64,000 bases of DNA from a bacterium (GTDB lineage: Bacteria; UBP6; UBA1177), in NCBI GenBank assembly GCA_017963125.1, contig JAGCUA010000030.1, positions 21,513 to 85,512 on the forward strand, written 5' to 3'. The translations under genes were made by a program, and so were the position numbers. Position 1 is the stretch's first letter. Every line of letters starts with the position of its first letter. The notes beneath the pieces were generated by a model. That model was given only the letters and a program-made list of their open reading frames with translations, was not told the DNA's origin and did no database searches. This document shows positions 1-64,000 of the stretch, in pieces.

Positions 1-807
1 GACGAAGATATAACAGATGTAAAAACAGCAGACGGCGTTATGGTGATGGACAGAAATCTCGGCGCGACGTCGCTTTCTTTCAATTATCTCGGAAGTCACG
101 GACTGCTTTACCAGTGGGGAAGAAAGGATCCTTTTCCGGCTTCACCTGTTGCTTCGGGCGGAACTACCTCGACAATGCCCCTGCCAGTCTACGATGCGGA
201 AGGAAATGAAGTCGAGATCGCCCATTCATCTTGGGAAAACAGCGACAGCAACACGCTTGAATATGCGATTTCCAACCCGACGACAGTTTTAAGCAACTAC
301 TCCCAGTATGCTGAGTGCCGCGACTGGCTGCGCAAAGAGTTCTCGAATCCGGCGCTCTGGGGCGGCTCAGACGGCGGAAAGAGCCTTTTTGACCCGTGCC
401 CTGCAGGTTACAGAGTACCGAAGCTCGGAACTTTTGACTTTTTCACTTCAAGCGGCGGCTACGAGACCGATATCGCCGGATTTTCCGTTTTCGACATCTC
501 CTTTGACGGCGTAATTGACGGAAATGACTACAAAAACGGCTGGGTTATCCTGCTCGATCCGGAATCGGGTTCACACTCCTATTTTCCGGCTGCGACGCGC
601 TACGACGGCTCATACGCGATGCTTATGGGAAGCAAAGTCGGACTTTGGGGCAACTACTGGTATGCCGATGCCGACGATTCGGAAGATTCATCCGTTCCGT
701 GCGGAGCATACGCGCTTGCTTTCCAGTACGAAGATCAGGTTTCAGCCTCTCCGAAGGCAGTCGGAGGACGCGCCGACGGTTATTCTGTAAGATGCGTGAG
801 GGAATAA
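1..807 (+). CDS. 5'-truncated surface protein; C-terminal domain of Bacteroidota fimbrillin/BACON-associated type (C-type-lectin-like fold)
   Basis: Frame is open from base 1. Motifs MDRNLGA, GLLYQWGRKDPF, DPCPAGYRVP and C-terminal RADGYSVRCVRE. Confidence 0.7.
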   Translation, partial: DEDITDVKTADGVMVMDRNLGATSLSFNYLGSHGLLYQWGRKDPFPASPVASGGTTSTMPLPVYDAEGNEVEIAHSSWENSDSNTLEYAISNPTTVLSNYSQYAECRDWLRKEFSNPALWGGSDGGKSLFDPCPAGYRVPKLGTFDFFTSSGGYETDIAGFSVFDISFDGVIDGNDYKNGWVILLDPESGSHSYFPAATRYDGSYAMLMGSKVGLWGNYWYADADDSEDSSVPCGAYALAFQYEDQVSASPKAVGGRADGYSVRCVRE

Positions 808-870
808 TGGCGGCTGATCACTGGCAAAAAAGTCCGCACGAAATAATTTTCAAGATTCCCTTTTTTATTT

Positions 871-898
871 TTGACTTTTAAACGCTTATACCTATAAT
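871..898 (+). promoter_or_regulatory. sigma70-like promoter
   Basis: TTGACT (871-876), 16-bp spacer, TATAAT (893-898), upstream of GGAGG RBS and ATG 953. Confidence 0.6.
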
Positions 899-952
899 TA
901 CGCGAAGTTTGGCTATGTGATTCTTGGAATATTTATTGGAGGTTCAGAAAAA

Positions 953-3379
953 ATGAAGAGATTACTGGTAGTTACGCTGTTGTTGCTTGGTATTGCACTT
1001 CTCGCGTCATGCAACAGCTACGATGTTGAAGGAAAACCCGAAATTGCGTCGAACCCGGCAAAAATGGTCTTCGCTTACTATCCTTGGGATGACGGAAGCG
1101 AACAGGCGGAACCGACAGCAGAGCCGACTGAAGAGCCGACAGATCCCACAGAGGAACCGACCGAGCCGACTGAAGAGCCGACAGATCCGACAGAAGAACC
1201 GACCGAAACCGATGAAGATATCGAATCGGACGAAGACGTTGTTCCTACAGATGCTGATGAAAATGCCGATGCAGAAATCGAAGACGCTGACGGAGAACCG
1301 GGAGCAGTCATCGAAGAAGATCCGGTTTATGTAAAAACCGTAAGAGCTGCTGTTGCTGATGTAATCACCGAAGAGTTCGAAATTTACAACCGCGGTGTTA
1401 CCGGCGAGCTCAAGATCAGAAAGATCAACATGATCGACCCGAACGGTCAGCTTATCGCAAGCCTCGAGAACGAAACATACAAAAAACTTTTCCAGATCGA
1501 AGTTCAGAAGATGGAAAACGGCATTGCAGCTGAAGGTTACAATGCAAAAGGACTTACTTTCGACTATATGGGCGAAAACAAGGATGATTCAATCGCCTCC
1601 CTCTGCCCGCTTCAGCTCGACTCTGCTGAAAAAACCTGCAAAAAAGGCTTTGATCCGAATAAATACAATTCAAAGTTCAAAATCCGTCTGAGCTACGACA
1701 AAGCAGCTGCAACTTCACTCAAGGACAACCCTCCGTCAGAAAGACTTGACAACGATGTCCTTAAATACAGACAGAACGGTGACTTCTCTATTGAGATCTG
1801 CACGAACGATCCGACGAAAGGCAAAACCGACACCTGCGGCGAAAGTTCGACAAGCTATCGTATACAGATCACCAGACAGCCCAACAAACCGCCAAAACCG
1901 ATAATCCACGTTGGCTTTGAATATCCGGTTGCTCCGCCTATGTCCTACAGAAACATTTACGATAAAGTTCAGATGAACCTTAAAGAAACATGTGTTTCTG
2001 ACCCGGATGCACCTGAACAGTGCCTTAAAGACTGGCAGTCGAGATATTACATTAAATATAAATGGGAAATGAAAGAGTCTCCGACTCCTCTTCTTGAAGA
2101 GTCAAAACTCAAACTTACCGATATGGATGCTTCCGCAGGTCAGTGGCTTGCAGACAACGGAACCAGAGACAATCCCAAGAGAGCTGCTTTCACGGGACTC
2201 ATGATTACCCCGAGAAAATATGCTGAAGACAACGATTCCTACAATGCGGAAAAATGTGCTTCGGAATGCGGCGACGAACCGGTAGATAACGGCGACAAAT
2301 ACTATTTCCTCACTCTCTCAGAGCACCTTCTCTGCCGTCAGAAATACTGCGAAGAAAAACGTACCAAATACTACAAGATCAACATTCAGGCAGAAACTGT
2401 CGACAAAGAGACAGACCTTGTCAGCGACACGGCTGATATAACGATCGTTCCGAAGATCATCCCGCAGGCTCGTGTAGTTGCACAGCTTACCTGGAAACAG
2501 GGTTTCAAAACGAAAGCTGAAGCAGACTCCAAAGACGGAGCCGCAATCGACCTCGATATCCACCTTGTAAAGAAGACAAGTATCGAAGCAGCAGGCAACG
2601 ATGCAATGACAAACAAAGAAGGTCTTCTCGGCACAAGCCAGAGAACGAATGACAACACCTGCGACTTCGCGTTTGATGCATCATGCGAAAAATATTATCG
2701 TCATGATGACTGCTCGTTCGGTGACCAGGGAAAAACAGATGATAAAATCAGCAGCGGCGCAACGATTCAGTGGCACGCTTCGCTCGACTACGATAACACA
2801 TGGGGCGGCAACAACTACGAAAACCCGGAAACACTCGGTCTTGGTCCGATCGAAGACAAAGACGGCGACGGTGTTCCTGATGTAGCTGTTATTGACGACC
2901 AGTATCTCGTTGTTGTCGGCTACGTTGCATGCCAGTCGAAATACAGCGACGGTTTTGACCGCTGTGATCTGAATTATACCGGTGAAGACAGCGCTTACGA
3001 AGTCGATGCTAGAGTCGAAATCCTTCTTGACGGCGAAGATGCTCCGAGAAAGGCTGGTTCTGACCGTCCCGCTGACAGCTATGAATCGACCACCAAAGAT
3101 TTCAAAATCAAACTCAACGAGTGGAAAGTCATCGCTGACGTAAAATGGAACAACAACTGGAAAGGTCCTGAATCGAACCCGAAATATCCGGGCAACGCAT
3201 ATGTTACGGATAAGGCAAATTCAGAAGAAGGCATCGAAATCGATCCTGTAAACCATCCGGTATGCACATACGACAACTCTGATGCAGTTCTTATTCCGAT
3301 CTGGGATGCAGAGACATACAGAAACTACATCACCTATGTCGATCCTGATACCAGCGTTCAGATAGGAACCTGCAACTAA
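953..3379 (+). CDS. Large Cys-rich lipoprotein with Glu-Pro-Thr repeat linker and C-terminal YfaP/DUF2135-like domain
   Basis: MKRLL...LLASC lipobox; EPTEEPTD repeats; DLDIHL...LDYDNTWGG...NPETL motif. Start placed at ATG 953 after GGAGG. Confidence 0.7.
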   Translation: MKRLLVVTLLLLGIALLASCNSYDVEGKPEIASNPAKMVFAYYPWDDGSEQAEPTAEPTEEPTDPTEEPTEPTEEPTDPTEEPTETDEDIESDEDVVPTDADENADAEIEDADGEPGAVIEEDPVYVKTVRAAVADVITEEFEIYNRGVTGELKIRKINMIDPNGQLIASLENETYKKLFQIEVQKMENGIAAEGYNAKGLTFDYMGENKDDSIASLCPLQLDSAEKTCKKGFDPNKYNSKFKIRLSYDKAAATSLKDNPPSERLDNDVLKYRQNGDFSIEICTNDPTKGKTDTCGESSTSYRIQITRQPNKPPKPIIHVGFEYPVAPPMSYRNIYDKVQMNLKETCVSDPDAPEQCLKDWQSRYYIKYKWEMKESPTPLLEESKLKLTDMDASAGQWLADNGTRDNPKRAAFTGLMITPRKYAEDNDSYNAEKCASECGDEPVDNGDKYYFLTLSEHLLCRQKYCEEKRTKYYKINIQAETVDKETDLVSDTADITIVPKIIPQARVVAQLTWKQGFKTKAEADSKDGAAIDLDIHLVKKTSIEAAGNDAMTNKEGLLGTSQRTNDNTCDFAFDASCEKYYRHDDCSFGDQGKTDDKISSGATIQWHASLDYDNTWGGNNYENPETLGLGPIEDKDGDGVPDVAVIDDQYLVVVGYVACQSKYSDGFDRCDLNYTGEDSAYEVDARVEILLDGEDAPRKAGSDRPADSYESTTKDFKIKLNEWKVIADVKWNNNWKGPESNPKYPGNAYVTDKANSEEGIEIDPVNHPVCTYDNSDAVLIPIWDAETYRNYITYVDPDTSVQIGTCN
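1108..1210 (+). repeat. Coding tandem repeat (two ~42-bp units encoding EPTEEPTDPTEEPT)
   Basis: gagccgactgaagagccgacagatcc occurs at 1122 and 1164. Confidence 0.85.
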
Positions 3380-3403
3380 TCGGCAGACCGTTTCCTTTTA
3401 AAG

Positions 3404-3429
3404 CCGGGCTTTCGAGCCCGGTTTTTTTT
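3404..3429 (+). terminator. Rho-independent terminator
   Basis: Stem CCGGGCT, loop TTCG, stem AGCCCGG, then T8, just after the lipoprotein stop codon. Confidence 0.85.
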
Positions 3430-3497
3430 GCTCTGAAAATAAAATTTCCGTTTGATCAAAGCGAAACAATGCTTTTGCAGAAAAAAAGGAAAGACAG

Positions 3498-4589
3498 CTA
3501 TCTGTTGTCGCGGAAAACATCTTCAGGAAGAGACATTTTCATGTCTGACCACATGAAAGCCTTTTCCATGCACATGTAAAGCGGCGGTTCCGCTTTGAAA
3601 AACCGCGAAATGCGTTCATTGAAAGCAGTATAGAACCTGCGGCGGATAAAAGCTAAATAGCGCAGTTTATTGTCACTGTCAGAGGGGAACATTTCGCCGC
3701 GAAGAAGCAGACTCTTCGGATTGCGCTCGATGATCGTTTCGGTAAGAGCAAGCGTGTGACGGAAGCCTCCCATGCTGATCCATGCGATTTTTTCAGGGTC
3801 AAGACGCGAAAAAATGGAATCTATGAGCTGCATATATTCATCAAAAAGTTCATCCAGCATAAGCACGGGATCAAAGTGTATCGCAACTTTCACCCCTGCA
3901 GTCTGAAGCCGCTGCGCTGCGGCCATCCGCTCTTCCAGTGTTGCCGTTCCGGGCTCTTCACAAGAGCTGAACCGCGGAATATTCACAGAAAATCCAGTGA
4001 CAATATTGGAATCAGGATAAAGCTCCTTCACTTCAAGCAGACGTTCGACTTCGGCAGATTTGGTTTTGAACTCGAACTGTACTCTGTCAAAAAGCGAGCG
4101 TTTCGACAACTCTCCGATAAAAAATCCGCTTTCGTCAAGAAGATGGTCAAGCGCTAAAGAATCGGCCAGTTCCCCTGTTCCGACGCGGAGGAAACGGTTT
4201 TCAGAAAGGAAATCTACTATTTCCTCTATAACTTTTTCCTTATTCAAAAAAACGGTTATGAAAGGATTGTTGCCGATGTAGTGCTGAAGAATACAGTAGG
4301 AGCAGTCATAAGGGCAGCCTGTGACGCTGTTTATCGTGTAGTAGTTGCAGCAGACAACGCCTTTGCTGCCGGGACATTTTTTGAGGAAACGCCCTTTGTT
4401 TTCGGTGAAAAAAAGCACTTTTTTGGCAGTTTTGAAAAGATCTTCCCCGGGATTCCGCCTGATTTCGTCAAAAAGTTCCTCTTTCGTCATAAATTCAGGC
4501 TTCAAACCCAGATTTTCCGCGATTTTATGAGGAAGCTCGGCATTTCCGAACTCGGGATCTATCACTATTTTTTTTATTTCAGGCCGCAT
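3498..4589 (-). CDS. Spore photoproduct lyase-like radical SAM protein
   Basis: CPG...CCNYY, GCPYDCSYC (CxxxCxxC), GTGELADSL, FKTKS, HFDP, YMCME motifs typical of SplB-like proteins. Confidence 0.8.
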   Translation of the reverse strand: MRPEIKKIVIDPEFGNAELPHKIAENLGLKPEFMTKEELFDEIRRNPGEDLFKTAKKVLFFTENKGRFLKKCPGSKGVVCCNYYTINSVTGCPYDCSYCILQHYIGNNPFITVFLNKEKVIEEIVDFLSENRFLRVGTGELADSLALDHLLDESGFFIGELSKRSLFDRVQFEFKTKSAEVERLLEVKELYPDSNIVTGFSVNIPRFSSCEEPGTATLEERMAAAQRLQTAGVKVAIHFDPVLMLDELFDEYMQLIDSIFSRLDPEKIAWISMGGFRHTLALTETIIERNPKSLLLRGEMFPSDSDNKLRYLAFIRRRFYTAFNERISRFFKAEPPLYMCMEKAFMWSDMKMSLPEDVFRDNR

Positions 4590-4602
4590 TTTTTACCGTT
4601 TT

Positions 4603-6102
4603 TTATGGTTTGGGAACGGATGAAACTATGCTTTTGAGGTCATCGTCGTCAAATCTTAAGCCCAGACCGAAGTAAAGGTCGCGCTGGCCGTTGATCAGAT
4701 CCTCGCCACCAGCAGTGATGTAAAGCCAGCTGAAAGGTTCGATCGTCCAAAGCAGAGGCCGTGCCAGACCCTGAACACGCAGCTGAGGCGCGCCGCCGCT
4801 TGAAAAATCGAAAATTTCTGCCGAAAGTGAAACATATTTCCACGGATTGTAGTCGATTCCGAAACCTGCCTTATTCTGGAAAATACCGCCGCGAAGTGCA
4901 ACCGGCCCGAAGATCCTGCCTATCTGCAGGTTGAATTTCAGCTTGTCGGAAACGACTGTTTTGTCATCCTCGACGATGTATGTCGTGCCGTCGACATCGG
5001 TCGTGTGTGTGGTCACCGTGTGCGAAACGTTGCCGCGCGGATCATCGACGACACCGAGCAGATAAAAGCGGTCCTGACGCGGCTGAAGAGTGATGTCGAA
5101 ATAGGTCTTGAACGAATTGTTGAAGACCATGTAGTTCGAGTGCGCATCGACGTAAACCTTCATTCCGAGCAGCGTATCGGCGTAATCGGTGAGTTTATCG
5201 GAAACTTTGACAATGTCCTCGTAAAGTTTTTCGTCGGTAAGAAGTTTGCCTACCGTTCCTTCCCCGTTCGCCACTTTTTCGGTTATCTGGTTGACATTTG
5301 AAGTGATATCGCGGACATCCTGCATCGCTCCGCGTGAAGCGGCAAGCTCGTCTGCAATAAGTTTCAGGCTGTTTCTCAGGTCGTCGAGAGTCTGATTTAG
5401 CTTCTCGTCCTTGCCGTCTGAAATTTCGGCGATCCTGTCAGTCACTTTAAGCGTATTCTCTAATATTTTCGAGAGTTTTTCCATTTCTGAGTCGCTTTTC
5501 GCGTTCACTTTCTGCATCACTTCCGACATATCTTTCAAAACCGACGAAAGCATCTTCATGCTTCCTTCAACATTCTGCGTCGTATTCTCAGTCGTCCTGA
5601 CGAGCATATCTATGATTTTATTGAGTTTTTCCTGGTTTTCACGTTCAAGCACCTTTTCCATCAGAGCGTCGGTTTTTTCCATTATCTCTGAAACCTTACT
5701 CATCGCGGCAGACATTCCGGAAGATGTCTTTACATTTTTTATATAGTCGTTTTCCTTCAAAAGCGGTGCCGAACTGTCACCCGGCGCAAGAACGAGGACG
5801 TTCGTTCCGAGCATACTTTCCATCACTTTTTCAAGCTTTGCGTTCTCGTAAAGAGGAACTTCCTTCGAGATCTTCAGCGTGAATTTTGCCTTGCCGTTTT
5901 CGAGCCCGATTTTGTCAAGTTTTCCGACTACTACACCGGAAACAAGGATGTCGCTGTCGCGCAGAAGTCCCATCGCATCGTCAGCAAGCGCGTAGTAGGT
6001 CTTCGTGTCGCCTTCAAAAAAATCGGCCGATTTATAGATGTAGATTCCGGCGCAGCACGAGCACAAAACAAAGAAAATCACTATTTTAACAGCTCTGTTC
6101 AT
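4603..6102 (-). CDS. mlaD: Long MCE/MlaD-family protein (TM + MCE + helical stalk + C-terminal beta-rich domain)
   Basis: DAMGL...SGVVVGK...ESMLG MCE motif; follows mlaEF with a 4-bp overlap. Confidence 0.85.
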   Translation of the reverse strand: MNRAVKIVIFFVLCSCCAGIYIYKSADFFEGDTKTYYALADDAMGLLRDSDILVSGVVVGKLDKIGLENGKAKFTLKISKEVPLYENAKLEKVMESMLGTNVLVLAPGDSSAPLLKENDYIKNVKTSSGMSAAMSKVSEIMEKTDALMEKVLERENQEKLNKIIDMLVRTTENTTQNVEGSMKMLSSVLKDMSEVMQKVNAKSDSEMEKLSKILENTLKVTDRIAEISDGKDEKLNQTLDDLRNSLKLIADELAASRGAMQDVRDITSNVNQITEKVANGEGTVGKLLTDEKLYEDIVKVSDKLTDYADTLLGMKVYVDAHSNYMVFNNSFKTYFDITLQPRQDRFYLLGVVDDPRGNVSHTVTTHTTDVDGTTYIVEDDKTVVSDKLKFNLQIGRIFGPVALRGGIFQNKAGFGIDYNPWKYVSLSAEIFDFSSGGAPQLRVQGLARPLLWTIEPFSWLYITAGGEDLINGQRDLYFGLGLRFDDDDLKSIVSSVPKP

Positions 6103-6863
6103 CTCGTCTCAGCCCCGAATTTTCTGAAAGAATTGGAAATGAAATGCCGCAGCACCTCGTGTTCAGAAGCATAAGCCTCGTCGGGTTTTCCGCAGAATTG
6201 TATCACGCCGTCATAAAGCAGCGCGATTTTGTCAGCGTGCCTGAAAACCGAAGCGATGTCGTGGCTTATCACAACGCAGGTCATATTCAACTCTTTGTTA
6301 ACCATATCTATCAATTCATCAATGCTTTCCGCAAGTATCGGGTCAAGCCCAGTCGTCGGCTCGTCAAAAAGGACGATCTTCGGCTTTACGGCGATGGCAC
6401 GCGCCAGGCCGACCCTTTTCCTCATGCCGCCCGAAAGCTCCGACGGAAACTTCTTTTCAGTCCCGGGAAGCCCTACCAGCTCGAGCAGTTCCTCAACTCT
6501 GGCAGACAGCTCTTTTCCGTTTTTCATGCCGAGCTGCTCGACAAGCGGAAACTTAATATTATCCTCAACCGACATAAAATCAAAAAGCGCGGCATCCTGG
6601 AAAAGATAACCTATATTTTTTCTTATTTCCAGTAGTTCTTCCTTATTCATCTTCGTAATATCGGAATCGCGGAAAAAAATCTCGCCGGAATCGGGTTTCA
6701 GAATGCCGATTATGTTCTTCAGAAGAACGCTTTTGCCCGTTCCGCTCTTTCCGATAACGGCAGTGATGCGCCCTTCTTCTATATCGAGATCGACTCCGTT
6801 AAGGATTTTGTGTTCGCCGAAAGACTTGTAAACGTTGCGGACTCTTACGATAGCGTTTTCCAT
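6099..6863 (-). CDS. mlaF: MlaF-type ABC transporter ATPase
   Basis: GKSGTGKS, LSGGMRKRVGLARA, DEPTTGLDP. True start is probably ATG 6863 (MENAIV), overlapping the mlaE stop (TAATG). Confidence 0.9.
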   Translation of the reverse strand: MENAIVRVRNVYKSFGEHKILNGVDLDIEEGRITAVIGKSGTGKSVLLKNIIGILKPDSGEIFFRDSDITKMNKEELLEIRKNIGYLFQDAALFDFMSVEDNIKFPLVEQLGMKNGKELSARVEELLELVGLPGTEKKFPSELSGGMRKRVGLARAIAVKPKIVLFDEPTTGLDPILAESIDELIDMVNKELNMTCVVISHDIASVFRHADKIALLYDGVIQFCGKPDEAYASEHEVLRHFISNSFRKFGAETR

Positions 6864-7684
6864 TACAAACCAAGAAATCTGATGAACAAAAAAGTCATTA
6901 TATAGTCGGCAACAAGAATGGCAACCGTCGAGATGACGACTGCCGCAGTAGTTCTTCTGCCGACACCTTTCGCTCCCCCGCTCGTGTGAAGACCGTGATA
7001 ACAGCATATAACCGTTACAATGAAACCGAAAACCGCCGCTTTGATAAGTCCGGTCCAGATATCGTCGGGATCGACGAAGAAAAACATCGTCTGGTTGTAC
7101 GCCACTCTGTTCACGCTCATGACATAAGCCGCGACAAAGTATCCGCCGTAGACTCCGACCGCGTTCGCTATCGCCGTAAGTGCCGGAAAAGCGAGAACTG
7201 ACGCGAAAATCCGCGGTACAACGAGATATCGCAGAGGGCTCACAGCCATAGTTTCCATCGCCGAGATCTGTTCCGTGACCTTCATGCTGCCGATCTCAGC
7301 CGTCATTGCAGAACCGTTTTTCGCAATCAGGACGATAGCCGTAACGACCGGAGCCAGTTCCCTGCTCATCGCGATAGCAACAGCCGCTCCTGCAAAAGTT
7401 TCGGCACGGAAAATATACATGATGTTGATGAGCTGCAACGCCAGAATCATGCCCGTCGTAAATACCGAAAGAGCAACGATCGGAATCGACTGAAGCCCGA
7501 TCCTTTCGATATGCTCCGCAATCTGCCCGATACGGTAAGGCGGCACGAAAAGCCAGCGGCAGCAGTCGCCGAGAAAGCGCATAAAATCACTTAGACTGTG
7601 AAAAAATTTATAAAAAAAATCGAACAATTTCAACCTTCTCAAAAAAACGGCTGAAAAAATAACAGCCAAAACGCGATACGTCAA
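6863..7684 (-). CDS. mlaE: MlaE-type ABC transporter permease (start uncertain)
   Basis: RELAPV, AEIGSMKVTEQISA, GGAKGVG..TT.AVV motifs. Confidence 0.9.
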   Translation of the reverse strand: MTYRVLAVIFSAVFLRRLKLFDFFYKFFHSLSDFMRFLGDCCRWLFVPPYRIGQIAEHIERIGLQSIPIVALSVFTTGMILALQLINIMYIFRAETFAGAAVAIAMSRELAPVVTAIVLIAKNGSAMTAEIGSMKVTEQISAMETMAVSPLRYLVVPRIFASVLAFPALTAIANAVGVYGGYFVAAYVMSVNRVAYNQTMFFFVDPDDIWTGLIKAAVFGFIVTVICCYHGLHTSGGAKGVGRRTTAAVVISTVAILVADYIMTFLFIRFLGL

Positions 7685-7723
7685 GTAAATGCCGGATCAT
7701 CAAAGATATGAGATTTAAAAGCC

Positions 7724-8998
7724 TTACGAAATCAGGAATTTTGAAAAAACTTCGACGATATTAGGATCGAACTGCCTTCCGACATTCTTTTTAAGTTCAC
7801 TCAAAGCATCTTCCTGCTGTTTTTTTCTGTGGTAAGGTCTGTTTGAAGTGATTGCGTCGTATGCGTCGGCAACGTGCATTATCCTTGAAGCGAGCGGGAT
7901 CTTTTCACCTTTCAGCCCCTCCGGATAGCCTGAACCGTCCTGATTTTCGTGGTGATAGAGAAGATAATAGGCTATTTTCTCCATTCCGGTGACCTTATTG
8001 AGAATGTCGTAACTTCTCTGCGGGTGGGCCTTGACATTCAGCCACTCTTCATCAGTAAGTTTGTCGCGCTTGCGGTAAACCGACCTGTTTCCGGCAATTT
8101 TGCCGATGTCGTGAAGGAAAGAAGCCCAGCGGATCGTCAGGATCTCGCTTTCGTCGAGCTTCATCAGGTAGGCTATCTGCACCGAAAGCTCGGCAACACG
8201 CAGAGAGTGGTTGTATTCTGAAGAAGTCAGGTTGTCTGCTACAGAGGCGACCATTTTGAAAAAGCGGTTGATCGTATCTGTGGAAGAGAGGAAATAATTG
8301 TCGGACATCTCTTTTTTGAGTTCCGCCATGTTCGCCTCGACCGCTTCACTAGTCTTTACCGCTTCAAAAAGAGCTTCGTTCTTTACAAGGTCAATAAAAA
8401 TTTCGTAAATTCCCGGGTCGAACTCTTCGCCTGAGAATATACCGAGAAGCGAAATCAGTTCATCCGGATCGTCCGCCGAGTGGACCTGAGAAGCTATATC
8501 GACAGCATCTGCCACTCTGATTATCCTCGAACAGAGCGGGATCTTTTCACCTTTCAGACCTTTAGGAAAACCGGTACCGTCAAAAAACTCGTGATGCGTT
8601 CCGACGATTTCACTGATGTTCCTGAAAGTCGGGAAAGTGCCGAGAATAGTCTCTCCTCTGTGCGGATGGACAAAAATGCGGAAGTTGCTTTTCTGACCGT
8701 AGACATCGGGTATCTGCGTCAGAAGGTCGATAACGTGACCTCCTACCATGACTCCGCCGATATCGTGAAGCAGAGAAGCAAAAAACAACTCTTTCATCGT
8801 ATTTCTGTCAAGATTCAGCTTTCTGCCGATCCTGCACGCCATGATGCAGACTTTCCAACTATGATAAATTTCGCTGCCGGAATTGTCGAGCTCGCACGCT
8901 TTGACGAACTCCGAAACAAAGTCGGCAGCGAAAGAAGAAGGAAAATTAATATCCTGTATAGGCAGTTGTGTAAGTCTTGCCTGCGGGTAAATAGTCAA
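7724..8998 (-). CDS. Tandem HD-GYP domain phosphodiesterase (cyclic dinucleotide turnover)
   Basis: Two HD-GYP units: LLHDIG...HHEFFDGTGFP and FLHDIGK...HHENQDGSGYP. TTG start directly follows the upstream stop. Confidence 0.85.
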   Translation of the reverse strand: MTIYPQARLTQLPIQDINFPSSFAADFVSEFVKACELDNSGSEIYHSWKVCIMACRIGRKLNLDRNTMKELFFASLLHDIGGVMVGGHVIDLLTQIPDVYGQKSNFRIFVHPHRGETILGTFPTFRNISEIVGTHHEFFDGTGFPKGLKGEKIPLCSRIIRVADAVDIASQVHSADDPDELISLLGIFSGEEFDPGIYEIFIDLVKNEALFEAVKTSEAVEANMAELKKEMSDNYFLSSTDTINRFFKMVASVADNLTSSEYNHSLRVAELSVQIAYLMKLDESEILTIRWASFLHDIGKIAGNRSVYRKRDKLTDEEWLNVKAHPQRSYDILNKVTGMEKIAYYLLYHHENQDGSGYPEGLKGEKIPLASRIMHVADAYDAITSNRPYHRKKQQEDALSELKKNVGRQFDPNIVEVFSKFLIS

Positions 8999-9412
8999 TT
9001 AAAGTGCTCCAAGCTGTTTAAGAACGCCCTGCCAGCGAACGAGTTTCTTTTCCGATTCTTCAACGATCGAAACAACGTGTTCGAGGTTGTTGAACGGTTT
9101 GAGAAGGAAATCGTTTGCACCGTTTTCAAGAGCTGCAATAACTCTGTCTGTCGTAGCGTAAGCGCTCATCATAATGATCTGGGTGAGACTGTTTACGTCT
9201 TTTATCATGCTGAGAACGGAAAGACCGTCCAGATTCGGCATGGTGATGTCGATCAGAGCAATGTGAACGAGATTGTTTCTCATGTATTCGATAGCTGCAG
9301 CAGGATCGCTGTTCGTGACAACGTTATATCCTTTGTCTTCAAGAAGTCTGCGGAGGCTGGAAAGAATGCTCTCTTCGTCGTCAATGATAAGAACGTTGAT
9401 ATTTTTGTTCAT
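8999..9412 (-). CDS. Stand-alone response regulator receiver protein
   Basis: IIDDE, LIDITMP..DG, SAY, GANDFLLKPF; GGAGG before ATG 9412. Confidence 0.9.
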   Translation of the reverse strand: MNKNINVLIIDDEESILSSLRRLLEDKGYNVVTNSDPAAAIEYMRNNLVHIALIDITMPNLDGLSVLSMIKDVNSLTQIIMMSAYATTDRVIAALENGANDFLLKPFNNLEHVVSIVEESEKKLVRWQGVLKQLGAL

Positions 9413-9427
9413 AATTACCTCCAAACC

Positions 9428-10012
9428 TTAGAAGTTAAAGAAAGTTTTAACGACATTTCTGGAATCGAGCATCTTTACGATCGATTTGTAGTTGTTCCAG
9501 AAATAAATCTTTTCAGCGTAATCGGTAACCGATTTTTCGTTAAGAGTTATCGTGTCGATAACTTTGACAACAACTCTGAAACCGGTCTTCTCGTAGATGT
9601 AGTCGCCAAGATCTTTTACCGGGAAGGAGTGAGCAAGCACTGTAAGAACGACGCTGCTTCTGAGGTATGAAACAAATCCTGCAAGTGTTTTCGGAGCGAA
9701 TTCCTCGATGAAAGCCGAAGCGCACTTCATGATTTTGTTGATAGTCTTTTCTTCTTCCTTGAAAAGAGTGGTGATAGGTTCGTAAAGGAAATGTTTGTCG
9801 TTGAGATTGTAATGATAAGCATTGCCTACCTGTTCTCTCAGAACAAGCCCCGTTTCTATAAGGAAATCGAGAGCTTTTTTGTTCGAGTTCGGGTTTGTGC
9901 TGCTAAGAACAGCGATTTTTCTTCCTGTGTAATTCTGTCTATTGACGAGAATTCTGATAATGTCTACTTTCGCTCTTGAACCGAGCAGGTAAGAAAGCGG
10001 TAAATAAGTCAT
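9428..10012 (-). CDS. Winged-helix DNA-binding protein with degenerate C-terminal domain
   Basis: LLGSRAKVDIIR...TGRKIA...LIETGLV.REQVGNAYHY.LN..H resembles the wHTH of HTH-nucleotidyltransferase proteins; GGAGG RBS. Confidence 0.6.
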   Translation of the reverse strand: MTYLPLSYLLGSRAKVDIIRILVNRQNYTGRKIAVLSSTNPNSNKKALDFLIETGLVLREQVGNAYHYNLNDKHFLYEPITTLFKEEEKTINKIMKCASAFIEEFAPKTLAGFVSYLRSSVVLTVLAHSFPVKDLGDYIYEKTGFRVVVKVIDTITLNEKSVTDYAEKIYFWNNYKSIVKMLDSRNVVKTFFNF

Positions 10013-10207
10013 AATGACCTCCTGTTAAAAAAATGACTCTTAAGTTAAAGAACCTTTAAAAACACAAAATTGTAGAGGCACAAATTTCAAAGTCAACAAA
10101 AAAAATAAACAAAAAACCGCGATTTTCAAAAATAAATAAAACAAAAAATTTTTTCAGACAAAAAAATGTATAAAAAAGCATTACACTGACAAACAGGAAT
10201 GGAAATT

Positions 10208-11248
10208 TCAGAGGATCAGCATCGAATCGCCGTATGAATAGAAACGGTATCTGTTTGCAACAGCCTCTTTATATGCATTCATAACAAATTCCCGTCCGGC
10301 GAATGCAGATATCATCATAAGAAGAGTGCTGCACGGAAGGTGAAAGTTCGTAAGTATGCGGTCGGTGAAGCGGAATTCGTATCCCGGATAAATAAAGATC
10401 CCTGTCTCTTTGTCGCAAGGTTCGATGATATTTTTTGCAACCGCCGCGCTTTCAAGAGCCCTGACAGTCGTAGTACCGACGGCAAGGATCTTTCTTCCTG
10501 CCGCTTTGTCGGCATTGAGCCGTGCCGCAGTCGCTTCATCGATCACAAAATGTTCCTTGTGCATAGTGTGTTCCTCGACTTTTTCGCTTTTTACAGGAAG
10601 AAACGTTCCCAAACCGACATCAAGAACGACATTTTCAACGTGCCCGCCGGTGATTTCACGGATTTTTCCGATTATCTCTTTACTGAAATGAAGCCCGGCA
10701 GTGGGAGCCGCGACAGAACCCGCAGTTTCGGCATAAACCGTCTGATACTTCTCTTTGTCGTCAGGTCTGCTGTGCTTTTCGTTGCGTCTTTTCAAAATAT
10801 ACGGCGGAAGCGGGATGTCACCGAATTTGTCGAGGTACGCAAGAAGTTTGTCTGCATCAAGCGAAAATCTGACTTCCGCAAACTGCTCGCTTCTCGATAC
10901 AAGTTCCGCAGTAAGCCCGTTTTCGAAATAGACGACTTCGCCTTTGTCAATGTGTTTCGAACACTTGACCATGACCTGCCAGAGTCCGTTCTGAAGCGCT
11001 TTGAGCAGCAGGAATTCGACTCTTCCGCCGCTTGCCCTCTGCCCGAAAATACGCGCCGGAATGACTTTGGTAGAGTTAAAGACAACAGTCGTCATATCGT
11101 CGATATAATCAGTTATCAAGCTGAAATCAGAGTGCGTTACAGAATTTCTGCTTCTGTCAAGAACCATCATTTTTCCGGTTCCTCGCGCCGCAGGATCGTC
11201 CGCGATCAGCTCTTCGGGAAGTTCGTAGTTGAAAATTTCAGTATCCAT
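10208..11248 (-). CDS. queA: S-adenosylmethionine:tRNA ribosyltransferase-isomerase
   Basis: FNYELPEELIA, PLPPYI, YQTVYA..GSVAAPTAGLHF, TNFHLP, YRFYSYGD. Confidence 0.95.
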   Translation of the reverse strand: MDTEIFNYELPEELIADDPAARGTGKMMVLDRSRNSVTHSDFSLITDYIDDMTTVVFNSTKVIPARIFGQRASGGRVEFLLLKALQNGLWQVMVKCSKHIDKGEVVYFENGLTAELVSRSEQFAEVRFSLDADKLLAYLDKFGDIPLPPYILKRRNEKHSRPDDKEKYQTVYAETAGSVAAPTAGLHFSKEIIGKIREITGGHVENVVLDVGLGTFLPVKSEKVEEHTMHKEHFVIDEATAARLNADKAAGRKILAVGTTTVRALESAAVAKNIIEPCDKETGIFIYPGYEFRFTDRILTNFHLPCSTLLMMISAFAGREFVMNAYKEAVANRYRFYSYGDSMLIL

Positions 11249-11267
11249 TTTTCCGCCTTAAATAAAG

Positions 11268-12626
11268 TTATTGAACATCGATTTTTGTTTCGTACCGGCT
11301 CAGTTCCGCATCGCTTTCACCCTCTCCGGCATAAAAAATGCGGATGCCGCAGCCGAGAGCGGCAAGTGTTTTCAGAGCCTTTTTCCTGTTTTCATCATAT
11401 TTTGGAGTAAAAAAGAAAACCGTTGAAGCGCTCCGGCCTGCTTCGAACAAGGTTTCGAGGCAGTTTTCGAACTTGTTTCCCGCATAGTTCTCAGCAAGCG
11501 CCAGTTTTGCAAGAGCGTTGGAAAAACTTTTTTTCGAGCTGTCGGGAATTTCGAGACTCTCTCTCCCGACGAAAAGGATCTGCGGCAGATTTTCATCTCT
11601 CTGAAGCGCGTTTAAAAGTGAAGCCGCAGCCGAAAGAATTTTTTCAAAATCTTCGTTGTAATGCTCTTCAAAAAAGTTGTCGATGAAAATCAAAGAACCC
11701 GAATCAACCTCTTTGTAAAACTCTTTCGTCCTCAGCTGACCGCTTTTCGCGCTCGATTTCCAGTGGATGTTCCTGATCGAATCACCCGGGACGAAATCCC
11801 GCAGCGACCGAAGTTCGAAACCGCTTCCCTGCTCCTGGATTTCCCGTGTCTTCTCGTTTTTTTCATTAGCCGCTGCCCCTTCGTTTTCGGGAATTTCAAA
11901 TGACTCCTTTATTTCCGGAAGGACAAGGAAACTTCCCGGATTTGTGATGATTTTTCCTTTTTTCAGAAGACCGAAAATCCCTTTGTGAAAAATGTATGCG
12001 CCCCCGAAAGCGATTTTTCCGCGTCTTTCGGGCTGAAAAGATGCATCGAAAAGGATCCCGCCGCCGGTCTTTCTGCCGGATACTGCAAACTCCCCGTATT
12101 TTCCGCCGCAGTTTTTGGAAACAAGCCACTTCCAGCGGTAGTACCCCATCCTTTTGTCGAACGCGTTGCGTTTTTCTTCGCCCGGCTCTTTCGTCGAATT
12201 GAAAACTTCAAAATCAGGCATCGGGGAAGCCGGAACTTCACTGTAAAAAAGATTTTCAAGACTCTCCTTCCCGCTTTCCGCCCGCAGAATCACAGGATAT
12301 TTAACTTCCTTTCCCTTTGAGGCACACTCCGGCAGGAACCTTTCGAACTCAAAACCGAAAGACTTGAACATTAAAGAGACCGCATCTGTCAGAAGAAGGG
12401 CTATAGATGCCGCAAAAACTACGAAAAGCATGCTGATACGGGTGTTAAGACCGAAAAAAACGAGGGCAAACGCGCACAGAACAAGAACCTGACCAGACAT
12501 TGTAAACTTTCTTTCGATCCTTTCATTCAGCCTGTAAAACGCCGAATACCATTTGTAGTGCCGTCTTTTCACGATCCGCCCAATCACAAAAAACTGCCGA
12601 TTATAACTATTCATCCGAAAAATCAC
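11268..12626 (-). CDS. DUF58 family membrane protein (start uncertain)
   Basis: Two N-terminal TM helices; LRDFVPGDSIRNIHWKSSAK..L.TKEF DUF58 motif. Confidence 0.8.
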   Translation of the reverse strand: MIFRMNSYNRQFFVIGRIVKRRHYKWYSAFYRLNERIERKFTMSGQVLVLCAFALVFFGLNTRISMLFVVFAASIALLLTDAVSLMFKSFGFEFERFLPECASKGKEVKYPVILRAESGKESLENLFYSEVPASPMPDFEVFNSTKEPGEEKRNAFDKRMGYYRWKWLVSKNCGGKYGEFAVSGRKTGGGILFDASFQPERRGKIAFGGAYIFHKGIFGLLKKGKIITNPGSFLVLPEIKESFEIPENEGAAANEKNEKTREIQEQGSGFELRSLRDFVPGDSIRNIHWKSSAKSGQLRTKEFYKEVDSGSLIFIDNFFEEHYNEDFEKILSAAASLLNALQRDENLPQILFVGRESLEIPDSSKKSFSNALAKLALAENYAGNKFENCLETLFEAGRSASTVFFFTPKYDENRKKALKTLAALGCGIRIFYAGEGESDAELSRYETKIDVQ

Positions 12627-12711
12627 AGATAAATCAGAACAGTCTCCACGAATTTACTTTTTTTTTCATCCCAGTTGCTGTAAATACTGCTGGTTTTAGA
12701 TTTGGTGAGCC

Positions 12712-14610
12712 ATGCCGGACAAAACAAAAATTTCAGCTTTTTTAAAAAAATTCCTTCCCCGTTTCGACCTTTTTCAGGTGCTTTCCGTCATATTTTTCAC
12801 GGTTCTCAACATTATTTTTCTCGTTATCGCGTCGCAGAAGAACGGCTTTTCGATAACCGACGCCGATATTTTGTTCCATTTCGCGGTAAAACTTCTGTTC
12901 GACGCGGCGTTTTTCCTGTTTTCCGTGCTTATGCTCAAAGCTGTGTTCAGAATCGCATTCGTTCCGGCACTCTACGTCGCGGCTAACGCAACTTTAGCCG
13001 TCGCAGACATTCTGCTTTACTACTTCGGCAACACTCTCGTCGAGCGCAGCCACTTCGCTCTGATAACACCATACAGCGTAACTTCCTTCGTTCCGTGGTA
13101 CGGATTCGCCGCTATTTTTGCATTTGTTTCGGCCGTTTTCGCAGTCTCATTTTTCTGCATAAGAAAGATCCCGAAAGAGGATCTTTTCAAAAAATCGCTT
13201 TTCTGGCTCACAATTTGTATATCGTTGAATTTATTAAACATATCGGTATCCTCGCTTTTCGACAGGGATGAGCGGTTCGACCGGGTCATAACAGGTTTCA
13301 GAAACGCTCAGATATACTACGTCACGCAGAATCAGTGGATCGACTTTACAACAGACGTAATTTTCCCGGCTTTGGGAGAGACATTCAAAGTACTTAGCCC
13401 TGTCACCGAAAAATTCGTCGGAGACTACCGCCTTTTTTCTGATGACTTCACCGTCACGAACGACTTTTCGCCATACAGAGAGACAATAAAAAATCTTGAT
13501 CTGAACCTCGGAAAAAATGATGAAAAAACCTTTGCCGCAGGTGAATACTCAAGGATCATCTATATTTTTGCAGAATCGCTTTCGCTCGAGGCGTTACCTT
13601 GTCACAACAGCAGGATCGAAGGTGATTTTGCGAACCGCTTTTTCTGCCGCAGCGACATCAAGGCCCGAACATTCACAAATCTGACGACGAGCGGCTCACC
13701 TACTCTGCAGGGACTCACGGTAACTTTCGATTCGCACCCGAACTACAACATTCAGGAGCCGACCGGACACATGAATTCTCTTCCGAAAATCCTTAAAAAG
13801 CATGGCTATAAGCCTGTTTTCATAAGAAGTGCTTCAAAATTCTTCGCCAACGAAAACCTTGTTTTTCAGAATATGGGATTTTCCGAAATCATCGGACGGG
13901 AAGACTTTTTTGCCGATGAAAATCTGAAGAAATATATCTACGGCTGGGGACTCGAAGACAGGATTCTTTACGAACAAGTTGCAGAATATCTTAAGAAAAA
14001 CCGTAACGAGAAACTTTTCGTATCGATCCTGGGAACCGATACGCACCCGCCGGCAGGACAGATGAAATATCTTCATCTCAGCTATCCGCAGCCGCCTAAA
14101 ATCGGGAATATCAGAGACCGGGCGGCGAAGCTCTGGCTCACCTCCGTCGACAGGATGGATCTCGACATCGCAGCATTCATCGACACACTCGACAAAGACG
14201 GGCTTTTCGATGATTCGACGCTAATCGTGATTTCGGCCGATCATTCGTGCCCGCTCAACAATGTCACGGCAAAAATCCCGGGGCACCCGAGGAACAATCT
14301 CGCTAAGATGCCGCTCATTTTTCTGACGAAGCAGCCGCTTCCCGAAACCGATTTCACGACTCTGGCGAATCAGACCGACATCGCTCCGACGATACTGCAC
14401 ATTTTGGGCTTTGAAAAACCGGCAGGATGGTGGGGACAAAGCCTTTTTGCAGAGGAAAGAAAGGAAAAAGCGATAGGTTTCGACAAAAAATTCCTCTATT
14501 TATCAGACAAAGAATCAATGAAAACTATAAATACCGAAAAACCTGCCGATGCTTCGGAACAAGCTGTGATCGATCTGTTCAACACAGTATTTACTGAAAG
14601 AAGACCTTAG
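12712..14610 (+). CDS. LTA synthase/sulfatase-family membrane phosphotransferase
   Basis: About five N-terminal TM helices; IFAESL, THPP, ISADH, QTDIAPTIL alkaline-phosphatase superfamily motifs. Confidence 0.8.
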   Translation: MPDKTKISAFLKKFLPRFDLFQVLSVIFFTVLNIIFLVIASQKNGFSITDADILFHFAVKLLFDAAFFLFSVLMLKAVFRIAFVPALYVAANATLAVADILLYYFGNTLVERSHFALITPYSVTSFVPWYGFAAIFAFVSAVFAVSFFCIRKIPKEDLFKKSLFWLTICISLNLLNISVSSLFDRDERFDRVITGFRNAQIYYVTQNQWIDFTTDVIFPALGETFKVLSPVTEKFVGDYRLFSDDFTVTNDFSPYRETIKNLDLNLGKNDEKTFAAGEYSRIIYIFAESLSLEALPCHNSRIEGDFANRFFCRSDIKARTFTNLTTSGSPTLQGLTVTFDSHPNYNIQEPTGHMNSLPKILKKHGYKPVFIRSASKFFANENLVFQNMGFSEIIGREDFFADENLKKYIYGWGLEDRILYEQVAEYLKKNRNEKLFVSILGTDTHPPAGQMKYLHLSYPQPPKIGNIRDRAAKLWLTSVDRMDLDIAAFIDTLDKDGLFDDSTLIVISADHSCPLNNVTAKIPGHPRNNLAKMPLIFLTKQPLPETDFTTLANQTDIAPTILHILGFEKPAGWWGQSLFAEERKEKAIGFDKKFLYLSDKESMKTINTEKPADASEQAVIDLFNTVFTERRP

Positions 14611-16481
14611 TCTATAAAAAGAACACCGTCTTCGCACCAGGTGTAGACGATGTTGAGGACATCAACTTTCTTGAATTTTTTCTTGAGTTCGGCGAATGTA
14701 GCTTTGCCTTTAGAGCGGATATAATCGAACACTGCGAATTCTTCATTCGCAATGACTCTTGTGAAAACAGCACCGTCAATGCGGTAGACAACGCCGAAAA
14801 GCTCCTCTTTGTCAACATCGGCGGCATACTTCTTCAGGTCAACGTATCCCGTATCGATCAGATCTTCGATATCGTATGAAAACTTATCGAAAAATGCTGA
14901 ATCGTTGATGCCGAAAACCGTTGAATCGCAGATGGAATCAAGCTGATACGGCATCGTTACCCGGTCTTCACTTTCTACCATGAGCGAAGTCGTGAAGAAG
15001 TGGTTGTGCTTAAGCAGATCGGATGCGACAGGCCAGAGCTTTTTCTTCTGGAAACGGTCAAAAATGTAAGAGAAAAATTCGTGAATATAACCAAAAAGAC
15101 GCGAATATTCAATCGAATCTATGTCTTCGGCAACCATATCCGGAGCCTGTTTTTTGATCCACTTGTTCCAGCGCATGATGATTTCGTGGCAAGGCATTTC
15201 GAGCCCTTTCGCAAGCATCGTGATTATCGAAACCATCCTTCCTTTGTTGTAAAGCATCTCGATTCCGTTTGAAAGTTCTTCCGCCTTTTCCATATCTTTT
15301 TTGGAGAACTGCGCACTTTCAACGGCAGTGTACGGATAGGAACTTTCAACTATGTAGCCGAATTCCCTCATTCTGTTGTAAATTTTCGTACCGGGATACA
15401 TCGAAAGACGGAGAACATTTATCGATATCGGCCAGAGGTTGAAAACCACTTCGAGATCATTAAGAAAATCTTCGTAAGACATCCTCGGGAGGCCTGCGAT
15501 CACATCGATCCCGAACATAAGCGACGGATAATTCGCCATATACCTGATGTTTGCAAGCGCTTTTTCGACATTGAACGAAGTGAGAAGATTTTCGTGAACT
15601 TTCTGATTTGCGGTCTGAAGTCCGATATTCAGGAAAACATTCATGTCCGCGAGAGTTTCGATGTCGCTTTTCGAAAGGAGGTCCGCTCTGACCTGAATTT
15701 CAAACAGCGCGTTCGGCAGATACTCGCTTATCATGGAGAGTATCTTGCTGAAGTGCTGATGACTCAGGTTTGCGACAGGACAGCCGATCGTGAGCTGACT
15801 AACTCCTTTTTCGGCAAAAAATTTCAGTTCTTTTTCAAGGTATCCGAAACTATGGTAGCGCAAATTGCCGGTGTGCGAAAAATCGACGCAGAAATCGCAT
15901 TTGAAAAGGCATCCGCGGGCTATTTCCCAATAAACGGTTGTTTTTTCACTTACCGGTATCATTCCGTTGAGATAAGGCGACGGAATGGTATCCAGATCAG
16001 CAAGGACATGGCTGTCACCGTAGACGAAAGAGTGGGTCTTCTTATCCTTGAAAACTACACCCGCAGCCTTTCCGATGTTTTCCCCGTTCCGTTTAAGCAT
16101 TGCCATTTCGTAAAGCGAAAGTTCAGGTTCATCCTGAATGATGAAGTCAAAATCGACCTCCTTTTTAAAGTATTCCTCAGGATTTGCGAAGGTGTCGTAG
16201 CCCCAGAGCCCTTTGAGGAACTTCATGCTGCGGCACGATTTTGACAGTTTCAGGATATACCACGCATTCCAGTAAAGCACTCTGAAAACGACGATGTCCG
16301 CCTGCTGGTTTTCTATGATTCCGGCGGAAGTCGACATATCGTCAGTCATGTAGACATTTACTATTTCGACGCTTACTTCGTTCCACGATCTCGCTTCAAC
16401 AAAGGTCTTTGCGGTAAAAACATGGTATTCCGTGTTTTTGACTACTCTTGACTTATTGACATTGACGATGGCTATCTTCAT
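14607..16481 (-). CDS. B12-binding-domain radical SAM protein
   Basis: EIARGCLFKCDFC, IGLQT, DVIAGLP, LSMYPGT motifs. Confidence 0.8.
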   Translation of the reverse strand: MKIAIVNVNKSRVVKNTEYHVFTAKTFVEARSWNEVSVEIVNVYMTDDMSTSAGIIENQQADIVVFRVLYWNAWYILKLSKSCRSMKFLKGLWGYDTFANPEEYFKKEVDFDFIIQDEPELSLYEMAMLKRNGENIGKAAGVVFKDKKTHSFVYGDSHVLADLDTIPSPYLNGMIPVSEKTTVYWEIARGCLFKCDFCVDFSHTGNLRYHSFGYLEKELKFFAEKGVSQLTIGCPVANLSHQHFSKILSMISEYLPNALFEIQVRADLLSKSDIETLADMNVFLNIGLQTANQKVHENLLTSFNVEKALANIRYMANYPSLMFGIDVIAGLPRMSYEDFLNDLEVVFNLWPISINVLRLSMYPGTKIYNRMREFGYIVESSYPYTAVESAQFSKKDMEKAEELSNGIEMLYNKGRMVSIITMLAKGLEMPCHEIIMRWNKWIKKQAPDMVAEDIDSIEYSRLFGYIHEFFSYIFDRFQKKKLWPVASDLLKHNHFFTTSLMVESEDRVTMPYQLDSICDSTVFGINDSAFFDKFSYDIEDLIDTGYVDLKKYAADVDKEELFGVVYRIDGAVFTRVIANEEFAVFDYIRSKGKATFAELKKKFKKVDVLNIVYTWCEDGVLFID

Positions 16482-16529
16482 TTGAAAACCTCAAATGTGA
16501 AAGAATGAACGGATACGGGGAAGAGAGAA

Positions 16530-18449
16530 TTAGTTTACAGAGCTGAGATAGCTGGATATTGCCTTGAATTCCTTCATAGCTGCTGCGTATTCGACTTTAT
16601 CGCCTTCAGCTTTGAGAACTTCTTCAAGAATAGGAACAAAGCCTTTGTCTTCCGTCTTGAGAAGAGCGATCGACATAGCTTCGCGGACATAAGGCTCAGC
16701 GTGCTTCATAACAGGTTTAAGCTGTTCTTTGTAGTCGCCGAGTTTGCCGGAGTAACCGAGCATGTAAACAGCTTTTTCGACAACTGCCGGATTTTTGTCT
16801 GCAAGTTTTGCAACGTAGCATGCGTTGTCAGCTTTGCACTCTTTCGCAACATTCGCTCTGTCAACGAATCTCTTGAACATTTCGACAGTCTTGTTGGTCG
16901 AATCGTAGTTTACATCAAGTCTCGATTCCGTCTTGACTTTCTTGTCCATATCGTCTTTCGAAATTTCCTGACCTACAGGAAGTTCCTTTTTAACTTTTTC
17001 AGCCGATTTCTTTTCGACGTTTGCAACATATTTTTCGCCTTCTTCAATGATTCCCTTTGCGATTCCGATGAATCTGTCAGCCATTTCGGGATCGGAAACC
17101 ATTCTTGTAAGAGCGTCAGCAGCCCAAACGGTAGCTTCGTAGAAAATGATCTTTTCGTTCATTTCGTTGTATTCGGAGACCGGTTTCTGCTTGACGACTT
17201 CTTCAAGGTAAGGAAGAGCTTTCGGGTCGCCGAGGATTGCAAGAGCTTCAGCACCTTTCATCATGATCGAAATTTCCTGGCCTCTGTCTGCAAGCTTAGC
17301 CTGAGCTTTTTCCTCTTTGGAAAGCTGACCTTTGGATTTTTTGTCGTTGGTTGCGTCTTTCGTGAACTTCTTGCTGACCATTTTGAGAAGTGTGTCGGTA
17401 GCTCTGAAGTCACCGAATTTTGCAAGCTGAACTGCAAGGTGCTCAGCAAGGAAAGGCTGTTTCTTGTCAGTTGCGAGCTGAGTTTCGAGCTCTTTGATAA
17501 CCATGTCGACTGCCTGTTTCGAACGGATGTCGGCAAGAACGATCGAAGTTTTGAGTTTGGTCGTCGTTTCGATCGAAGCGATAGTTGCCATATATTCGTC
17601 GTCTTTCGGGCATTCGCCTTTCTTTTTAGCTTCTTCGTTGCCGATGTATTCGGGACAGAACTGTTTTGTAGCTCTTTCTTTGTTGTCGTTCTGGATCTCG
17701 TTTACTTTCGGGTTTTCGCCGTTGTAAGCCTTAATAAGCTCTTCTTCAGCCATTTTGCCGAGTTTGATGAGCGATTTTCTTGCTTCCGGGAAAAGGCTGA
17801 AACCCTGCTCTTCGTAGAAAAGAGCGGTTACGAGCGGACGGACCGTTGAAGGATCACGCCATTCGCCGAGAAGACCTGCCGTGGTGTATTTTGTACCGAA
17901 ATCTTCGATTTTCGAATCGAAAACCTTAAGGATTTCAGGAACAAGGTGCTTACTTTCATTAGGCATCTTTGCAAGAGCTTCGATTGCCGCACGCTTTGCA
18001 ACAGATTCTGCTTTTTCACGCATACCTGGTGCCATAACTTCAGGAGTCTGGATCGTGAAATACTTTGCAAGTGTCGGAACTGCCGACGGCTGTTCAAGAA
18101 GACCGAAAGCCATTGCTGCGCTTTCAAGTGTTTTAAGGTTTCTTACGTTTGTCGTTGCGAGACATTTGTCAACGATTTCGCTGATTCTGTCTACCGACTG
18201 AGTGCAGCCGATTTCGCCTGCGGTAAGAACTGCGAGACCTGCTTCGGGAGTCTGGTCGAGCTTGAGGAGCTTCGAGCAGGCTTTGTCCATATTGACGATC
18301 TCACCTTTCATCTTTTTAAGACCCTGGATTGCGTAGTTTCTCGTGTCTTTCGAGTAAAGTTTTCCAAGGTACTCGTCTTCCGGATTACATGAAACAAGCA
18401 TCATTGCAACCGGAATCAAAACCAAAAGCATCAAACTTTTCAATTTCAT
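16530..18449 (-). CDS. HEAT-repeat lipoprotein
   Basis: LVSC lipobox; repeats such as AEALAILGDPKALPYL and AAIEALAKM; strong host codon bias. Confidence 0.75.
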   Translation of the reverse strand: MKLKSLMLLVLIPVAMMLVSCNPEDEYLGKLYSKDTRNYAIQGLKKMKGEIVNMDKACSKLLKLDQTPEAGLAVLTAGEIGCTQSVDRISEIVDKCLATTNVRNLKTLESAAMAFGLLEQPSAVPTLAKYFTIQTPEVMAPGMREKAESVAKRAAIEALAKMPNESKHLVPEILKVFDSKIEDFGTKYTTAGLLGEWRDPSTVRPLVTALFYEEQGFSLFPEARKSLIKLGKMAEEELIKAYNGENPKVNEIQNDNKERATKQFCPEYIGNEEAKKKGECPKDDEYMATIASIETTTKLKTSIVLADIRSKQAVDMVIKELETQLATDKKQPFLAEHLAVQLAKFGDFRATDTLLKMVSKKFTKDATNDKKSKGQLSKEEKAQAKLADRGQEISIMMKGAEALAILGDPKALPYLEEVVKQKPVSEYNEMNEKIIFYEATVWAADALTRMVSDPEMADRFIGIAKGIIEEGEKYVANVEKKSAEKVKKELPVGQEISKDDMDKKVKTESRLDVNYDSTNKTVEMFKRFVDRANVAKECKADNACYVAKLADKNPAVVEKAVYMLGYSGKLGDYKEQLKPVMKHAEPYVREAMSIALLKTEDKGFVPILEEVLKAEGDKVEYAAAMKEFKAISSYLSSVN

Positions 18450-18543
18450 AACAACCTCTTAAAAAATAATGGATTTAAAGCAACAAAAAACTCATCGGGG
18501 CGCACATTAGCAAAAAAAAAGTAAAATATCAAAAAATTTTGCC

Positions 18544-19830
18544 TTATTTTCCAAAGAAATACTCAATCGCCTTTGTCATATAGTAATGATCGGCCGTTCC
18601 GGCGGTCTCGCGGATCGAGTGCATAGCCCACATCGCGTTGCCGACATCGACTGCTTTTATGCCGAGAGCAGCTGATGACATCGGACCGATCGTGCTGCCT
18701 GACGGGACATCTGAGCGGTTCGCAATTTTCTGGCACGGAACTTTTGCTCCTGCGCAGAGCTGTTCGAAATACGAACTTGTTTCAGCGGTCGTCGCATATC
18801 TGAAACTCGAGCTGAATTTGATGACCGGCCCTTTGTTCATTTTCGGAGCGTAAGCCGGATCGTGTTTTTCGGGGAAATTCGGATGCTGCGTGTGCGCACC
18901 GTCGGCACTGATAAGGAAACTCTTCGAAAAAGCGACGAATCTGTCGTCACGGCCTTCGGAAGTGAGAGCCACGATTCTTTCGAGGATCGTTCTGGTGAAG
19001 GATGAATCTGCCCCCATCGGAGTTCTCGAACCGATTTCTTCATTGTCGTAGAAAGCAGCTATTGTCGTTGCCTTGCCCGGTTTTGCAGCAAGGAAAGCAG
19101 TGAGGATCGAGTGGCACATCTGAAGATTGTCGAGTCTGCCGGTCGAAATGAATTCGTCGTCGATTCCGCCGAAGCAGCCTTTCTGCAGGTCATAGACGAA
19201 CAGATCAGTCTGGCCGATATTCTCGGGTTTTTCGCCGAGTTCTTTCGCGACGAGCGTTTTGAGGACGTTTTTAGCCTCGCCGTCAGCAGTAAGAACAGCC
19301 TGAAGATGGTTCTGAGGGTTGAACTCGAAGCCTTTGTTCGCTTCTCTGTTCATGTGGATCGCAAGCGACGGAACGATCGCGACCGGTCTGTCTATGTTGA
19401 CGAGTTTTTCGACTTCGCCTTTTTTGGTTTTGACCATTACGCGGCCGGCAATTCCGAGATTTCTGTCAAGCCACGTGTAAACAAGCAGTCCGCCGTAGAT
19501 CTCGGTCGTTACTCTGACACATCCGGCAGAAACGTTTTCTGCGTTTTCCTTCAACTTAAGAAGCGGGCTGTCGGTGTGTGCGCCGGCAATTTTGAATCCT
19601 GTGTTGACCGGAGTGTCGGTCCCGAGCCTGAAAGCGATGAGAGAGGAACTGTTTCTTCTGACGAAATAACCTTTGCCTTTCTCGAGTTTCCACGGTTTTG
19701 CTTCGTCGAGTTCGGTGAAGCCGTTTTTCGTCAAAGTGTCGGCGATATTCTGCGCTGCATGGAAAGCTGTCGGAGATTTATCAATAAAATCGATAAGTTC
19801 TCTGCCAAGCTGTTTGATTTCCTTCTTCAT
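18544..19830 (-). CDS. apeB: M18 family aspartyl aminopeptidase
   Basis: SPTAFHA, GAHTDSP, TWLDR, RLDNL, DNEEIGS, GSTIGP, AMHSIRE. Confidence 0.9.
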   Translation of the reverse strand: MKKEIKQLGRELIDFIDKSPTAFHAAQNIADTLTKNGFTELDEAKPWKLEKGKGYFVRRNSSSLIAFRLGTDTPVNTGFKIAGAHTDSPLLKLKENAENVSAGCVRVTTEIYGGLLVYTWLDRNLGIAGRVMVKTKKGEVEKLVNIDRPVAIVPSLAIHMNREANKGFEFNPQNHLQAVLTADGEAKNVLKTLVAKELGEKPENIGQTDLFVYDLQKGCFGGIDDEFISTGRLDNLQMCHSILTAFLAAKPGKATTIAAFYDNEEIGSRTPMGADSSFTRTILERIVALTSEGRDDRFVAFSKSFLISADGAHTQHPNFPEKHDPAYAPKMNKGPVIKFSSSFRYATTAETSSYFEQLCAGAKVPCQKIANRSDVPSGSTIGPMSSAALGIKAVDVGNAMWAMHSIRETAGTADHYYMTKAIEYFFGK

Positions 19831-20021
19831 TTGCAAACTCCTTTTAATAGTTTTTACAATAACAAAAAATCAAAAACGCGGCATCTTAGCATAAAACACA
19901 AAAAAAGCAGAAAAAAATCCCGCAATTTTTTTTGTCTTTCAGTTTCGGTACAAGCAAAGTTGATTTTGCAGCGAAACCAGCACGGAATCAGCCGGAGAAA
20001 ACATTGTAATCGCTTTTAAAC

Positions 20022-20049
20022 TTGACATCGGAACTTTTCTGAATATATT
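20022..20049 (+). promoter_or_regulatory. sigma70-like promoter of rpsT-hutI
   Basis: TTGACA (20022-27), 16-bp spacer, TATATT (20044-49). Confidence 0.55.
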
Positions 20050-20099
20050 ACGGCGGTTTTTGGTTCCGTGAGACTTTAAGTTTATAAATGGAGGATAAT

Positions 20100-20372
20100 T
20101 TGGCTCACCACAGATCGGCAAAAAAAAGAATTAGAACAAGTGAAAAAAGAAGACTTTACAACCGTTCTATCAAATCAAGAGTAAAAACTTTCTCGCACTA
20201 CTTCGAAGCAGCAGCTGAGACGGCTGAGAACCGCGAAGATGCAGTCGCAAAACTTAATACGGCAATAAGCGAAATCCAGAAAGCTGCAAGCAAAGGCGTT
20301 CTTCACAAAAACACCGCTGCAAGAAAGGTCGCAAGACTTGCACGCCAGTTCAACAGAACTTTCTCAAAATAA
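20100..20372 (+). CDS. rpsT: 30S ribosomal protein S20
   Basis: AHHRSAKKRIR...KGVLHKNTAARK; TTG start at 20100 after GGAGG. Confidence 0.95.
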   Translation: MAHHRSAKKRIRTSEKRRLYNRSIKSRVKTFSHYFEAAAETAENREDAVAKLNTAISEIQKAASKGVLHKNTAARKVARLARQFNRTFSK

Positions 20373-20375
20373 GTT

Positions 20376-21611
20376 TTGAAATACTCTCTTATACTCCGAA
20401 ACATTTCTGAAATTTTTACCGCTACAACTTTATCTCCGGTTTTAAAAGGTTCATCTCTTCTTATTGCAGCTGACGAAGAGGGAAAAATCTGCTTTGCCGG
20501 AGAAAACGCGGATTTCAGAAAAACGGAACCCGGTTTCGAAACAAAATTCAAGGAAGTTATTGTCGATGCCGGAAACAAAGCAGTTTTCCCGGGTCTTGTC
20601 GACAGTCACACGCATCTTGTTTTCGCGGCGACACGCGAGGACGAGTTCGCGATGAAATCGAGAGGTGCTACCTACGAGGAAATCGCAGCGGCTGGCGGCG
20701 GAATAATCAACAGCACCCTGAAAACGAAAAAAGCGTCGCTTGAAGAGATTGTCGAACAGGCTTCAAAACGCCTTTCGCAGCTTGTTTCCTACGGCGTGAC
20801 GACGGTCGAAATCAAATCGGGCTACGGTTTAGACACCGAAAGCGAACTCAAACTGCTCACAGCGATTTCCGAACTCAAAAAACGTTTCCCGATCGAAATA
20901 GTTTCGACTTTCCTCGGCGCTCACGCTTATCCGCCCGAATTCAAAAACGACCACGAAGGCTACATCAGCCTCATAAACAACGAGATGCTGCCTGAAATAA
21001 AGGCCCGCAACCTTGCCGAATTCGCCGATGTTTTCTGCGAAGAAGGCTATTTTTCGCTCAAAGAGACCGAAAAACTTATGCTCAGAGCGAAAGAACTCGG
21101 TTTTGGGTTAAAACTTCACGCGGACGAATTCCACTCTCTCGGCGGAACAGAACTCGCAGCCGAAATGGGAGCGGCATCCGTTGACCATCTCGAGGCGATA
21201 AGCGACGAAGGGATCAGAAAACTTGCAGAAAACGGCGTTGTCGCAGGCGTTCTGCCAATAACTTCCGTTTTTTCGAGGCTTCCGTTCGCTCCGGCGCGCA
21301 AAATGCTTGAAAACGGCGTAACTGTCGCTTTAGCTACCGACATGAACCCAGGAAGCTGCATGTGCGGATTTTTACCGCTTGCAGCAAGTCTCGGCGCAAC
21401 GCAGCTCCGTCTCAGCGTAGAAGACTCACTCAAAGGAATCACAATAAACGGCGCAAAATCTCTGAAAAGAGACAAGACCAAAGGCTCCATCGAAACCGGC
21501 AAGGACGCAGACCTCGTCATCATGGATTCACCGAGCGTCTCATATCCGATTTACCACTTCGCGCACAACCACTGCAAAAAAGTGTTCGTCAAAGGAAAAC
21601 AGATCCTCTGA
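20376..21611 (+). CDS. hutI: Imidazolonepropionase
   Basis: PGLVDSHTH, YEEIAAAGGGI, EIKSGYGL, FLGAH, DVFCE, LHADE, DHLE, TDMNPGS. Confidence 0.95.
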   Translation: MKYSLILRNISEIFTATTLSPVLKGSSLLIAADEEGKICFAGENADFRKTEPGFETKFKEVIVDAGNKAVFPGLVDSHTHLVFAATREDEFAMKSRGATYEEIAAAGGGIINSTLKTKKASLEEIVEQASKRLSQLVSYGVTTVEIKSGYGLDTESELKLLTAISELKKRFPIEIVSTFLGAHAYPPEFKNDHEGYISLINNEMLPEIKARNLAEFADVFCEEGYFSLKETEKLMLRAKELGFGLKLHADEFHSLGGTELAAEMGAASVDHLEAISDEGIRKLAENGVVAGVLPITSVFSRLPFAPARKMLENGVTVALATDMNPGSCMCGFLPLAASLGATQLRLSVEDSLKGITINGAKSLKRDKTKGSIETGKDADLVIMDSPSVSYPIYHFAHNHCKKVFVKGKQIL

Positions 21612-21651
21612 TAACCGATTTTTTCAAAAAATCTCCGAAATCAGAATCTCT

Positions 21652-21747
21652 AAATTTCGGGGGATTACATAAAATCGCAAAAAAAATTTTGGGGGATTAC
21701 ACGAAATCTCAAAAAAAATTTGCGGGGATTTTAGAAACATGCTATTT
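21652..21747 (+). repeat. Three direct repeats, 32-bp period, upstream of AAA_14/DUF4143 gene 1
   Basis: GGGGATT core at 21660, 21692 and 21724; units 1 and 2 are 28/32 identical; followed by TGCTATTT at 21740. Confidence 0.85.
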
Positions 21748-21772
21748 TGTCAATGATTTTAGGAGGTGTTGC

Positions 21773-23104
21773 ATGAGCAAGGTTTTTAAACGCAAATTAT
21801 ATGAAAGACTTCTTAAATGGAAAAATGAGCGACAGGGACGAACTGCAATATTGGTTGAAGGTGCAAGACGTGTCGGAAAATCTACATTGGTGGAAGAGTT
21901 CGCCAGAAACGAATATCAAAACTATATTTTAATTGATTTCAACAAAGCTCTGAAGGAGACAATCGCGCTTTTTGATGATCTGACCGATCTCGATTTTATA
22001 TTTACGGCCCTGCAGAATACCTACAATGTTCAGCTCGTCGAGCGGAAATCGCTGATAATTTTCGATGAAGTGCAGAAGTGCCCGAGGGCGCGGCAGGCAA
22101 TCAAATATCTCGTTGCCGACGGCAGATACGATTACATCGAAACAGGTTCGCTTGTCAGCATCCGCAAAAACACGCAGGATATCACTATCCCGAGCGAGGA
22201 AGAGCGCGTGACGATGTATCCGATGGATCATGAAGAGTTCCGCTGGGCTCTTGACGACGAAGTTTCAATACCGCTTTTGAAAATATCCTACGACAAAAAA
22301 ATTCCGCTTGGGGCGGCTCATCGCAAAAAAATGCGCGATTTCAGGCTTTACATGCTTGTCGGGGGTATGCCGCAGGCGGTTGACACTTATCTGCGGACGA
22401 AAAATTTCAAGGCTGTCGACGATACGAAGCGCGATATCATCCGCCTTTACGAAGAAGATTTCCGCAAAATCGACCCAACAGGAAAAATCGGACAGCTTTT
22501 CATGGATATTCCAGCCCAGCTTTACCGCTCCGCAGGAAGATTCGTTGCTTTCAACAGTATCGGCGGAGTTTCCGAAGATAAAAAAGCGGAACTTTTACAG
22601 GCGCTTTCAGAAAGCAAAACCACACTTTTCTGCTACCACTGCACCGATCCGAATGTCGGAATGTCGCTTTCGAAAGATCTTAACCGCTACAAAATTTTTC
22701 TTGCAGACACAGGTCTCTTCGTGACGCTCTGCTTCTGGGACAAGGATTACACAGAAAACGTGATTTACGACAAGCTGCTCAGTGACAAACTCGATGCCAA
22801 TTTAGGCTACATCTATGAAAACATGGTGGCACAGATGCTTGCAACCGCCGGGAACAGACTTTTTTATTACACTTTTCCGAAAGACGAAAAACACAGCTAT
22901 GAAATTGATTTTCTACTGTCGCGCGGCAACAAACTCTGCCCGATAGAAGTCAAATCTTCAGGCTACAAAACGCACAAATCATTGGACGCATTCTGCGAAA
23001 AATTCTCGTCCCGCATCGGCTGCAGATACCTGATTTACGCAAAAGATCTGGTCAAAGACGGTGAAACCACCTGCCTGCCGGTATATTTCACCCCGTTTTT
23101 ATGA
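21773..23104 (+). CDS. AAA_14 ATPase with DUF4143 (PD-(D/E)XK-like) C-terminal domain
   Basis: GARRVGKS, IFDEVQ, VGGMP, LADTGL, YENMV, EIDF, PIEVKS; AGGAGG RBS before ATG 21773. Confidence 0.9.
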   Translation: MSKVFKRKLYERLLKWKNERQGRTAILVEGARRVGKSTLVEEFARNEYQNYILIDFNKALKETIALFDDLTDLDFIFTALQNTYNVQLVERKSLIIFDEVQKCPRARQAIKYLVADGRYDYIETGSLVSIRKNTQDITIPSEEERVTMYPMDHEEFRWALDDEVSIPLLKISYDKKIPLGAAHRKKMRDFRLYMLVGGMPQAVDTYLRTKNFKAVDDTKRDIIRLYEEDFRKIDPTGKIGQLFMDIPAQLYRSAGRFVAFNSIGGVSEDKKAELLQALSESKTTLFCYHCTDPNVGMSLSKDLNRYKIFLADTGLFVTLCFWDKDYTENVIYDKLLSDKLDANLGYIYENMVAQMLATAGNRLFYYTFPKDEKHSYEIDFLLSRGNKLCPIEVKSSGYKTHKSLDAFCEKFSSRIGCRYLIYAKDLVKDGETTCLPVYFTPFL

Positions 23105-23110
23105 TAATTC

Positions 23111-23138
23111 TTGCCAACCCGTATAAAATACCTATAAT
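23111..23138 (+). promoter_or_regulatory. sigma70-like promoter
   Basis: TTGCCA, 16-bp spacer, TATAAT. Confidence 0.55.
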
Positions 23139-23197
23139 TTTGCGGTTTTTTGTTTAAAAACCAAATTGTTTTTTTGATGATAAATCTGGAGCTCAAA

Positions 23198-24157
23198 ATG
23201 AAAAAACTTTCGCTCGTTTTGATTATTTTGTGTGCATTTTTCAAAATATTCGCCGATGATGACGACAAACTCCGGCTCGCCGTTATGGAATTTGAAGACA
23301 GAAGCGGTACTTTGTCTAAACAGCTTCTTTCCGATGCGACTGAATATCTCCGCAGTGCACTGACAAGCGCAAACAAATACACGGTCATCGCAAAAGAACG
23401 GCAGGAACAGGCAATGATAAAGGAGATGAAGAAGGAATCCTACAAAGAATGTAACGACAAAAACTGCCAGATTCCGCTCGGTCAGGCTCTTTCAGCAGAC
23501 ACAATTTTGCGGACAACAATCATGCGTTTAGGCAAAACTTTTGTAATCGCATCCGAGCTTATTGACCTTACAAAAGAGGCAACAATTGTCGGTGCGCGTG
23601 AGAAATATGACGGCTCAGAAGAATCGCTCAGCATCGCTCTTGACAATATCGCCGAAAAGGTTATCGCGGCTTATGAATCAATTTATAATTCAGATAGTTC
23701 GACAAACGATAATTATGAGCGTAAAGAGAACAACAGCTACTCGAATTCAAACAACTATTCCAATAATTACCAGCCGACCAGTAACTATAACGGGGATGCC
23801 GACCGCGACGAAAAAAGAGCTCTGGCTGAAGCTCAGGAAAACCTCGAATACAACAGAAAAATAAAAATAGCAGGTTACAGCATGCTTGGGATAGGTGCCG
23901 GCATTGTTCTAATCGGTGGAATACTTTTCGGTGTAAGTGCTCCTTCTTATGATCCATCTGCAGGAAAAGATGACAACGAGGGGTTAGTTAATGGCGGCTT
24001 AACAATGATTTGCATAGGTTCCGGAGTAATCGTAACAGGTGTAATCATGGCACCGATCGGAGCTGTCAGAGAGAAAAAAGCAAGAATCGAACTCAACACT
24101 CTTGCTGTAGCTCCGACAAAAGGCGGTGCTTATGCGTCGGTAGGTTTCAGTTTTTAG
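23198..24157 (+). CDS. Exported protein: CsgG/TolB-N-like domain, Asn/Ser/Tyr linker, Gly-rich hydrophobic hairpin, aromatic C-terminus
   Basis: Signal peptide MKKLSL...; LAVMEFED...C..KNCQIPLGQALSAD; ends GGAYASVGFSF. Confidence 0.55.
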   Translation: MKKLSLVLIILCAFFKIFADDDDKLRLAVMEFEDRSGTLSKQLLSDATEYLRSALTSANKYTVIAKERQEQAMIKEMKKESYKECNDKNCQIPLGQALSADTILRTTIMRLGKTFVIASELIDLTKEATIVGAREKYDGSEESLSIALDNIAEKVIAAYESIYNSDSSTNDNYERKENNSYSNSNNYSNNYQPTSNYNGDADRDEKRALAEAQENLEYNRKIKIAGYSMLGIGAGIVLIGGILFGVSAPSYDPSAGKDDNEGLVNGGLTMICIGSGVIVTGVIMAPIGAVREKKARIELNTLAVAPTKGGAYASVGFSF

Positions 24158-24330
24158 ATTTTCACAAATTCCCCAGAATTTCTTGAATCCACGATGAATC
24201 CATGATTTCGAAAGCAAAACATTTTTTGCCAAGATCCTTGAGAGATGCGCCACCTTAAATCATCATATCCTTGCAATAAAATTTTTTAAAAATATAAGGT
24301 TGCGGGTGTTTTTTTGTAATCGGAGGAGAA

Positions 24331-27300
24331 ATGCAGGAGCGTCTCGGAATTGACATCGGGTCAACATTCATCACTGTTTTTTCAAAGAATGAGAATAAAA
24401 TCGTTTTCCGCGCAAGGCATGGCGGAAAAATCACTGAAATAATTAAGAAAATTTTTGCTGACGCGGATAAAGAAACATGTGTCCGCTTTACCGGAAAGAA
24501 TGCGGCGGAGTTTGCCAAAGTAAGAAGCGATATTTTTGTTTCGGAAGCCGAGGCGGCAAGTGCTGAACTCAAAAGTGAGGAATTTGCAGGAAAGGATTAT
24601 GCCGCGATCATCGGAATAGGAGCCTCGTCGCTCAAAAAATATGTAATAAAATCTGGAAAGATTTCCGATATTTCCTCAAATTCGCTCTGCGCTTCGGGAA
24701 CGGGACTTTTTCTTGAAGAACAGGCAGAGAGGCTTTCGATCGACCTTGAAAATATGCCGGCTCTCGATATCGCGGAACCGCCTTCTATCGCCAGCAGATG
24801 CACTGTTTTCGCTAAAAGCGACCTCATCCACCACCAGCAGGAAGGACGCACGAAAGAGGAAATGTGGGCGGGAATGTGCCGCGCACTCGTCGTTTCGGCG
24901 ACGAACACCCTTTTCCGCGGCCTTGAAATAAAGGGAAACTTCCTTCTCATCGGCGGAGTCAGCCTGAACAAAGAGGTCGTCCGCTGGTTCAGGACTCTTT
25001 TCCCCGCTTCGTCGTGGACTGTTCCCGCTTCCAGCGAGGCTTTTCTTGCAAAAGGTGCGGCGGAAGCGGCTGTCGTAAAGATTTCGGAGATCGATCCCGA
25101 CAAACTCAGACATTCTTTCGTAACTGAAAAAATGCCGCCGCTAACGCTCAAAAAGAGCAAATATCCGGTTTTCGCGGAATTTACTCTCGACGAGCTCGGC
25201 AACGAAATCAGGATCCACAATGCCGCTTACAAAGAGATCCCTGAAGCGATCCTCGGCATGGATATCGGCTCCACAAGCACGAAACTGGCACTTCTCGATA
25301 TGAAAGGAGTTCCTGTTCTCGATATTTACAGAAAAACCGGCGGCGACCCTGTGAATGCGGCGAAAAAGCTCTTCAAAGCGCTTTATTCTCTGATTCCCGA
25401 AACTACAAAGATCCGCGCTTTCGGTACGACTGGTTCAGGCAGAAAACTTGCCGGAATAATTTTCGGAGCAGATGCGATAATCAACGAGATCACGGCTCAT
25501 GCGAGAGGAACGGCGTCGATGTTCCCGGAAGTCGAAACGATTTTCGAGATCGGCGGACAGGACGCGAAATTCATCCGTCTCAAAAACGGAATGCCCGAAG
25601 AAGTCAACATGAACTATGTCTGCGCGGCTGGAACTGGCTCTTTTGTCGAGGAACAGGCAAGAAAGCTTGAAATCCCGATAAATCTGGTCGGAAAAATGAC
25701 AGAAGACGTTGTTCCGCCGGCTACGAGCGACCGCTGCACAGTCTTTATGGAGCAGGATATCCGCGCGCTCTTGCAGCAGGGTTTCGACAAAAAGGAAGTT
25801 ATCGCGGCTGTGCTTTATTCCGTTGCGAAAAACTATCTCAACAGAGTCGTCGGAAACCGCAAAATCAGTCAGGATAAAATTTTCTTCCAGGGGGCTACTG
25901 CCCGTAACAAAGGGCTTGCGGCAGCTTTCGAGAATCTGCTCGGCGTTGAGATCATCGTTTCTCCATACTGCCATGTCATGGGTTGCATCGGAGCAGCATT
26001 GGTAGCGCTGGAAGAAGTTTCGGCAAAGAAAGATTCTAAAGAGTCTGCGTTCCGTGGAGCTGAATCGGCGACGATCGAAGTCACTTCAAGAACCGAAACC
26101 TGCAAACTTTGCAGCAACTTCTGCCGGATAAACCACATTTCGGAAAAAGGAGGCAGAGAGTCTTCGTGGGGTTACGGATGCGGAAGAGACGCCGAAACGA
26201 CAACGCGCCGTGAGATCAAGGAATTCGAGCTTATAAAAAAGAGAAACTCGTCATTTTTCAAGAGCATGCTTCCTGAAAAAGAGCCGGTCGGAAAAGTGGG
26301 GATCCCGCTTGCAGTATCGAGCTGGACCTTTCTTCCGCTCTGGAGAAAAATGTTCTCGCTTCTCAGTATCGAAAGCGTGATCTCGGCACCTTCGACAACA
26401 CCTGCGATCAAAGGGCTTTCGTCAAAATATTCGGCATCCGATTTCTGCTTCCCGGTCAAAACTTCGATAGGCCACACACTTGAACTTGCAAACAAAAATA
26501 TTCCTGTTTTCTACCCGACTCTCATTTCTGCCGGCGACAACGTAAAAACGGCGATCAGCTTCTTCTGTCCTTATGTTCAGAGCAATCCGTCGATAATTTC
26601 GACCGTCATGGAAAAGAACGGAATGGATCCGAAGACAAAAATAATCGACCCTGTGATCGATTTCAGAATGTCGGACGACAAAAACGGGACTCTCATTTTC
26701 AAGGCTCTTGAACCCTTCTTCCCGACTCTCAAGGAAAAACAGGTGAGAAAGGCGTGGAAAGAGGCCAGAGACTACTACAGAAAAGAGACCGAGCGGCTTA
26801 TCGACGAAGGCGAAGCGATGCTTAAAAACGCGAAAAACGCGAAAAATGCGAAAAAGCCTCTCTTTCTTCTTGTCGGCAGACCTTACAACCTTTACGACAA
26901 AGGTATCAACCTCGGTCTGCCCGAAACCATCGCGGGAATGGGCTTCGACGTGCTTCCGATAGACATGATGAAGATAAATGTCGGTGGACTTGCCGACACG
27001 AACTACTGGAATCTTTTCTGGAATTACGGTCAGAAGATCATCGCCGCGCTGAAAAGAGCGAAAAAAGAGGAAAATGTCTTTCCGATCTATCTCACCAACT
27101 TCTCATGCGGCCCAGACAGCTTCATTCTTTCTTTCGCCGAGAACGAAATGAAAGGAAAACCGATGCTTATCCTGGAGCTTGACGAGCACTCGAGCGACGG
27201 CGGATACCTCACAAGAGTAGAAGCTTTCATCGATGTCGTCAAAAGCTACATGAAAGGTGTGAAAGAATCCGACGAACATCCCCTTCCCGACATATATCTT

Positions 27301-28461
27301 GCGGACAAAAAACTCAAAGCCGGCAAAATATGGATCCCGCCGATGCACTTCGGTTCGCCTCTTTTCGCTGCAGCTTTCAGAGGTTTCGGCTATGACGCAG
27401 TGGCGATCCCGCTTGAAACGAAGCACGATTTCATGACGGGCAAACGCTTTACACGCGGTCAGGAGTGCCTTCCGATGATTTTAACTCTGGGAGCATTCAT
27501 CAACCAGATAAAAAAAGAGCCTGAAAAACAGCACACATTCTTCATGCCTTCTTCGGAAGGACCGTGCAGGCTCGGGCAGTACAACATGCTCGACAGGATC
27601 GCATTCGAAAAACTCGGACTCAAAAATGTCGATATCCTCGCTCCTTCAAGCATAAACTCATATCAGGGGGTCGAGGAACAGCTCAGAAGATACCTGATGC
27701 ATTCAATTATCACGAGTGACTCGTTGATGAAAATGACGACAAGGACAAGGCCGTACGAAAAGACAAAAGGTGATGTCGATGCCTTTTTAGAAAAGGCTAT
27801 GCGCACTCTTGAAAGTGTTTTCGAGCAGAAAAAAAATCCGCTTCCTGTCGTTGAAGAACTCGCTTCCGAACTTGCAAGGATCCCGCGTTACAACGAGAAG
27901 AAGCCGCTTGTCGGGATCGTCGGCGAAATATATGTGAGAAGCAACGCCTGCGCAAACGAGAATCTGATCCGCGTGATCGAGGAAAACGGCGGCGAAGCAT
28001 GGCTTGCGCCGCTTTTCGAGTGGATGATTTATACTGTATGGGTACAGGATTTCATGACGAAACAGAAGGCGTTTTCCCTCTTCGGAAGAGGCGAATCGCT
28101 TATCAAAAACCTCTATGTCTCGCATGTCGACGAATTATACTGCAAAGCAACAGAAAAGATTCTTTACGACCGTCACGAGCCTGCGATAAAAGAGACTCTT
28201 GGCGAAGGAATGAAGTATCTCCACCCCGAATTTGTAGGAGAAGCGATCCTCACCGTCGGACGCGCCATCATGTTCGCGAAACAGGGAGCCTCGATGATCG
28301 TCAATGTCTCGCCTTTCGGCTGCATGCACGGGACAATCACCGATTCGATTTTCCAAGAAGTAAAAAGCACATACAACATTCCGATAGTTTCGCAGTTCTA
28401 CGACGGTGACATCGATATCAACGGAAAAGTCGCCGATATGCTGAACATGGGAAAACATTGA
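24331..28461 (+). CDS. CoA-substrate-specific enzyme activase / 2-hydroxyacyl-CoA dehydratase-like fusion (2x BcrAD/BadFG ATPase + DUF2229)
   Basis: GIDIGST twice, CASGTG/CAAGTGSF, RCTVF twice, CFPVK, NFSCGPD, GPCRLGQY, PFGCM. Confidence 0.9.
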   Translation: MQERLGIDIGSTFITVFSKNENKIVFRARHGGKITEIIKKIFADADKETCVRFTGKNAAEFAKVRSDIFVSEAEAASAELKSEEFAGKDYAAIIGIGASSLKKYVIKSGKISDISSNSLCASGTGLFLEEQAERLSIDLENMPALDIAEPPSIASRCTVFAKSDLIHHQQEGRTKEEMWAGMCRALVVSATNTLFRGLEIKGNFLLIGGVSLNKEVVRWFRTLFPASSWTVPASSEAFLAKGAAEAAVVKISEIDPDKLRHSFVTEKMPPLTLKKSKYPVFAEFTLDELGNEIRIHNAAYKEIPEAILGMDIGSTSTKLALLDMKGVPVLDIYRKTGGDPVNAAKKLFKALYSLIPETTKIRAFGTTGSGRKLAGIIFGADAIINEITAHARGTASMFPEVETIFEIGGQDAKFIRLKNGMPEEVNMNYVCAAGTGSFVEEQARKLEIPINLVGKMTEDVVPPATSDRCTVFMEQDIRALLQQGFDKKEVIAAVLYSVAKNYLNRVVGNRKISQDKIFFQGATARNKGLAAAFENLLGVEIIVSPYCHVMGCIGAALVALEEVSAKKDSKESAFRGAESATIEVTSRTETCKLCSNFCRINHISEKGGRESSWGYGCGRDAETTTRREIKEFELIKKRNSSFFKSMLPEKEPVGKVGIPLAVSSWTFLPLWRKMFSLLSIESVISAPSTTPAIKGLSSKYSASDFCFPVKTSIGHTLELANKNIPVFYPTLISAGDNVKTAISFFCPYVQSNPSIISTVMEKNGMDPKTKIIDPVIDFRMSDDKNGTLIFKALEPFFPTLKEKQVRKAWKEARDYYRKETERLIDEGEAMLKNAKNAKNAKKPLFLLVGRPYNLYDKGINLGLPETIAGMGFDVLPIDMMKINVGGLADTNYWNLFWNYGQKIIAALKRAKKEENVFPIYLTNFSCGPDSFILSFAENEMKGKPMLILELDEHSSDGGYLTRVEAFIDVVKSYMKGVKESDEHPLPDIYLADKKLKAGKIWIPPMHFGSPLFAAAFRGFGYDAVAIPLETKHDFMTGKRFTRGQECLPMILTLGAFINQIKKEPEKQHTFFMPSSEGPCRLGQYNMLDRIAFEKLGLKNVDILAPSSINSYQGVEEQLRRYLMHSIITSDSLMKMTTRTRPYEKTKGDVDAFLEKAMRTLESVFEQKKNPLPVVEELASELARIPRYNEKKPLVGIVGEIYVRSNACANENLIRVIEENGGEAWLAPLFEWMIYTVWVQDFMTKQKAFSLFGRGESLIKNLYVSHVDELYCKATEKILYDRHEPAIKETLGEGMKYLHPEFVGEAILTVGRAIMFAKQGASMIVNVSPFGCMHGTITDSIFQEVKSTYNIPIVSQFYDGDIDINGKVADMLNMGKH

Positions 28462-28463
28462 TT

Positions 28464-31400
28464 TTATTCCAAAACGATCGTTTTGTGTTTTCCGCCGAAG
28501 CAGCTTGCCGGCTGGCTCAGCTTGTTTCTGCATTTTTTGCAGTCTTTGTTGTCATATTCATCATAATCGCCTTCTCCGTCGTAAAAAATGACTTCTGTTT
28601 CGGAACTACTGCACTGCACGTTTGAAGGAGGCAAAACCGTGAATATTTTTCCGCTGCCGTAAGCAATTTTCAGTTTTGTATCTGATGCAAAGCTGTGGGT
28701 TTCGACAGCACACGAGTGATACATATCCAGACACAGATTGAAAGAGTTGCAATCAAAAGTGTGGTTATGATGTTCGTCTTTAAAAAATACGAAATCACCT
28801 TTGACCGTAAAATCGTTCTGATAATTTTTTAACACGGAAACTGAATGAGACAACGCCTCGACCCCTTCACAGGCTGAGGGCATCTCAGCATTCAGAGTAA
28901 GAGTGTAATCGTTTGCCGCAAGGCACTCCGGAGCATTGAAAGAGACCGAAAGTGCTTTGTTTTTAAAGTTGATCGCGGCGCTGTCCGGAGTTTCATCTGA
29001 AGAAAGAAGACAGTATAGAAAAGCGTTCGCAGAATTTTCCGTAAATTTTTTCGTAAAACTCGTGCTGTCTGAAAAGGTCACGCGAACCTTCATATTTCTG
29101 AACTGACCGATGGAATCAATCGGCAGTGCGGCAGAAAAAAGAGTATTCAGAGAAGCAGGTTTCAACGGATAGCTGCGGCTCACTACAAGTTTCTCCGTGC
29201 TGTCCTGAAGGACTCCGTTAAGATATCGGCCGTAAAGATAAAGCTCGACTTTGGAAATTTCAGCCATACCGCCGGAATCAGCGGAAATCTTGACTTTAAA
29301 CGGATCCCCTGAATGGAGGAACTGCCCTTTCTGAGGCTCAAGAGAAAGATTCAAATCTGCAATATCGAAAAACTTGAATCCCGCGACATCTGTTCTTTTA
29401 GTCGAAGTTGAACTGCTTTCTACCGTAACTGTGTAATAGCCGCTTCCAGAAAGCATTGAAGGGATTATATCACTGTTATTCGAGCAGTTTGATGAAAAAT
29501 TGGCATTTCCCTGTTTTGTTATCGTGCATTTGTAATCGACTCCGCTTTTCGTCTCCCACCAGAGATAGGATTTGCCGTTGCTCGTAAAAAACTTTTCTTT
29601 TAAATTCACCTTCAGAGGTTCGACCGCCGCAAAATCCATCTGCAGCGCAAGGGGATGTTCCGAACGGTTGCCGACCTCGTCGTAAGCGGTGAGCATGAAG
29701 TTGTTCATACCGTTCACGCTACCGTCAAGGCTGCAGTAGAACTTGTTACAGTCACCCTGCATACCGCCGCTGTTGACATTCGGCACATAGAGACAGCTCT
29801 TTATCCACCCGACCTCCGACGACTGAATAAAGAGGCGTATATTTTCGGGAACAGAAAAATTATCGGTGTATGAAATCAGGATCTGCGGTTTTCTTTTTCC
29901 GGCTATCGAATAACCGCCGTTATTGCAGTTGGGAGAATCTACGCAGCTGTTTGTGAAGAATTGAGAAGCACCTGGAACACATTCCGTAAAAATCGAATTT
30001 TCCGTATCGTAAGAAATAAAACCGGGAGCTCGGTCATCAATAAAAACTGATCCCGCAGCCTCTTCGAAATCCTCATTCGTACAGTTGCCGACTTCATCGC
30101 AAACCGAGAGGAAACCGGAGCATTTCACCACTTCGGAATCAGTCGAAGGTGTTATAAGATTGAAAAAATCGAGACTTTCGCCCGATGCGGCATAGCCGAG
30201 CGTCTTGTCATGGACAGAATTTCCCTCAGAACCGCGGCATGAAACCTTAAAAGCCCATTTTGCGACATCTTCACCCGGATCGACAAGAGAAACACTGAAA
30301 TAATTTTTATTCGTGACACCGTTTCCAAGAAGCACGCGTCCGTCCGATTCCACCCTTATCAGAGGAAGATCAGGCGGGGTCGTATCGACCTTGAACGAAC
30401 CGTAAAGAGTCGAGCTGTTCCCTGCGTGATCGACAGCTGTAAGAGCAGCTTTGTAAAGACCGTCTGAGGCACTTCCGGCAAGCCCTGCTTCAAGCAGAGC
30501 CTCAGCAAAATCTTCAGCCATAAATGAACATTCGCCTGCAGAACAGCTTTCCGAGATATTTTCAAAAACAACAGTTTCTTCATCCTCCCATTTTGAAAGA
30601 GTGAATTTTATGCTTTCGATCAGGCTGTCGGATGCGTTCCATGAAATATCGACATCTTCGCTCCTGACAGTTCCTTCAGGATAATTCATATTCAACAAAG
30701 GTTTTTTGTTGTCGAGAAAAACAGGGAATTCCTTTTCCGAAACATTGTAGGCTATATCCTGAGCCGAAATTGAAAACGGGATCTGCTTTTCCATCGGAAC
30801 GGCGCCCTCATCGGAATATTCGGCAAGCATGGTGAATACGAGACTTTCATCCGAGAATCCGCTTCCCGCGATAGTTTGCGGCTCGATCCGCTTTACTCTG
30901 AAAACGAAATCGGGATCATTGCTCTTCAAGGCGACAGAATCGAGATCGGCAAAACTCCCGTTTTCCGGAGTAACTCTGAATTTAAGAAGAAAAGCCTTTG
31001 CAAAATGCGGCATTACACCGTGCTGAAGATCATACTGCACAAATCCGCCCTTCGTGTAGCTTCCGAGATCACCTGTAATCTCTGCACCATCTTCATCTTC
31101 CGCTTCAAAAAGATCATGAAAACCCGAAATTTCTATTTTCGGACCCTGAGAATCGACCGGGACGGGGACACTTTCAGCCGGAAAAAGGAACTGATCGGAA
31201 TTAGATGCGATCTTTCCGACAATAGTTCCCAGCTGGTTAAAAACTGTTTCATTGAAAGAACTTGTAAGAAACCTCTTTACAGAAAGGGCGTAGTAGTATC
31301 TGAAAAAATTGGAGTCAAGTTCCGTTTTTTTAGCATCATCACCGAAAAAGAGCTGCGTTTCGCCGTTTTTTCCGTTGAAAACCGTATCCTGATAATCTTC

Positions 31401-33344
31401 CTGAAGAAGCCGCAGAACATTGGAAACATCGTAAATTCCGTGCTCAGAGCCGATATTCGTCTCCATAAAGTAAGCAAGGTATTCAAGTCCGGCAAGGAGA
31501 ACGAAATATTTGCTCCTGCCGTCAGCAGCATTCGTATTCAACGGATCTTCATTCCACCCGAAAGCATGGCTCAAGTGCTGCGAAAGGTGCTCCGAAACAA
31601 GGTTAAAGAGCTCTTCATCGTTAATATTTCCCTGATTTCTGCGGCTCGCAAAAATATAAGTCCCGACAGTCGTAAGCGGCGTAACGACGACATCTTCATC
31701 GCTTACCGGAATAAATACTGCCGACAAAGTGCCGTTGAAATGCCGGGATCCGCTGTTTTCCGAAACTGCCGGATCGTAAACGCCGCCGGAAACGCTTACG
31801 ATGCACACTTGTCCGAGTTTCACCTTTACTTCGTCTTCCGACAAGGCGGGATCTTCACCGCTTCTGCTTTTCTGACTCCCTCCGCATGATACGGAAACGC
31901 TTTCGAAACTGCTGAGAGGATTCGTTATGAACGCTTTTATCCTCACAGAAACTGTATTTTTCGTATAAAACGGAAAAGATGTCCTGTATTCTCTTTTATT
32001 CACGAGAACACTGCATTCAAGAATGTTTTTCCCGTCAGGAAGTTTTTCCGTATCCACTACAGCTTTATACTGATCGCTGCTGCCGCTCTGATTTTCCATC
32101 ACATATCCTTCAAGCGTGCAGGAAACATCTTCAACGACATATCTTTTGTGTGTTGCTTCGACCTTTATATCGATGCTGCTGTGCGCAGGATCGTCTTCTG
32201 CCGCAGTCAGATCAAGAGTTCCGTGCCTGTAGAAATCAGCGTGGATCAAAGGCGCTTCGTTGTTCACATGTATCGTTTTTTCAGCACTCTCCACAGTTAC
32301 ACCGTTACTTGCTTCACAGCGTATGAGCACATCTTTTTCGTCTTCGATATTTGCGGTAGTGAAGCTCCCATGAAAATAAGCTGCATCTTCATTTTTGTCG
32401 GCCAGTTTTTCTCCGTCTGCGGAACAGTTCAGCGCCACGATCATATTTTCGGGTTCAGCTTTCGCTTCGACCTCAACCGCACCGCTGAAATACTCCGGCA
32501 CGGCTCCTTTGTTTCCTTCCGGATAGACTTCGATATTTATAGATACACCGCTTTCCCCAGCCTCTTCGCCGCCTAAAAATTCAGCTTGCGAATTCCTGAT
32601 TTTTTCACTCCATTCTTTAAGTTCGGCGGCAGAAAATTTATCGCTGACCTCACTTAAAAAATCTGCGAGAAGTCCTTTCATAAAGGCCGCACCGACTGCT
32701 GCACTTCCGAATTTCGCATGAGTCGAACCGTTGATGACGTTGTCGTCGGCAAGATCGTCATAAAGCATATTGAGCAGATTTTCTGTCGAGAACTGGGTTT
32801 CTGCCTGAGTATCATTGGCAGCCGAGACTGTTTCGGCGATTTTTGCAAAAGCCTGACTCCACAGATAACGCTTTGTAGCGTCTGTCAGCGAACTCTGAAG
32901 CTCCGGAAAGACATCACCCGAAATATCGAGATAGCCGGACCACTCTGATTTAGAGGTAGCAGATCTGTATTTTTCTATAAACGAAGAGAAAAAATCTACC
33001 GTTACGACGATGTTTTTTTCTTCAGCCGCTTTAACACTGCTTTCACAGCATCCGTTCCATGCGACAGCCTCGTCCGATGAGACGAGATCGAGAGTCCCGC
33101 CGCAAACTTCGACTTTGAGTTCCCCTATATTCCGCACCGATTCGAAGCGCATTTCACCGTTTTCATCCGTTTTACCTGACAAAACCTCAGTCTCTCCGTC
33201 AAAAACCTTTACCTGAGCGTTTTTCTGAACAGCTCTTACAGTGAGATCAAACTCCAGTATACCGTTGTCGGGCCGTTTCCCGTCACATGAAACAACAGTC
33301 GAAAGAAGAGCGAGACAAAAGAAAAAATTAAAAATCTTTTTCAT
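28464..33344 (-). CDS. 1626-aa surface lipoprotein with Ig-like repeats and Cys-rich C-terminus; last gene of the T4SS-like operon
   Basis: LLSTVVSC lipobox; Big-domain linkers (DNKKP, DTTPP, DDRAP; D.AGN/D.VGN); 4-bp overlap with the upstream barrel gene. Confidence 0.75.
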   Translation of the reverse strand: MKKIFNFFFCLALLSTVVSCDGKRPDNGILEFDLTVRAVQKNAQVKVFDGETEVLSGKTDENGEMRFESVRNIGELKVEVCGGTLDLVSSDEAVAWNGCCESSVKAAEEKNIVVTVDFFSSFIEKYRSATSKSEWSGYLDISGDVFPELQSSLTDATKRYLWSQAFAKIAETVSAANDTQAETQFSTENLLNMLYDDLADDNVINGSTHAKFGSAAVGAAFMKGLLADFLSEVSDKFSAAELKEWSEKIRNSQAEFLGGEEAGESGVSINIEVYPEGNKGAVPEYFSGAVEVEAKAEPENMIVALNCSADGEKLADKNEDAAYFHGSFTTANIEDEKDVLIRCEASNGVTVESAEKTIHVNNEAPLIHADFYRHGTLDLTAAEDDPAHSSIDIKVEATHKRYVVEDVSCTLEGYVMENQSGSSDQYKAVVDTEKLPDGKNILECSVLVNKREYRTSFPFYTKNTVSVRIKAFITNPLSSFESVSVSCGGSQKSRSGEDPALSEDEVKVKLGQVCIVSVSGGVYDPAVSENSGSRHFNGTLSAVFIPVSDEDVVVTPLTTVGTYIFASRRNQGNINDEELFNLVSEHLSQHLSHAFGWNEDPLNTNAADGRSKYFVLLAGLEYLAYFMETNIGSEHGIYDVSNVLRLLQEDYQDTVFNGKNGETQLFFGDDAKKTELDSNFFRYYYALSVKRFLTSSFNETVFNQLGTIVGKIASNSDQFLFPAESVPVPVDSQGPKIEISGFHDLFEAEDEDGAEITGDLGSYTKGGFVQYDLQHGVMPHFAKAFLLKFRVTPENGSFADLDSVALKSNDPDFVFRVKRIEPQTIAGSGFSDESLVFTMLAEYSDEGAVPMEKQIPFSISAQDIAYNVSEKEFPVFLDNKKPLLNMNYPEGTVRSEDVDISWNASDSLIESIKFTLSKWEDEETVVFENISESCSAGECSFMAEDFAEALLEAGLAGSASDGLYKAALTAVDHAGNSSTLYGSFKVDTTPPDLPLIRVESDGRVLLGNGVTNKNYFSVSLVDPGEDVAKWAFKVSCRGSEGNSVHDKTLGYAASGESLDFFNLITPSTDSEVVKCSGFLSVCDEVGNCTNEDFEEAAGSVFIDDRAPGFISYDTENSIFTECVPGASQFFTNSCVDSPNCNNGGYSIAGKRKPQILISYTDNFSVPENIRLFIQSSEVGWIKSCLYVPNVNSGGMQGDCNKFYCSLDGSVNGMNNFMLTAYDEVGNRSEHPLALQMDFAAVEPLKVNLKEKFFTSNGKSYLWWETKSGVDYKCTITKQGNANFSSNCSNNSDIIPSMLSGSGYYTVTVESSSTSTKRTDVAGFKFFDIADLNLSLEPQKGQFLHSGDPFKVKISADSGGMAEISKVELYLYGRYLNGVLQDSTEKLVVSRSYPLKPASLNTLFSAALPIDSIGQFRNMKVRVTFSDSTSFTKKFTENSANAFLYCLLSSDETPDSAAINFKNKALSVSFNAPECLAANDYTLTLNAEMPSACEGVEALSHSVSVLKNYQNDFTVKGDFVFFKDEHHNHTFDCNSFNLCLDMYHSCAVETHSFASDTKLKIAYGSGKIFTVLPPSNVQCSSSETEVIFYDGEGDYDEYDNKDCKKCRNKLSQPASCFGGKHKTIVLE

Positions 33345-33967
33345 ACTTTCCCCCAGTTATAATAGTTCACAAAGAATGTTGCACCGAAAAAACCGAACAG
33401 ATCAAGCGAATGATCGTGCGGCGACCACTTGTAGAGCACTTGTGCTGAGAGCATTATCCACTCCCAGACTCTGAACTGAAAATCAAGCCCCGCAGCGACA
33501 ACTCCGTTTACTTTCGCATAGTCATCTTTGTTGTAAGAGGCGATAGTTCTACCGCCTTCATCAATAAATTCGATATTTGAAAATGTCTCGACCTTGAATC
33601 CTCCGCCTGCAACAAGATGAGGCGAGAAAAAAGTGCCGGCAAAAATATTGTATCTCAGCAGAACAAGTGTCTGGACCCGCCAGTAATCGAAATATTCCTT
33701 CCCTTTGACATCCTGAAACTCAGCTTTCCTCGAAGTGTCGCCGACCCGCGTAAATGAAGGCTGCAGACCGATATCGAAATTGTCGGTAAGACCGAAAAAG
33801 AGGTTGAGTCCCGCATTCCAGCTAGCATATACGACAGTTGTTTTACTGTCGGTTTTAAGTGAAAACGGGAAAAATCCGCCTCCGCCTATATTGATCTGGA
33901 TCTCCCCTTCTTCTGCAAAAAGCACAAAAGAAAGCATAAATAAAATCAGAAAAACAAATCTTTTCAT
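33341..33967 (-). CDS. Outer-membrane beta-barrel protein (OmpA/OmpW-like size)
   Basis: Signal peptide MKRFVFLILF...FA; amphipathic strands (PHLVAGGGF, AGLDFQFRV, LFGFFGATF). Confidence 0.7.
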   Translation of the reverse strand: MKRFVFLILFMLSFVLFAEEGEIQINIGGGGFFPFSLKTDSKTTVVYASWNAGLNLFFGLTDNFDIGLQPSFTRVGDTSRKAEFQDVKGKEYFDYWRVQTLVLLRYNIFAGTFFSPHLVAGGGFKVETFSNIEFIDEGGRTIASYNKDDYAKVNGVVAAGLDFQFRVWEWIMLSAQVLYKWSPHDHSLDLFGFFGATFFVNYYNWGKV

Positions 33968-33968
33968 G

Positions 33969-35006
33969 CTATTCCAGATAAACAAAAAACGATGTTCCGG
34001 CAGGAACTCTGTATTCCTGCCTCATTTTGCCGGCCTCTTCCTGCTTTGCGAGCTCTGCCGTTGCCGGATTCACCGTGTTTGCAGCAGCCGTCCCTGCGGT
34101 ACTTCCGACACTTCCGGCGAGTCTCGATACGACTGCGCCGGCAGTTTTGGTAATTCCCTGCTTTACTTCCGACTTGATGTTCTCATCGGCGATATCGGTG
34201 ACTTCCGATTCGATTCCGGGATCTTTCCCCGAAACGGCGAACCCTTTAACGGCAAATTCGTCTGCACCGATAATAAGTTTTGAAAATGCGAGCTGGGTCC
34301 GCTTGTTGATGAAACTCTTGGCGGATCCGTAGAACTTGGCTCCTTTCGGAATTTCACCGATTTCTTCAAGAACAGTAGCAACGACGGTGGATTGAGCAGT
34401 AGACCGTATCGAAAAATCGAGCCTGACCTTCACTTTGACATCGTGCAGAGCAAATATTTTCTCTTTTTTTGCCTCATTTTTAAGCCCTTTGACGAAAACT
34501 CCGCCGCCTGAGCTTTCCCCTCCGGGCACGAAACGCCTTTTCCTTCCTGTTTGAACGGTGCCCGAAGCTGCTGCATCGCTCATTTTTGCATAAACCTCGA
34601 GGATCTCCCTGTCCTTTTCCTCATTTTTATTTCTTTTCTTCGGCAAAGCCGCATCTGTAGGAGCTTTGGCGTGTTTTTCTTCCGATCCAGAAACATGATT
34701 TTTAGATGATTTCGGATTATTCATCGCCGATTTTATGTCACCGACAACTCTGCCGCGCGCGAGCTCGCTAAAGTCGTTGAATTTAACTTCTTCCTCTCTT
34801 TCATTCTCCCGCTTCCCGCCGCTGAAAGCAAGCGCAGTAAAAACCAGAATTAGCGCCGCAAGCCCAAGAAGCACCGCATAAAAAGTAACTTTTCTGCGCA
34901 TGGCGGCATACTTATCACCGTTATCTTCGTGCTTAACAGATGCCGGCTCAACGATTTTTTCACTTTCAGCCAGAATTTCGAGAGGCGATTTTTCCTTTTT
35001 TTCCAT
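33969..35006 (-). CDS. VirB10/TrbI-like T4SS core protein
   Basis: N-terminal TM, charged linker, C-terminal beta domain with IPKGAKFYG..R...F and VPAGTSFFVYL motifs; operon position. Confidence 0.75.
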   Translation of the reverse strand: MEKKEKSPLEILAESEKIVEPASVKHEDNGDKYAAMRRKVTFYAVLLGLAALILVFTALAFSGGKRENEREEEVKFNDFSELARGRVVGDIKSAMNNPKSSKNHVSGSEEKHAKAPTDAALPKKRNKNEEKDREILEVYAKMSDAAASGTVQTGRKRRFVPGGESSGGGVFVKGLKNEAKKEKIFALHDVKVKVRLDFSIRSTAQSTVVATVLEEIGEIPKGAKFYGSAKSFINKRTQLAFSKLIIGADEFAVKGFAVSGKDPGIESEVTDIADENIKSEVKQGITKTAGAVVSRLAGSVGSTAGTAAANTVNPATAELAKQEEAGKMRQEYRVPAGTSFFVYLE

Positions 35007-35953
35007 TAAAACGACACCTTCAGTTCAAGTTTACGCTTTTTTCCAGCACTTTCGTTCACTTCGATTATGTATTCGCGGGAATAGTCTTCGTCGCTTATTT
35101 TAAAGGCGATGCCACCGCTTACTATCTCATCGAACTGCATCGAAAATTTGTCGATGTGATACTGCGCGTTGTCGATCTCGACCTTTCCCCCTTTTGTAGA
35201 ATAGATCTTCACCGATTCTATGTGGAAACGCTGCCGGTAGCGGTTTTTTACCGAAAAATTGACAGTTACCAAGGCATCTTTCCCGATCTTGCAAATGCGG
35301 TCGCTCCTCAGAAAGACAAGATTTTCCTCTGTTCTTGCCGAATAGCTGCTGCACTGGAAAAACTCACTGAAAGACTTCGCCATCATCCCGATCATGTTTT
35401 TATCTATCTCTTTTTTTATTTCTTTCATCCGCTTTTCGTACTTTCCTTCGAGCTCTTTCCTCAACATTTCCAGATGTTTATTGACTGCCTTATTCGAAGT
35501 TTCCCACTCAGGATAGGAAAAAATTATCCTGTTGCTCGCCTCTTCAGTCGGACGTATCACGAAATTAAAGATGAAAGCCTGGCCCGAATTTATTTTGAAC
35601 TGCACATTCGAACTCAAACCGTACATCAGAGCCTCTTCAGGTGCTTCGCTGAACATAAGTCCCCACACTTTCATTTTCAAAGGCTCCGTTTCGACCTCGA
35701 TTTTAAGAAGTCCGGCATCACCTACCGTCGGAGTTTCGGTAAGCGAAATATTTTCAGGGAATTCAAAAACAAAGACTTCACCTAAAGCGATGTTCACCGT
35801 CCTGTAAATCACGGTATCGCTGTTCTGTATCGTAATGACTGCGACTTTTTCCGTGATCGGGATAAATTTCGCCTTTTCTTCCTCGCTCTCGAAATCCCTG
35901 CCAAGCACATTCATCACAGCTGAAAAAGCTAATAAAATCAGAAGTTTTTTCAT
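35006..35953 (-). CDS. VirB9/TrbG/TraN-like secreted T4SS core protein
   Basis: Signal peptide; two beta-rich domains joined by a helical segment; lies between the VirB8- and VirB10-like genes. Confidence 0.55.
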   Translation of the reverse strand: MKKLLILLAFSAVMNVLGRDFESEEEKAKFIPITEKVAVITIQNSDTVIYRTVNIALGEVFVFEFPENISLTETPTVGDAGLLKIEVETEPLKMKVWGLMFSEAPEEALMYGLSSNVQFKINSGQAFIFNFVIRPTEEASNRIIFSYPEWETSNKAVNKHLEMLRKELEGKYEKRMKEIKKEIDKNMIGMMAKSFSEFFQCSSYSARTEENLVFLRSDRICKIGKDALVTVNFSVKNRYRQRFHIESVKIYSTKGGKVEIDNAQYHIDKFSMQFDEIVSGGIAFKISDEDYSREYIIEVNESAGKKRKLELKVSF

Positions 35954-35958
35954 TCAGT

Positions 35959-36690
35959 CTACTCTTTTTCCTCTTCAATAAGATATTCTTTTCCGTTTTC
36001 AGTCAGATAAGCCCTGAGCTCCCTGAAATCATCAAAACTTTTTCCGGTGTAAAAATCGACGAGAAGCCCGTCAGGAGAGAGTTCGAGCGAGACAGGAACT
36101 ACAAGAAGAAGCGCCGAAAACCAGACTAAAGTTTTCTTTTTTTCGTTTTCTCCCGAATAATCGACGGCATTTCCGAAAGTCATCTCTCCCAAACCCTCGA
36201 CGGTTACCGTAGAACCTACATTCAGCGCACCTTTCACGACTTTCAGTTTTGTCAGAGAAAACTTCGTTTCGAAATTTTTGTTTTTCCAGGTTTCTATCTT
36301 TTCGTTGTGAACAGATTTGTCGAGAAGGATCTGCCTGAATTTAGGTGTCAGCATGTTGTAGGCCTCTTTCAAATCCTCGTCGATATTGGGGCTCACTCCG
36401 TCGAATTTTCCGATAAAATCGGCAATAAAGCGGTGCATTCTGACAAGATTTGTAGAGGTTTCCAAAGTCTCGCTACCGGAAAAAACAATCCGCCTTCCAT
36501 CTTTGTCGAAAGCTATTACCGGTGCGGGTTTCAGCAATATTGACCATGCGAAAAGAAGGGCTGCAAGAGTGATCAGAAACATCATCAGACAGAAAGCAAA
36601 AGCAAGAATCCGGAAAAATTTCCTCATCTTTTCAATATCGCGGTACTTCAAGGTATCAAAAAATTTCACTGCATCATCTTTTTTCATCAT
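35959..36690 (-). CDS. VirB8/TraK-like bitopic T4SS protein
   Basis: Single TM then PVIAFDKDG; helices followed by beta strands ending in PDGLLV (NPxGL-like VirB8 motif). Confidence 0.65.
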   Translation of the reverse strand: MMKKDDAVKFFDTLKYRDIEKMRKFFRILAFAFCLMMFLITLAALLFAWSILLKPAPVIAFDKDGRRIVFSGSETLETSTNLVRMHRFIADFIGKFDGVSPNIDEDLKEAYNMLTPKFRQILLDKSVHNEKIETWKNKNFETKFSLTKLKVVKGALNVGSTVTVEGLGEMTFGNAVDYSGENEKKKTLVWFSALLLVVPVSLELSPDGLLVDFYTGKSFDDFRELRAYLTENGKEYLIEEEKE

Positions 36691-37577
36691 TTCATCCTGT
36701 AACGGTCAATATAAGCCGAAGTTATAGTCTTTATGTTAGCAACTGCACTTCTGATCTGCTCCGAACCGACCGTTTTTGAAGCGAAAAAAGGTATCGCCGC
36801 AATGCCGGTCCCCATAAATAAAAGGCCTGAAAATACCGTTACAGTGTCTCTGTCCATTCTGAAACTGTAAGGGCAGGCGCATATCTCGGAAGCAAGTTTC
36901 ATTATTTCGACCTGCGCCTTACCCGTGATGAAGATAAAAACGGCATAAAGCACAGGCCACAGGGCAAAAACAGCGATCGAGCGGAAAAAACCTCCGATGG
37001 AAGCGAAACCCTGATTGGGAAAGGCCGGAAAGACCAAAGCAAAGCAGAGCCCGACCATATTCAGAGACATCAGAGTCCCCCATCCGTATGAAAAGATCAC
37101 CTCTTTCGATACCCAGACAAAAAGCATGAGTAAAAAAACGGCCAGTTTGCAGAAATACTGGAAATAAAAAGATGTGATCAGAGCAGTTCCGGCCTCGCCC
37201 AGCAGAGGATCAGAAAACTGCGGACACGTTTCCGGAATGCTGCCTGAAAGCCCGGAAATCATCAGAAGGTTCGAGGAATAGAGAGAAAAGGCTTTGAAAA
37301 ACTCCTCGTCAAGTTCTCCGACTATCGGAAATTCATAGGTTACAAGCATTATTTTTTCGATAAAATCAGGCAGATAAAGATAAAGCAGTATTGTCAGTGC
37401 AGATTTCCACGCAACTCCTGCAAAATCGGGCTTTTCAGACTTCTGTATTTTGAAAATTTCAGTCACAAAACTTATTGCGAGACCTACCGAAATCACAATG
37501 AAAACGACGCTCCACAGCCAGCCGGCACCCGCAGATTCCAGCAGAGTTTTAGGGTTGTAGCAGATATTGAAATTCAT
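36687..37577 (-). CDS. VirB6/TraJ-like polytopic inner-membrane protein
   Basis: About six TM segments; directly downstream of VirB4 with a 4-bp overlap. Confidence 0.6.
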   Translation of the reverse strand: MNFNICYNPKTLLESAGAGWLWSVVFIVISVGLAISFVTEIFKIQKSEKPDFAGVAWKSALTILLYLYLPDFIEKIMLVTYEFPIVGELDEEFFKAFSLYSSNLLMISGLSGSIPETCPQFSDPLLGEAGTALITSFYFQYFCKLAVFLLMLFVWVSKEVIFSYGWGTLMSLNMVGLCFALVFPAFPNQGFASIGGFFRSIAVFALWPVLYAVFIFITGKAQVEIMKLASEICACPYSFRMDRDTVTVFSGLLFMGTGIAAIPFFASKTVGSEQIRSAVANIKTITSAYIDRYRMK

Positions 37578-39919
37578 ATCTTTCCCCTCAGAAAATCTTC
37601 CACTGCATCAATAACGAACATATTATTTTTATATGCGAGCATAGCAGCTTCGGCACAGGCGTTTACGAGGTTCAGCCCCTTGATTTCGGCAAATCTTGCG
37701 AGCAGCCGGTTTTCCTCCTTGTCACTCGTTGCTACTGCGTAATCAAAAGGGGAAAGCTCGATCTTAACCACTTCCGATTCGACTTTGTCCCCTCTCTGCG
37801 TTCTGAAAAGAGCCGTTGAATACTCCCCTTTTACAGTTCTAAGGCTCTCGAAAGCCTCTTTTTCAGCAGGACTCAGACCAAAATCTTCAGCTATCACCCG
37901 CTTCGCTTCTTCATCGTTGGCATGGCTTAAAAATATCGTTGTCGTCGTATTGATCTTGATTTTCGAAGATAGAGAAAACTCTTTGAAACTGAGGAAATTC
38001 TGCGTCACGGTCCAGACACCGGTGTTGTATTTTCTCGCCGTGGCGAAAAGTTCTTCGATCAGGTCGGCAAGACGCGGATCCTTGATAAGCTGAGCCGCTT
38101 CGTCAAACACTATGAAACTGTTCGTTATCTCGAAAGCGCTCCGCTTTGCCTCCTGAATGACGATGAAGGTCAGAAGTTCCTTCAGTTTTTCACTGAGCCC
38201 CGAGATCCCCTGCAAGTCGTAGATCACAAAAGGCTCTCCGCCGTAATCGACAGTTGATTTTCCGTTTATGATGCGCGACACCGGATCATCTAAAAAACCC
38301 CGCAGCAACCGGCGTATCATTTCGGCTTTCGTTGTGTCTTCGTCTTCAATAAAATCGACGAGATCTTCAAGAACGGGTTCGCTTTCGGCAGCATACATAC
38401 TGCGTACAGCCTTTGAAACGATGTTTCTGAAAAGGTCGGCATTCATGTTCTTTTCACGGATTTCGAGAATGATATCGAGGATCGTGTTGAGAAAGTTGAG
38501 TGCCGAGCTGTTCCACTTCCCGCCGGTATACACTTTATCCCGCTTCGGAAAAGGGTTTATCACTATTTTTCCGCCCGGATCTATCGGAATGAAAACACCT
38601 CCGTAAAGTTTCACCATTTTCAGGTAACTCGAGTTTTCAGCCCCTGCGAAATCAACGATAAAGATCCTTCCCGGGAAATTTTTGTCAGATTTTATGTTCG
38701 GGAAAAAAGTATGTGCGATGAGAGTGTTTACAGTCACCGATTTTCCGCTTCCGGAACAACCGAAAATAGAGCCGTTTTTGTTGTTGCGCTTCGATGACCC
38801 TGCATCAAAACCGTATATTTCACCGAAACGGTTCCTTAAAAAAAGGGGAAATCTGCCGCCGAAGTCGCCGTGTCCGTGCTTTGCCGCAGGGATCATTTCT
38901 ATAAAATTCGCACTCAGGACTCTGATTTGACGTTCCGAAAAGCTCATCTGCGAAGGAATCGACTTGAAAAATTCGAGATCGTGCCCCCAAGTCTCTTCTT
39001 CGAAAAAAAATCCGTAATTCTTCATAAGAAGGCAAAGCTCTTCCGCCTGTTTCTCAAGCAGCCTCTGGTCATGCTCCGAAACAACGATCTTCGCCGAAAG
39101 AAAGCCGATTTTGTACTTTGATACAGTCAGAAGATTCATCAGTTCGTCCGATTCCTTCGCGTTCTTTGCCGCTCCTCTGCCGCTTGTCGCGATGTAGAAC
39201 CGCTCTTTAGCCTCGAGAGAAAGCAGCTCCCTCGACTGCGGAAGCACTGTGAAGGAAAGCGAAAAAGTGAAATTAGACGAAAAGTTGTCTATGAGACGCG
39301 AAACCATGAATGGATGAGTCTCTTTCGGCATGAATTTTAAAGAAAGGACTTTGCAGAAAACATCTCCAACTTTGAAATATTCAGGAGTTGCCGAGCACTG
39401 TTTCTGTATAAGCTCTTCGCGAACGCTCATTTCGGGATGGATATTCATCTCTCCGCCGAAAGAAATCATTGCATAAAGGACTTCTTTTATCTCCTGCGTA
39501 TCAAGGCGGCGGGTCTTCATTCCGAAACTCTGAACAAGATTTTTGTGATATGCGCTGTCAGGAGGTTCGACCGGGATTTCACTTTTCGGAAGATCACTTG
39601 AAACTGCAAAAAAATAACGGCTTTTTCTCACTCCTTTTCTGCACAGAAAACCGAGTCTCTGCCTTATAACCGGTTCGTTTTCTGAAACGTAGCGCTCTTC
39701 GACAAGATCATCGCTGCCGCGGACGACTGCAAAAAATTCGACAGTTGTTCCCTCGCGGGCTTCACGCATGAAAAACGACTCAGCCGGATCAAGATCGGGC
39801 GAAAAAAAGTAGCAGTCCGCTCCGTCTGTCTCCCAAAGTGAAAATCGCTGCATTGAAGAAGTAAGGATAAAGTCATCTTCAATGGCAGCTACTTTGAGCA
39901 TATCAAAAATACTTTTCAT
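37574..39919 (-). CDS. virB4: VirB4/TraG-family T4SS ATPase
   Basis: 781 aa; Walker A GCSGSGKS, Walker B IVFDEA, ARKYN.GVW.VTQ, KGEYS motifs. Confidence 0.9.
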   Translation of the reverse strand: MKSIFDMLKVAAIEDDFILTSSMQRFSLWETDGADCYFFSPDLDPAESFFMREAREGTTVEFFAVVRGSDDLVEERYVSENEPVIRQRLGFLCRKGVRKSRYFFAVSSDLPKSEIPVEPPDSAYHKNLVQSFGMKTRRLDTQEIKEVLYAMISFGGEMNIHPEMSVREELIQKQCSATPEYFKVGDVFCKVLSLKFMPKETHPFMVSRLIDNFSSNFTFSLSFTVLPQSRELLSLEAKERFYIATSGRGAAKNAKESDELMNLLTVSKYKIGFLSAKIVVSEHDQRLLEKQAEELCLLMKNYGFFFEEETWGHDLEFFKSIPSQMSFSERQIRVLSANFIEMIPAAKHGHGDFGGRFPLFLRNRFGEIYGFDAGSSKRNNKNGSIFGCSGSGKSVTVNTLIAHTFFPNIKSDKNFPGRIFIVDFAGAENSSYLKMVKLYGGVFIPIDPGGKIVINPFPKRDKVYTGGKWNSSALNFLNTILDIILEIREKNMNADLFRNIVSKAVRSMYAAESEPVLEDLVDFIEDEDTTKAEMIRRLLRGFLDDPVSRIINGKSTVDYGGEPFVIYDLQGISGLSEKLKELLTFIVIQEAKRSAFEITNSFIVFDEAAQLIKDPRLADLIEELFATARKYNTGVWTVTQNFLSFKEFSLSSKIKINTTTTIFLSHANDEEAKRVIAEDFGLSPAEKEAFESLRTVKGEYSTALFRTQRGDKVESEVVKIELSPFDYAVATSDKEENRLLARFAEIKGLNLVNACAEAAMLAYKNNMFVIDAVEDFLRGKI

Positions 39920-40194
39920 TTTTTCTCCCCGACTATGTCTTTATGCTGGCGGCAGTAGAAGACTTCTCCTCCGCTGAACATCCTGAGGACGAAAATCCAC
40001 CACTCGGATGAGCCCGAAAAAACTTTTTCGCGTATAAAGAAAGTCGCGGCAAAAATCACGGCAGGAAGAAAGACAAGGAGAAGAATGCTTTTCAGAACAG
40101 CACCGAAAAAGAAAAAGAGAGTCATCAATGCTGCCTGCCCCTTGTCAACAAAGTTCTGTTTTGTTCCCAAGATCCCGAAAACTTTCATATCCAT
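39916..40194 (-). CDS. VirB3-like small membrane protein
   Basis: 92 aa with two hydrophobic segments, between the pilin and VirB4 genes. Confidence 0.55.
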   Translation of the reverse strand: MDMKVFGILGTKQNFVDKGQAALMTLFFFFGAVLKSILLLVFLPAVIFAATFFIREKVFSGSSEWWIFVLRMFSGGEVFYCRQHKDIVGEKK

Positions 40195-40493
40195 CCCGCG
40201 ATAATGCTTAAAATCGTCGAAAACGCGGCAAGTCCCGCACCGGCGCCGAGAATTTTGAGTGCATCCGACCAGATGTTCTGATCTTTATTGATATACCTGA
40301 AAAGAAGCGAGACTATCGCCCCGCCGAGCCCGCCGTAGATCCCGATGTATCTCGCGACGTCGAAAACCGTGTCGGCCATCTCCTGAAATTTAGACTTGAT
40401 CCCGCTCGTATCCGCAGCAGCAAACAAAAAATCAGGAAAAGCCAACAACAAAATCACAAAAACAGCATAAACACACAATTTAAATTTCTTCAA
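40185..40493 (-). CDS. VirB2/TrbC-like pilin
   Basis: Signal peptide (..FPDFLFAA) plus two Gly-rich hydrophobic helices; TTG start at 40493 after GAGAGG. Confidence 0.7.
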   Translation of the reverse strand: MKKFKLCVYAVFVILLLAFPDFLFAAADTSGIKSKFQEMADTVFDVARYIGIYGGLGGAIVSLLFRYINKDQNIWSDALKILGAGAGLAAFSTILSIIAGWI

Positions 40494-40605
40494 GATATCA
40501 CCTCTCAAATATCAAGATTAGCAAATTATCAAATTTTAATTTACTTAAAAAATGTATTTTTTCAACATTTTTATTCATAATTAGAGAGAATTTTTCAAAA
40601 CATCG

Positions 40606-40708
40606 CGCAATTATTGCGATTTTTTATCAAAATAAATTTACAGCATCGAAAAATATTTTCCTGTATTTCAGCTATTTTATTGACTTTAAATTTTTAATAA
40701 CATACATT
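40606..40708. promoter_or_regulatory. Divergent control region with dyad CGCAAT-T-ATTGCG and a putative promoter for the regulator
   Basis: Dyad at 40606-40618; TTGACT (40680-85), 17-bp spacer, TACATT (40703-08); AT-rich region. Confidence 0.4.
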
Positions 40709-40766
40709 TAAAATCGATTTTTTTTATTTACAGATCTTTTTAAGTGATCCGGAATCGGGGGTATCT

Positions 40767-41360
40767 GTGACAAACATTGCAGAAAGGCTTAAAACCTTAC
40801 GCTTGACGCTTCAGTTGAATCAGAAAGAGATGGCTGAAACCATCGGATTTTCACAGTCGTATCTCTGCGGGATCGAAAACGGGCTGAAAACACCGAACAC
40901 CGACTTTATTATAGCTCTTTCAGCCAAATTCGGCATCAGCGTCACATGGCTTCTAAACGGCTTCGGCCCGATGTTTTCAGGCAGCGGCGAAAAAGACATG
41001 AAATATTTTATCCGTGAAAAAAGCCCGCTCTACATTTCTTCCGAGGCCCTCGGCAAGATAGCCGGCGGGATCGAAAACGGAAAAATGTTTTTCTTCGAAG
41101 TCGAGAGCGACAATATGGAACCGGCATTTCTGAAAGGAGACAAAGCGGTTATAGACTCATCGGACAAAGAACTTCAGGATTGCGGGGTTTACCTATTCGA
41201 CATAAATTCAAGAAAAACGATCAAACGCTGCTTCAAAACCGGCAACTGGGGTTTTAAACTGACAAACGATAAACCCGTGACAAAAAACAACGACATTTTT
41301 TTCGACAGTTCGATGGAATGTCTCGGACGCGTCGTATGGATAATACGGGAGATAAAATGA
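40767..41360 (+). CDS. XRE HTH + S24-like domain (CI/LexA-type) transcriptional regulator
   Basis: RLKTLR...LNQKEMA..IG.SQSY...IENG...WLLNG.G.M; C-terminal VESDNMEP...IKR...L.NDK...GRVVW. Confidence 0.85.
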   Translation: MTNIAERLKTLRLTLQLNQKEMAETIGFSQSYLCGIENGLKTPNTDFIIALSAKFGISVTWLLNGFGPMFSGSGEKDMKYFIREKSPLYISSEALGKIAGGIENGKMFFFEVESDNMEPAFLKGDKAVIDSSDKELQDCGVYLFDINSRKTIKRCFKTGNWGFKLTNDKPVTKNNDIFFDSSMECLGRVVWIIREIK

Positions 41361-41445
41361 GAACAACAAGAACGATTTGAAATAATCGCAAATCGGTGCA
41401 TAATCCCGCGTCTGTTGCGAATGACGATCGAACCCGGAGTTTTTC

Positions 41446-42369
41446 ATGCTTGCAGTCATCATAAATCCCAAATCGGGCAAAAAACACCTGAAGTTACAGC
41501 GGCAGTATCTCCTGCGTCAGCTTGAAGAACACAGTATAGCTTTCACATCCAAAGATACCGAGTACAAAGGCCACGCCACGGAAATCGCGCGGGATTTTGT
41601 AGAATCAGGATATGATCAGATTATGGTCTGGGGCGGCGACGGAACTCTCAGCGAGACTGTGAACGGCATAATGACGGCAAAAATTCCCGAAGAGAAGCGG
41701 AAAAACATTCAGCTCGGCCTCATTCCACGTGGCACTGGCAACGATTTCGGGCGTTTCTGGGGTCTGACTAAAAACTACAAACGCTCGCTCGAAATATTTT
41801 TTGCCGGCAAGCCTCAGCCTCTGGATGTAGGATGTCTCACCTACTTCAGCAACGGCGAGGAACGGCACAGACACTTCATCAATTCTATCGGCTACGGCGT
41901 CGATCCGCTGACATGCGTCTATGCCGACAAGCTGAAACCATTTATAGGCTCGCATCATCTCAACTATCTTTTCGGACTGATCGCGGCACTTTTCAAACAA
42001 AAACCTGTTCCTGTCACACTGAAAGTTGACGGAACCGAGTGCTTCATGGCGGGACTTTTCACGATGAATGTCGGAAACGGACCTTATTCCGGCGGCGGGA
42101 TCCGCCAGAACCCGGACGCAGACCCGCGGGACGGCATTTTCAATGCGATGTTTGTCGAAAAACCGACTCTGAAACAGCTTTTCAAGGCGCTTCCGAATCT
42201 GTTTAACGGTCATCTCACCGACGTACCCGTCATCCACACGATAAAAGGCAGAGAAATAGAGATCGAAACTGAACAAAATGTTATTGTCGAAACTGACGGA
42301 ATCTTAATGAATTATGAAGGGAACGGACGCCTGAACTGCATCCATCACGCGATAAATTTTATTATTTGA
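41446..42369 (+). CDS. Diacylglycerol kinase family lipid kinase (YegS/BmrU)
   Basis: NPKSG, GGDGTLSE, PRGTGNDF, NGPYSGGG, DG motifs. Confidence 0.9.
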   Translation: MLAVIINPKSGKKHLKLQRQYLLRQLEEHSIAFTSKDTEYKGHATEIARDFVESGYDQIMVWGGDGTLSETVNGIMTAKIPEEKRKNIQLGLIPRGTGNDFGRFWGLTKNYKRSLEIFFAGKPQPLDVGCLTYFSNGEERHRHFINSIGYGVDPLTCVYADKLKPFIGSHHLNYLFGLIAALFKQKPVPVTLKVDGTECFMAGLFTMNVGNGPYSGGGIRQNPDADPRDGIFNAMFVEKPTLKQLFKALPNLFNGHLTDVPVIHTIKGREIEIETEQNVIVETDGILMNYEGNGRLNCIHHAINFII

Positions 42370-43888
42370 GAGCGCCGACAGCCTTTTCAGCCGTTTTTAC
42401 GATCTCGTATTCTTTCTTGAGAACGTTCATGAACATCGGGTGAAGGAATGCGTCGTTTTCCATGAAGGGAACGTCCTTGCGGATGAGTTTGTAAACCGGT
42501 TCGATGCCTGCGCCTGCCTTCATCGGTTTTCTGAAATCGATCGCCTGCATTGCGGTAAGAAGCTCGATACAGATGATCTTTACGGTATTTTCAACAACTG
42601 CCGTGCACTTTCTTGCAGCGGTCGTTCCCATGCTGACGTGGTCTTCCTTTCCTGCCGAAGTCGGGATCGAATCGACTGTTGCCGGGAAAGACTGAGTTTT
42701 GTTCTCGCTGGCAAGGCTTGCTGCCGCGACGTGAGCGATCATGAAGCCGCTGTTGAGACCTTTGTTTTTAACCAAAAATGCCGGAGCCTGATTGAAAACC
42801 GGGTTGATGAGTTGCTCGATTCTTCTTTCGGAGATGCTTCCGAGCTCGGAGACAGCCGCGGTGAGGTAGTCCATAACAAGTCCGATCGGCTCGCCGTGGA
42901 AATTTCCTGCCGAAATAGTCTCTTTCTCGTCTGGGAAAATAAGCGGGTTGTCGGTTGATGAATTGAGCTCTGTCGTGATGACTTTCTCAACGTGGCGAAG
43001 TGCGTCTCTGACTGCGCCGTGAACCTGCGGAGCGCAGCGGAGGCTGTATGCATCCTGAACTTTCGGGCAGTTGCGGTGGCTCTCACGGATCTCCGATTTT
43101 GCTATAAGTTTGAGAACGTTCTCGGAAACTTCCGCCTGTCCGGGGTGAGCTCTGACGATATTTACTTTCTGGTCGAAAGCGCGGTCTGTTCCCATGATGC
43201 CTTCGATCGTCGAAGTGAGCGCGATATCTGCAAGTTTAAGAAGGTTGTGGACTCTGTGGACTGCGAGTGCGCCGAGAGCCGTCATGACCTGCGTTCCGTT
43301 GATGAGAGCAAGTCCTTCTTTCGCCTTGAGGGTGATGGGTTTGATCTTTTTCGCTTTGAAAACTTCGGCTGTATCGACCATTTTTCCGTCGTCAGTCATT
43401 ACGAAACCTTCTCCGCAGAGAACGATCGCGAGATGAGCCAGAGGAGCAAGGTCGCCGCTTGCGCCGACACTGCCCTGCGACGGGATAAAAGGAATTATGT
43501 CTTTGTTGAGGAGTTCAAGAAGTTTGTCAAAAGTTTCAAGTGAAATTCCGCTGAAACCTTTCGCAAGAACGTTTGCGCGAAGAAGCATGATCGCTCTGAC
43601 AGTCTCTTTGTTGAAAGGTGCGCCGACACCGATCGCGTGGCTGCGGATGAGGTTGATCTGAAGAGTTTCGAGGTCTTTGTGCTCGACTTTGACATCGCTC
43701 AGAATGCCGAAACCGGTGTTGATTCCGTATACCGCCTTGTCATTTTTAAGAATCGAATCGACAAATTTGCGGCATTTTGCCATTTTAGCACGCGTCTTCT
43801 CGTTGATTGCGACTTCAGCCTGACCTTTAGCAACTAAAACGACATCATCGATAGTGAGATTTTCACCGTTAAGAAAAACTTTTTTCAT
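42362..43888 (-). CDS. hutH: Histidine ammonia-lyase
   Basis: YGINTGFG, GSVGASGDLAPL (MIO), KEGLALINGT, QDAYSLRC, GNFHG, EDHVSMG. Confidence 0.95.
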   Translation of the reverse strand: MKKVFLNGENLTIDDVVLVAKGQAEVAINEKTRAKMAKCRKFVDSILKNDKAVYGINTGFGILSDVKVEHKDLETLQINLIRSHAIGVGAPFNKETVRAIMLLRANVLAKGFSGISLETFDKLLELLNKDIIPFIPSQGSVGASGDLAPLAHLAIVLCGEGFVMTDDGKMVDTAEVFKAKKIKPITLKAKEGLALINGTQVMTALGALAVHRVHNLLKLADIALTSTIEGIMGTDRAFDQKVNIVRAHPGQAEVSENVLKLIAKSEIRESHRNCPKVQDAYSLRCAPQVHGAVRDALRHVEKVITTELNSSTDNPLIFPDEKETISAGNFHGEPIGLVMDYLTAAVSELGSISERRIEQLINPVFNQAPAFLVKNKGLNSGFMIAHVAAASLASENKTQSFPATVDSIPTSAGKEDHVSMGTTAARKCTAVVENTVKIICIELLTAMQAIDFRKPMKAGAGIEPVYKLIRKDVPFMENDAFLHPMFMNVLKKEYEIVKTAEKAVGALK

Positions 43889-44047
43889 AATTTCCCCCTA
43901 TTCAAATTTATAAAAACATAAAACAGCCGCTTATAGCACAAAAAACGGAAAAAAGAATTTTAAAAAGATTTTTTGCCGAATTTTGAAATAAATTTAATAT
44001 CTGCGCTGTTTTTTGGTCGTTTTTTTGTCTGTTTTGCGGGAATTGCG

Positions 44048-44911
44048 ATGCTGAATGAGGAATTGCTCAAAAAAATCAGATACATAGAGTTGAATGTAAA
44101 AAAGAAGGTCGACAGCTGCTTCCAAGGTTCGTACCACACTTTGTTCAAAGGTCACGGTCTGGAGTTTCAGGAAGTGCGCGAATACACCGAAAACGACGAC
44201 GCGCGTCTTATCGACTGGAACGTCACTGCGAGAACAGGGAAGCCTTTCGTCAAACTTTATCAGGAAGAACGAGAACTTACCGTTCTGGTTGTCGCAGATA
44301 TTTCGGGTTCGAGCATCTACGGTCAGAACGAAGGGATCCGTGATGCGATGACGACGATAGCGGCGGCACTAACTTTCAGCGCGATAAAAAATTCGGATAA
44401 AGTCGGACTTCTTCTTTTTTCGGACAAAGTCGAAGAGTACATTCCGCCGAGAAAAGGCAAGAACCATCTTCTGACCGTTATCCGCTCGCTGCTAACCGCC
44501 GAACCGACGGGGCGCGGGACTGATCCAGACGCGGCTTTTACGTTTCTCAACAAAATGATGAAGCGAAAAGCTCTCGTTTTTTTTCTTTCCGACATGCTTT
44601 TCGACAAACTGCCAGATTCGATCAAAACGACAGCGTCAAAACACGAGATCGTTTCGGTCGGACTTGTCGATGATATGCTTTTTTCTCAATTTACCGACGG
44701 CGCAGTCAGAACAGTTGATCCAGAAAACGGAGAAACGGAGCTGCTTGATTTCACAAATGCATCCCGCATCGGTGAAGAACGTTTCATCGCCGAAAAAAAA
44801 GGTGAATTCGACCGTCTCGGGATCTCATCGATGTGGATCCGAAACCGAGAAAACTATATGGACGACCTTGTCAACGAATTCCAAAAACTGAACAGGATCA
44901 AAAAAAGATAA
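44048..44911 (+). CDS. DUF58 family protein (MoxR/Bat-associated type)
   Basis: KGHGLEFQEVREY..DDAR.IDWNVTAR...VK.Y.EERE; DISGS; FLSD. Confidence 0.9.
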   Translation: MLNEELLKKIRYIELNVKKKVDSCFQGSYHTLFKGHGLEFQEVREYTENDDARLIDWNVTARTGKPFVKLYQEERELTVLVVADISGSSIYGQNEGIRDAMTTIAAALTFSAIKNSDKVGLLLFSDKVEEYIPPRKGKNHLLTVIRSLLTAEPTGRGTDPDAAFTFLNKMMKRKALVFFLSDMLFDKLPDSIKTTASKHEIVSVGLVDDMLFSQFTDGAVRTVDPENGETELLDFTNASRIGEERFIAEKKGEFDRLGISSMWIRNRENYMDDLVNEFQKLNRIKKR

Positions 44912-45065
44912 TCTGTCGTCAAATTAACCAATAAAATCAGCACTAAAAAACACCAACGGAAAAATTCTCACTTTTTATCTTGACAAATGACTTACCAGTA
45001 TTAAAAAGCGGAACCAGCGAGTTTCATTTTACGAAACTCAAGCGTTTTGAAATGAGAGGTTTGAT

Positions 45066-45656
45066 ATGTTTTTCAAAATGACAAAAAACCAGATCGAGCG
45101 GAAGCTCAAAATATTGAAAGCGGCAGTCCAGAGTTTCGCCGCGTCGGGTTTCCACATTTCCGATATCGACAAAATCGCTAAGAATGCCGGCGTCGGAAAA
45201 GGAACGCTCTACCGCTATTTCCAGAATAAGGAAGATCTCTTTTTCGAGTCTGTGAAATACTGCATGGACGAGATGTACAACGAAATCGGCAGGAAACTTG
45301 AAAACGTCGGTTACAACGACTTTGTCGGCGTTCTTTTCGACGCTCACATGGACTACTACCGCGAGCACAAAGACACATATCTTCTTGTTGCAAACGCAAT
45401 TATCCAGATGCCCGAAACTTCGGTCGATTTCTTCCACGAACTGCACAAGGAAAAAATGAAAGTCATCCTCGGCAAACTTGAAAACGGTGTCAAGGAAGGC
45501 GCTGTGAAAGATGTCGATCTCGAAATTCTCGTAAAAATGCTGAACGTCCTTTCGCAGCTTTTCTGTCTGACAAAGGATATCGCGCCAGAAACCGACGACT
45601 ACGAGCGCGTAAAAAAGACTTTTGTGAATGTTTTCAACTATGGACTTTTAAAATAG
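45066..45656 (+). CDS. TetR/AcrR family regulator
   Basis: IAKNAGVGKGTLYRYFQNKEDL. Confidence 0.9.
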   Translation: MFFKMTKNQIERKLKILKAAVQSFAASGFHISDIDKIAKNAGVGKGTLYRYFQNKEDLFFESVKYCMDEMYNEIGRKLENVGYNDFVGVLFDAHMDYYREHKDTYLLVANAIIQMPETSVDFFHELHKEKMKVILGKLENGVKEGAVKDVDLEILVKMLNVLSQLFCLTKDIAPETDDYERVKKTFVNVFNYGLLK

Positions 45657-45672
45657 TAATTGAGAGGTTGTT

Positions 45673-46725
45673 ATGAAAAAGTTATTGATTTTGTTCACTG
45701 TTTCAGTTCTTCTTTTCAGCGGTTGCCTTGAAAAAGAGGAAGTTCAGGAGCAGCCTGCCGCTGCAGTTGAAAAAAAACCTGTAGTCGCTGTCACGGAAGC
45801 AAAAGAGGAGAAATATTCTCCCGTTCTTGAGTTCGGAGGCTCGTTCAAGCCTTTCAGAGAGGCAAACCTTTCGGCAAGAATGCCAGGAAAGATCAAAAAG
45901 ATCCACTACCGCGAAGGAGCGACAGTTCAGAAAGGATCTGTAATAGTCACGCTTTCCGGCGAAATGGCGGAAGCTGCAGAAGCCGAGCTCGAAGCAGTCG
46001 AAAAAGACTACGAAAGAGTGAAAGACCTCGTCGATTCTGGCGTTCTTCCGCAGCAGCAGTTGGATCACCTCGAAGCTAAACTCAACGCGTCGAAAGCAAA
46101 AGTCAAAATGACGAAAGAGAATATGGAGATCATCGCTCCTTTCGACGGAATGGTAGCAGAACACATGCTTAGAGAGGGCGAAGAGTTCATGCTTGTAAAT
46201 CCCGGTCTCACTCCCGGTTTCTCGCATGCTAACGGCATCATCCGTTTCATGGATCTGAACAGGCTTTTCCTTGAGATCCAGGTCGATGAAAAGGAGCTTC
46301 CGCTCATCCAGAAAATCAAAGATATCGAAGTTGTCGCGGACGCTTATCCCGACACGAAAATCAAAGGAAAAATCTATGCGACAGAAACGCTTGTCTCGGT
46401 AATTTCGAGGACAGCTGTCGTTAAAATCGAGATAAACAACGCTAAAAAACTGATAAAACCCGGTATGTTCGGCAGAGTTAAGATCTCTCTTCCCGAAGTC
46501 AAGGCTGTCATGGTCCCGCGTCTTGCAGTAGCGCGTCAGGCTGGAACGAACCAGCATTACCTTTTTGTCATAGAAAACAATGTCGCGCTCAGAAAAGAGG
46601 TAGAGATCCTCGAAGATCTGGGCGATTTCTACGCAGTCAAAGGAGTTGAAAGCGGCGAAATGGTGGTCAGCGCCGGAAAGACAAAACTTAGAGACAACGT
46701 TCCTGTTACTGTCAGCAACAAGTAG
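45673..46725 (+). CDS. RND efflux membrane-fusion lipoprotein
   Basis: LFSGC lipobox; G.VQKG, IIAPFDG, IKPGMF, VPR.AV. Confidence 0.9.
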   Translation: MKKLLILFTVSVLLFSGCLEKEEVQEQPAAAVEKKPVVAVTEAKEEKYSPVLEFGGSFKPFREANLSARMPGKIKKIHYREGATVQKGSVIVTLSGEMAEAAEAELEAVEKDYERVKDLVDSGVLPQQQLDHLEAKLNASKAKVKMTKENMEIIAPFDGMVAEHMLREGEEFMLVNPGLTPGFSHANGIIRFMDLNRLFLEIQVDEKELPLIQKIKDIEVVADAYPDTKIKGKIYATETLVSVISRTAVVKIEINNAKKLIKPGMFGRVKISLPEVKAVMVPRLAVARQAGTNQHYLFVIENNVALRKEVEILEDLGDFYAVKGVESGEMVVSAGKTKLRDNVPVTVSNK

Positions 46726-46733
46726 GTGCAGCC

Positions 46734-49700
46734 ATGAGACTCTCACAGATTGCTGTTAAAAAGCCTGTAACGATATCGATGATATTCACAGGCATTCTGA
46801 TTTTCGGTCTGCTCGCGTTCTACGCACTCAAACTCGATATCCTTCCTGAAGTCGAATATCCGTCGCTCACAGTTGTTACGATCCTTCCCGGAGCTTCTTC
46901 GGAAGATGTCGAGCAGCAGGTCACTAAACCGCTTGAAAAACAGCTTGCCGGCGTTCCGAAAATCAAATCACTGAAGTCGGTTTCCAAGGAAAACGTCAGC
47001 TTCATCATGCTTGAGTTCAACTTCGGAACAGAGATCGGCGATGCGACAAACGATGTCCGCGACAGGATCGACCCCGTCAAGAAAGTTCTTCCCTCCTACG
47101 CGTACGATCCGGCGATCATCAAAGTCGACAGCTCGATGGTTCCCGTAATCATGTACGGTATCTCGGCGAAAGAAAGCGCGATGGGACTTGCTAAAATCAT
47201 CGACGACAGGATCGAAGGAAGGTTGAAACAGGTCGACGGGATCGGCGGTCTTATCACTCTCGGAGCGCCAAAAAGGGAAATCGAAATAATTGTCGATCCG
47301 GTAAAACTCCGTTCGAGCGGGATTTCTGTCCCGATGATAGCGAAACTCCTCGAAACGCAGAATATTTCAGTCCCCGGCGGCAGCATCAAAACAGGCGGAA
47401 TGGACCTTTCGGTGCGTGTTCCGGCGGAATTCGAGTCGGTCGACGAAATCGGCGAGATCATGATCCCTGCAAAAGACGGCAGCATGGTCAAACTTTCGAC
47501 TCTCGCCGAAATCAGGGACAAACTGAAAGAGCAGGATTTCACAGCCAGCGCTAAAGGAAAGACGATGGCCGTCATCATGACGCAGAAACAGAGCGGTGCA
47601 AACACTCTGGAAGTTGCGAGAAACATCAAGGCGGCTATGGAAGAGATCCGCAAAAATGTTCCATCCGACGTTGTCATCGAAGAACTCAACGACACTTCGG
47701 AAGTCATCGAAATGTCGATAAAAAACCTGGGAACAACTGCGGCTTACGCGGCTATTTTCGTCATTTTAGTCATTCTCGTTTTCCTCAGAGAATGGAGAGG
47801 AAGCCTCATCATTACGCTCACGATCCCCTTCTCGCTCATCATCGGTCTTATTTTCATGTATGTTTTCGGATATACGATAAACATTTTCTCGCTGATGGCA
47901 CTTTCGATCACACTCGGCATGGTCGTCGACAACACGGTCGTCGTATTCGAGAACATCACGCGGCATATCGAGGAAGGCTCGCGTCCGGCAGAAGCGGCGA
48001 TTTTCGGTGCAGGAGAAATGACTTCGGCTATTTCGGCTTCGACTCTGACAACAGTCGCGGTTTTCATCCCGCTCGCTTTTGTAAGCGGAATCGTCGGACT
48101 TCTCTTCAAGCAGCTCGCTTTCGTAGCTTCAGTCACGATCGCGGCATCACTTCTCGTTTCGCTTTCCCTTGCTCCGATGCTGAGTTCGGTTCTAATGAAG
48201 AGAAAAATAAAAGAGAAAAAGCACGGATTCTTGTACAATATTTCAGAGAAGCTCTTCGTTTTCGTCGAAAATGTCTACAAAACACTGCTCGGAATTAACA
48301 TAAAATTCAGATGGCTCGTCGTTATTCTTGTTGCCGCAGTATTCTTCTTCACTATTAAAGCGGGCTTAAGCACTGGAACCGACTACATTCCCGAGTTCGA
48401 TATGGGCGATATGGTTGCAACCGCTGAGCTTGAATCGAGCGTAGATCCTGAGCGCACTGTCGAAGTTGCAAAAAAAATCGAGGAAATCGTCAAAAGGAAC
48501 ATCAATCCCAAAGATGTCAGAACATACTACTCAATTACAGGCCAGACTGACAGCGGTCTTCTTTCGCTTTTCGGATTCTCGGAAGGCAAGAACGTCGCAA
48601 CAATCATGGCAAAAATCGTAAACCGTAACAAACGAACCTATCACATCAAGGAAGTTGCGGCAAAAATCAGAAAAGAAGCTGAAGAAATCCCGGAAGTCGT
48701 TTCGTTCTCGATGAATGCAGGATCGCTTCTCCAGAGCGCAATGCTCGGCTCGAGCAAACCGATCGAAATCAAAATAACCGGTCACGACCTCGACAAACTT
48801 ACCGAAACAAGCGACCACCTTCAGAAAATACTTGAAGAACAGCCTTATTTGCAGGATATCGAGTCTACTGCCGACAGAGGCAAACCCGAAATCACCGTCA
48901 AATTCGACAGGGTTAAACTTGCGAGACTCGGAATCAATGCCGGAATGGCAGCGCTTGCGGTTCGTGAAAGCCTTTACGGAGCTGAATCGGGCGAATACAA
49001 GCAGGACAACGACGAATACAAAATCGTGATCCGCTACAACAAGGAAAAACGCAATAAAATAAGTGACTTGAGAAATATCATGCTCACTTCGGCTACCGGC
49101 GAACTCATTCCGCTCAGCGCAGTCGGAATCATCGAGGAAACAAGCGGTCCGACCAAAATTCTCCACGAGACGCAGCAGAGAATCGTCTATCTGAAACTCA
49201 GTCTCAACAATATTTCGCTCGGAGAAGCTGCGAAAAACGTCACGGAAATCATCAAAAACGAGACTATAGATCCTGATGTTTACATCGAGCTCGGCGGCCA
49301 GGTCGTTGACCAGCAATCAACTTTCGGCGATATGAAGATCCTTTTCCTGATAAGCCTTTTCCTGATTTACGCGATTATGGCGAGCCAGTTCGAATCGCTC
49401 AGGGATCCGTTCATCATCATGTTCACCGTTCCCCTTTCGATTATCGGCGTTATCTGGGCGTTCATCCTCACCGGAACCACTCTGAGCGCGGTAACTTTCG
49501 TCGGAGTCATCATGCTCTTGGGTATCGTCGTCAACAACGGTATCGTTCTTGTTGACTACACCAACCTTCTGCGCGGAAGAGGATACACGATAGTCGAAGC
49601 GATCAAGGAAGGCGGCAGATCGAGGCTCAGACCCGTTCTTATGACGGCGATCACTACTATCATCGGTATGGTTCCGATGGCGCTTAACAACGGCGCCGGT

Positions 49701-49865
49701 TCCGAAATCTGGAAGCCGCTCGGAATCACGGTTATCGGCGGACTTACGGTTTCTACTCTCGTAACGCTGCTTCTTATCCCTGCGATTTATGCAATTATGC
49801 ACACAAGAGAGATGATTAAGGAAGAAAAAGCTGCAAAAGCGGCGGCTGAAGGAGGTGCAAAATGA
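46734..49865 (+). CDS. RND efflux transporter permease (AcrB/MdtB family)
   Basis: 1043 aa; GMVVDN, GIVVNNGIVLVD, RLRPVLMT. Confidence 0.95.
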   Translation: MRLSQIAVKKPVTISMIFTGILIFGLLAFYALKLDILPEVEYPSLTVVTILPGASSEDVEQQVTKPLEKQLAGVPKIKSLKSVSKENVSFIMLEFNFGTEIGDATNDVRDRIDPVKKVLPSYAYDPAIIKVDSSMVPVIMYGISAKESAMGLAKIIDDRIEGRLKQVDGIGGLITLGAPKREIEIIVDPVKLRSSGISVPMIAKLLETQNISVPGGSIKTGGMDLSVRVPAEFESVDEIGEIMIPAKDGSMVKLSTLAEIRDKLKEQDFTASAKGKTMAVIMTQKQSGANTLEVARNIKAAMEEIRKNVPSDVVIEELNDTSEVIEMSIKNLGTTAAYAAIFVILVILVFLREWRGSLIITLTIPFSLIIGLIFMYVFGYTINIFSLMALSITLGMVVDNTVVVFENITRHIEEGSRPAEAAIFGAGEMTSAISASTLTTVAVFIPLAFVSGIVGLLFKQLAFVASVTIAASLLVSLSLAPMLSSVLMKRKIKEKKHGFLYNISEKLFVFVENVYKTLLGINIKFRWLVVILVAAVFFFTIKAGLSTGTDYIPEFDMGDMVATAELESSVDPERTVEVAKKIEEIVKRNINPKDVRTYYSITGQTDSGLLSLFGFSEGKNVATIMAKIVNRNKRTYHIKEVAAKIRKEAEEIPEVVSFSMNAGSLLQSAMLGSSKPIEIKITGHDLDKLTETSDHLQKILEEQPYLQDIESTADRGKPEITVKFDRVKLARLGINAGMAALAVRESLYGAESGEYKQDNDEYKIVIRYNKEKRNKISDLRNIMLTSATGELIPLSAVGIIEETSGPTKILHETQQRIVYLKLSLNNISLGEAAKNVTEIIKNETIDPDVYIELGGQVVDQQSTFGDMKILFLISLFLIYAIMASQFESLRDPFIIMFTVPLSIIGVIWAFILTGTTLSAVTFVGVIMLLGIVVNNGIVLVDYTNLLRGRGYTIVEAIKEGGRSRLRPVLMTAITTIIGMVPMALNNGAGSEIWKPLGITVIGGLTVSTLVTLLLIPAIYAIMHTREMIKEEKAAKAAAEGGAK

Positions 49866-50182
49866 AATTCGTATATGTAAGCTGCAATATTTCCAAACTC
49901 GAACAGCTGACAGAAGAAATCAGGAATCTCGGAATAAAGACTTTCCAGATCGTTGAAGACACGGCAGGCTCTTTCGATAACGGCAACCCGAGAATGAATA
50001 CTTCGGTATGGCCCGGCACGAACGCAGTCGTTTTTCTTCAGGTAACGCCTGAAAAATGCGCCGAAATGCTTGCAACTATCCGCAGAATGAACAAGGAAAT
50101 CGTGAACGAGAACGAACGGATCCTTGCGGCATCATGGGAATGTGAAGATTATGTCTATTCTGATGAAGAGAAGGAGGCATAA
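49862..50182 (+). CDS. PII-like transporter-associated protein (PG0541 type)
   Basis: G.P.M.T.VWPG.N motif; 4-bp overlap with the RND gene. Confidence 0.7.
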   Translation: MKFVYVSCNISKLEQLTEEIRNLGIKTFQIVEDTAGSFDNGNPRMNTSVWPGTNAVVFLQVTPEKCAEMLATIRRMNKEIVNENERILAASWECEDYVYSDEEKEA

Positions 50183-50183
50183 G

Positions 50184-51560
50184 ATGAAAAAATCAATAAT
50201 CTCAATAATTTGTTCGCTGTTGGTAATTTCTCTCAATCTGACTGCAGAAGAACTCGGCATCGACGAGATCATCTCGATCGCGATAGAAAACAGCGAGGCG
50301 ATAAAAGCCGAAGACTCGAAATCCGGCAAAGACGAATACGAGAAGAAAGCCGTTTTCATGCGCTTCTTCCCTACGATCTCGCTCGAAGCGAAACTTCTGA
50401 AACTTGAATACTTCCCTGAACCCGACAAACTCACGGTAGATTTATCGCCGATGGTAGGAATGCTCGAACAGTCGATCAACGATTCCATTCCGCTTCAGAT
50501 TGACCTTCCCAATCAGCTTCCTCCGATGGAAATCGATCTCGGTGTCCCGACTCACCAGAGAACTCTTGATCTGACAGTCGTCCAGCCGCTCACTCCGCTC
50601 TGGGGGATCTATCACGGCTACAAAGCGCTTGAACTGAAATCGGAGATCACAAAGCTCAAGTCGAAACTCACGAAAGACAAAATCAAGCTTGAAATCGTCA
50701 AAATCTACAACTCCTACAACATGCTGAGCGACATTCTGAAACTTCTTGACGAATCGTTCGAACAGCTTGACCGCTACGAGAAAAATGCAGAGAAATTCCA
50801 CAAAGCGGGACTTATCGACGAAACCGCGCTCTACAAAATCAAAGTCGAAAGAGCAGCTCTCGAAGTCGAAAAAGAGAAATATCTCGGAAACCAGTCGGTC
50901 ATCAAAGCGGCTCTGGCGATGTTTATGAACCGCGACGAAGAGAGTTTTGAAATCAAATACGACAAACCGGAATTCCGCGAAATCACAAAAAGCGAGGATG
51001 AAATCATCGAAGCCCTGGCAAGCAACAGGACCGAAATGCACATGCTCGACAAAAACAATGAAATCCAGGAACATCTCAACAAAAGGGCGATCCAGAACTT
51101 CATCCCGCAGGTGGGACTTACTTTCGGGTTCAAGAAAAACTGGGATTCCACACTGATAAATCCTGAAGGAGTAATGTTCTTCGGCGCGGTCGCAAGATGG
51201 GAATTCGGCTTCGACACGGCGAGACAGTATTACGAATATCAGGCTGTAAAAGCATCGTCGGTTTCAACCGAGCTTACCAACATCAAGCTCAAAAAGGACA
51301 TGACGCTGCAGGTCAAAAAACTGATGGCCGACATCAAAGTTCTCGAAAAAGCGCTTGAGCAGAACAAAACCCAGATCGAATCGGCCGAAGTGACACGCAA
51401 GATACAGGAAGCGAAATACGAAAAGCAGATGACCACCGAAACCGAACTTCTGAACGCGCAGCTCATGGTCAAGAAATCAAAAACCGAAGAGATCGCAAAC
51501 CTTTACAAATACAAAACAGCTCTCGACGAACTTGCGATAATCACCGGAAGCGAATTGTAA
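50184..51560 (+). CDS. TolC-family outer membrane efflux protein
   Basis: Signal peptide; FFPTISL and FIPQVGL strands; helical repeats; last gene of the RND operon. Confidence 0.85.
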   Translation: MKKSIISIICSLLVISLNLTAEELGIDEIISIAIENSEAIKAEDSKSGKDEYEKKAVFMRFFPTISLEAKLLKLEYFPEPDKLTVDLSPMVGMLEQSINDSIPLQIDLPNQLPPMEIDLGVPTHQRTLDLTVVQPLTPLWGIYHGYKALELKSEITKLKSKLTKDKIKLEIVKIYNSYNMLSDILKLLDESFEQLDRYEKNAEKFHKAGLIDETALYKIKVERAALEVEKEKYLGNQSVIKAALAMFMNRDEESFEIKYDKPEFREITKSEDEIIEALASNRTEMHMLDKNNEIQEHLNKRAIQNFIPQVGLTFGFKKNWDSTLINPEGVMFFGAVARWEFGFDTARQYYEYQAVKASSVSTELTNIKLKKDMTLQVKKLMADIKVLEKALEQNKTQIESAEVTRKIQEAKYEKQMTTETELLNAQLMVKKSKTEEIANLYKYKTALDELAIITGSEL

Positions 51561-51582
51561 TTGGCGCCGCAAGTCGTGTCGA

Positions 51583-51614
51583 TATACCGTGATACCGTTA
51601 TAACGTTATACCGA
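51583..51614. repeat. 4 x 8-bp intergenic tandem repeat
   Basis: tataccgt-gataccgt-tataacgt-tataccga. Confidence 0.6.
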
Positions 51615-51686
51615 GCGGCGCTAAAAATTGTTTTCTTTTCTTTTTTTCCTTAAAATCCTGCGTTTCTTGATTGTTTTGGAGGTAAT

Positions 51687-52109
51687 ATGAAAAGAGTTTT
51701 TGTTATTTTTCTTGTCGTTATTTCGGTCGCAGCAGTTGTTTATGCGGCGGTTTCAATGAAAAAAATGTCAGCGAAAGATGCGGAAATCGCTTCTCTCAAG
51801 GCTGAAAAGATCGCACTTCTTTCGGAGCACGAAGAGTGCCTGACCTACAAGGAACAGTCGCTCAAGAAAGAGCTTCTTACAAAGTATCTCGATTCGATCG
51901 TCATCCTTCTAAACAGGATCGATGCAGGACATATGCCGACGAAAGATGAAATCGACAACTTCTATGACAGGACCGATTTTATTATAAAAAACATAGGTTC
52001 TGCCGCAGTTTCAAAAGAAGAGACGAACCTTGTTCTGACTTTCATAGATTCGGCTAAAAAAACATTCGAGACAAAAATACAGGCGTCACCTGAAAAGGAT
52101 AAGAAGTGA
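51687..52109 (+). CDS. Hypothetical membrane-anchored helical protein
   Basis: GGAGG RBS; N-terminal hydrophobic helix; host-like codons. Confidence 0.7.
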   Translation: MKRVFVIFLVVISVAAVVYAAVSMKKMSAKDAEIASLKAEKIALLSEHEECLTYKEQSLKKELLTKYLDSIVILLNRIDAGHMPTKDEIDNFYDRTDFIIKNIGSAAVSKEETNLVLTFIDSAKKTFETKIQASPEKDKK

Positions 52110-52177
52110 ATTTTCTTGAAAATAAATTCCTTATATAGTATAGGGCGGTGTTTTTGAACCTTTGAGAGGAGATTTTT

Positions 52178-53365
52178 ATGGGCAAATACAGCAATTTAGT
52201 GAAAAACCTCGGAACAGACACGGATAAAATCAAGTTTACTTTCATAAAAGGAAAGTATTCCGGCGGTGAATTTTCCATCCGCGACGGCCAGAGACTTTCT
52301 ATCGGCCGCGATATTTCTTCCGATGTTGCTATCGTCGATTCAAAAGTCAGCCGCAGCCACGCTTCGATAACGGCTCGTGACGGCAAACTCTTCATCGAAG
52401 ACCACAACAGCACGAACGGAACTTATGTCAACGGCGAAAAACTGAGTCCTTCGACAGAAACGGAACTCAAAATCGGATCGAACTTCTCAGTCGGTGATTC
52501 GACGATTCTTGTCGGCGATGAGGCGGCTCCGAACGAAAATGCTCCTGAAGTATCCTTCAAGGAAAACAGTTTCACCAAGGCAAGGAAATCCCAGGAAAAG
52601 ACGATCGAAACCGTTCCGCAACCCGCTGAAGATGAAGAAGAGGCTTTCACGCTTGATGAATCACTCCAGATAATCACTCCTGACCAGCCCGAATCTCAGG
52701 AAAAAGTAAACATCGGCAGACTCAACCTCAAGAAAACGACAAAATCAGATATTGAAAAAGACAACCTTGCAAATGCAAACACTTCATCTACCGGAAGCCT
52801 TTCCGCGATGGATGTTGCAGATCTGCTCAAAATTTTAGCACAGTCTACTTCCGCAGGTTATCTCAAGCTCAATATAACTTCACCTTTTGCAGAACAGATC
52901 GAAGTAACGATCAGTGCTACCGGGATCGTTGCATGCGAATCGATCACGAACAAGAATTTCGCACAGGAAAAAGCTCTTTCCCGCGCACTTCTGGCAAAAG
53001 ACGGCGAATATTCTTTCAAAATCGACAACGCTCCGAAAGACGAAGTCGCAAACAGACAGCTTGAAGATATTTTCATGGAAATTTCCAACCAGAAAGGAAA
53101 TCTTACGAAATACAGAAATATCGCGAATTCCGGCAAACTCGAGTTTGCTAACCCGATCAAAGGAAAACTTTCTGATCTTTCAAAAAACGAGCTCGATACG
53201 CTTCAGTTCATGGTAAATTCAAAGGAAGTCATCAAATATCTCAACTCTTTTGCAGACAACGACGACTTCATTCTTATGTCGGAAATCGTAAAATATATCG
53301 ATTTGGGAATCATTTCCGGCAATAAAAAATTTGACGAACTTTCCGACGACATCATCGATTTTTAG
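52178..53365 (+). CDS. FHA domain + DUF4388-like signalling protein
   Basis: IGRD...VSRSHA...STNGTYVNG (FHA); GSLSAMDVADLLK.L....G.L (DUF4388/PatA-N-like). Confidence 0.8.
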   Translation: MGKYSNLVKNLGTDTDKIKFTFIKGKYSGGEFSIRDGQRLSIGRDISSDVAIVDSKVSRSHASITARDGKLFIEDHNSTNGTYVNGEKLSPSTETELKIGSNFSVGDSTILVGDEAAPNENAPEVSFKENSFTKARKSQEKTIETVPQPAEDEEEAFTLDESLQIITPDQPESQEKVNIGRLNLKKTTKSDIEKDNLANANTSSTGSLSAMDVADLLKILAQSTSAGYLKLNITSPFAEQIEVTISATGIVACESITNKNFAQEKALSRALLAKDGEYSFKIDNAPKDEVANRQLEDIFMEISNQKGNLTKYRNIANSGKLEFANPIKGKLSDLSKNELDTLQFMVNSKEVIKYLNSFADNDDFILMSEIVKYIDLGIISGNKKFDELSDDIIDF

Positions 53366-53368
53366 AAA

Positions 53369-54127
53369 TTGATCCTTCCGGAACAGACAAAAATCATCTA
53401 CATTTGGGGATATCCCCTTGATTTTTCGCTTTCACCTTTTTTTCAGGAACACTGCGCCATTCTGTCCGGCAGACGGATCCTGTACAAAATTTTCAGGGGC
53501 GAAAAAGATGAATTTCTGCATCTTCTGAAAAGCGGAAGATGTATCGGCGCGAATGTCACGATACCGCATAAGATCGAAGCGGCAGGCCTTTGCGGCGAAC
53601 TGACTGAAAAAGCTCAAAAAGCAGGAAGCGTGAATACGATTTTTAAGGCAGAGGGAAAAATAACCGGCGACAATACCGACGGTGAAGGGCTTCTGAAATG
53701 GCTTAAAATCAAAGGCGCTGACCTTGAAAAATGTGCCGTTTTAGGTAACGGCGGCAGCGCACGTTCGATCGCGGCAGCACTTTCCGAAGAAAAATGCGAA
53801 ATCACGATTTTCGGCAGGACCGAAAAAGGCTGGGAAAAAAATTTCGGCTCTTTCCGCAATCTTTCCGAGTGGAAAGACGACTTTCTGACGATAAGCACAC
53901 TGCCTTTCGCAGTCGAAGGCAAAAACGTTATAACCATCGGATATTCCAGCGGAAAAGCATCGATAGATTCACAGATGATGCTTGCTTTTCAGGGCTGGCT
54001 CGGAGCAAAAAGATGGTTCGGAGAAACGCTTCCTGCGGAGGAATTCGCAAAAATAGTGAAACTTCACGCAAAAGCTCAGTCGAATCAGCAACTTATATTA
54101 AATTTTGCAGCAAAAAATGAGATTTAA
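53369..54127 (+). CDS. aroE: Shikimate dehydrogenase (divergent)
   Basis: GYP..FSLSP, GANVTIPHK, VNT, GDNTD..G, LGNGGSAR. Confidence 0.85.
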   Translation: MILPEQTKIIYIWGYPLDFSLSPFFQEHCAILSGRRILYKIFRGEKDEFLHLLKSGRCIGANVTIPHKIEAAGLCGELTEKAQKAGSVNTIFKAEGKITGDNTDGEGLLKWLKIKGADLEKCAVLGNGGSARSIAAALSEEKCEITIFGRTEKGWEKNFGSFRNLSEWKDDFLTISTLPFAVEGKNVITIGYSSGKASIDSQMMLAFQGWLGAKRWFGETLPAEEFAKIVKLHAKAQSNQQLILNFAAKNEI

Positions 54128-55301
54128 TCAGTTTTTGGGAAACATTCTTGCATCTGCTTTGGAAAAACAAAACAGCGGCGACAAATACGACATTCTTCTG
54201 AACGATATTTTTAAGTCGAAAAGACTCGGAAAGCGCGACAGGATCTGGGTTTCAGACCGCTTTTTCTTCTATTTGAGGCATAAACTTTTTTTCGATGAAG
54301 TCTCGGAAAATCCTGAAATCTGCGCAAAAAACATTGCGATGGTTTTTGAAGACGAACCTGACGAAACTTTGAGCGGAAAAATAGAAAATCTGAAAAAAAG
54401 CGGAACTTACGGCAGACTTTTCAACGAATCTTTCTCTGAATTTTTAGCCAATGAAATCAGCAACTTACACAGAAAAGAGGCTTTTGAATGGTTCAATTCT
54501 AAGGCAAAGACTCATCTGCGTACCAATCTGGCAAGAATTTCACGCGTTGAACTTTCGGCAAGACTTGAAAACGAAGGTTTCGCAAATTCTCCCGCCCCGC
54601 TCTCCCCTGCCGGGATAATTCTTGAACCGACAAATAAAAGCCTTAAAAATTCGGAACTTTTTGAAAAAGGTTTTTTCGAGTTCCAGGACGAATCAAGCCA
54701 GCTCGCGTCGCTTTTAGTGAACAAAAACACCAAAACCCTGCTTGAACCGTGCGCCGGCGGCGGCGGAAAATCGCTATCTATTGCCTCTTTTTTCAAAAGT
54801 ATCGAAATCACGGCAAGCGATTCAAGAACGCACCTTTTCAAAGAGATCAAAGAGCGTGCAACACGCGCCGGAACAAGAATAAAAACAGCAGCATTTCAGG
54901 ATATAAGTGACAGTTTCGACACAGTTTTCATCGATTCCCCTTGCAGCGGAAGCGGTGTAATCAGGCGCAATCCCGGAGACCGCTGGAAAATTGATGAAAA
55001 AATGCTTTCAGACCTCAACAATTTGCAGAAAGAACTCATTCAGAAATTCTCTGAAAAGGTGAAAACCGGCGGTGAACTTATTTATGTCACATGCAGTTTC
55101 CTTAGATGCGAAAACGAAGAAATCATCAAAGATTTTCTCAATAAAAACAAAGACTTTTCTTTAATTCCGGCAAAAGGACGCCTTCTTGAAAATCTCGGCA
55201 GCGAAGAACTTCTTTCCGAAATCACGGACGGAGATTTCCTTAAAATCAAACCGGGGCACGAACGCGACTTAATGTTCGGCGCGGTAATGAAGCGGAATTA
55301 A
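54117..55301 (+). CDS. RsmB/NOP family RNA m5C methyltransferase
   Basis: QDESSQ, CAGGGGKS, DSPCSGSG..RRNP, YVTCS..ENE. Confidence 0.9.
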   Translation: MRFNQFLGNILASALEKQNSGDKYDILLNDIFKSKRLGKRDRIWVSDRFFFYLRHKLFFDEVSENPEICAKNIAMVFEDEPDETLSGKIENLKKSGTYGRLFNESFSEFLANEISNLHRKEAFEWFNSKAKTHLRTNLARISRVELSARLENEGFANSPAPLSPAGIILEPTNKSLKNSELFEKGFFEFQDESSQLASLLVNKNTKTLLEPCAGGGGKSLSIASFFKSIEITASDSRTHLFKEIKERATRAGTRIKTAAFQDISDSFDTVFIDSPCSGSGVIRRNPGDRWKIDEKMLSDLNNLQKELIQKFSEKVKTGGELIYVTCSFLRCENEEIIKDFLNKNKDFSLIPAKGRLLENLGSEELLSEITDGDFLKIKPGHERDLMFGAVMKRN

Positions 55302-55306
55302 AATCC

Positions 55307-55363
55307 CGTCATTCTGAGCGGGCGAAGAATCTAAGAGATGTTTCACATCCGTTTGACATGACG
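55307..55363. repeat. REP-like extragenic palindromic element
   Basis: CGTCATTCTGAGCG.GCGAAGAATCT...GAGAT...CATGACG; terminal CGTCAT/ATGACG arms. Confidence 0.6.
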
Positions 55364-55433
55364 TATTTTATTGAATTCATTTTCAAAATTCCTAAAATAT
55401 AACGTTTTTTATTTGTTGTCACAGGAGATCGTC

Positions 55434-58400
55434 ATGAAAAAACTCCTTCTTTTACTTATCACTCTGATATTTTTGGCCGTTTCGTGCAGCAGCTCGAAAA
55501 AGGCGGAAAATGATGCAGATATTCTGCCGGATGAAGACGAAATCAATGACGAAGATGCAGTTGAGCCGGATGAAGATGAAGAAGCGGATGACGAGAAAGA
55601 AAATGATGAAGATGAAGAAGAAATTGATGACGGAAATCCGTGCAATCTTATTGAAAATTCCGACGGCAAATATACCGGCGTCTCAAATGAAGAATTCAAA
55701 TGCGGCTGCAACGAAGGTTACTTCTGGGCCAATCCCGGTTGCAAAAAGACGACTTACGCAAATATCTGCACCGGTCAGGAGTACTGTTGCGACAATTCTG
55801 GAGTGATCGACTGTCCGAAACCCGGAGAAGATTACTACGGGCAGGATCCGCAGTATGCGGCTCTCGGATACTGCACAAACAGCAGTTTTAAAATCGACAA
55901 ATCTGTTAAAAACGAGGAAACGGTCAAGGACGAGAATCTTAAAATCGAATGGATGAGAACAAGCACGGAATCGACATATACATGGGAAGAAGCAGTCGAA
56001 TACTGCGAAGATCTGGAATACGGAGGGCATGACGACTGGCGTCTTCCGAATCCTAAAGAGATGCTTTTCTCAACTTTGTCTCCCAAAATGCTTGATACCG
56101 ACAGGAACTTTTGGAGCGGAACACCTAAGCATTCTGACAGTACCAGCGCATGGGTGCTTTATAACAACGGGGAAGACATAACCGTCAGGACATGGTCAAA
56201 AACGAGCTCGCTTTATGTCCGCTGCGTAAGGGAAGAAGCTCCGTCAGAACCCGTGTTCAAGGTTTTTGAAATAGCCGGAGATAAAATAGTTCGTGATATG
56301 GACAGCGGTCTTGCATGGATAGAAAAACCCGTAAAAGCCTCATCGTGGAAGGACTCGCTTGCCTACTGCGAGAACCTTGACTATGCCGGATTTTCAGACT
56401 GGAGAATTCCCAATATACACGAACTTATCTCGATTACGGATCACAGGAAATCAAATCCGGCGACAGCTTTTCCGGATGCGGACAGCAGTTTTGCCAAAGA
56501 TATGATTTCATCTACGACATACCGCTATACATGGGGAGATTTCAGCAAGTCATTCAAAAACATCTCATTTGATACAGGAAGAAACGACAGAGCACTGAAA
56601 CAAGAGGATACCGGTTTTTACTATTATGCGCTGTGTGTCCGAAACGAACCGTGCAGAGAACATTACTGGTGGAACGGAGAAAAATGCCTCAAAGATCCCT
56701 GCAAAAACGAACCCTGCAGAAACGCCGAACATTCAAACAAAATGTGCAACAACATCAATTTTAACGATTATTCATGCGAATGTGATGAAAACTACTTCTG
56801 GGACGGCCAAAAGTGCGTTTCTCCGTGCGAATCGAATCCGTGCGAAAACGACAAAAATTCAGACAAAGTCTGCACTGCTCATGATACAGAGCAGTACTCA
56901 TGCGGATGTGCCGACAGCTTTTACTGGAACGGGGAGAAGTGCACTTCTCCGTGCGAGTCGAATCCGTGCATAGAAGACAAGCATTCAAACGGATCGTGCA
57001 TAGTTTCAGCTATCGACATGTACGAATGCGGCTGCATCGACGGATACTTGTGGAACGGCGTCAAGTGCGTCGATCCGTGTGCCGGCATCAACTGCGGAGA
57101 TTTTGAACATGCAGCGGGGACATGCAAACCGGACAACGCCGTTATTTTCAGATGCGATTGCGAGGAAGGATATTACTGGTGGGGCAATAAAAAACAGTGT
57201 CTCGCAAAGAAACCTGCTTCTGCAAATGTCTGCACAGGTCAGAACAAGTGTTACGACAACAAAAAAGAGATCCCCTGCCCTGCCGAAAACGAGAATTTTT
57301 TCGGCCAGGATGCCAACTATGCAAGGCTTGGATACTGCATTCCTCAGAGTTTTTCTATCGATAATTCAGTCGAAAACGAGCCTGTCGTAGTTGACAACAA
57401 TACCGGAAATATATGGCAGAGAAATATCCCCCCGCTTGAAACTCTTTATAGTGAAGATGTCAGCAAATACTGCGAAGATCTCAATTACGGCGGTTATGAC
57501 GACTGGACACTGCCGAGCGTAGAAGATTTTATGACTATTGCCGATTACGGCAGATACAATCCGGCCATCAAAACCGAATATTTTCCCGACTATAAAAATT
57601 TCTGGACCTCTTCCGGCAGTTCAAGCGGTTCTGGAGGAGGTATTGACAATCACGGTTATTATTCGGTCTACGGCTATACTGCAATATTTGATTTCACGGA
57701 ACCTTCCACATCTTACGTACAGACATATTATTACGACAATTACAGCACGGGCGTTGACACTTACTATGCATACGCATTCAACATCCGCTGTCTACGCAGA
57801 AACAGTGTCACAATTCCTCCGCGCTATTTCACTTCAAAAACTTTCGGCAGCAGCGTGACGTGGAACAACTACAACGATCTTATCTTTGCGGAAAAAACGG
57901 GAAACGAACTTTCGTGGTCTGAAGCTATGAAATACTGCTCTGAACTTGATTATGCCGGGATATCGGACTGGAGACTGCCGAATGTGAAAGAGCTCTTTTT
58001 CAATTCGAAACGCGGTTTCCACTCATCGACGACGGCACTCTCTGACATAAATTACGACTATTCATCCAAAACAGAAGGCTATGTAGTCTACCAGCACTCG
58101 AAAGAAAGCCGGCTGACCGGCACTTTCTGCGTAGCGAACGACCCGTGTGAAAACGGATTGTTCTGGAACGGTGAAAAATGTGCGAAAAATCCGTGTGTAA
58201 AAGATCCGTGCAAATATGACACCAATTCCGACAGGATATGCACCGTTTTGGATGAAGAAAACTATTCATGCAACTGCAACAAGAACTACAAATGGAGCCC
58301 AGAAAAACTGCAATGCGTCCGCACTTGTCAGGACAATCCGTGCAGCTCTTATTCAAACAGCGACAAACAGTGCTATGATGACGATGTCGAAGGATTCTAC

Positions 58401-58736
58401 TGCGGCTGCAACGAGCCTTATTTCTGGAATGTGAACAGCCGCAAATGCACAAGGAACTGCGCTGAAGACATTTGTATCGATGAAACAAACAGCGACGGAA
58501 TGTGCTATAACGATGAGACCGAGGGTTATGTCTGCGGTTGCATCGACGGATATGCCTGGGTGCCGGGATCTTCATGCAGGGTTGACAACTGCACTCCGAA
58601 TCCGTGCGAAAATCTTGAAAATTCCGACGGGACGTGCACGGTCACATACTCTTCTTATAGATGCGGATGCAATGAAGATTACACATGGAATTCTTTAGAA
58701 CTAGCCTGCGTGGATGCGGACGGCTGGGTAGAATAA
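55434..58736 (+). CDS. EGF-like repeat / DUF1566 (Lcl C-terminal-like) lipoprotein, four DUF1566-like domains
   Basis: LAVSC lipobox; acidic linker; WRLPN.KE-type motif four times; many C.C..GY.W..C EGF-like units; ATG 55434. Confidence 0.85.
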   Translation: MKKLLLLLITLIFLAVSCSSSKKAENDADILPDEDEINDEDAVEPDEDEEADDEKENDEDEEEIDDGNPCNLIENSDGKYTGVSNEEFKCGCNEGYFWANPGCKKTTYANICTGQEYCCDNSGVIDCPKPGEDYYGQDPQYAALGYCTNSSFKIDKSVKNEETVKDENLKIEWMRTSTESTYTWEEAVEYCEDLEYGGHDDWRLPNPKEMLFSTLSPKMLDTDRNFWSGTPKHSDSTSAWVLYNNGEDITVRTWSKTSSLYVRCVREEAPSEPVFKVFEIAGDKIVRDMDSGLAWIEKPVKASSWKDSLAYCENLDYAGFSDWRIPNIHELISITDHRKSNPATAFPDADSSFAKDMISSTTYRYTWGDFSKSFKNISFDTGRNDRALKQEDTGFYYYALCVRNEPCREHYWWNGEKCLKDPCKNEPCRNAEHSNKMCNNINFNDYSCECDENYFWDGQKCVSPCESNPCENDKNSDKVCTAHDTEQYSCGCADSFYWNGEKCTSPCESNPCIEDKHSNGSCIVSAIDMYECGCIDGYLWNGVKCVDPCAGINCGDFEHAAGTCKPDNAVIFRCDCEEGYYWWGNKKQCLAKKPASANVCTGQNKCYDNKKEIPCPAENENFFGQDANYARLGYCIPQSFSIDNSVENEPVVVDNNTGNIWQRNIPPLETLYSEDVSKYCEDLNYGGYDDWTLPSVEDFMTIADYGRYNPAIKTEYFPDYKNFWTSSGSSSGSGGGIDNHGYYSVYGYTAIFDFTEPSTSYVQTYYYDNYSTGVDTYYAYAFNIRCLRRNSVTIPPRYFTSKTFGSSVTWNNYNDLIFAEKTGNELSWSEAMKYCSELDYAGISDWRLPNVKELFFNSKRGFHSSTTALSDINYDYSSKTEGYVVYQHSKESRLTGTFCVANDPCENGLFWNGEKCAKNPCVKDPCKYDTNSDRICTVLDEENYSCNCNKNYKWSPEKLQCVRTCQDNPCSSYSNSDKQCYDDDVEGFYCGCNEPYFWNVNSRKCTRNCAEDICIDETNSDGMCYNDETEGYVCGCIDGYAWVPGSSCRVDNCTPNPCENLENSDGTCTVTYSSYRCGCNEDYTWNSLELACVDADGWVE

Positions 58737-58746
58737 GAGGTATAAC

Positions 58747-58794
58747 ATGAAAAAACTCCTTTTTCTTACTGCTCATTTATTGAAAAACCGTTAA
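58747..58794 (+). pseudogene. Truncated 5' remnant of a lipoprotein paralog (MKKLLFLTAHLLKNR*)
   Basis: GAGG RBS; first 15 nt ATGAAAAAACTCCTT are identical to the start of the 55434 gene; the frame runs into the repeat array and stops. Confidence 0.55.
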
Positions 58795-58871
58795 ATTTTG
58801 TCGAAAAATTCATGGAAAACCGTTAAATTTTTCAAAAATTTTCTTGGAAAACCGTTAATTCCGTGCTATTT
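58781..58871 (+). repeat. Three direct repeats, 32-bp period, upstream of AAA_14/DUF4143 gene 2
   Basis: AAAACCGTTAA core at 58784, 58816 and 58848; followed by TGCTATTT at 58864. Confidence 0.85.
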
Positions 58872-58916
58872 CAACTGTGATTTCAGCTCTTTTTACTTTT
58901 TAGGGAGGACAGGTTC

Positions 58917-60272
58917 ATGTTAGTCAGGAAAATAGAAAAAATTCTGGAGAAATTTTTCGATAAAAAAAACAGAAAAGCGCTGCTTGTTACAGGGGCGCGT
59001 CAGGTCGGAAAAACTTACACGATCGAACATTTTGCAAAAGAACATTTCAAACACTACGTGAAAATAAACTTTATCGAAAACAAAGAGGCTGTTTCGATTT
59101 TCGAGAATGTTTCCGATGCTAAAGAGCTGCTTCTGCGCATTTCGGTCTTTGCCGGGAAGGATCTCGTTCCGAACGAAACAGTTGTGTTTTTTGACGAAGT
59201 TCAGGAGTGCCGTGAAATTGCGACAGCGGTGAAATTTCTCGTCGAAGAAGGAAGTTTCCGCTACATTCTGAGCGGCTCGCTTCTCGGTGTTGATCTCAAG
59301 GATATCCGCTCGGTTCCTGTCGGATATATGGACATAATTGAGATGTATCCGCTCGATTTTGAGGAGTTTTTGACAGCGAACGGTGTTTCAAAAAGGGTTT
59401 TTGATGCTCTGCGCGATGCATTCGAAAACAAAACACCTGTTGATCCGGTGGTTCACCGCAAACTTATGGAGTTCTTCCGGCTTTATCTCGTTGTCGGCGG
59501 GATGCCTGCTGTCGTGCAGAAGTATCTCGACACAAACAACATTGCGGAAGTTGTTGACGAGCAGAAAAGTATCGTCACGCTCTATAAAAAGGACATTGCA
59601 AAATACGACCCGGCAAACAAGCTTTATCTTGAAGATATTTTTGAACTTATTCCGAGCGAACTGAATGCGAAAAACAAGCGGTTTTTATTGAAAAGCCTTA
59701 ATGAAAACCAGCGTTTTTCAAGATTCGCAAACAGTTTCCTCTGGCTTAAGGATGCGGGTGTCGCGCTTCCTGTTTTTTGTGTCAGCGAGCCGAAAACACC
59801 GCTTCTTCTTGCAAAAACCACAAATCTCTTCAAACTTTTTCTGGCTGACACCGGGCTTCTCGCGAGTATGTATATGAACGGCATTCAGCGGAAAATCCTT
59901 GCCAACGAGCTCGATATCAATTTTGGCTCGGTATATGAAAACGTCGCGGCGCAGGAACTCAAAGCTCACGGTTTCGATCTCTATTATTTCAACAGCAAAA
60001 AGCAGGGAGAACTTGATTTTGTAATCGAACAGAACGGTGAAATCGTGCCGGTAGAGATAAAATCGGGCAAAGACTACGCAAAACACGCCGCCCTCAGCAA
60101 TGTGTGCAAAAATCCTGATTACGGAATCAGAAACGCCTTTGTTTTCTACAACGGCAATGTGGAGCAGAACGGAAAAATAACATATTATCCCGTTTACATG
60201 CTGATGTTTGTCAAAAATGCAGAAATCGACAAAAACTTCGTTTACAAAATCGATTCGGATGTTTTGAAGTAA
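58917..60272 (+). CDS. AAA_14 ATPase with DUF4143 (PD-(D/E)XK-like) C-terminal domain
   Basis: GARQVGKT, FFDEVQ, VGGMP, LADTGL, YENV, ELDFV, PVEIKS. Confidence 0.9.
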   Translation: MLVRKIEKILEKFFDKKNRKALLVTGARQVGKTYTIEHFAKEHFKHYVKINFIENKEAVSIFENVSDAKELLLRISVFAGKDLVPNETVVFFDEVQECREIATAVKFLVEEGSFRYILSGSLLGVDLKDIRSVPVGYMDIIEMYPLDFEEFLTANGVSKRVFDALRDAFENKTPVDPVVHRKLMEFFRLYLVVGGMPAVVQKYLDTNNIAEVVDEQKSIVTLYKKDIAKYDPANKLYLEDIFELIPSELNAKNKRFLLKSLNENQRFSRFANSFLWLKDAGVALPVFCVSEPKTPLLLAKTTNLFKLFLADTGLLASMYMNGIQRKILANELDINFGSVYENVAAQELKAHGFDLYYFNSKKQGELDFVIEQNGEIVPVEIKSGKDYAKHAALSNVCKNPDYGIRNAFVFYNGNVEQNGKITYYPVYMLMFVKNAEIDKNFVYKIDSDVLK

Positions 60273-60286
60273 AAAACTATCCTTTT

Positions 60287-60423
60287 TTTTCAAAATTCCT
60301 AAAATATAACGTTTTTTATTTGTCTCTGCCGGAGGTTTCAGTGAAAAAACTCCTTCTTTTGCTTATCACTCTGATATTTTTCGCTGTTTCGTGCAGCAGC
60401 TCGAAAAAAGCGGAAAATGATGA
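60287..60423 (+). repeat. Duplicate of the promoter and signal-peptide region at 55380-55514
   Basis: 37-bp identical block ttttcaaaattcctaaaatataacgttttttatttgt (55380-55416 = 60287-60323), plus a near-identical signal peptide coding sequence. Confidence 0.85.
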
Positions 60424-61783
60424 CAATGCTGTTCTGCTGGATGAGGATGCTGTCGATGTTGACGAAGACAATGAAGACGGTATTGCTGATGACGATGAGA
60501 TTGAAGATATCGATCCATGTGAACCAAATCCATGCGAAAATCTTGCAAACAGTGACGGAATATGCAGCAGAAAAGAGAATAGCGGCTTTGAGTGCGGCTG
60601 TGCCAAAGGTTATTTCTGGGGGCATTCAGGATGTAAAAAAATAATCCTGCCGCATATCTGCACCGGTCAGACTAAATGCTACGACATGGAAAAAGAGATC
60701 GAATGTCCGGCAAAAGGAGAGGAGTTTTACGGTCAGGATGCGCACTATGCCGCACTCGGATACTGTCTTCCGCAGAGTTTCACGATCAGGGTTTCAGATA
60801 AAGGCGAAAAAACAGTCGTTGACAACAACACCGGGCTTGAGTGGCAGCAGGAATTCAAGCCTGCCGCAATGATTTCGATGGACGAGGCCTACTACTACTG
60901 TGAATATCTGAATTACGGAGGTCATCAAGACTGGAGAATTCCGACCTTAACAGAACTTTCGACGATCCTGCACTACGACAACAGCCCGACAATAGACCTG
61001 GAATACTTTCCTGATACGTCGCCTGATAAGTTCTGGACATCATCAGATTTCACCTCAAGCTATCAGGTGCGCTACCAAAGCATCATAGATTTTGAAAAAG
61101 CCGACAAATCCTCAGTGTGGCAATCCGATTTTGTTGAACCTCCATATCCTGTTGCGACATCAGTCCGATGTGTGCGAGGTGAAACTTTCGAAACTGAAAT
61201 CAAAGCAAACTTCATGATTGAGTTAGAGGAAGAGAGTTTTCAAGGAAATCCTACTACAAATCTGATCTGGAAACAGGTTATCGGTAATTTTGACAATTCG
61301 TTTTCGTGGGCTGCCCGCCTGAAATACTGCGAAGATCTCGATTTTATCGGGATTTCGGAGTGGAGACTTGCGAATGTCCGCGAGCTTGAGACAATAACCG
61401 CCGACGAAGTACATTTCTATTCCGGTTCTTCTTCAACAACGTACGCATGGAGTCCCGAGGAACATTTCGGGGTAACTTCATATAAAGACGACCGTTATCT
61501 TAATTATGTCTGCATAACGGAAAATCCGTGCGCCGAGGACAAAATCTGGAACGGTGAAAAATGCGTTGAAAACCTGTGCCTGCCGAATCCGTGCGAAGAG
61601 TCGGAATCTTCGACAGACACGTGTATTTTCAATTTAAACGGAAAACGCAGTTGCTATTGTAACTACGGATACTCATGGGACAGCGCATCAAAAAGATGTG
61701 TTAAGGATGAAATACCGGATGAAACTTCTGACGCAGATACGGCAGAAACTCCTGATTCCGACAATTCAGAAAATGGAGAATAA
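60341..61783 (+). CDS. EGF-like / DUF1566 lipoprotein, two DUF1566-like domains
   Basis: GTG start after GGAGG; FAVSC lipobox; CTGQ.KCYD, FYGQDA, DNNTGLEWQ, WRIPT, WRLAN. Confidence 0.85.
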   Translation: MKKLLLLLITLIFFAVSCSSSKKAENDDNAVLLDEDAVDVDEDNEDGIADDDEIEDIDPCEPNPCENLANSDGICSRKENSGFECGCAKGYFWGHSGCKKIILPHICTGQTKCYDMEKEIECPAKGEEFYGQDAHYAALGYCLPQSFTIRVSDKGEKTVVDNNTGLEWQQEFKPAAMISMDEAYYYCEYLNYGGHQDWRIPTLTELSTILHYDNSPTIDLEYFPDTSPDKFWTSSDFTSSYQVRYQSIIDFEKADKSSVWQSDFVEPPYPVATSVRCVRGETFETEIKANFMIELEEESFQGNPTTNLIWKQVIGNFDNSFSWAARLKYCEDLDFIGISEWRLANVRELETITADEVHFYSGSSSTTYAWSPEEHFGVTSYKDDRYLNYVCITENPCAEDKIWNGEKCVENLCLPNPCEESESSTDTCIFNLNGKRSCYCNYGYSWDSASKRCVKDEIPDETSDADTAETPDSDNSENGE

Positions 61784-61784
61784 T

Positions 61785-64000
61785 ATGAAAAGACTCATTA
61801 TTTTCCTGATTTTATTAGCATTTTCAGTTGTTTCTTGCGGCAGCTCCAAAAAAGCGGAAAACGATGCGGATATTCTGCCGGATGAGGATGCGGCTGATAC
61901 TGACATAACAGATGATGACGAGGAAGAATCTGAAGAAAGCGATGACGACAACGCGCCGGATAATGACAAAATTGCCGGAACAACTTCCTGCGATCCTAAT
62001 CCGTGCGAAAATTTCGCCAATGTTGACGGAACATGCAAAGTCAAAAATGACGACACTTTTGAATGCGGTTGCGTTGAAGGCTACTTCTGGGGACACCTGG
62101 GCTGCAAAAAAATAACTTTCGCAAACATCTGCACAGGACAGGAAGACTGCTATGACATTTACTCAAGCAGCCCGGAACAGAAATGCCCGGCCGAATACAG
62201 TGTCTGGTACGGTCAGGATGCACGTTACGCTGAAATGGGATATTGCATGAAAAAAGATTTTAAGGTCAGCTATCCTGTCAAAGATGAAGTGACACACAAA
62301 AACGACAGGTTGCACTTGGAATGGTCCCAGCCCGACAAGAGTTTAGTTACCACCTGGGAAGATGCTGTAAAATATTGCGACGATCTGCAGTACGGCGGTT
62401 ACGACGACTGGAGACTCCCTTTGCCGAAAGAACTTCAGGTTATTGTTAAATTTCTCCCGAATCTTTCCTCACAAGAACTCTACTGGTCATCAATGACACT
62501 GCCGGAAAACAAAGATCTTGCCTGGTTTCTAACCGCCAATCTTTATATTTATGCAGTCAGCAAAACGAGAAAATTTAATATCCGCTGCACAAGAGGCGAC
62601 GACTCCCCTTTTTTTGAATCGAAGCCGGAAGAGGAGAGATTCAAAATCATAAATCTGAACGGAAAAGAGGTGATTCTGGATTCTCAAAGCGGAATTATCT
62701 GGCAAAACGAATATTCTAAGGAATACGACTGGACTGACGCCATGGTACATTGCGAACGTTCAGAATATGCAGGATTTTCCGACTGGAGAATGCCGAATCT
62801 CTATGAACTGACTTCACTTATAAACTACAAATACGAACGTCTTGCGGAGTTTCCGCTTACAAAAAAATTAAGTTCGGAGAACAGCACTACTGTCTGGTCA
62901 TCCACAACAAACCCGTTCTCAGGATCTCCTTCAGCTTACGGTATTGATTTTGCAAAAGGGGAGAGCTCGAGTTTTGAGAAACGTTACGTCTACGGCCATG
63001 CACTCTGCATGAGAAACGAGCCGTGCAAGGAAGGCTACTGGTGGAATGGCGAAAAGTGCGTCAAAAACCCGTGCGAAGATGATCCGTGCAAAAACATGGA
63101 ACATTCCGACGGGATATGCGGAACAGAAGATTTCAAAGATTATTACTGCGGCTGCGACGAAAATTATTTCTGGGACGGCAAAGAGTGCGCTAAAAATCCG
63201 TGCGAGCCGAATCCGTGCGGAGATTACAAGCATACGACTGGAGAATGCAGCGCTCCGAACCGTTTCACTTTTATATGCAGCTGTGAAGAAAACCTCTACT
63301 GGTGGGGAAAAGAAAAGGGCTGCATGAAAGAGCGGCCTCATCAGGCAAGGGTCTGCACTGGCCAGACGAAGTGCTACGATGATGAAAAAGAGATTGAGTG
63401 TCCGGCTGAAGGCGAAGAGTTTTACGGCCAGGATGCCCAGTATGCCGCTATGGGATTCTGTGCTCCGCAAAACTTCATTCTTGATACTGTATATGAGGAC
63501 GAACCGGTTGTCATCGACAAAATCACAGGACTTGAGTGGCAGCAGAAAGTAATGCCTGCCGACAACATCTCATGGTATGACGTGCAGAATTACTGTAACA
63601 AACTTGATTACGGCGGCTACCATGACTGGCGGCTTCCGACATTCTACGAATTACAGACTTTAATCAGTTATAACAGCAGCCCGACAATAGACACGAAATA
63701 TTTTCCTGACACACCGCCTGAAAATTTCTGGTCATCGACTATGATTCCGTACGGTTCCTACGATAGCGCATATATCGTGAATTTTGAAAATGCCGATCTC
63801 GGAGAAATGATGCTGAGCGATTTCATAACAGGAGAGACAAGCCGGCTTATGAGCTCGATCCGCTGCGTGCGCGGCGAAATTTTTGAGGAAAACCACGGAA
63901 AAGTCTACGGAGTTTCCTATGAAGACGAGAAACTATACATGAACCATACCACGCATCTGATGTGGAATATCAGAAACCTTATGTACTACAACGGCATAGA
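61785..64000 (+). CDS. 3'-truncated EGF-like / DUF1566 lipoprotein (absent from the ORF track because it runs off the window)
   Basis: ATG 61785 reads MKRLIIFLILLAFSVVSCGSSKKAEND...; motifs WRLPLPKE, WRMPNLYE, WRLPTFYE; EGF-like units. Confidence 0.85.
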   Translation, partial: MKRLIIFLILLAFSVVSCGSSKKAENDADILPDEDAADTDITDDDEEESEESDDDNAPDNDKIAGTTSCDPNPCENFANVDGTCKVKNDDTFECGCVEGYFWGHLGCKKITFANICTGQEDCYDIYSSSPEQKCPAEYSVWYGQDARYAEMGYCMKKDFKVSYPVKDEVTHKNDRLHLEWSQPDKSLVTTWEDAVKYCDDLQYGGYDDWRLPLPKELQVIVKFLPNLSSQELYWSSMTLPENKDLAWFLTANLYIYAVSKTRKFNIRCTRGDDSPFFESKPEEERFKIINLNGKEVILDSQSGIIWQNEYSKEYDWTDAMVHCERSEYAGFSDWRMPNLYELTSLINYKYERLAEFPLTKKLSSENSTTVWSSTTNPFSGSPSAYGIDFAKGESSSFEKRYVYGHALCMRNEPCKEGYWWNGEKCVKNPCEDDPCKNMEHSDGICGTEDFKDYYCGCDENYFWDGKECAKNPCEPNPCGDYKHTTGECSAPNRFTFICSCEENLYWWGKEKGCMKERPHQARVCTGQTKCYDDEKEIECPAEGEEFYGQDAQYAAMGFCAPQNFILDTVYEDEPVVIDKITGLEWQQKVMPADNISWYDVQNYCNKLDYGGYHDWRLPTFYELQTLISYNSSPTIDTKYFPDTPPENFWSSTMIPYGSYDSAYIVNFENADLGEMMLSDFITGETSRLMSSIRCVRGEIFEENHGKVYGVSYEDEKLYMNHTTHLMWNIRNLMYYNGI

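Follow-up and report, generated by a model that had tools for sequence, protein, structure and literature searches.

Phased 32-bp repeat arrays ahead of AAA_14/DUF4143 (PDC-S01) genes as probable private sites for self-control

In this work we examine two genes of the AAA_14/DUF4143 type, and the triple direct repeats that precede them, in a window of 64,000 nucleotides of bacterial DNA. The 32-bp phased repeats ahead of gene 1 and gene 2 are not due to chance, each array forms a single unit of inheritance with its open reading frame, and the cores are private to each paralog's array. The phased layout probably marks the place at which each encoded protein would bind for its own control. In the reading that we prefer, to which we assign a probability of roughly 55%, the ORC/STAND-like ATPase-nuclease encoded in each cassette would bind the cores as operator- or iteron-like sites and thereby regulate itself negatively.

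The two arrays and their putative promoters

The features of the two loci are collected in Table 1. Read directly, the GGGGATT motif of the gene 1 array starts at 21660, 21692 and 21724, and in the gene 2 array AAACCGTTAA starts at 58785, 58817 and 58849. Tandem Repeats Finder reports a period of 32 for both, at 21652-21730 (2.5 copies, 87% matches, 0 indels) and at 58784-58858 (2.3 copies, 88%), and these are the only two period-32 arrays that it finds in the whole window. Compared in register, the first two units are 88% identical for gene 1 (21652-21683 vs 21684-21715, repeat search) and 75% identical for gene 2 (58781-58812 vs 58813-58844), and in both arrays the third unit is partial, consisting of the core only. 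The two sets of cores are unrelated in sequence, and both genes have TGCTATTT upstream, at 21740-21747 and 58864-58871, with the start codons at 21773 and 58917. The picture drawn in an earlier note on this DNA, namely a triple repeat of exact 32-bp period before both genes, with unrelated cores and a common TGCTATTT, is borne out by both the repeat finder and direct reading.

Table 1. Positions of the array, promoter and coding features of the two loci, numbered from the first nucleotide of the window.
Feature	Position	Strand	Description
Gene 1	21773-23104	+	443 aa; AAA_14 ATPase (24-156), DUF4143 (228-396); PADLOC PDC-S01
Gene 1 array	21652-21733	+	three direct cores, 32-bp spacing, A/T-rich spacers between
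Gene 1 cores	21652-21669; 21684-21701; 21716-21733	+	AAATTTCGGGGGATTACA; AAATTTTGGGGGATTACA; AAATTTGCGGGGATTTTA
Gene 1 putative promoter	21720-21748	+	-35-like TTGCGG 21720-21725 (within core 3), spacer 17 nt, extended -10 TGCTATTTT 21740-21748
Gene 1 ribosome-binding site	21761-21766	+	AGGAGG
Gene 2	58917-60272	+	451 aa; AAA_14 (18-152), DUF4143 (224-384); PADLOC PDC-S01, E 1.9e-197
Gene 2 array	58781-58858	+	three direct cores TG(A/G)AAAACCGTTAA: 58781-58794, 58813-58826, 58845-58858; period 32 bp
Gene 2 putative promoter	58844-58872	+	-35-like TTGGAA 58844-58849 (overlaps core 3), extended -10 TGCTATTTC 58864-58872
Gene 2 ribosome-binding site	58903-58908	+	GGGAGG
Short direct repeat bracketing the gene 2 cassette, left	58748-58764	+	17 nt, 94% identical to right copy
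Short direct repeat bracketing the gene 2 cassette, right	60342-60358		17 nt, 94% identical to left copy

Both copies in the window are flanked by ordinary genes (amidohydrolase, CoA-enzyme activase, Lcl_C proteins). The spacing recurs in their orthologues: gene 1 cores at 0/32/64 are found also in the orthologue of genome G022 and in a remnant in G007, and the gene 2 cores keep 0/32/64 in five full orthologues and one remnant, and 0/32 in two more remnants.

We take the element TGCTATTT to be, most plausibly, an extended -10 of the promoter; in gene 1 the TATTTT with its TG lies 30 nt ahead of the ATG. We have also considered it as a protein-binding box, an option that was set aside because the element varies among orthologues as a -10 would; the orthologues of gene 2 have TGATATTTT or TGCTATTTT at the position of the extended -10. 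The promoters of this genome are of the TTGACA/TATAAT type, at comparable distances. It should be noted that a strict sigma-70 consensus scan calls no promoter at the gene 1 or the gene 2 array, and the overlap between core and -35 therefore rests on the assigned extended -10.

Enrichment, recurrence and privacy of the arrays

The genome holds 23 AAA_14+DUF4143 genes, spread over 18 contigs. With a criterion of at least 4 exact 8-mer pairs at 32-34 nt within 250 nt upstream, phased repeats are found at 14 of the 23 DUF4143 genes vs 9 of 2138 others, the latter being crude gene calls (Fisher p = 1.2e-24), which corresponds to an odds-ratio enrichment of ~370-fold. A lag-autocorrelation score of at least 0.70 is reached by 12/23 DUF4143 genes vs 35/1981 others (p = 7e-15). 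Four of the nine hits before non-DUF4143 genes trace to DUF4143 arrays, and in two of the apparent exceptions the array has outlived a DUF4143 gene that was lost. Similar triplets are thus rare before unrelated genes, and not equally common there, as the earlier note had allowed they might be. Tandem Repeats Finder detects 25 arrays of period 31-34 in the genome, 12 of them preceding DUF4143 genes. Further noncoding arrays of 32-34 bp outside the explained set are located at C67:35890, C77:2900 and C70:50603, and on C81.

In a maximum-likelihood tree, both window genes belong to a clade of 14 paralogs with 100/100 support. The top repeat distance is 32, 33 or 66 in 13 of these 14 paralogs, each with a box of its own; in the second clade, of 9 paralogs, the period is 23, 40 or 73 where there is one at all.

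The arrays recur well beyond this genome. The search for relatives' loci was made with an alignment of 10 sequences, as all 23 paralogs together are too diverse. Among the 78 loci of gene 1 relatives, from at least 5 phyla, 72 have phased arrays: 37 with a Tandem Repeats Finder array of period 32-34, and 35 more with exact 8-mers at 32-34. The taxa include Bacteroidota, Bacillota, Fibrobacter, Treponema/Spirochaetota, Eggerthellaceae, Flexilinea and others. The upstream windows of these loci, 22.8 kb in total, contain 36 arrays of period 33-34, and 4 arrays of period 32-33 are found in 292 kb of the same loci. On IMG/VR contigs, phased repeats are seen in 42 of 63 distinct upstream regions, and 302 of 596 8-mer pairs fall at 33 nt, a peak that control windows do not show. 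The prediction that homologues would show such a period above background therefore agrees with both collections, at 32-33 bp and far above it. In Segatella copri G8, phased repeats stand at 9/17 paralogs. The phased-array trait is not family-wide; arrays are found at 0/19 of the C50-type relatives, and C42-type genes are likewise without them. Across phyla the spacing is conserved while the sequence of the box changes.

The array unit consists of a conserved core and a drifting spacer. In 38 arrays the variable columns cluster, with 320 run boundaries vs 470.6 expected (z = -11.6, 0/5000 shuffles). We rely on this pooled run-count test; a longest-run test is weaker (3/15 arrays at p<0.05, combined p = 2.6e-4). 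The last unit of the arrays is a core alone, and the spacers are A/T-rich, with A-tracts beside the cores.

The cores are private to each paralog's array. The gene 2 core, at up to 1 mismatch in 2.76 Mb, occurs three times in its own array and once elsewhere, and the corresponding genome-wide counts are 2+1 for gene 1 and 4+1 for C61. A genome-wide search for further core copies that might form a regulon gave only single chance-level matches outside the arrays. Phased pairs of the gene 1 or the gene 2 core are absent from IMG/VR (0 each, exact patterns only). Comparison of the arrays, the core counts and the paralog tree all uphold the earlier note's view of a paralog-specific core within a conserved geometry. 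Protein and core covary weakly and diffusely: over 68 gene/array pairs the Spearman coefficients are 0.16 for the ATPase, 0.23 for the lid, 0.20 for the WH-like part and 0.18 for the nuclease, with overlapping bootstrap intervals, and another run gave r = 0.29 overall. Neither sliding windows nor the domain-wise Spearman analysis reveals a focal 'reading head', and we accordingly make no case for co-evolution between residues and bases.

The encoded protein and the proposed autoregulation

The two proteins are 32% identical to each other. Their Pfam scores are 86.3 and 97.5 bits for AAA_14 (PF13173; gathering cut-off 27) and 63.3 and 103.3 bits for DUF4143 (PF13635; cut-off 28.1). Beyond these domains, Pfam gives weak UPF0102 and AAA_16 matches below cut-off, and no Rep-family initiator. 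The Walker A/B and PD-(D/E)XK residues are visible in both window genes. Among the 23 paralogs, G30, R32, G35 and K36 are near-invariant, D98 and E99 invariant, and E377 and D379 near-invariant; E392 and K394 are invariant in the 10-sequence alignment.

A sequence search of the PDB gives 0 matches. The AF2 model of gene 1 (pLDDT 85.8) has as its best fold matches the archaeal AAA+ ATPases 2qen (Z 16.2) and 2fna (Z 15.4), and also STAND proteins; the match to DNA-bound Orc1/Cdc6 2qby_B has Z 11.2 with an rmsd of 9.5. The structural matches span model residues 1 to ~309-346, and the matched chains presumably end in a winged helix. By this model, the PDC-S01 protein joins an AAA+ ATPase of ORC/STAND-like fold to a helical portion, probably with a winged helix, and to a PD-(D/E)XK nuclease domain.

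Both window genes are full-length members of PADLOC PDC-S01, with matches to PDLC04786 (residues 5-440, E 5.7e-96) and PDLC04792 (residues 1-446, E 1.9e-197). In the portions of the literature drawn on here, PDC-S01 (COG1373) is catalogued as a single-gene defence candidate of function 'Unknown' (PMC3424549, PMC12988326, PMC13356809, 10.1101/2024.01.29.577857), and it is described as the fourth commonest defence candidate across prokaryotes and as the top single locus in rumen genomes (PMC12988326, PMC13356809). The searched portions of these catalogues and of the other literature make no mention of repeats upstream of PDC-S01 genes (including PMC12988326, PMC13356809, 10.1101/2024.01.29.577857).

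We propose that the ORF, its promoter and a private array together make up a one-gene cassette, in which the array would offer head-to-tail binding sites, three here and as many as four elsewhere, to the protein that the cassette encodes. This protein is the candidate binder because no other product travels along with the array. Its protomers would dock on the cores, which follow one another at intervals of three helical turns and so share a face of the DNA, and would assemble cooperatively. Sites 32-33 bp apart are separated by about 110 Å, so that contact between protomers needs either DNA bending or more than one protomer per site. The promoter-proximal core would overlap the -35/spacer; other paralogs would have it over the 5' leader and the ribosome-binding site instead. 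Its occupancy would shut the promoter. The distinct cores would insulate the 14 paralogs of the clade from one another. Both the repression by binding and the promoter assignment are what we infer.

The position of the arrays fits occlusion and not upstream activation. In the window genes the last core covers the putative -35/spacer, in other paralogs the cores reach the region of the ribosome-binding site, and in 5 of 12 arrays of the genome the last core ends 10-25 nt ahead of the start codon. Of the three roles put forward in the earlier note (autoregulation, self-recognition in defence, and cis ends for mobility), autoregulation fits best, because many arrays lie on or downstream of the putative promoter.

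It is useful to compare the arrays with known systems. Plasmid iterons (pPS10, R6K, RK2, P1) are head-to-tail repeats with a conserved core, fixed helical phasing and a period of ~22 bp; the Rep protein binds the iterons adjoining its own gene and represses its own promoter, and iteron sequences are element-specific. Here, too, phased head-to-tail repeats adjoin the gene of the presumed cognate protein. On the other hand, that protein is an AAA+/nuclease fusion without a Rep match, the period is 32-33 bp with 3-4 copies, and 23 chromosomal copies per genome are found among ordinary genes. A plasmid-type origin was set aside on account of the many chromosomal copies and the lack of a Rep.

Archaeal orc1/cdc6 genes adjoin origin recognition boxes, so that a sequence-specific AAA+ protein is encoded beside repeated sites, and the ORB elements are inverted around an unwinding element. 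In its predicted fold the PDC-S01 protein resembles Orc1/Cdc6 (2qby, 2v1u), with an AAA+ module and, after it, a helical and probably winged-helix part, although the uncharacterised archaeal ATPases 2qen and 2fna and the STAND proteins are structurally closer. It differs in that the repeats are direct and on the putative promoter, and in the added C-terminal PD-(D/E)XK nuclease. At the dnaA promoter, several like-oriented DnaA boxes are bound by an ATP-dependent, oligomerising self-repressor. The arrays share with these the several like-oriented sites on what is probably the gene's own promoter; unlike DnaA boxes, however, each paralog has a site of its own, spaced strictly at 32-33 bp and with practically no copies in the rest of the genome.

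The arrays offer PDC-S01 a concrete, testable property, namely the predicted sequence-specific recognition of DNA by an ATPase-nuclease fusion. They are a ready ligand for biochemistry and structure determination, and a natural set of putatively orthogonal protein/operator pairs. Between 10 and 24 paralogs coexist per small genome, and private arrays may explain how they do so. A more far-reaching proposal, which we regard as unlikely, is that PDC-S01 would be a collection of ATPase-nucleases programmed by sequence, of which this genome alone would hold 14 with orthogonal specificities. In that case the private cores would give away the DNA address of each protein, which would assemble on three or four like-oriented sites at intervals of three helical turns. 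The array at the own promoter would then be both a throttle and a mark for recognising, copying or moving the cassette, and the targets would be foreign DNA with suitably phased sites. If true, the upstream array would predict the specificity of a very abundant uncharacterised 'defence' gene.

We have also considered that the array is a docking or sensing platform, on which the ATPase-nuclease would be parked as an inactive oligomer at its own locus (a self decoy or licensing site) until infection provides a signal for its release or activation; transcription would be affected only secondarily. The STAND and ORC/Cdc6 fold class, to which the model points, acts through ligand- or DNA-triggered oligomerisation. 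The nuclease and Walker residues are retained in nearly all 23 paralogs, and the evidence from geometry, privacy and co-transfer applies equally to the platform. Nothing in this analysis, however, separates it from simple autoregulation, and phased core pairs are absent from IMG/VR for the exact patterns searched. The family is listed as a phage-defence candidate (PMC12988326), but in the portions of the sources used here the anti-phage role of PDCs, PDC-S01 included, has candidate status only (10.1101/2024.01.29.577857, PMC12988326). We judge the platform to be unlikely.

Inheritance with the gene and the remaining alternatives

The array and the ORF are a single unit of inheritance. In G022 the copy of gene 1 stands at a different locus, and its 81% identity covers exactly 21652-23085; the homology block of gene 2 extends from ~58780 to ~60270 in 5 genomes. 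The self-contained cassette that the earlier note had suggested is supported by this comparison, as the homology to sister genomes begins at the first repeat unit and stops at the stop codon, at different loci. Among the sister genomes there are copies that have moved, a site that is empty, arrays that stand without a gene, and copies that have decayed.

Such observations could also be explained if the array were a cis mobility site, that is, an end or attachment site used by the cassette's own nuclease for excision, copying or insertion. The moving block starts exactly at the first unit, the gene 1 insert is missing in 4 sister genomes, the decayed copies in sister genomes retain the array, three of them with the 3' end too (L159, L160, L162), and there are orphan arrays without a gene. 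Relatives at 57-73% identity are found in different phyla and on viral-database contigs. Short direct repeats surround both the gene 2 cassette and the C50 cassette, the latter being bracketed by one of ~46 nt. For gene 2, a signal-peptide ORF begins with the left copy (ATGAAAAAACTCCTT...) and the downstream Lcl_C-domain gene with the right one; the two copies match over ~31 nt in a sister genome.

These flanking repeats, however, vary by site and lie outside the arrays, and the gene 1 insert has no flanking duplication and carries a second gene. The cassettes have an array at one end only, with none at the 3' end. Terminal inverted repeats are lacking at the cassettes, where only short A/T-rich chance pairs occur, and the repeats are direct, without a matching inverted copy. 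The earlier note's idea of mobility ends thus finds little support here. Moreover, co-inheritance with the gene is to be expected of a regulatory site anyway, and the finding that ends are kept is biased, since remnants are detectable only through the parts that they retain. We consider a mobility site quite unlikely.

Another option is a generic promoter architecture, in which the repeats serve a host factor, or are nothing more than phased A-tract bends or products of slippage, without being read by the encoded protein. The A/T-rich spacers with A-tracts beside the cores could bend DNA, and a few arrays of similar period stand before unrelated genes (C67, C77, C70, C81). Against this, the cores differ among paralogs in one cell and are conserved within an array while the spacers drift, and the arrays travel with the gene between phyla that differ in host factors and promoters. 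The ~370-fold enrichment, with its two apparent exceptions explained as orphan DUF4143 arrays, is likewise difficult to reconcile with it, and we hold this option to be very improbable.

An RNA-level element, with the repeats acting in the mRNA 5' leader as, for example, protein sites or in ribosome access, is the least likely of all: it would suit the 5 of 12 arrays that end close to the start codon, and some Bacteroidota relatives (L093, L129) have a TAnnTTTG-type promoter motif upstream of the whole array, so that those arrays would be transcribed, but the cores lie upstream of the putative -10 in both window genes and in most Bacillota relatives, and a three-turn period is a feature of the DNA duplex.

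Arrays and genes in the window

Tandem Repeats Finder (TRF) was applied to the whole 64-kb window and returned exactly two period-32 arrays, one upstream of each AAA_14/DUF4143 gene (see table). The earlier note had placed triple repeats of this period before both genes, and repeat finding and direct reading of the sequence bear out its coordinates and its description of both arrays. The encoded proteins, of 443 aa (gene 1) and 451 aa (gene 2), are 32% identical. Both carry AAA_14 and DUF4143 above the Pfam cut-offs and are matched end to end by the PDC-S01 models of PADLOC (E 5.7e-96 for gene 1 and 1.9e-197 for gene 2), and NCBIfam has no family for either.

Arrays and associated features (window coordinates unless a contig or locus is named; L, loci; G, sister genomes, with G000 the window's own; C, contigs of G000)
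Feature	Position	Sequence or remarks	Source
Gene 1 array	21652-21730	2.5 copies, 87% matches, period 32	Tandem Repeats Finder
Gene 1 unit 1	21652-21683	AAATTTCGGGGGATTACATAAAATCGCAAAAA	units aligned in register
Gene 1 unit 2	21684-21715	AAATTTTGGGGGATTACACGAAATCTCAAAAA	units aligned in register
Gene 1 unit 3, core only	21716-21733	AAATTTGCGGGGATTTTA	units aligned in register
Gene 1 box 3' of array	21740-21748	TGCTATTTT	
Gene 1 AGGAGG	21761-21766	ATG at 21773	
Gene 2 array	58784-58858	2.3 copies, 88% matches, period 32	Tandem Repeats Finder
Gene 2 cores	starts 58781, 58813, 58845	TG(A/G)AAAACCGTTAA	
Gene 2 box 3' of array	58864-58872	TGCTATTTC	
Gene 2 GGGAGG	58903-58908	ATG at 58917	
Decayed cassettes, internal deletions	L159 (G007), L160 (G006), L161 (G004), L162 (G007)	array kept in all, final part of ORF in 3/4	
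Orphan 33-bp arrays in G000	C85:28089-28172; C86:87014-87170	upstream of genes for small Cys-rich secreted proteins	
Second-clade paralog arrays, other periods	C93; C70; C10:45012-45094	period 23, 4 copies; period 40; period 42	

The protein was modelled with AlphaFold2 on a 10-sequence alignment (mean pLDDT 85.8, pTM 0.87). It has no sequence relative in the PDB. Compared by fold, it comes closest to two uncharacterised AAA+ ATPases from archaea, 2qen (Z 16.2, 270 residues, rmsd 5.0) and 2fna (Z 15.4), then to STAND proteins, with CED-4 (Z 15.0), plant NLRs and Avs5, and in third place to DNA-bound ORC/Cdc6 chains (2qby_B, Z 11.2). The matches span model residues 1 to about 309-396, and the matched archaeal chains presumably end in a winged helix. 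In residues 342-443, strands and helices are predicted to follow one another as in a PD-(D/E)XK nuclease; E377/D379 show almost no variation among the 23 paralogs, and E392-x-K394 is invariant in the 10-sequence alignment.

Printed in register, the arrays resolve into units with a core of about 14-22 nt, identical or nearly so between units, and a spacer that differs; the last unit consists of the core only. Pooled over 38 arrays, with 11 left out, the variable columns cluster strongly (320 run boundaries vs 470.6 expected, z = -11.6, 0/5000 shuffles), and a longest-run version of this test gave a weaker result than the pooled count. The cores are private to each gene. At up to one mismatch, the gene 2 core is found genome-wide three times in its own array and once elsewhere, and the corresponding counts are 2+1 for gene 1, 4+1 for the paralog C61 and 3+1 for C70. 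Resemblance between cores runs clade by clade, as in the ATTTCGGGG-type and TTTCGTGTAAA-type, and related cores have the same orientation relative to the gene.

Phased repeats in the genome and in relatives

The window's assembly (2.76 Mb, 45% G+C, 93 contigs) contains 23 DUF4143 matches, all open. The 300 nt upstream were inspected for all 23, and most have 2-4 direct repeats of their own, differing in sequence from gene to gene. TRF on the whole genome gave 201 arrays with period 18-50, and 25 with period 31-34; 15 of the 201 are placed at most 350 nt upstream of a DUF4143 gene, with period 32 or 33 in 12 cases and 23, 40 and 42 in the other three. At least four exact 8-mer pairs at 32-34 nt were found upstream of 14/23 DUF4143 genes vs 9/2138 others (Fisher p = 1.2e-24, with crude gene calls as background), and a lag-autocorrelation score of at least 0.70 upstream of 12/23 vs 35/1981 (p = 7e-15). 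The nine background genes comprise two divergent neighbours sharing the intergenic region of a DUF4143 gene, two orphan arrays, one coding repeat and four outside these categories. Noncoding arrays of period 32-34 away from DUF4143 genes were seen at C67:35890-35991 (upstream of two paralogous secreted proteins), at C77:2900-2978, on C70 near 50603 and on C81 near 916.

In a maximum-likelihood tree of the 23 proteins, genes 1 and 2 belong to a 14-member clade (support 100/100), and the commonest repeat distance is 32, 33 or 66 in 13 of its members, the exception being C42. One of these 13, C50+2742, departs from the pattern: the 33-bp repeat found 165 nt upstream of it is a flanking repeat copied in tandem. 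On either side of this gene, which is outside the window, stands a direct repeat of ~46 nt (C50 about 2565-2615 and 4071-4120), the left copy of which is tandemly triplicated with a 33-bp period. In the second clade, of 9 paralogs, the repeat distance is 23, 40 or 73 in some members and not clear in the others.

One genome per prokaryotic species was then scanned with the 10-sequence alignment of the window-gene clade, which gave 80 loci with 43-73% identity to gene 1. Taxa named in their record titles are Bacteroidales/Prevotella/Segatella, Lachnospiraceae/Oscillospiraceae/Clostridia, Fibrobacter, Treponema/Spirochaetota/Sphaerochaetaceae, Eggerthellaceae, Flexilinea, Peptococcus and others. 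An upstream TRF array is present in 42 of the 78 with a usable start, its period being exactly 33 in 34 and 34 in 2. These 36 arrays, 27 with 1.9-2.8 copies (mostly three cores) and 9 with 3.3-3.8 (four cores), fall within 22,776 nt of upstream windows; the rest of the loci (292,303 nt) holds 4 arrays with period 32-33. The exact 8-mer distance count is more sensitive than TRF: 601+34 of 965 pairs lie at 33/34 nt in 37 TRF-positive relatives; for the other 41, TRF-negative, the figure is 246+34 of 453, and 35 of these 41 show one or more 8-mers at 32-34 nt. Overall, phasing is found at 72/78 loci.

The result was replicated on IMG/VR contigs, where 95 confirmed relatives were reduced to 79 loci with 63 distinct upstream regions. 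The top distance is 32-34 or 64-67 in 42 of the 63, and among 596 8-mer pairs, 302 are spaced by 33 nt and 102 by 66 nt; control windows placed 750-1000 nt upstream gave 76 pairs and no 33/66-nt peak. In three named genomes, a top distance of 32-33 was found for 9/17 analysed paralogs in Segatella copri G8, 2/9 in Ihubacter and 1/2 in Peptococcus simiae. The 33-bp array is not a family-wide trait. Among the best-scoring 28 DUF4143 loci of the window's order, the array occurs in 0/19 C50-type and 2/6 C60-type genes, and C42-type genes on viral contigs are without it.

Array and gene as an inherited block

Upstream of gene 1 lies an amidohydrolase gene that is 76-94% conserved in 14 other genomes of the genus, up to its stop at 21611. 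The interval that follows, 21612-24269, is a variable slot. In the window it holds gene 1 and a 319-aa signal-peptide gene; four sister genomes have an empty site of 14-16 nt in its place, and in at least four other genomes it is filled differently, the insert being followed by an extra copy of the final 112-322 nt of the amidohydrolase gene. The sister genome G022 has its gene 1 orthologue at a different locus; the match to the window covers exactly 21652-23085 at 81% identity, and the flanks are unrelated. Five genomes carry the gene 2 block, which extends from about 58780 to about 60270 (77-93% identity), with cores at 0/32/64 in 6/6 full copies. Judged from these comparisons, the array belongs to its gene.

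Among the decayed copies, those in G007 and G006 retain the array and the last ORF codons, a gene 1 remnant in G007 the array and the 3' part, and the G004 copy two repeat units. The orphan arrays at C85:28089 and at C86 about 87100-87170 have homologues in sister genomes, where a full-length DUF4143 gene follows immediately; these genes were identified by blastx at L168, L172, L176, L177 and L179 and by coordinates only in G004 and G010. At the C86 site, ~1.5 kb past the window end, two orphan arrays abut.

Some further features of the surroundings were observed. In G022 (L144), the gene 1 orthologue is head to head with another DUF4143 gene, and the GGGTTATAACC-type repeat motif of this neighbour is found again a short way downstream of the orthologue. 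Two copies of a signal-peptide gene start enclose the gene 2 cassette: the left one (58747-58794) is a 15-codon stub ending within the first repeat unit, and the right one (60341-60374) begins the downstream Lcl_C-domain gene. The pair may be an insertion scar or reflect recombination within a paralogous secreted-protein family. Cys-rich secreted proteins with the Lcl_C domain form a large family around gene 2 (55371-58736, 60341-61783) and at many loci of the genus, with near-identical signal-peptide starts and many copies per genome.

A candidate role for the arrays

Paralogs within one cell have different cores; these are maintained while the spacers drift and move with the gene between phyla, and the encoded protein is the only product that travels with them. 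For these reasons, the most economical reading, to which we assign a probability of roughly 55%, is a private operator or iteron-like array: the ATPase-nuclease would bind head to tail on the array of its own gene, and occupancy would throttle the gene's own promoter. Core similarity and protein identity are weakly correlated (Spearman 0.16-0.23 by domain, 68 pairs; r = 0.29 in another run), with no focal peak that would mark a DNA-reading head.

The organism's promoters are of the TTGACA/TATAAT type, with a TATAAT peak 40-50 nt before start codons. The motif TGCTATTT(T/C) would fit an extended -10 element, 30 and 50 nt before the ATGs of gene 1 and gene 2; given this assignment, the third core would cover the -35/spacer region (TTGCGG at 21720-21725, TTGGAA at 58844-58849). 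A strict consensus scan called no promoter at either array. In 5/12 arrays of the window's genome, no more than 10-25 nt separate the end of the last core from the start codon, and this core lies over the leader or ribosome-binding site. In some Bacteroidota relatives a TAnnTTTG motif lies upstream of the entire array. With arrays on or downstream of promoters, repression would fit and upstream activation would not.

The array could alternatively be a parking or sensing platform, which we consider unlikely. A cis site for mobility is slightly less probable still; the blocks do occur at different loci, and a repeat search found no terminal inverted repeats at the cassette ends. Host-factor or curvature architecture, set beside cores that are private to each gene, is improbable. 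Action at the RNA level is very improbable.

Literature passages on DUF4143/COG1373/PDC-S01 contain no description of upstream arrays, and the term 'direct repeat' does not occur in the source preprint, which calls its 145 PDCs untested (10.1101/2024.01.29.577857). The family's function is listed as 'Unknown' in an excerpt of PMC3424549. According to passages of two other papers, PDC-S01 ranks fourth in frequency among defences across prokaryotes, most PDCs still awaiting validation (PMC12988326), and is the single locus seen most often in rumen genomes (PMC13356809).
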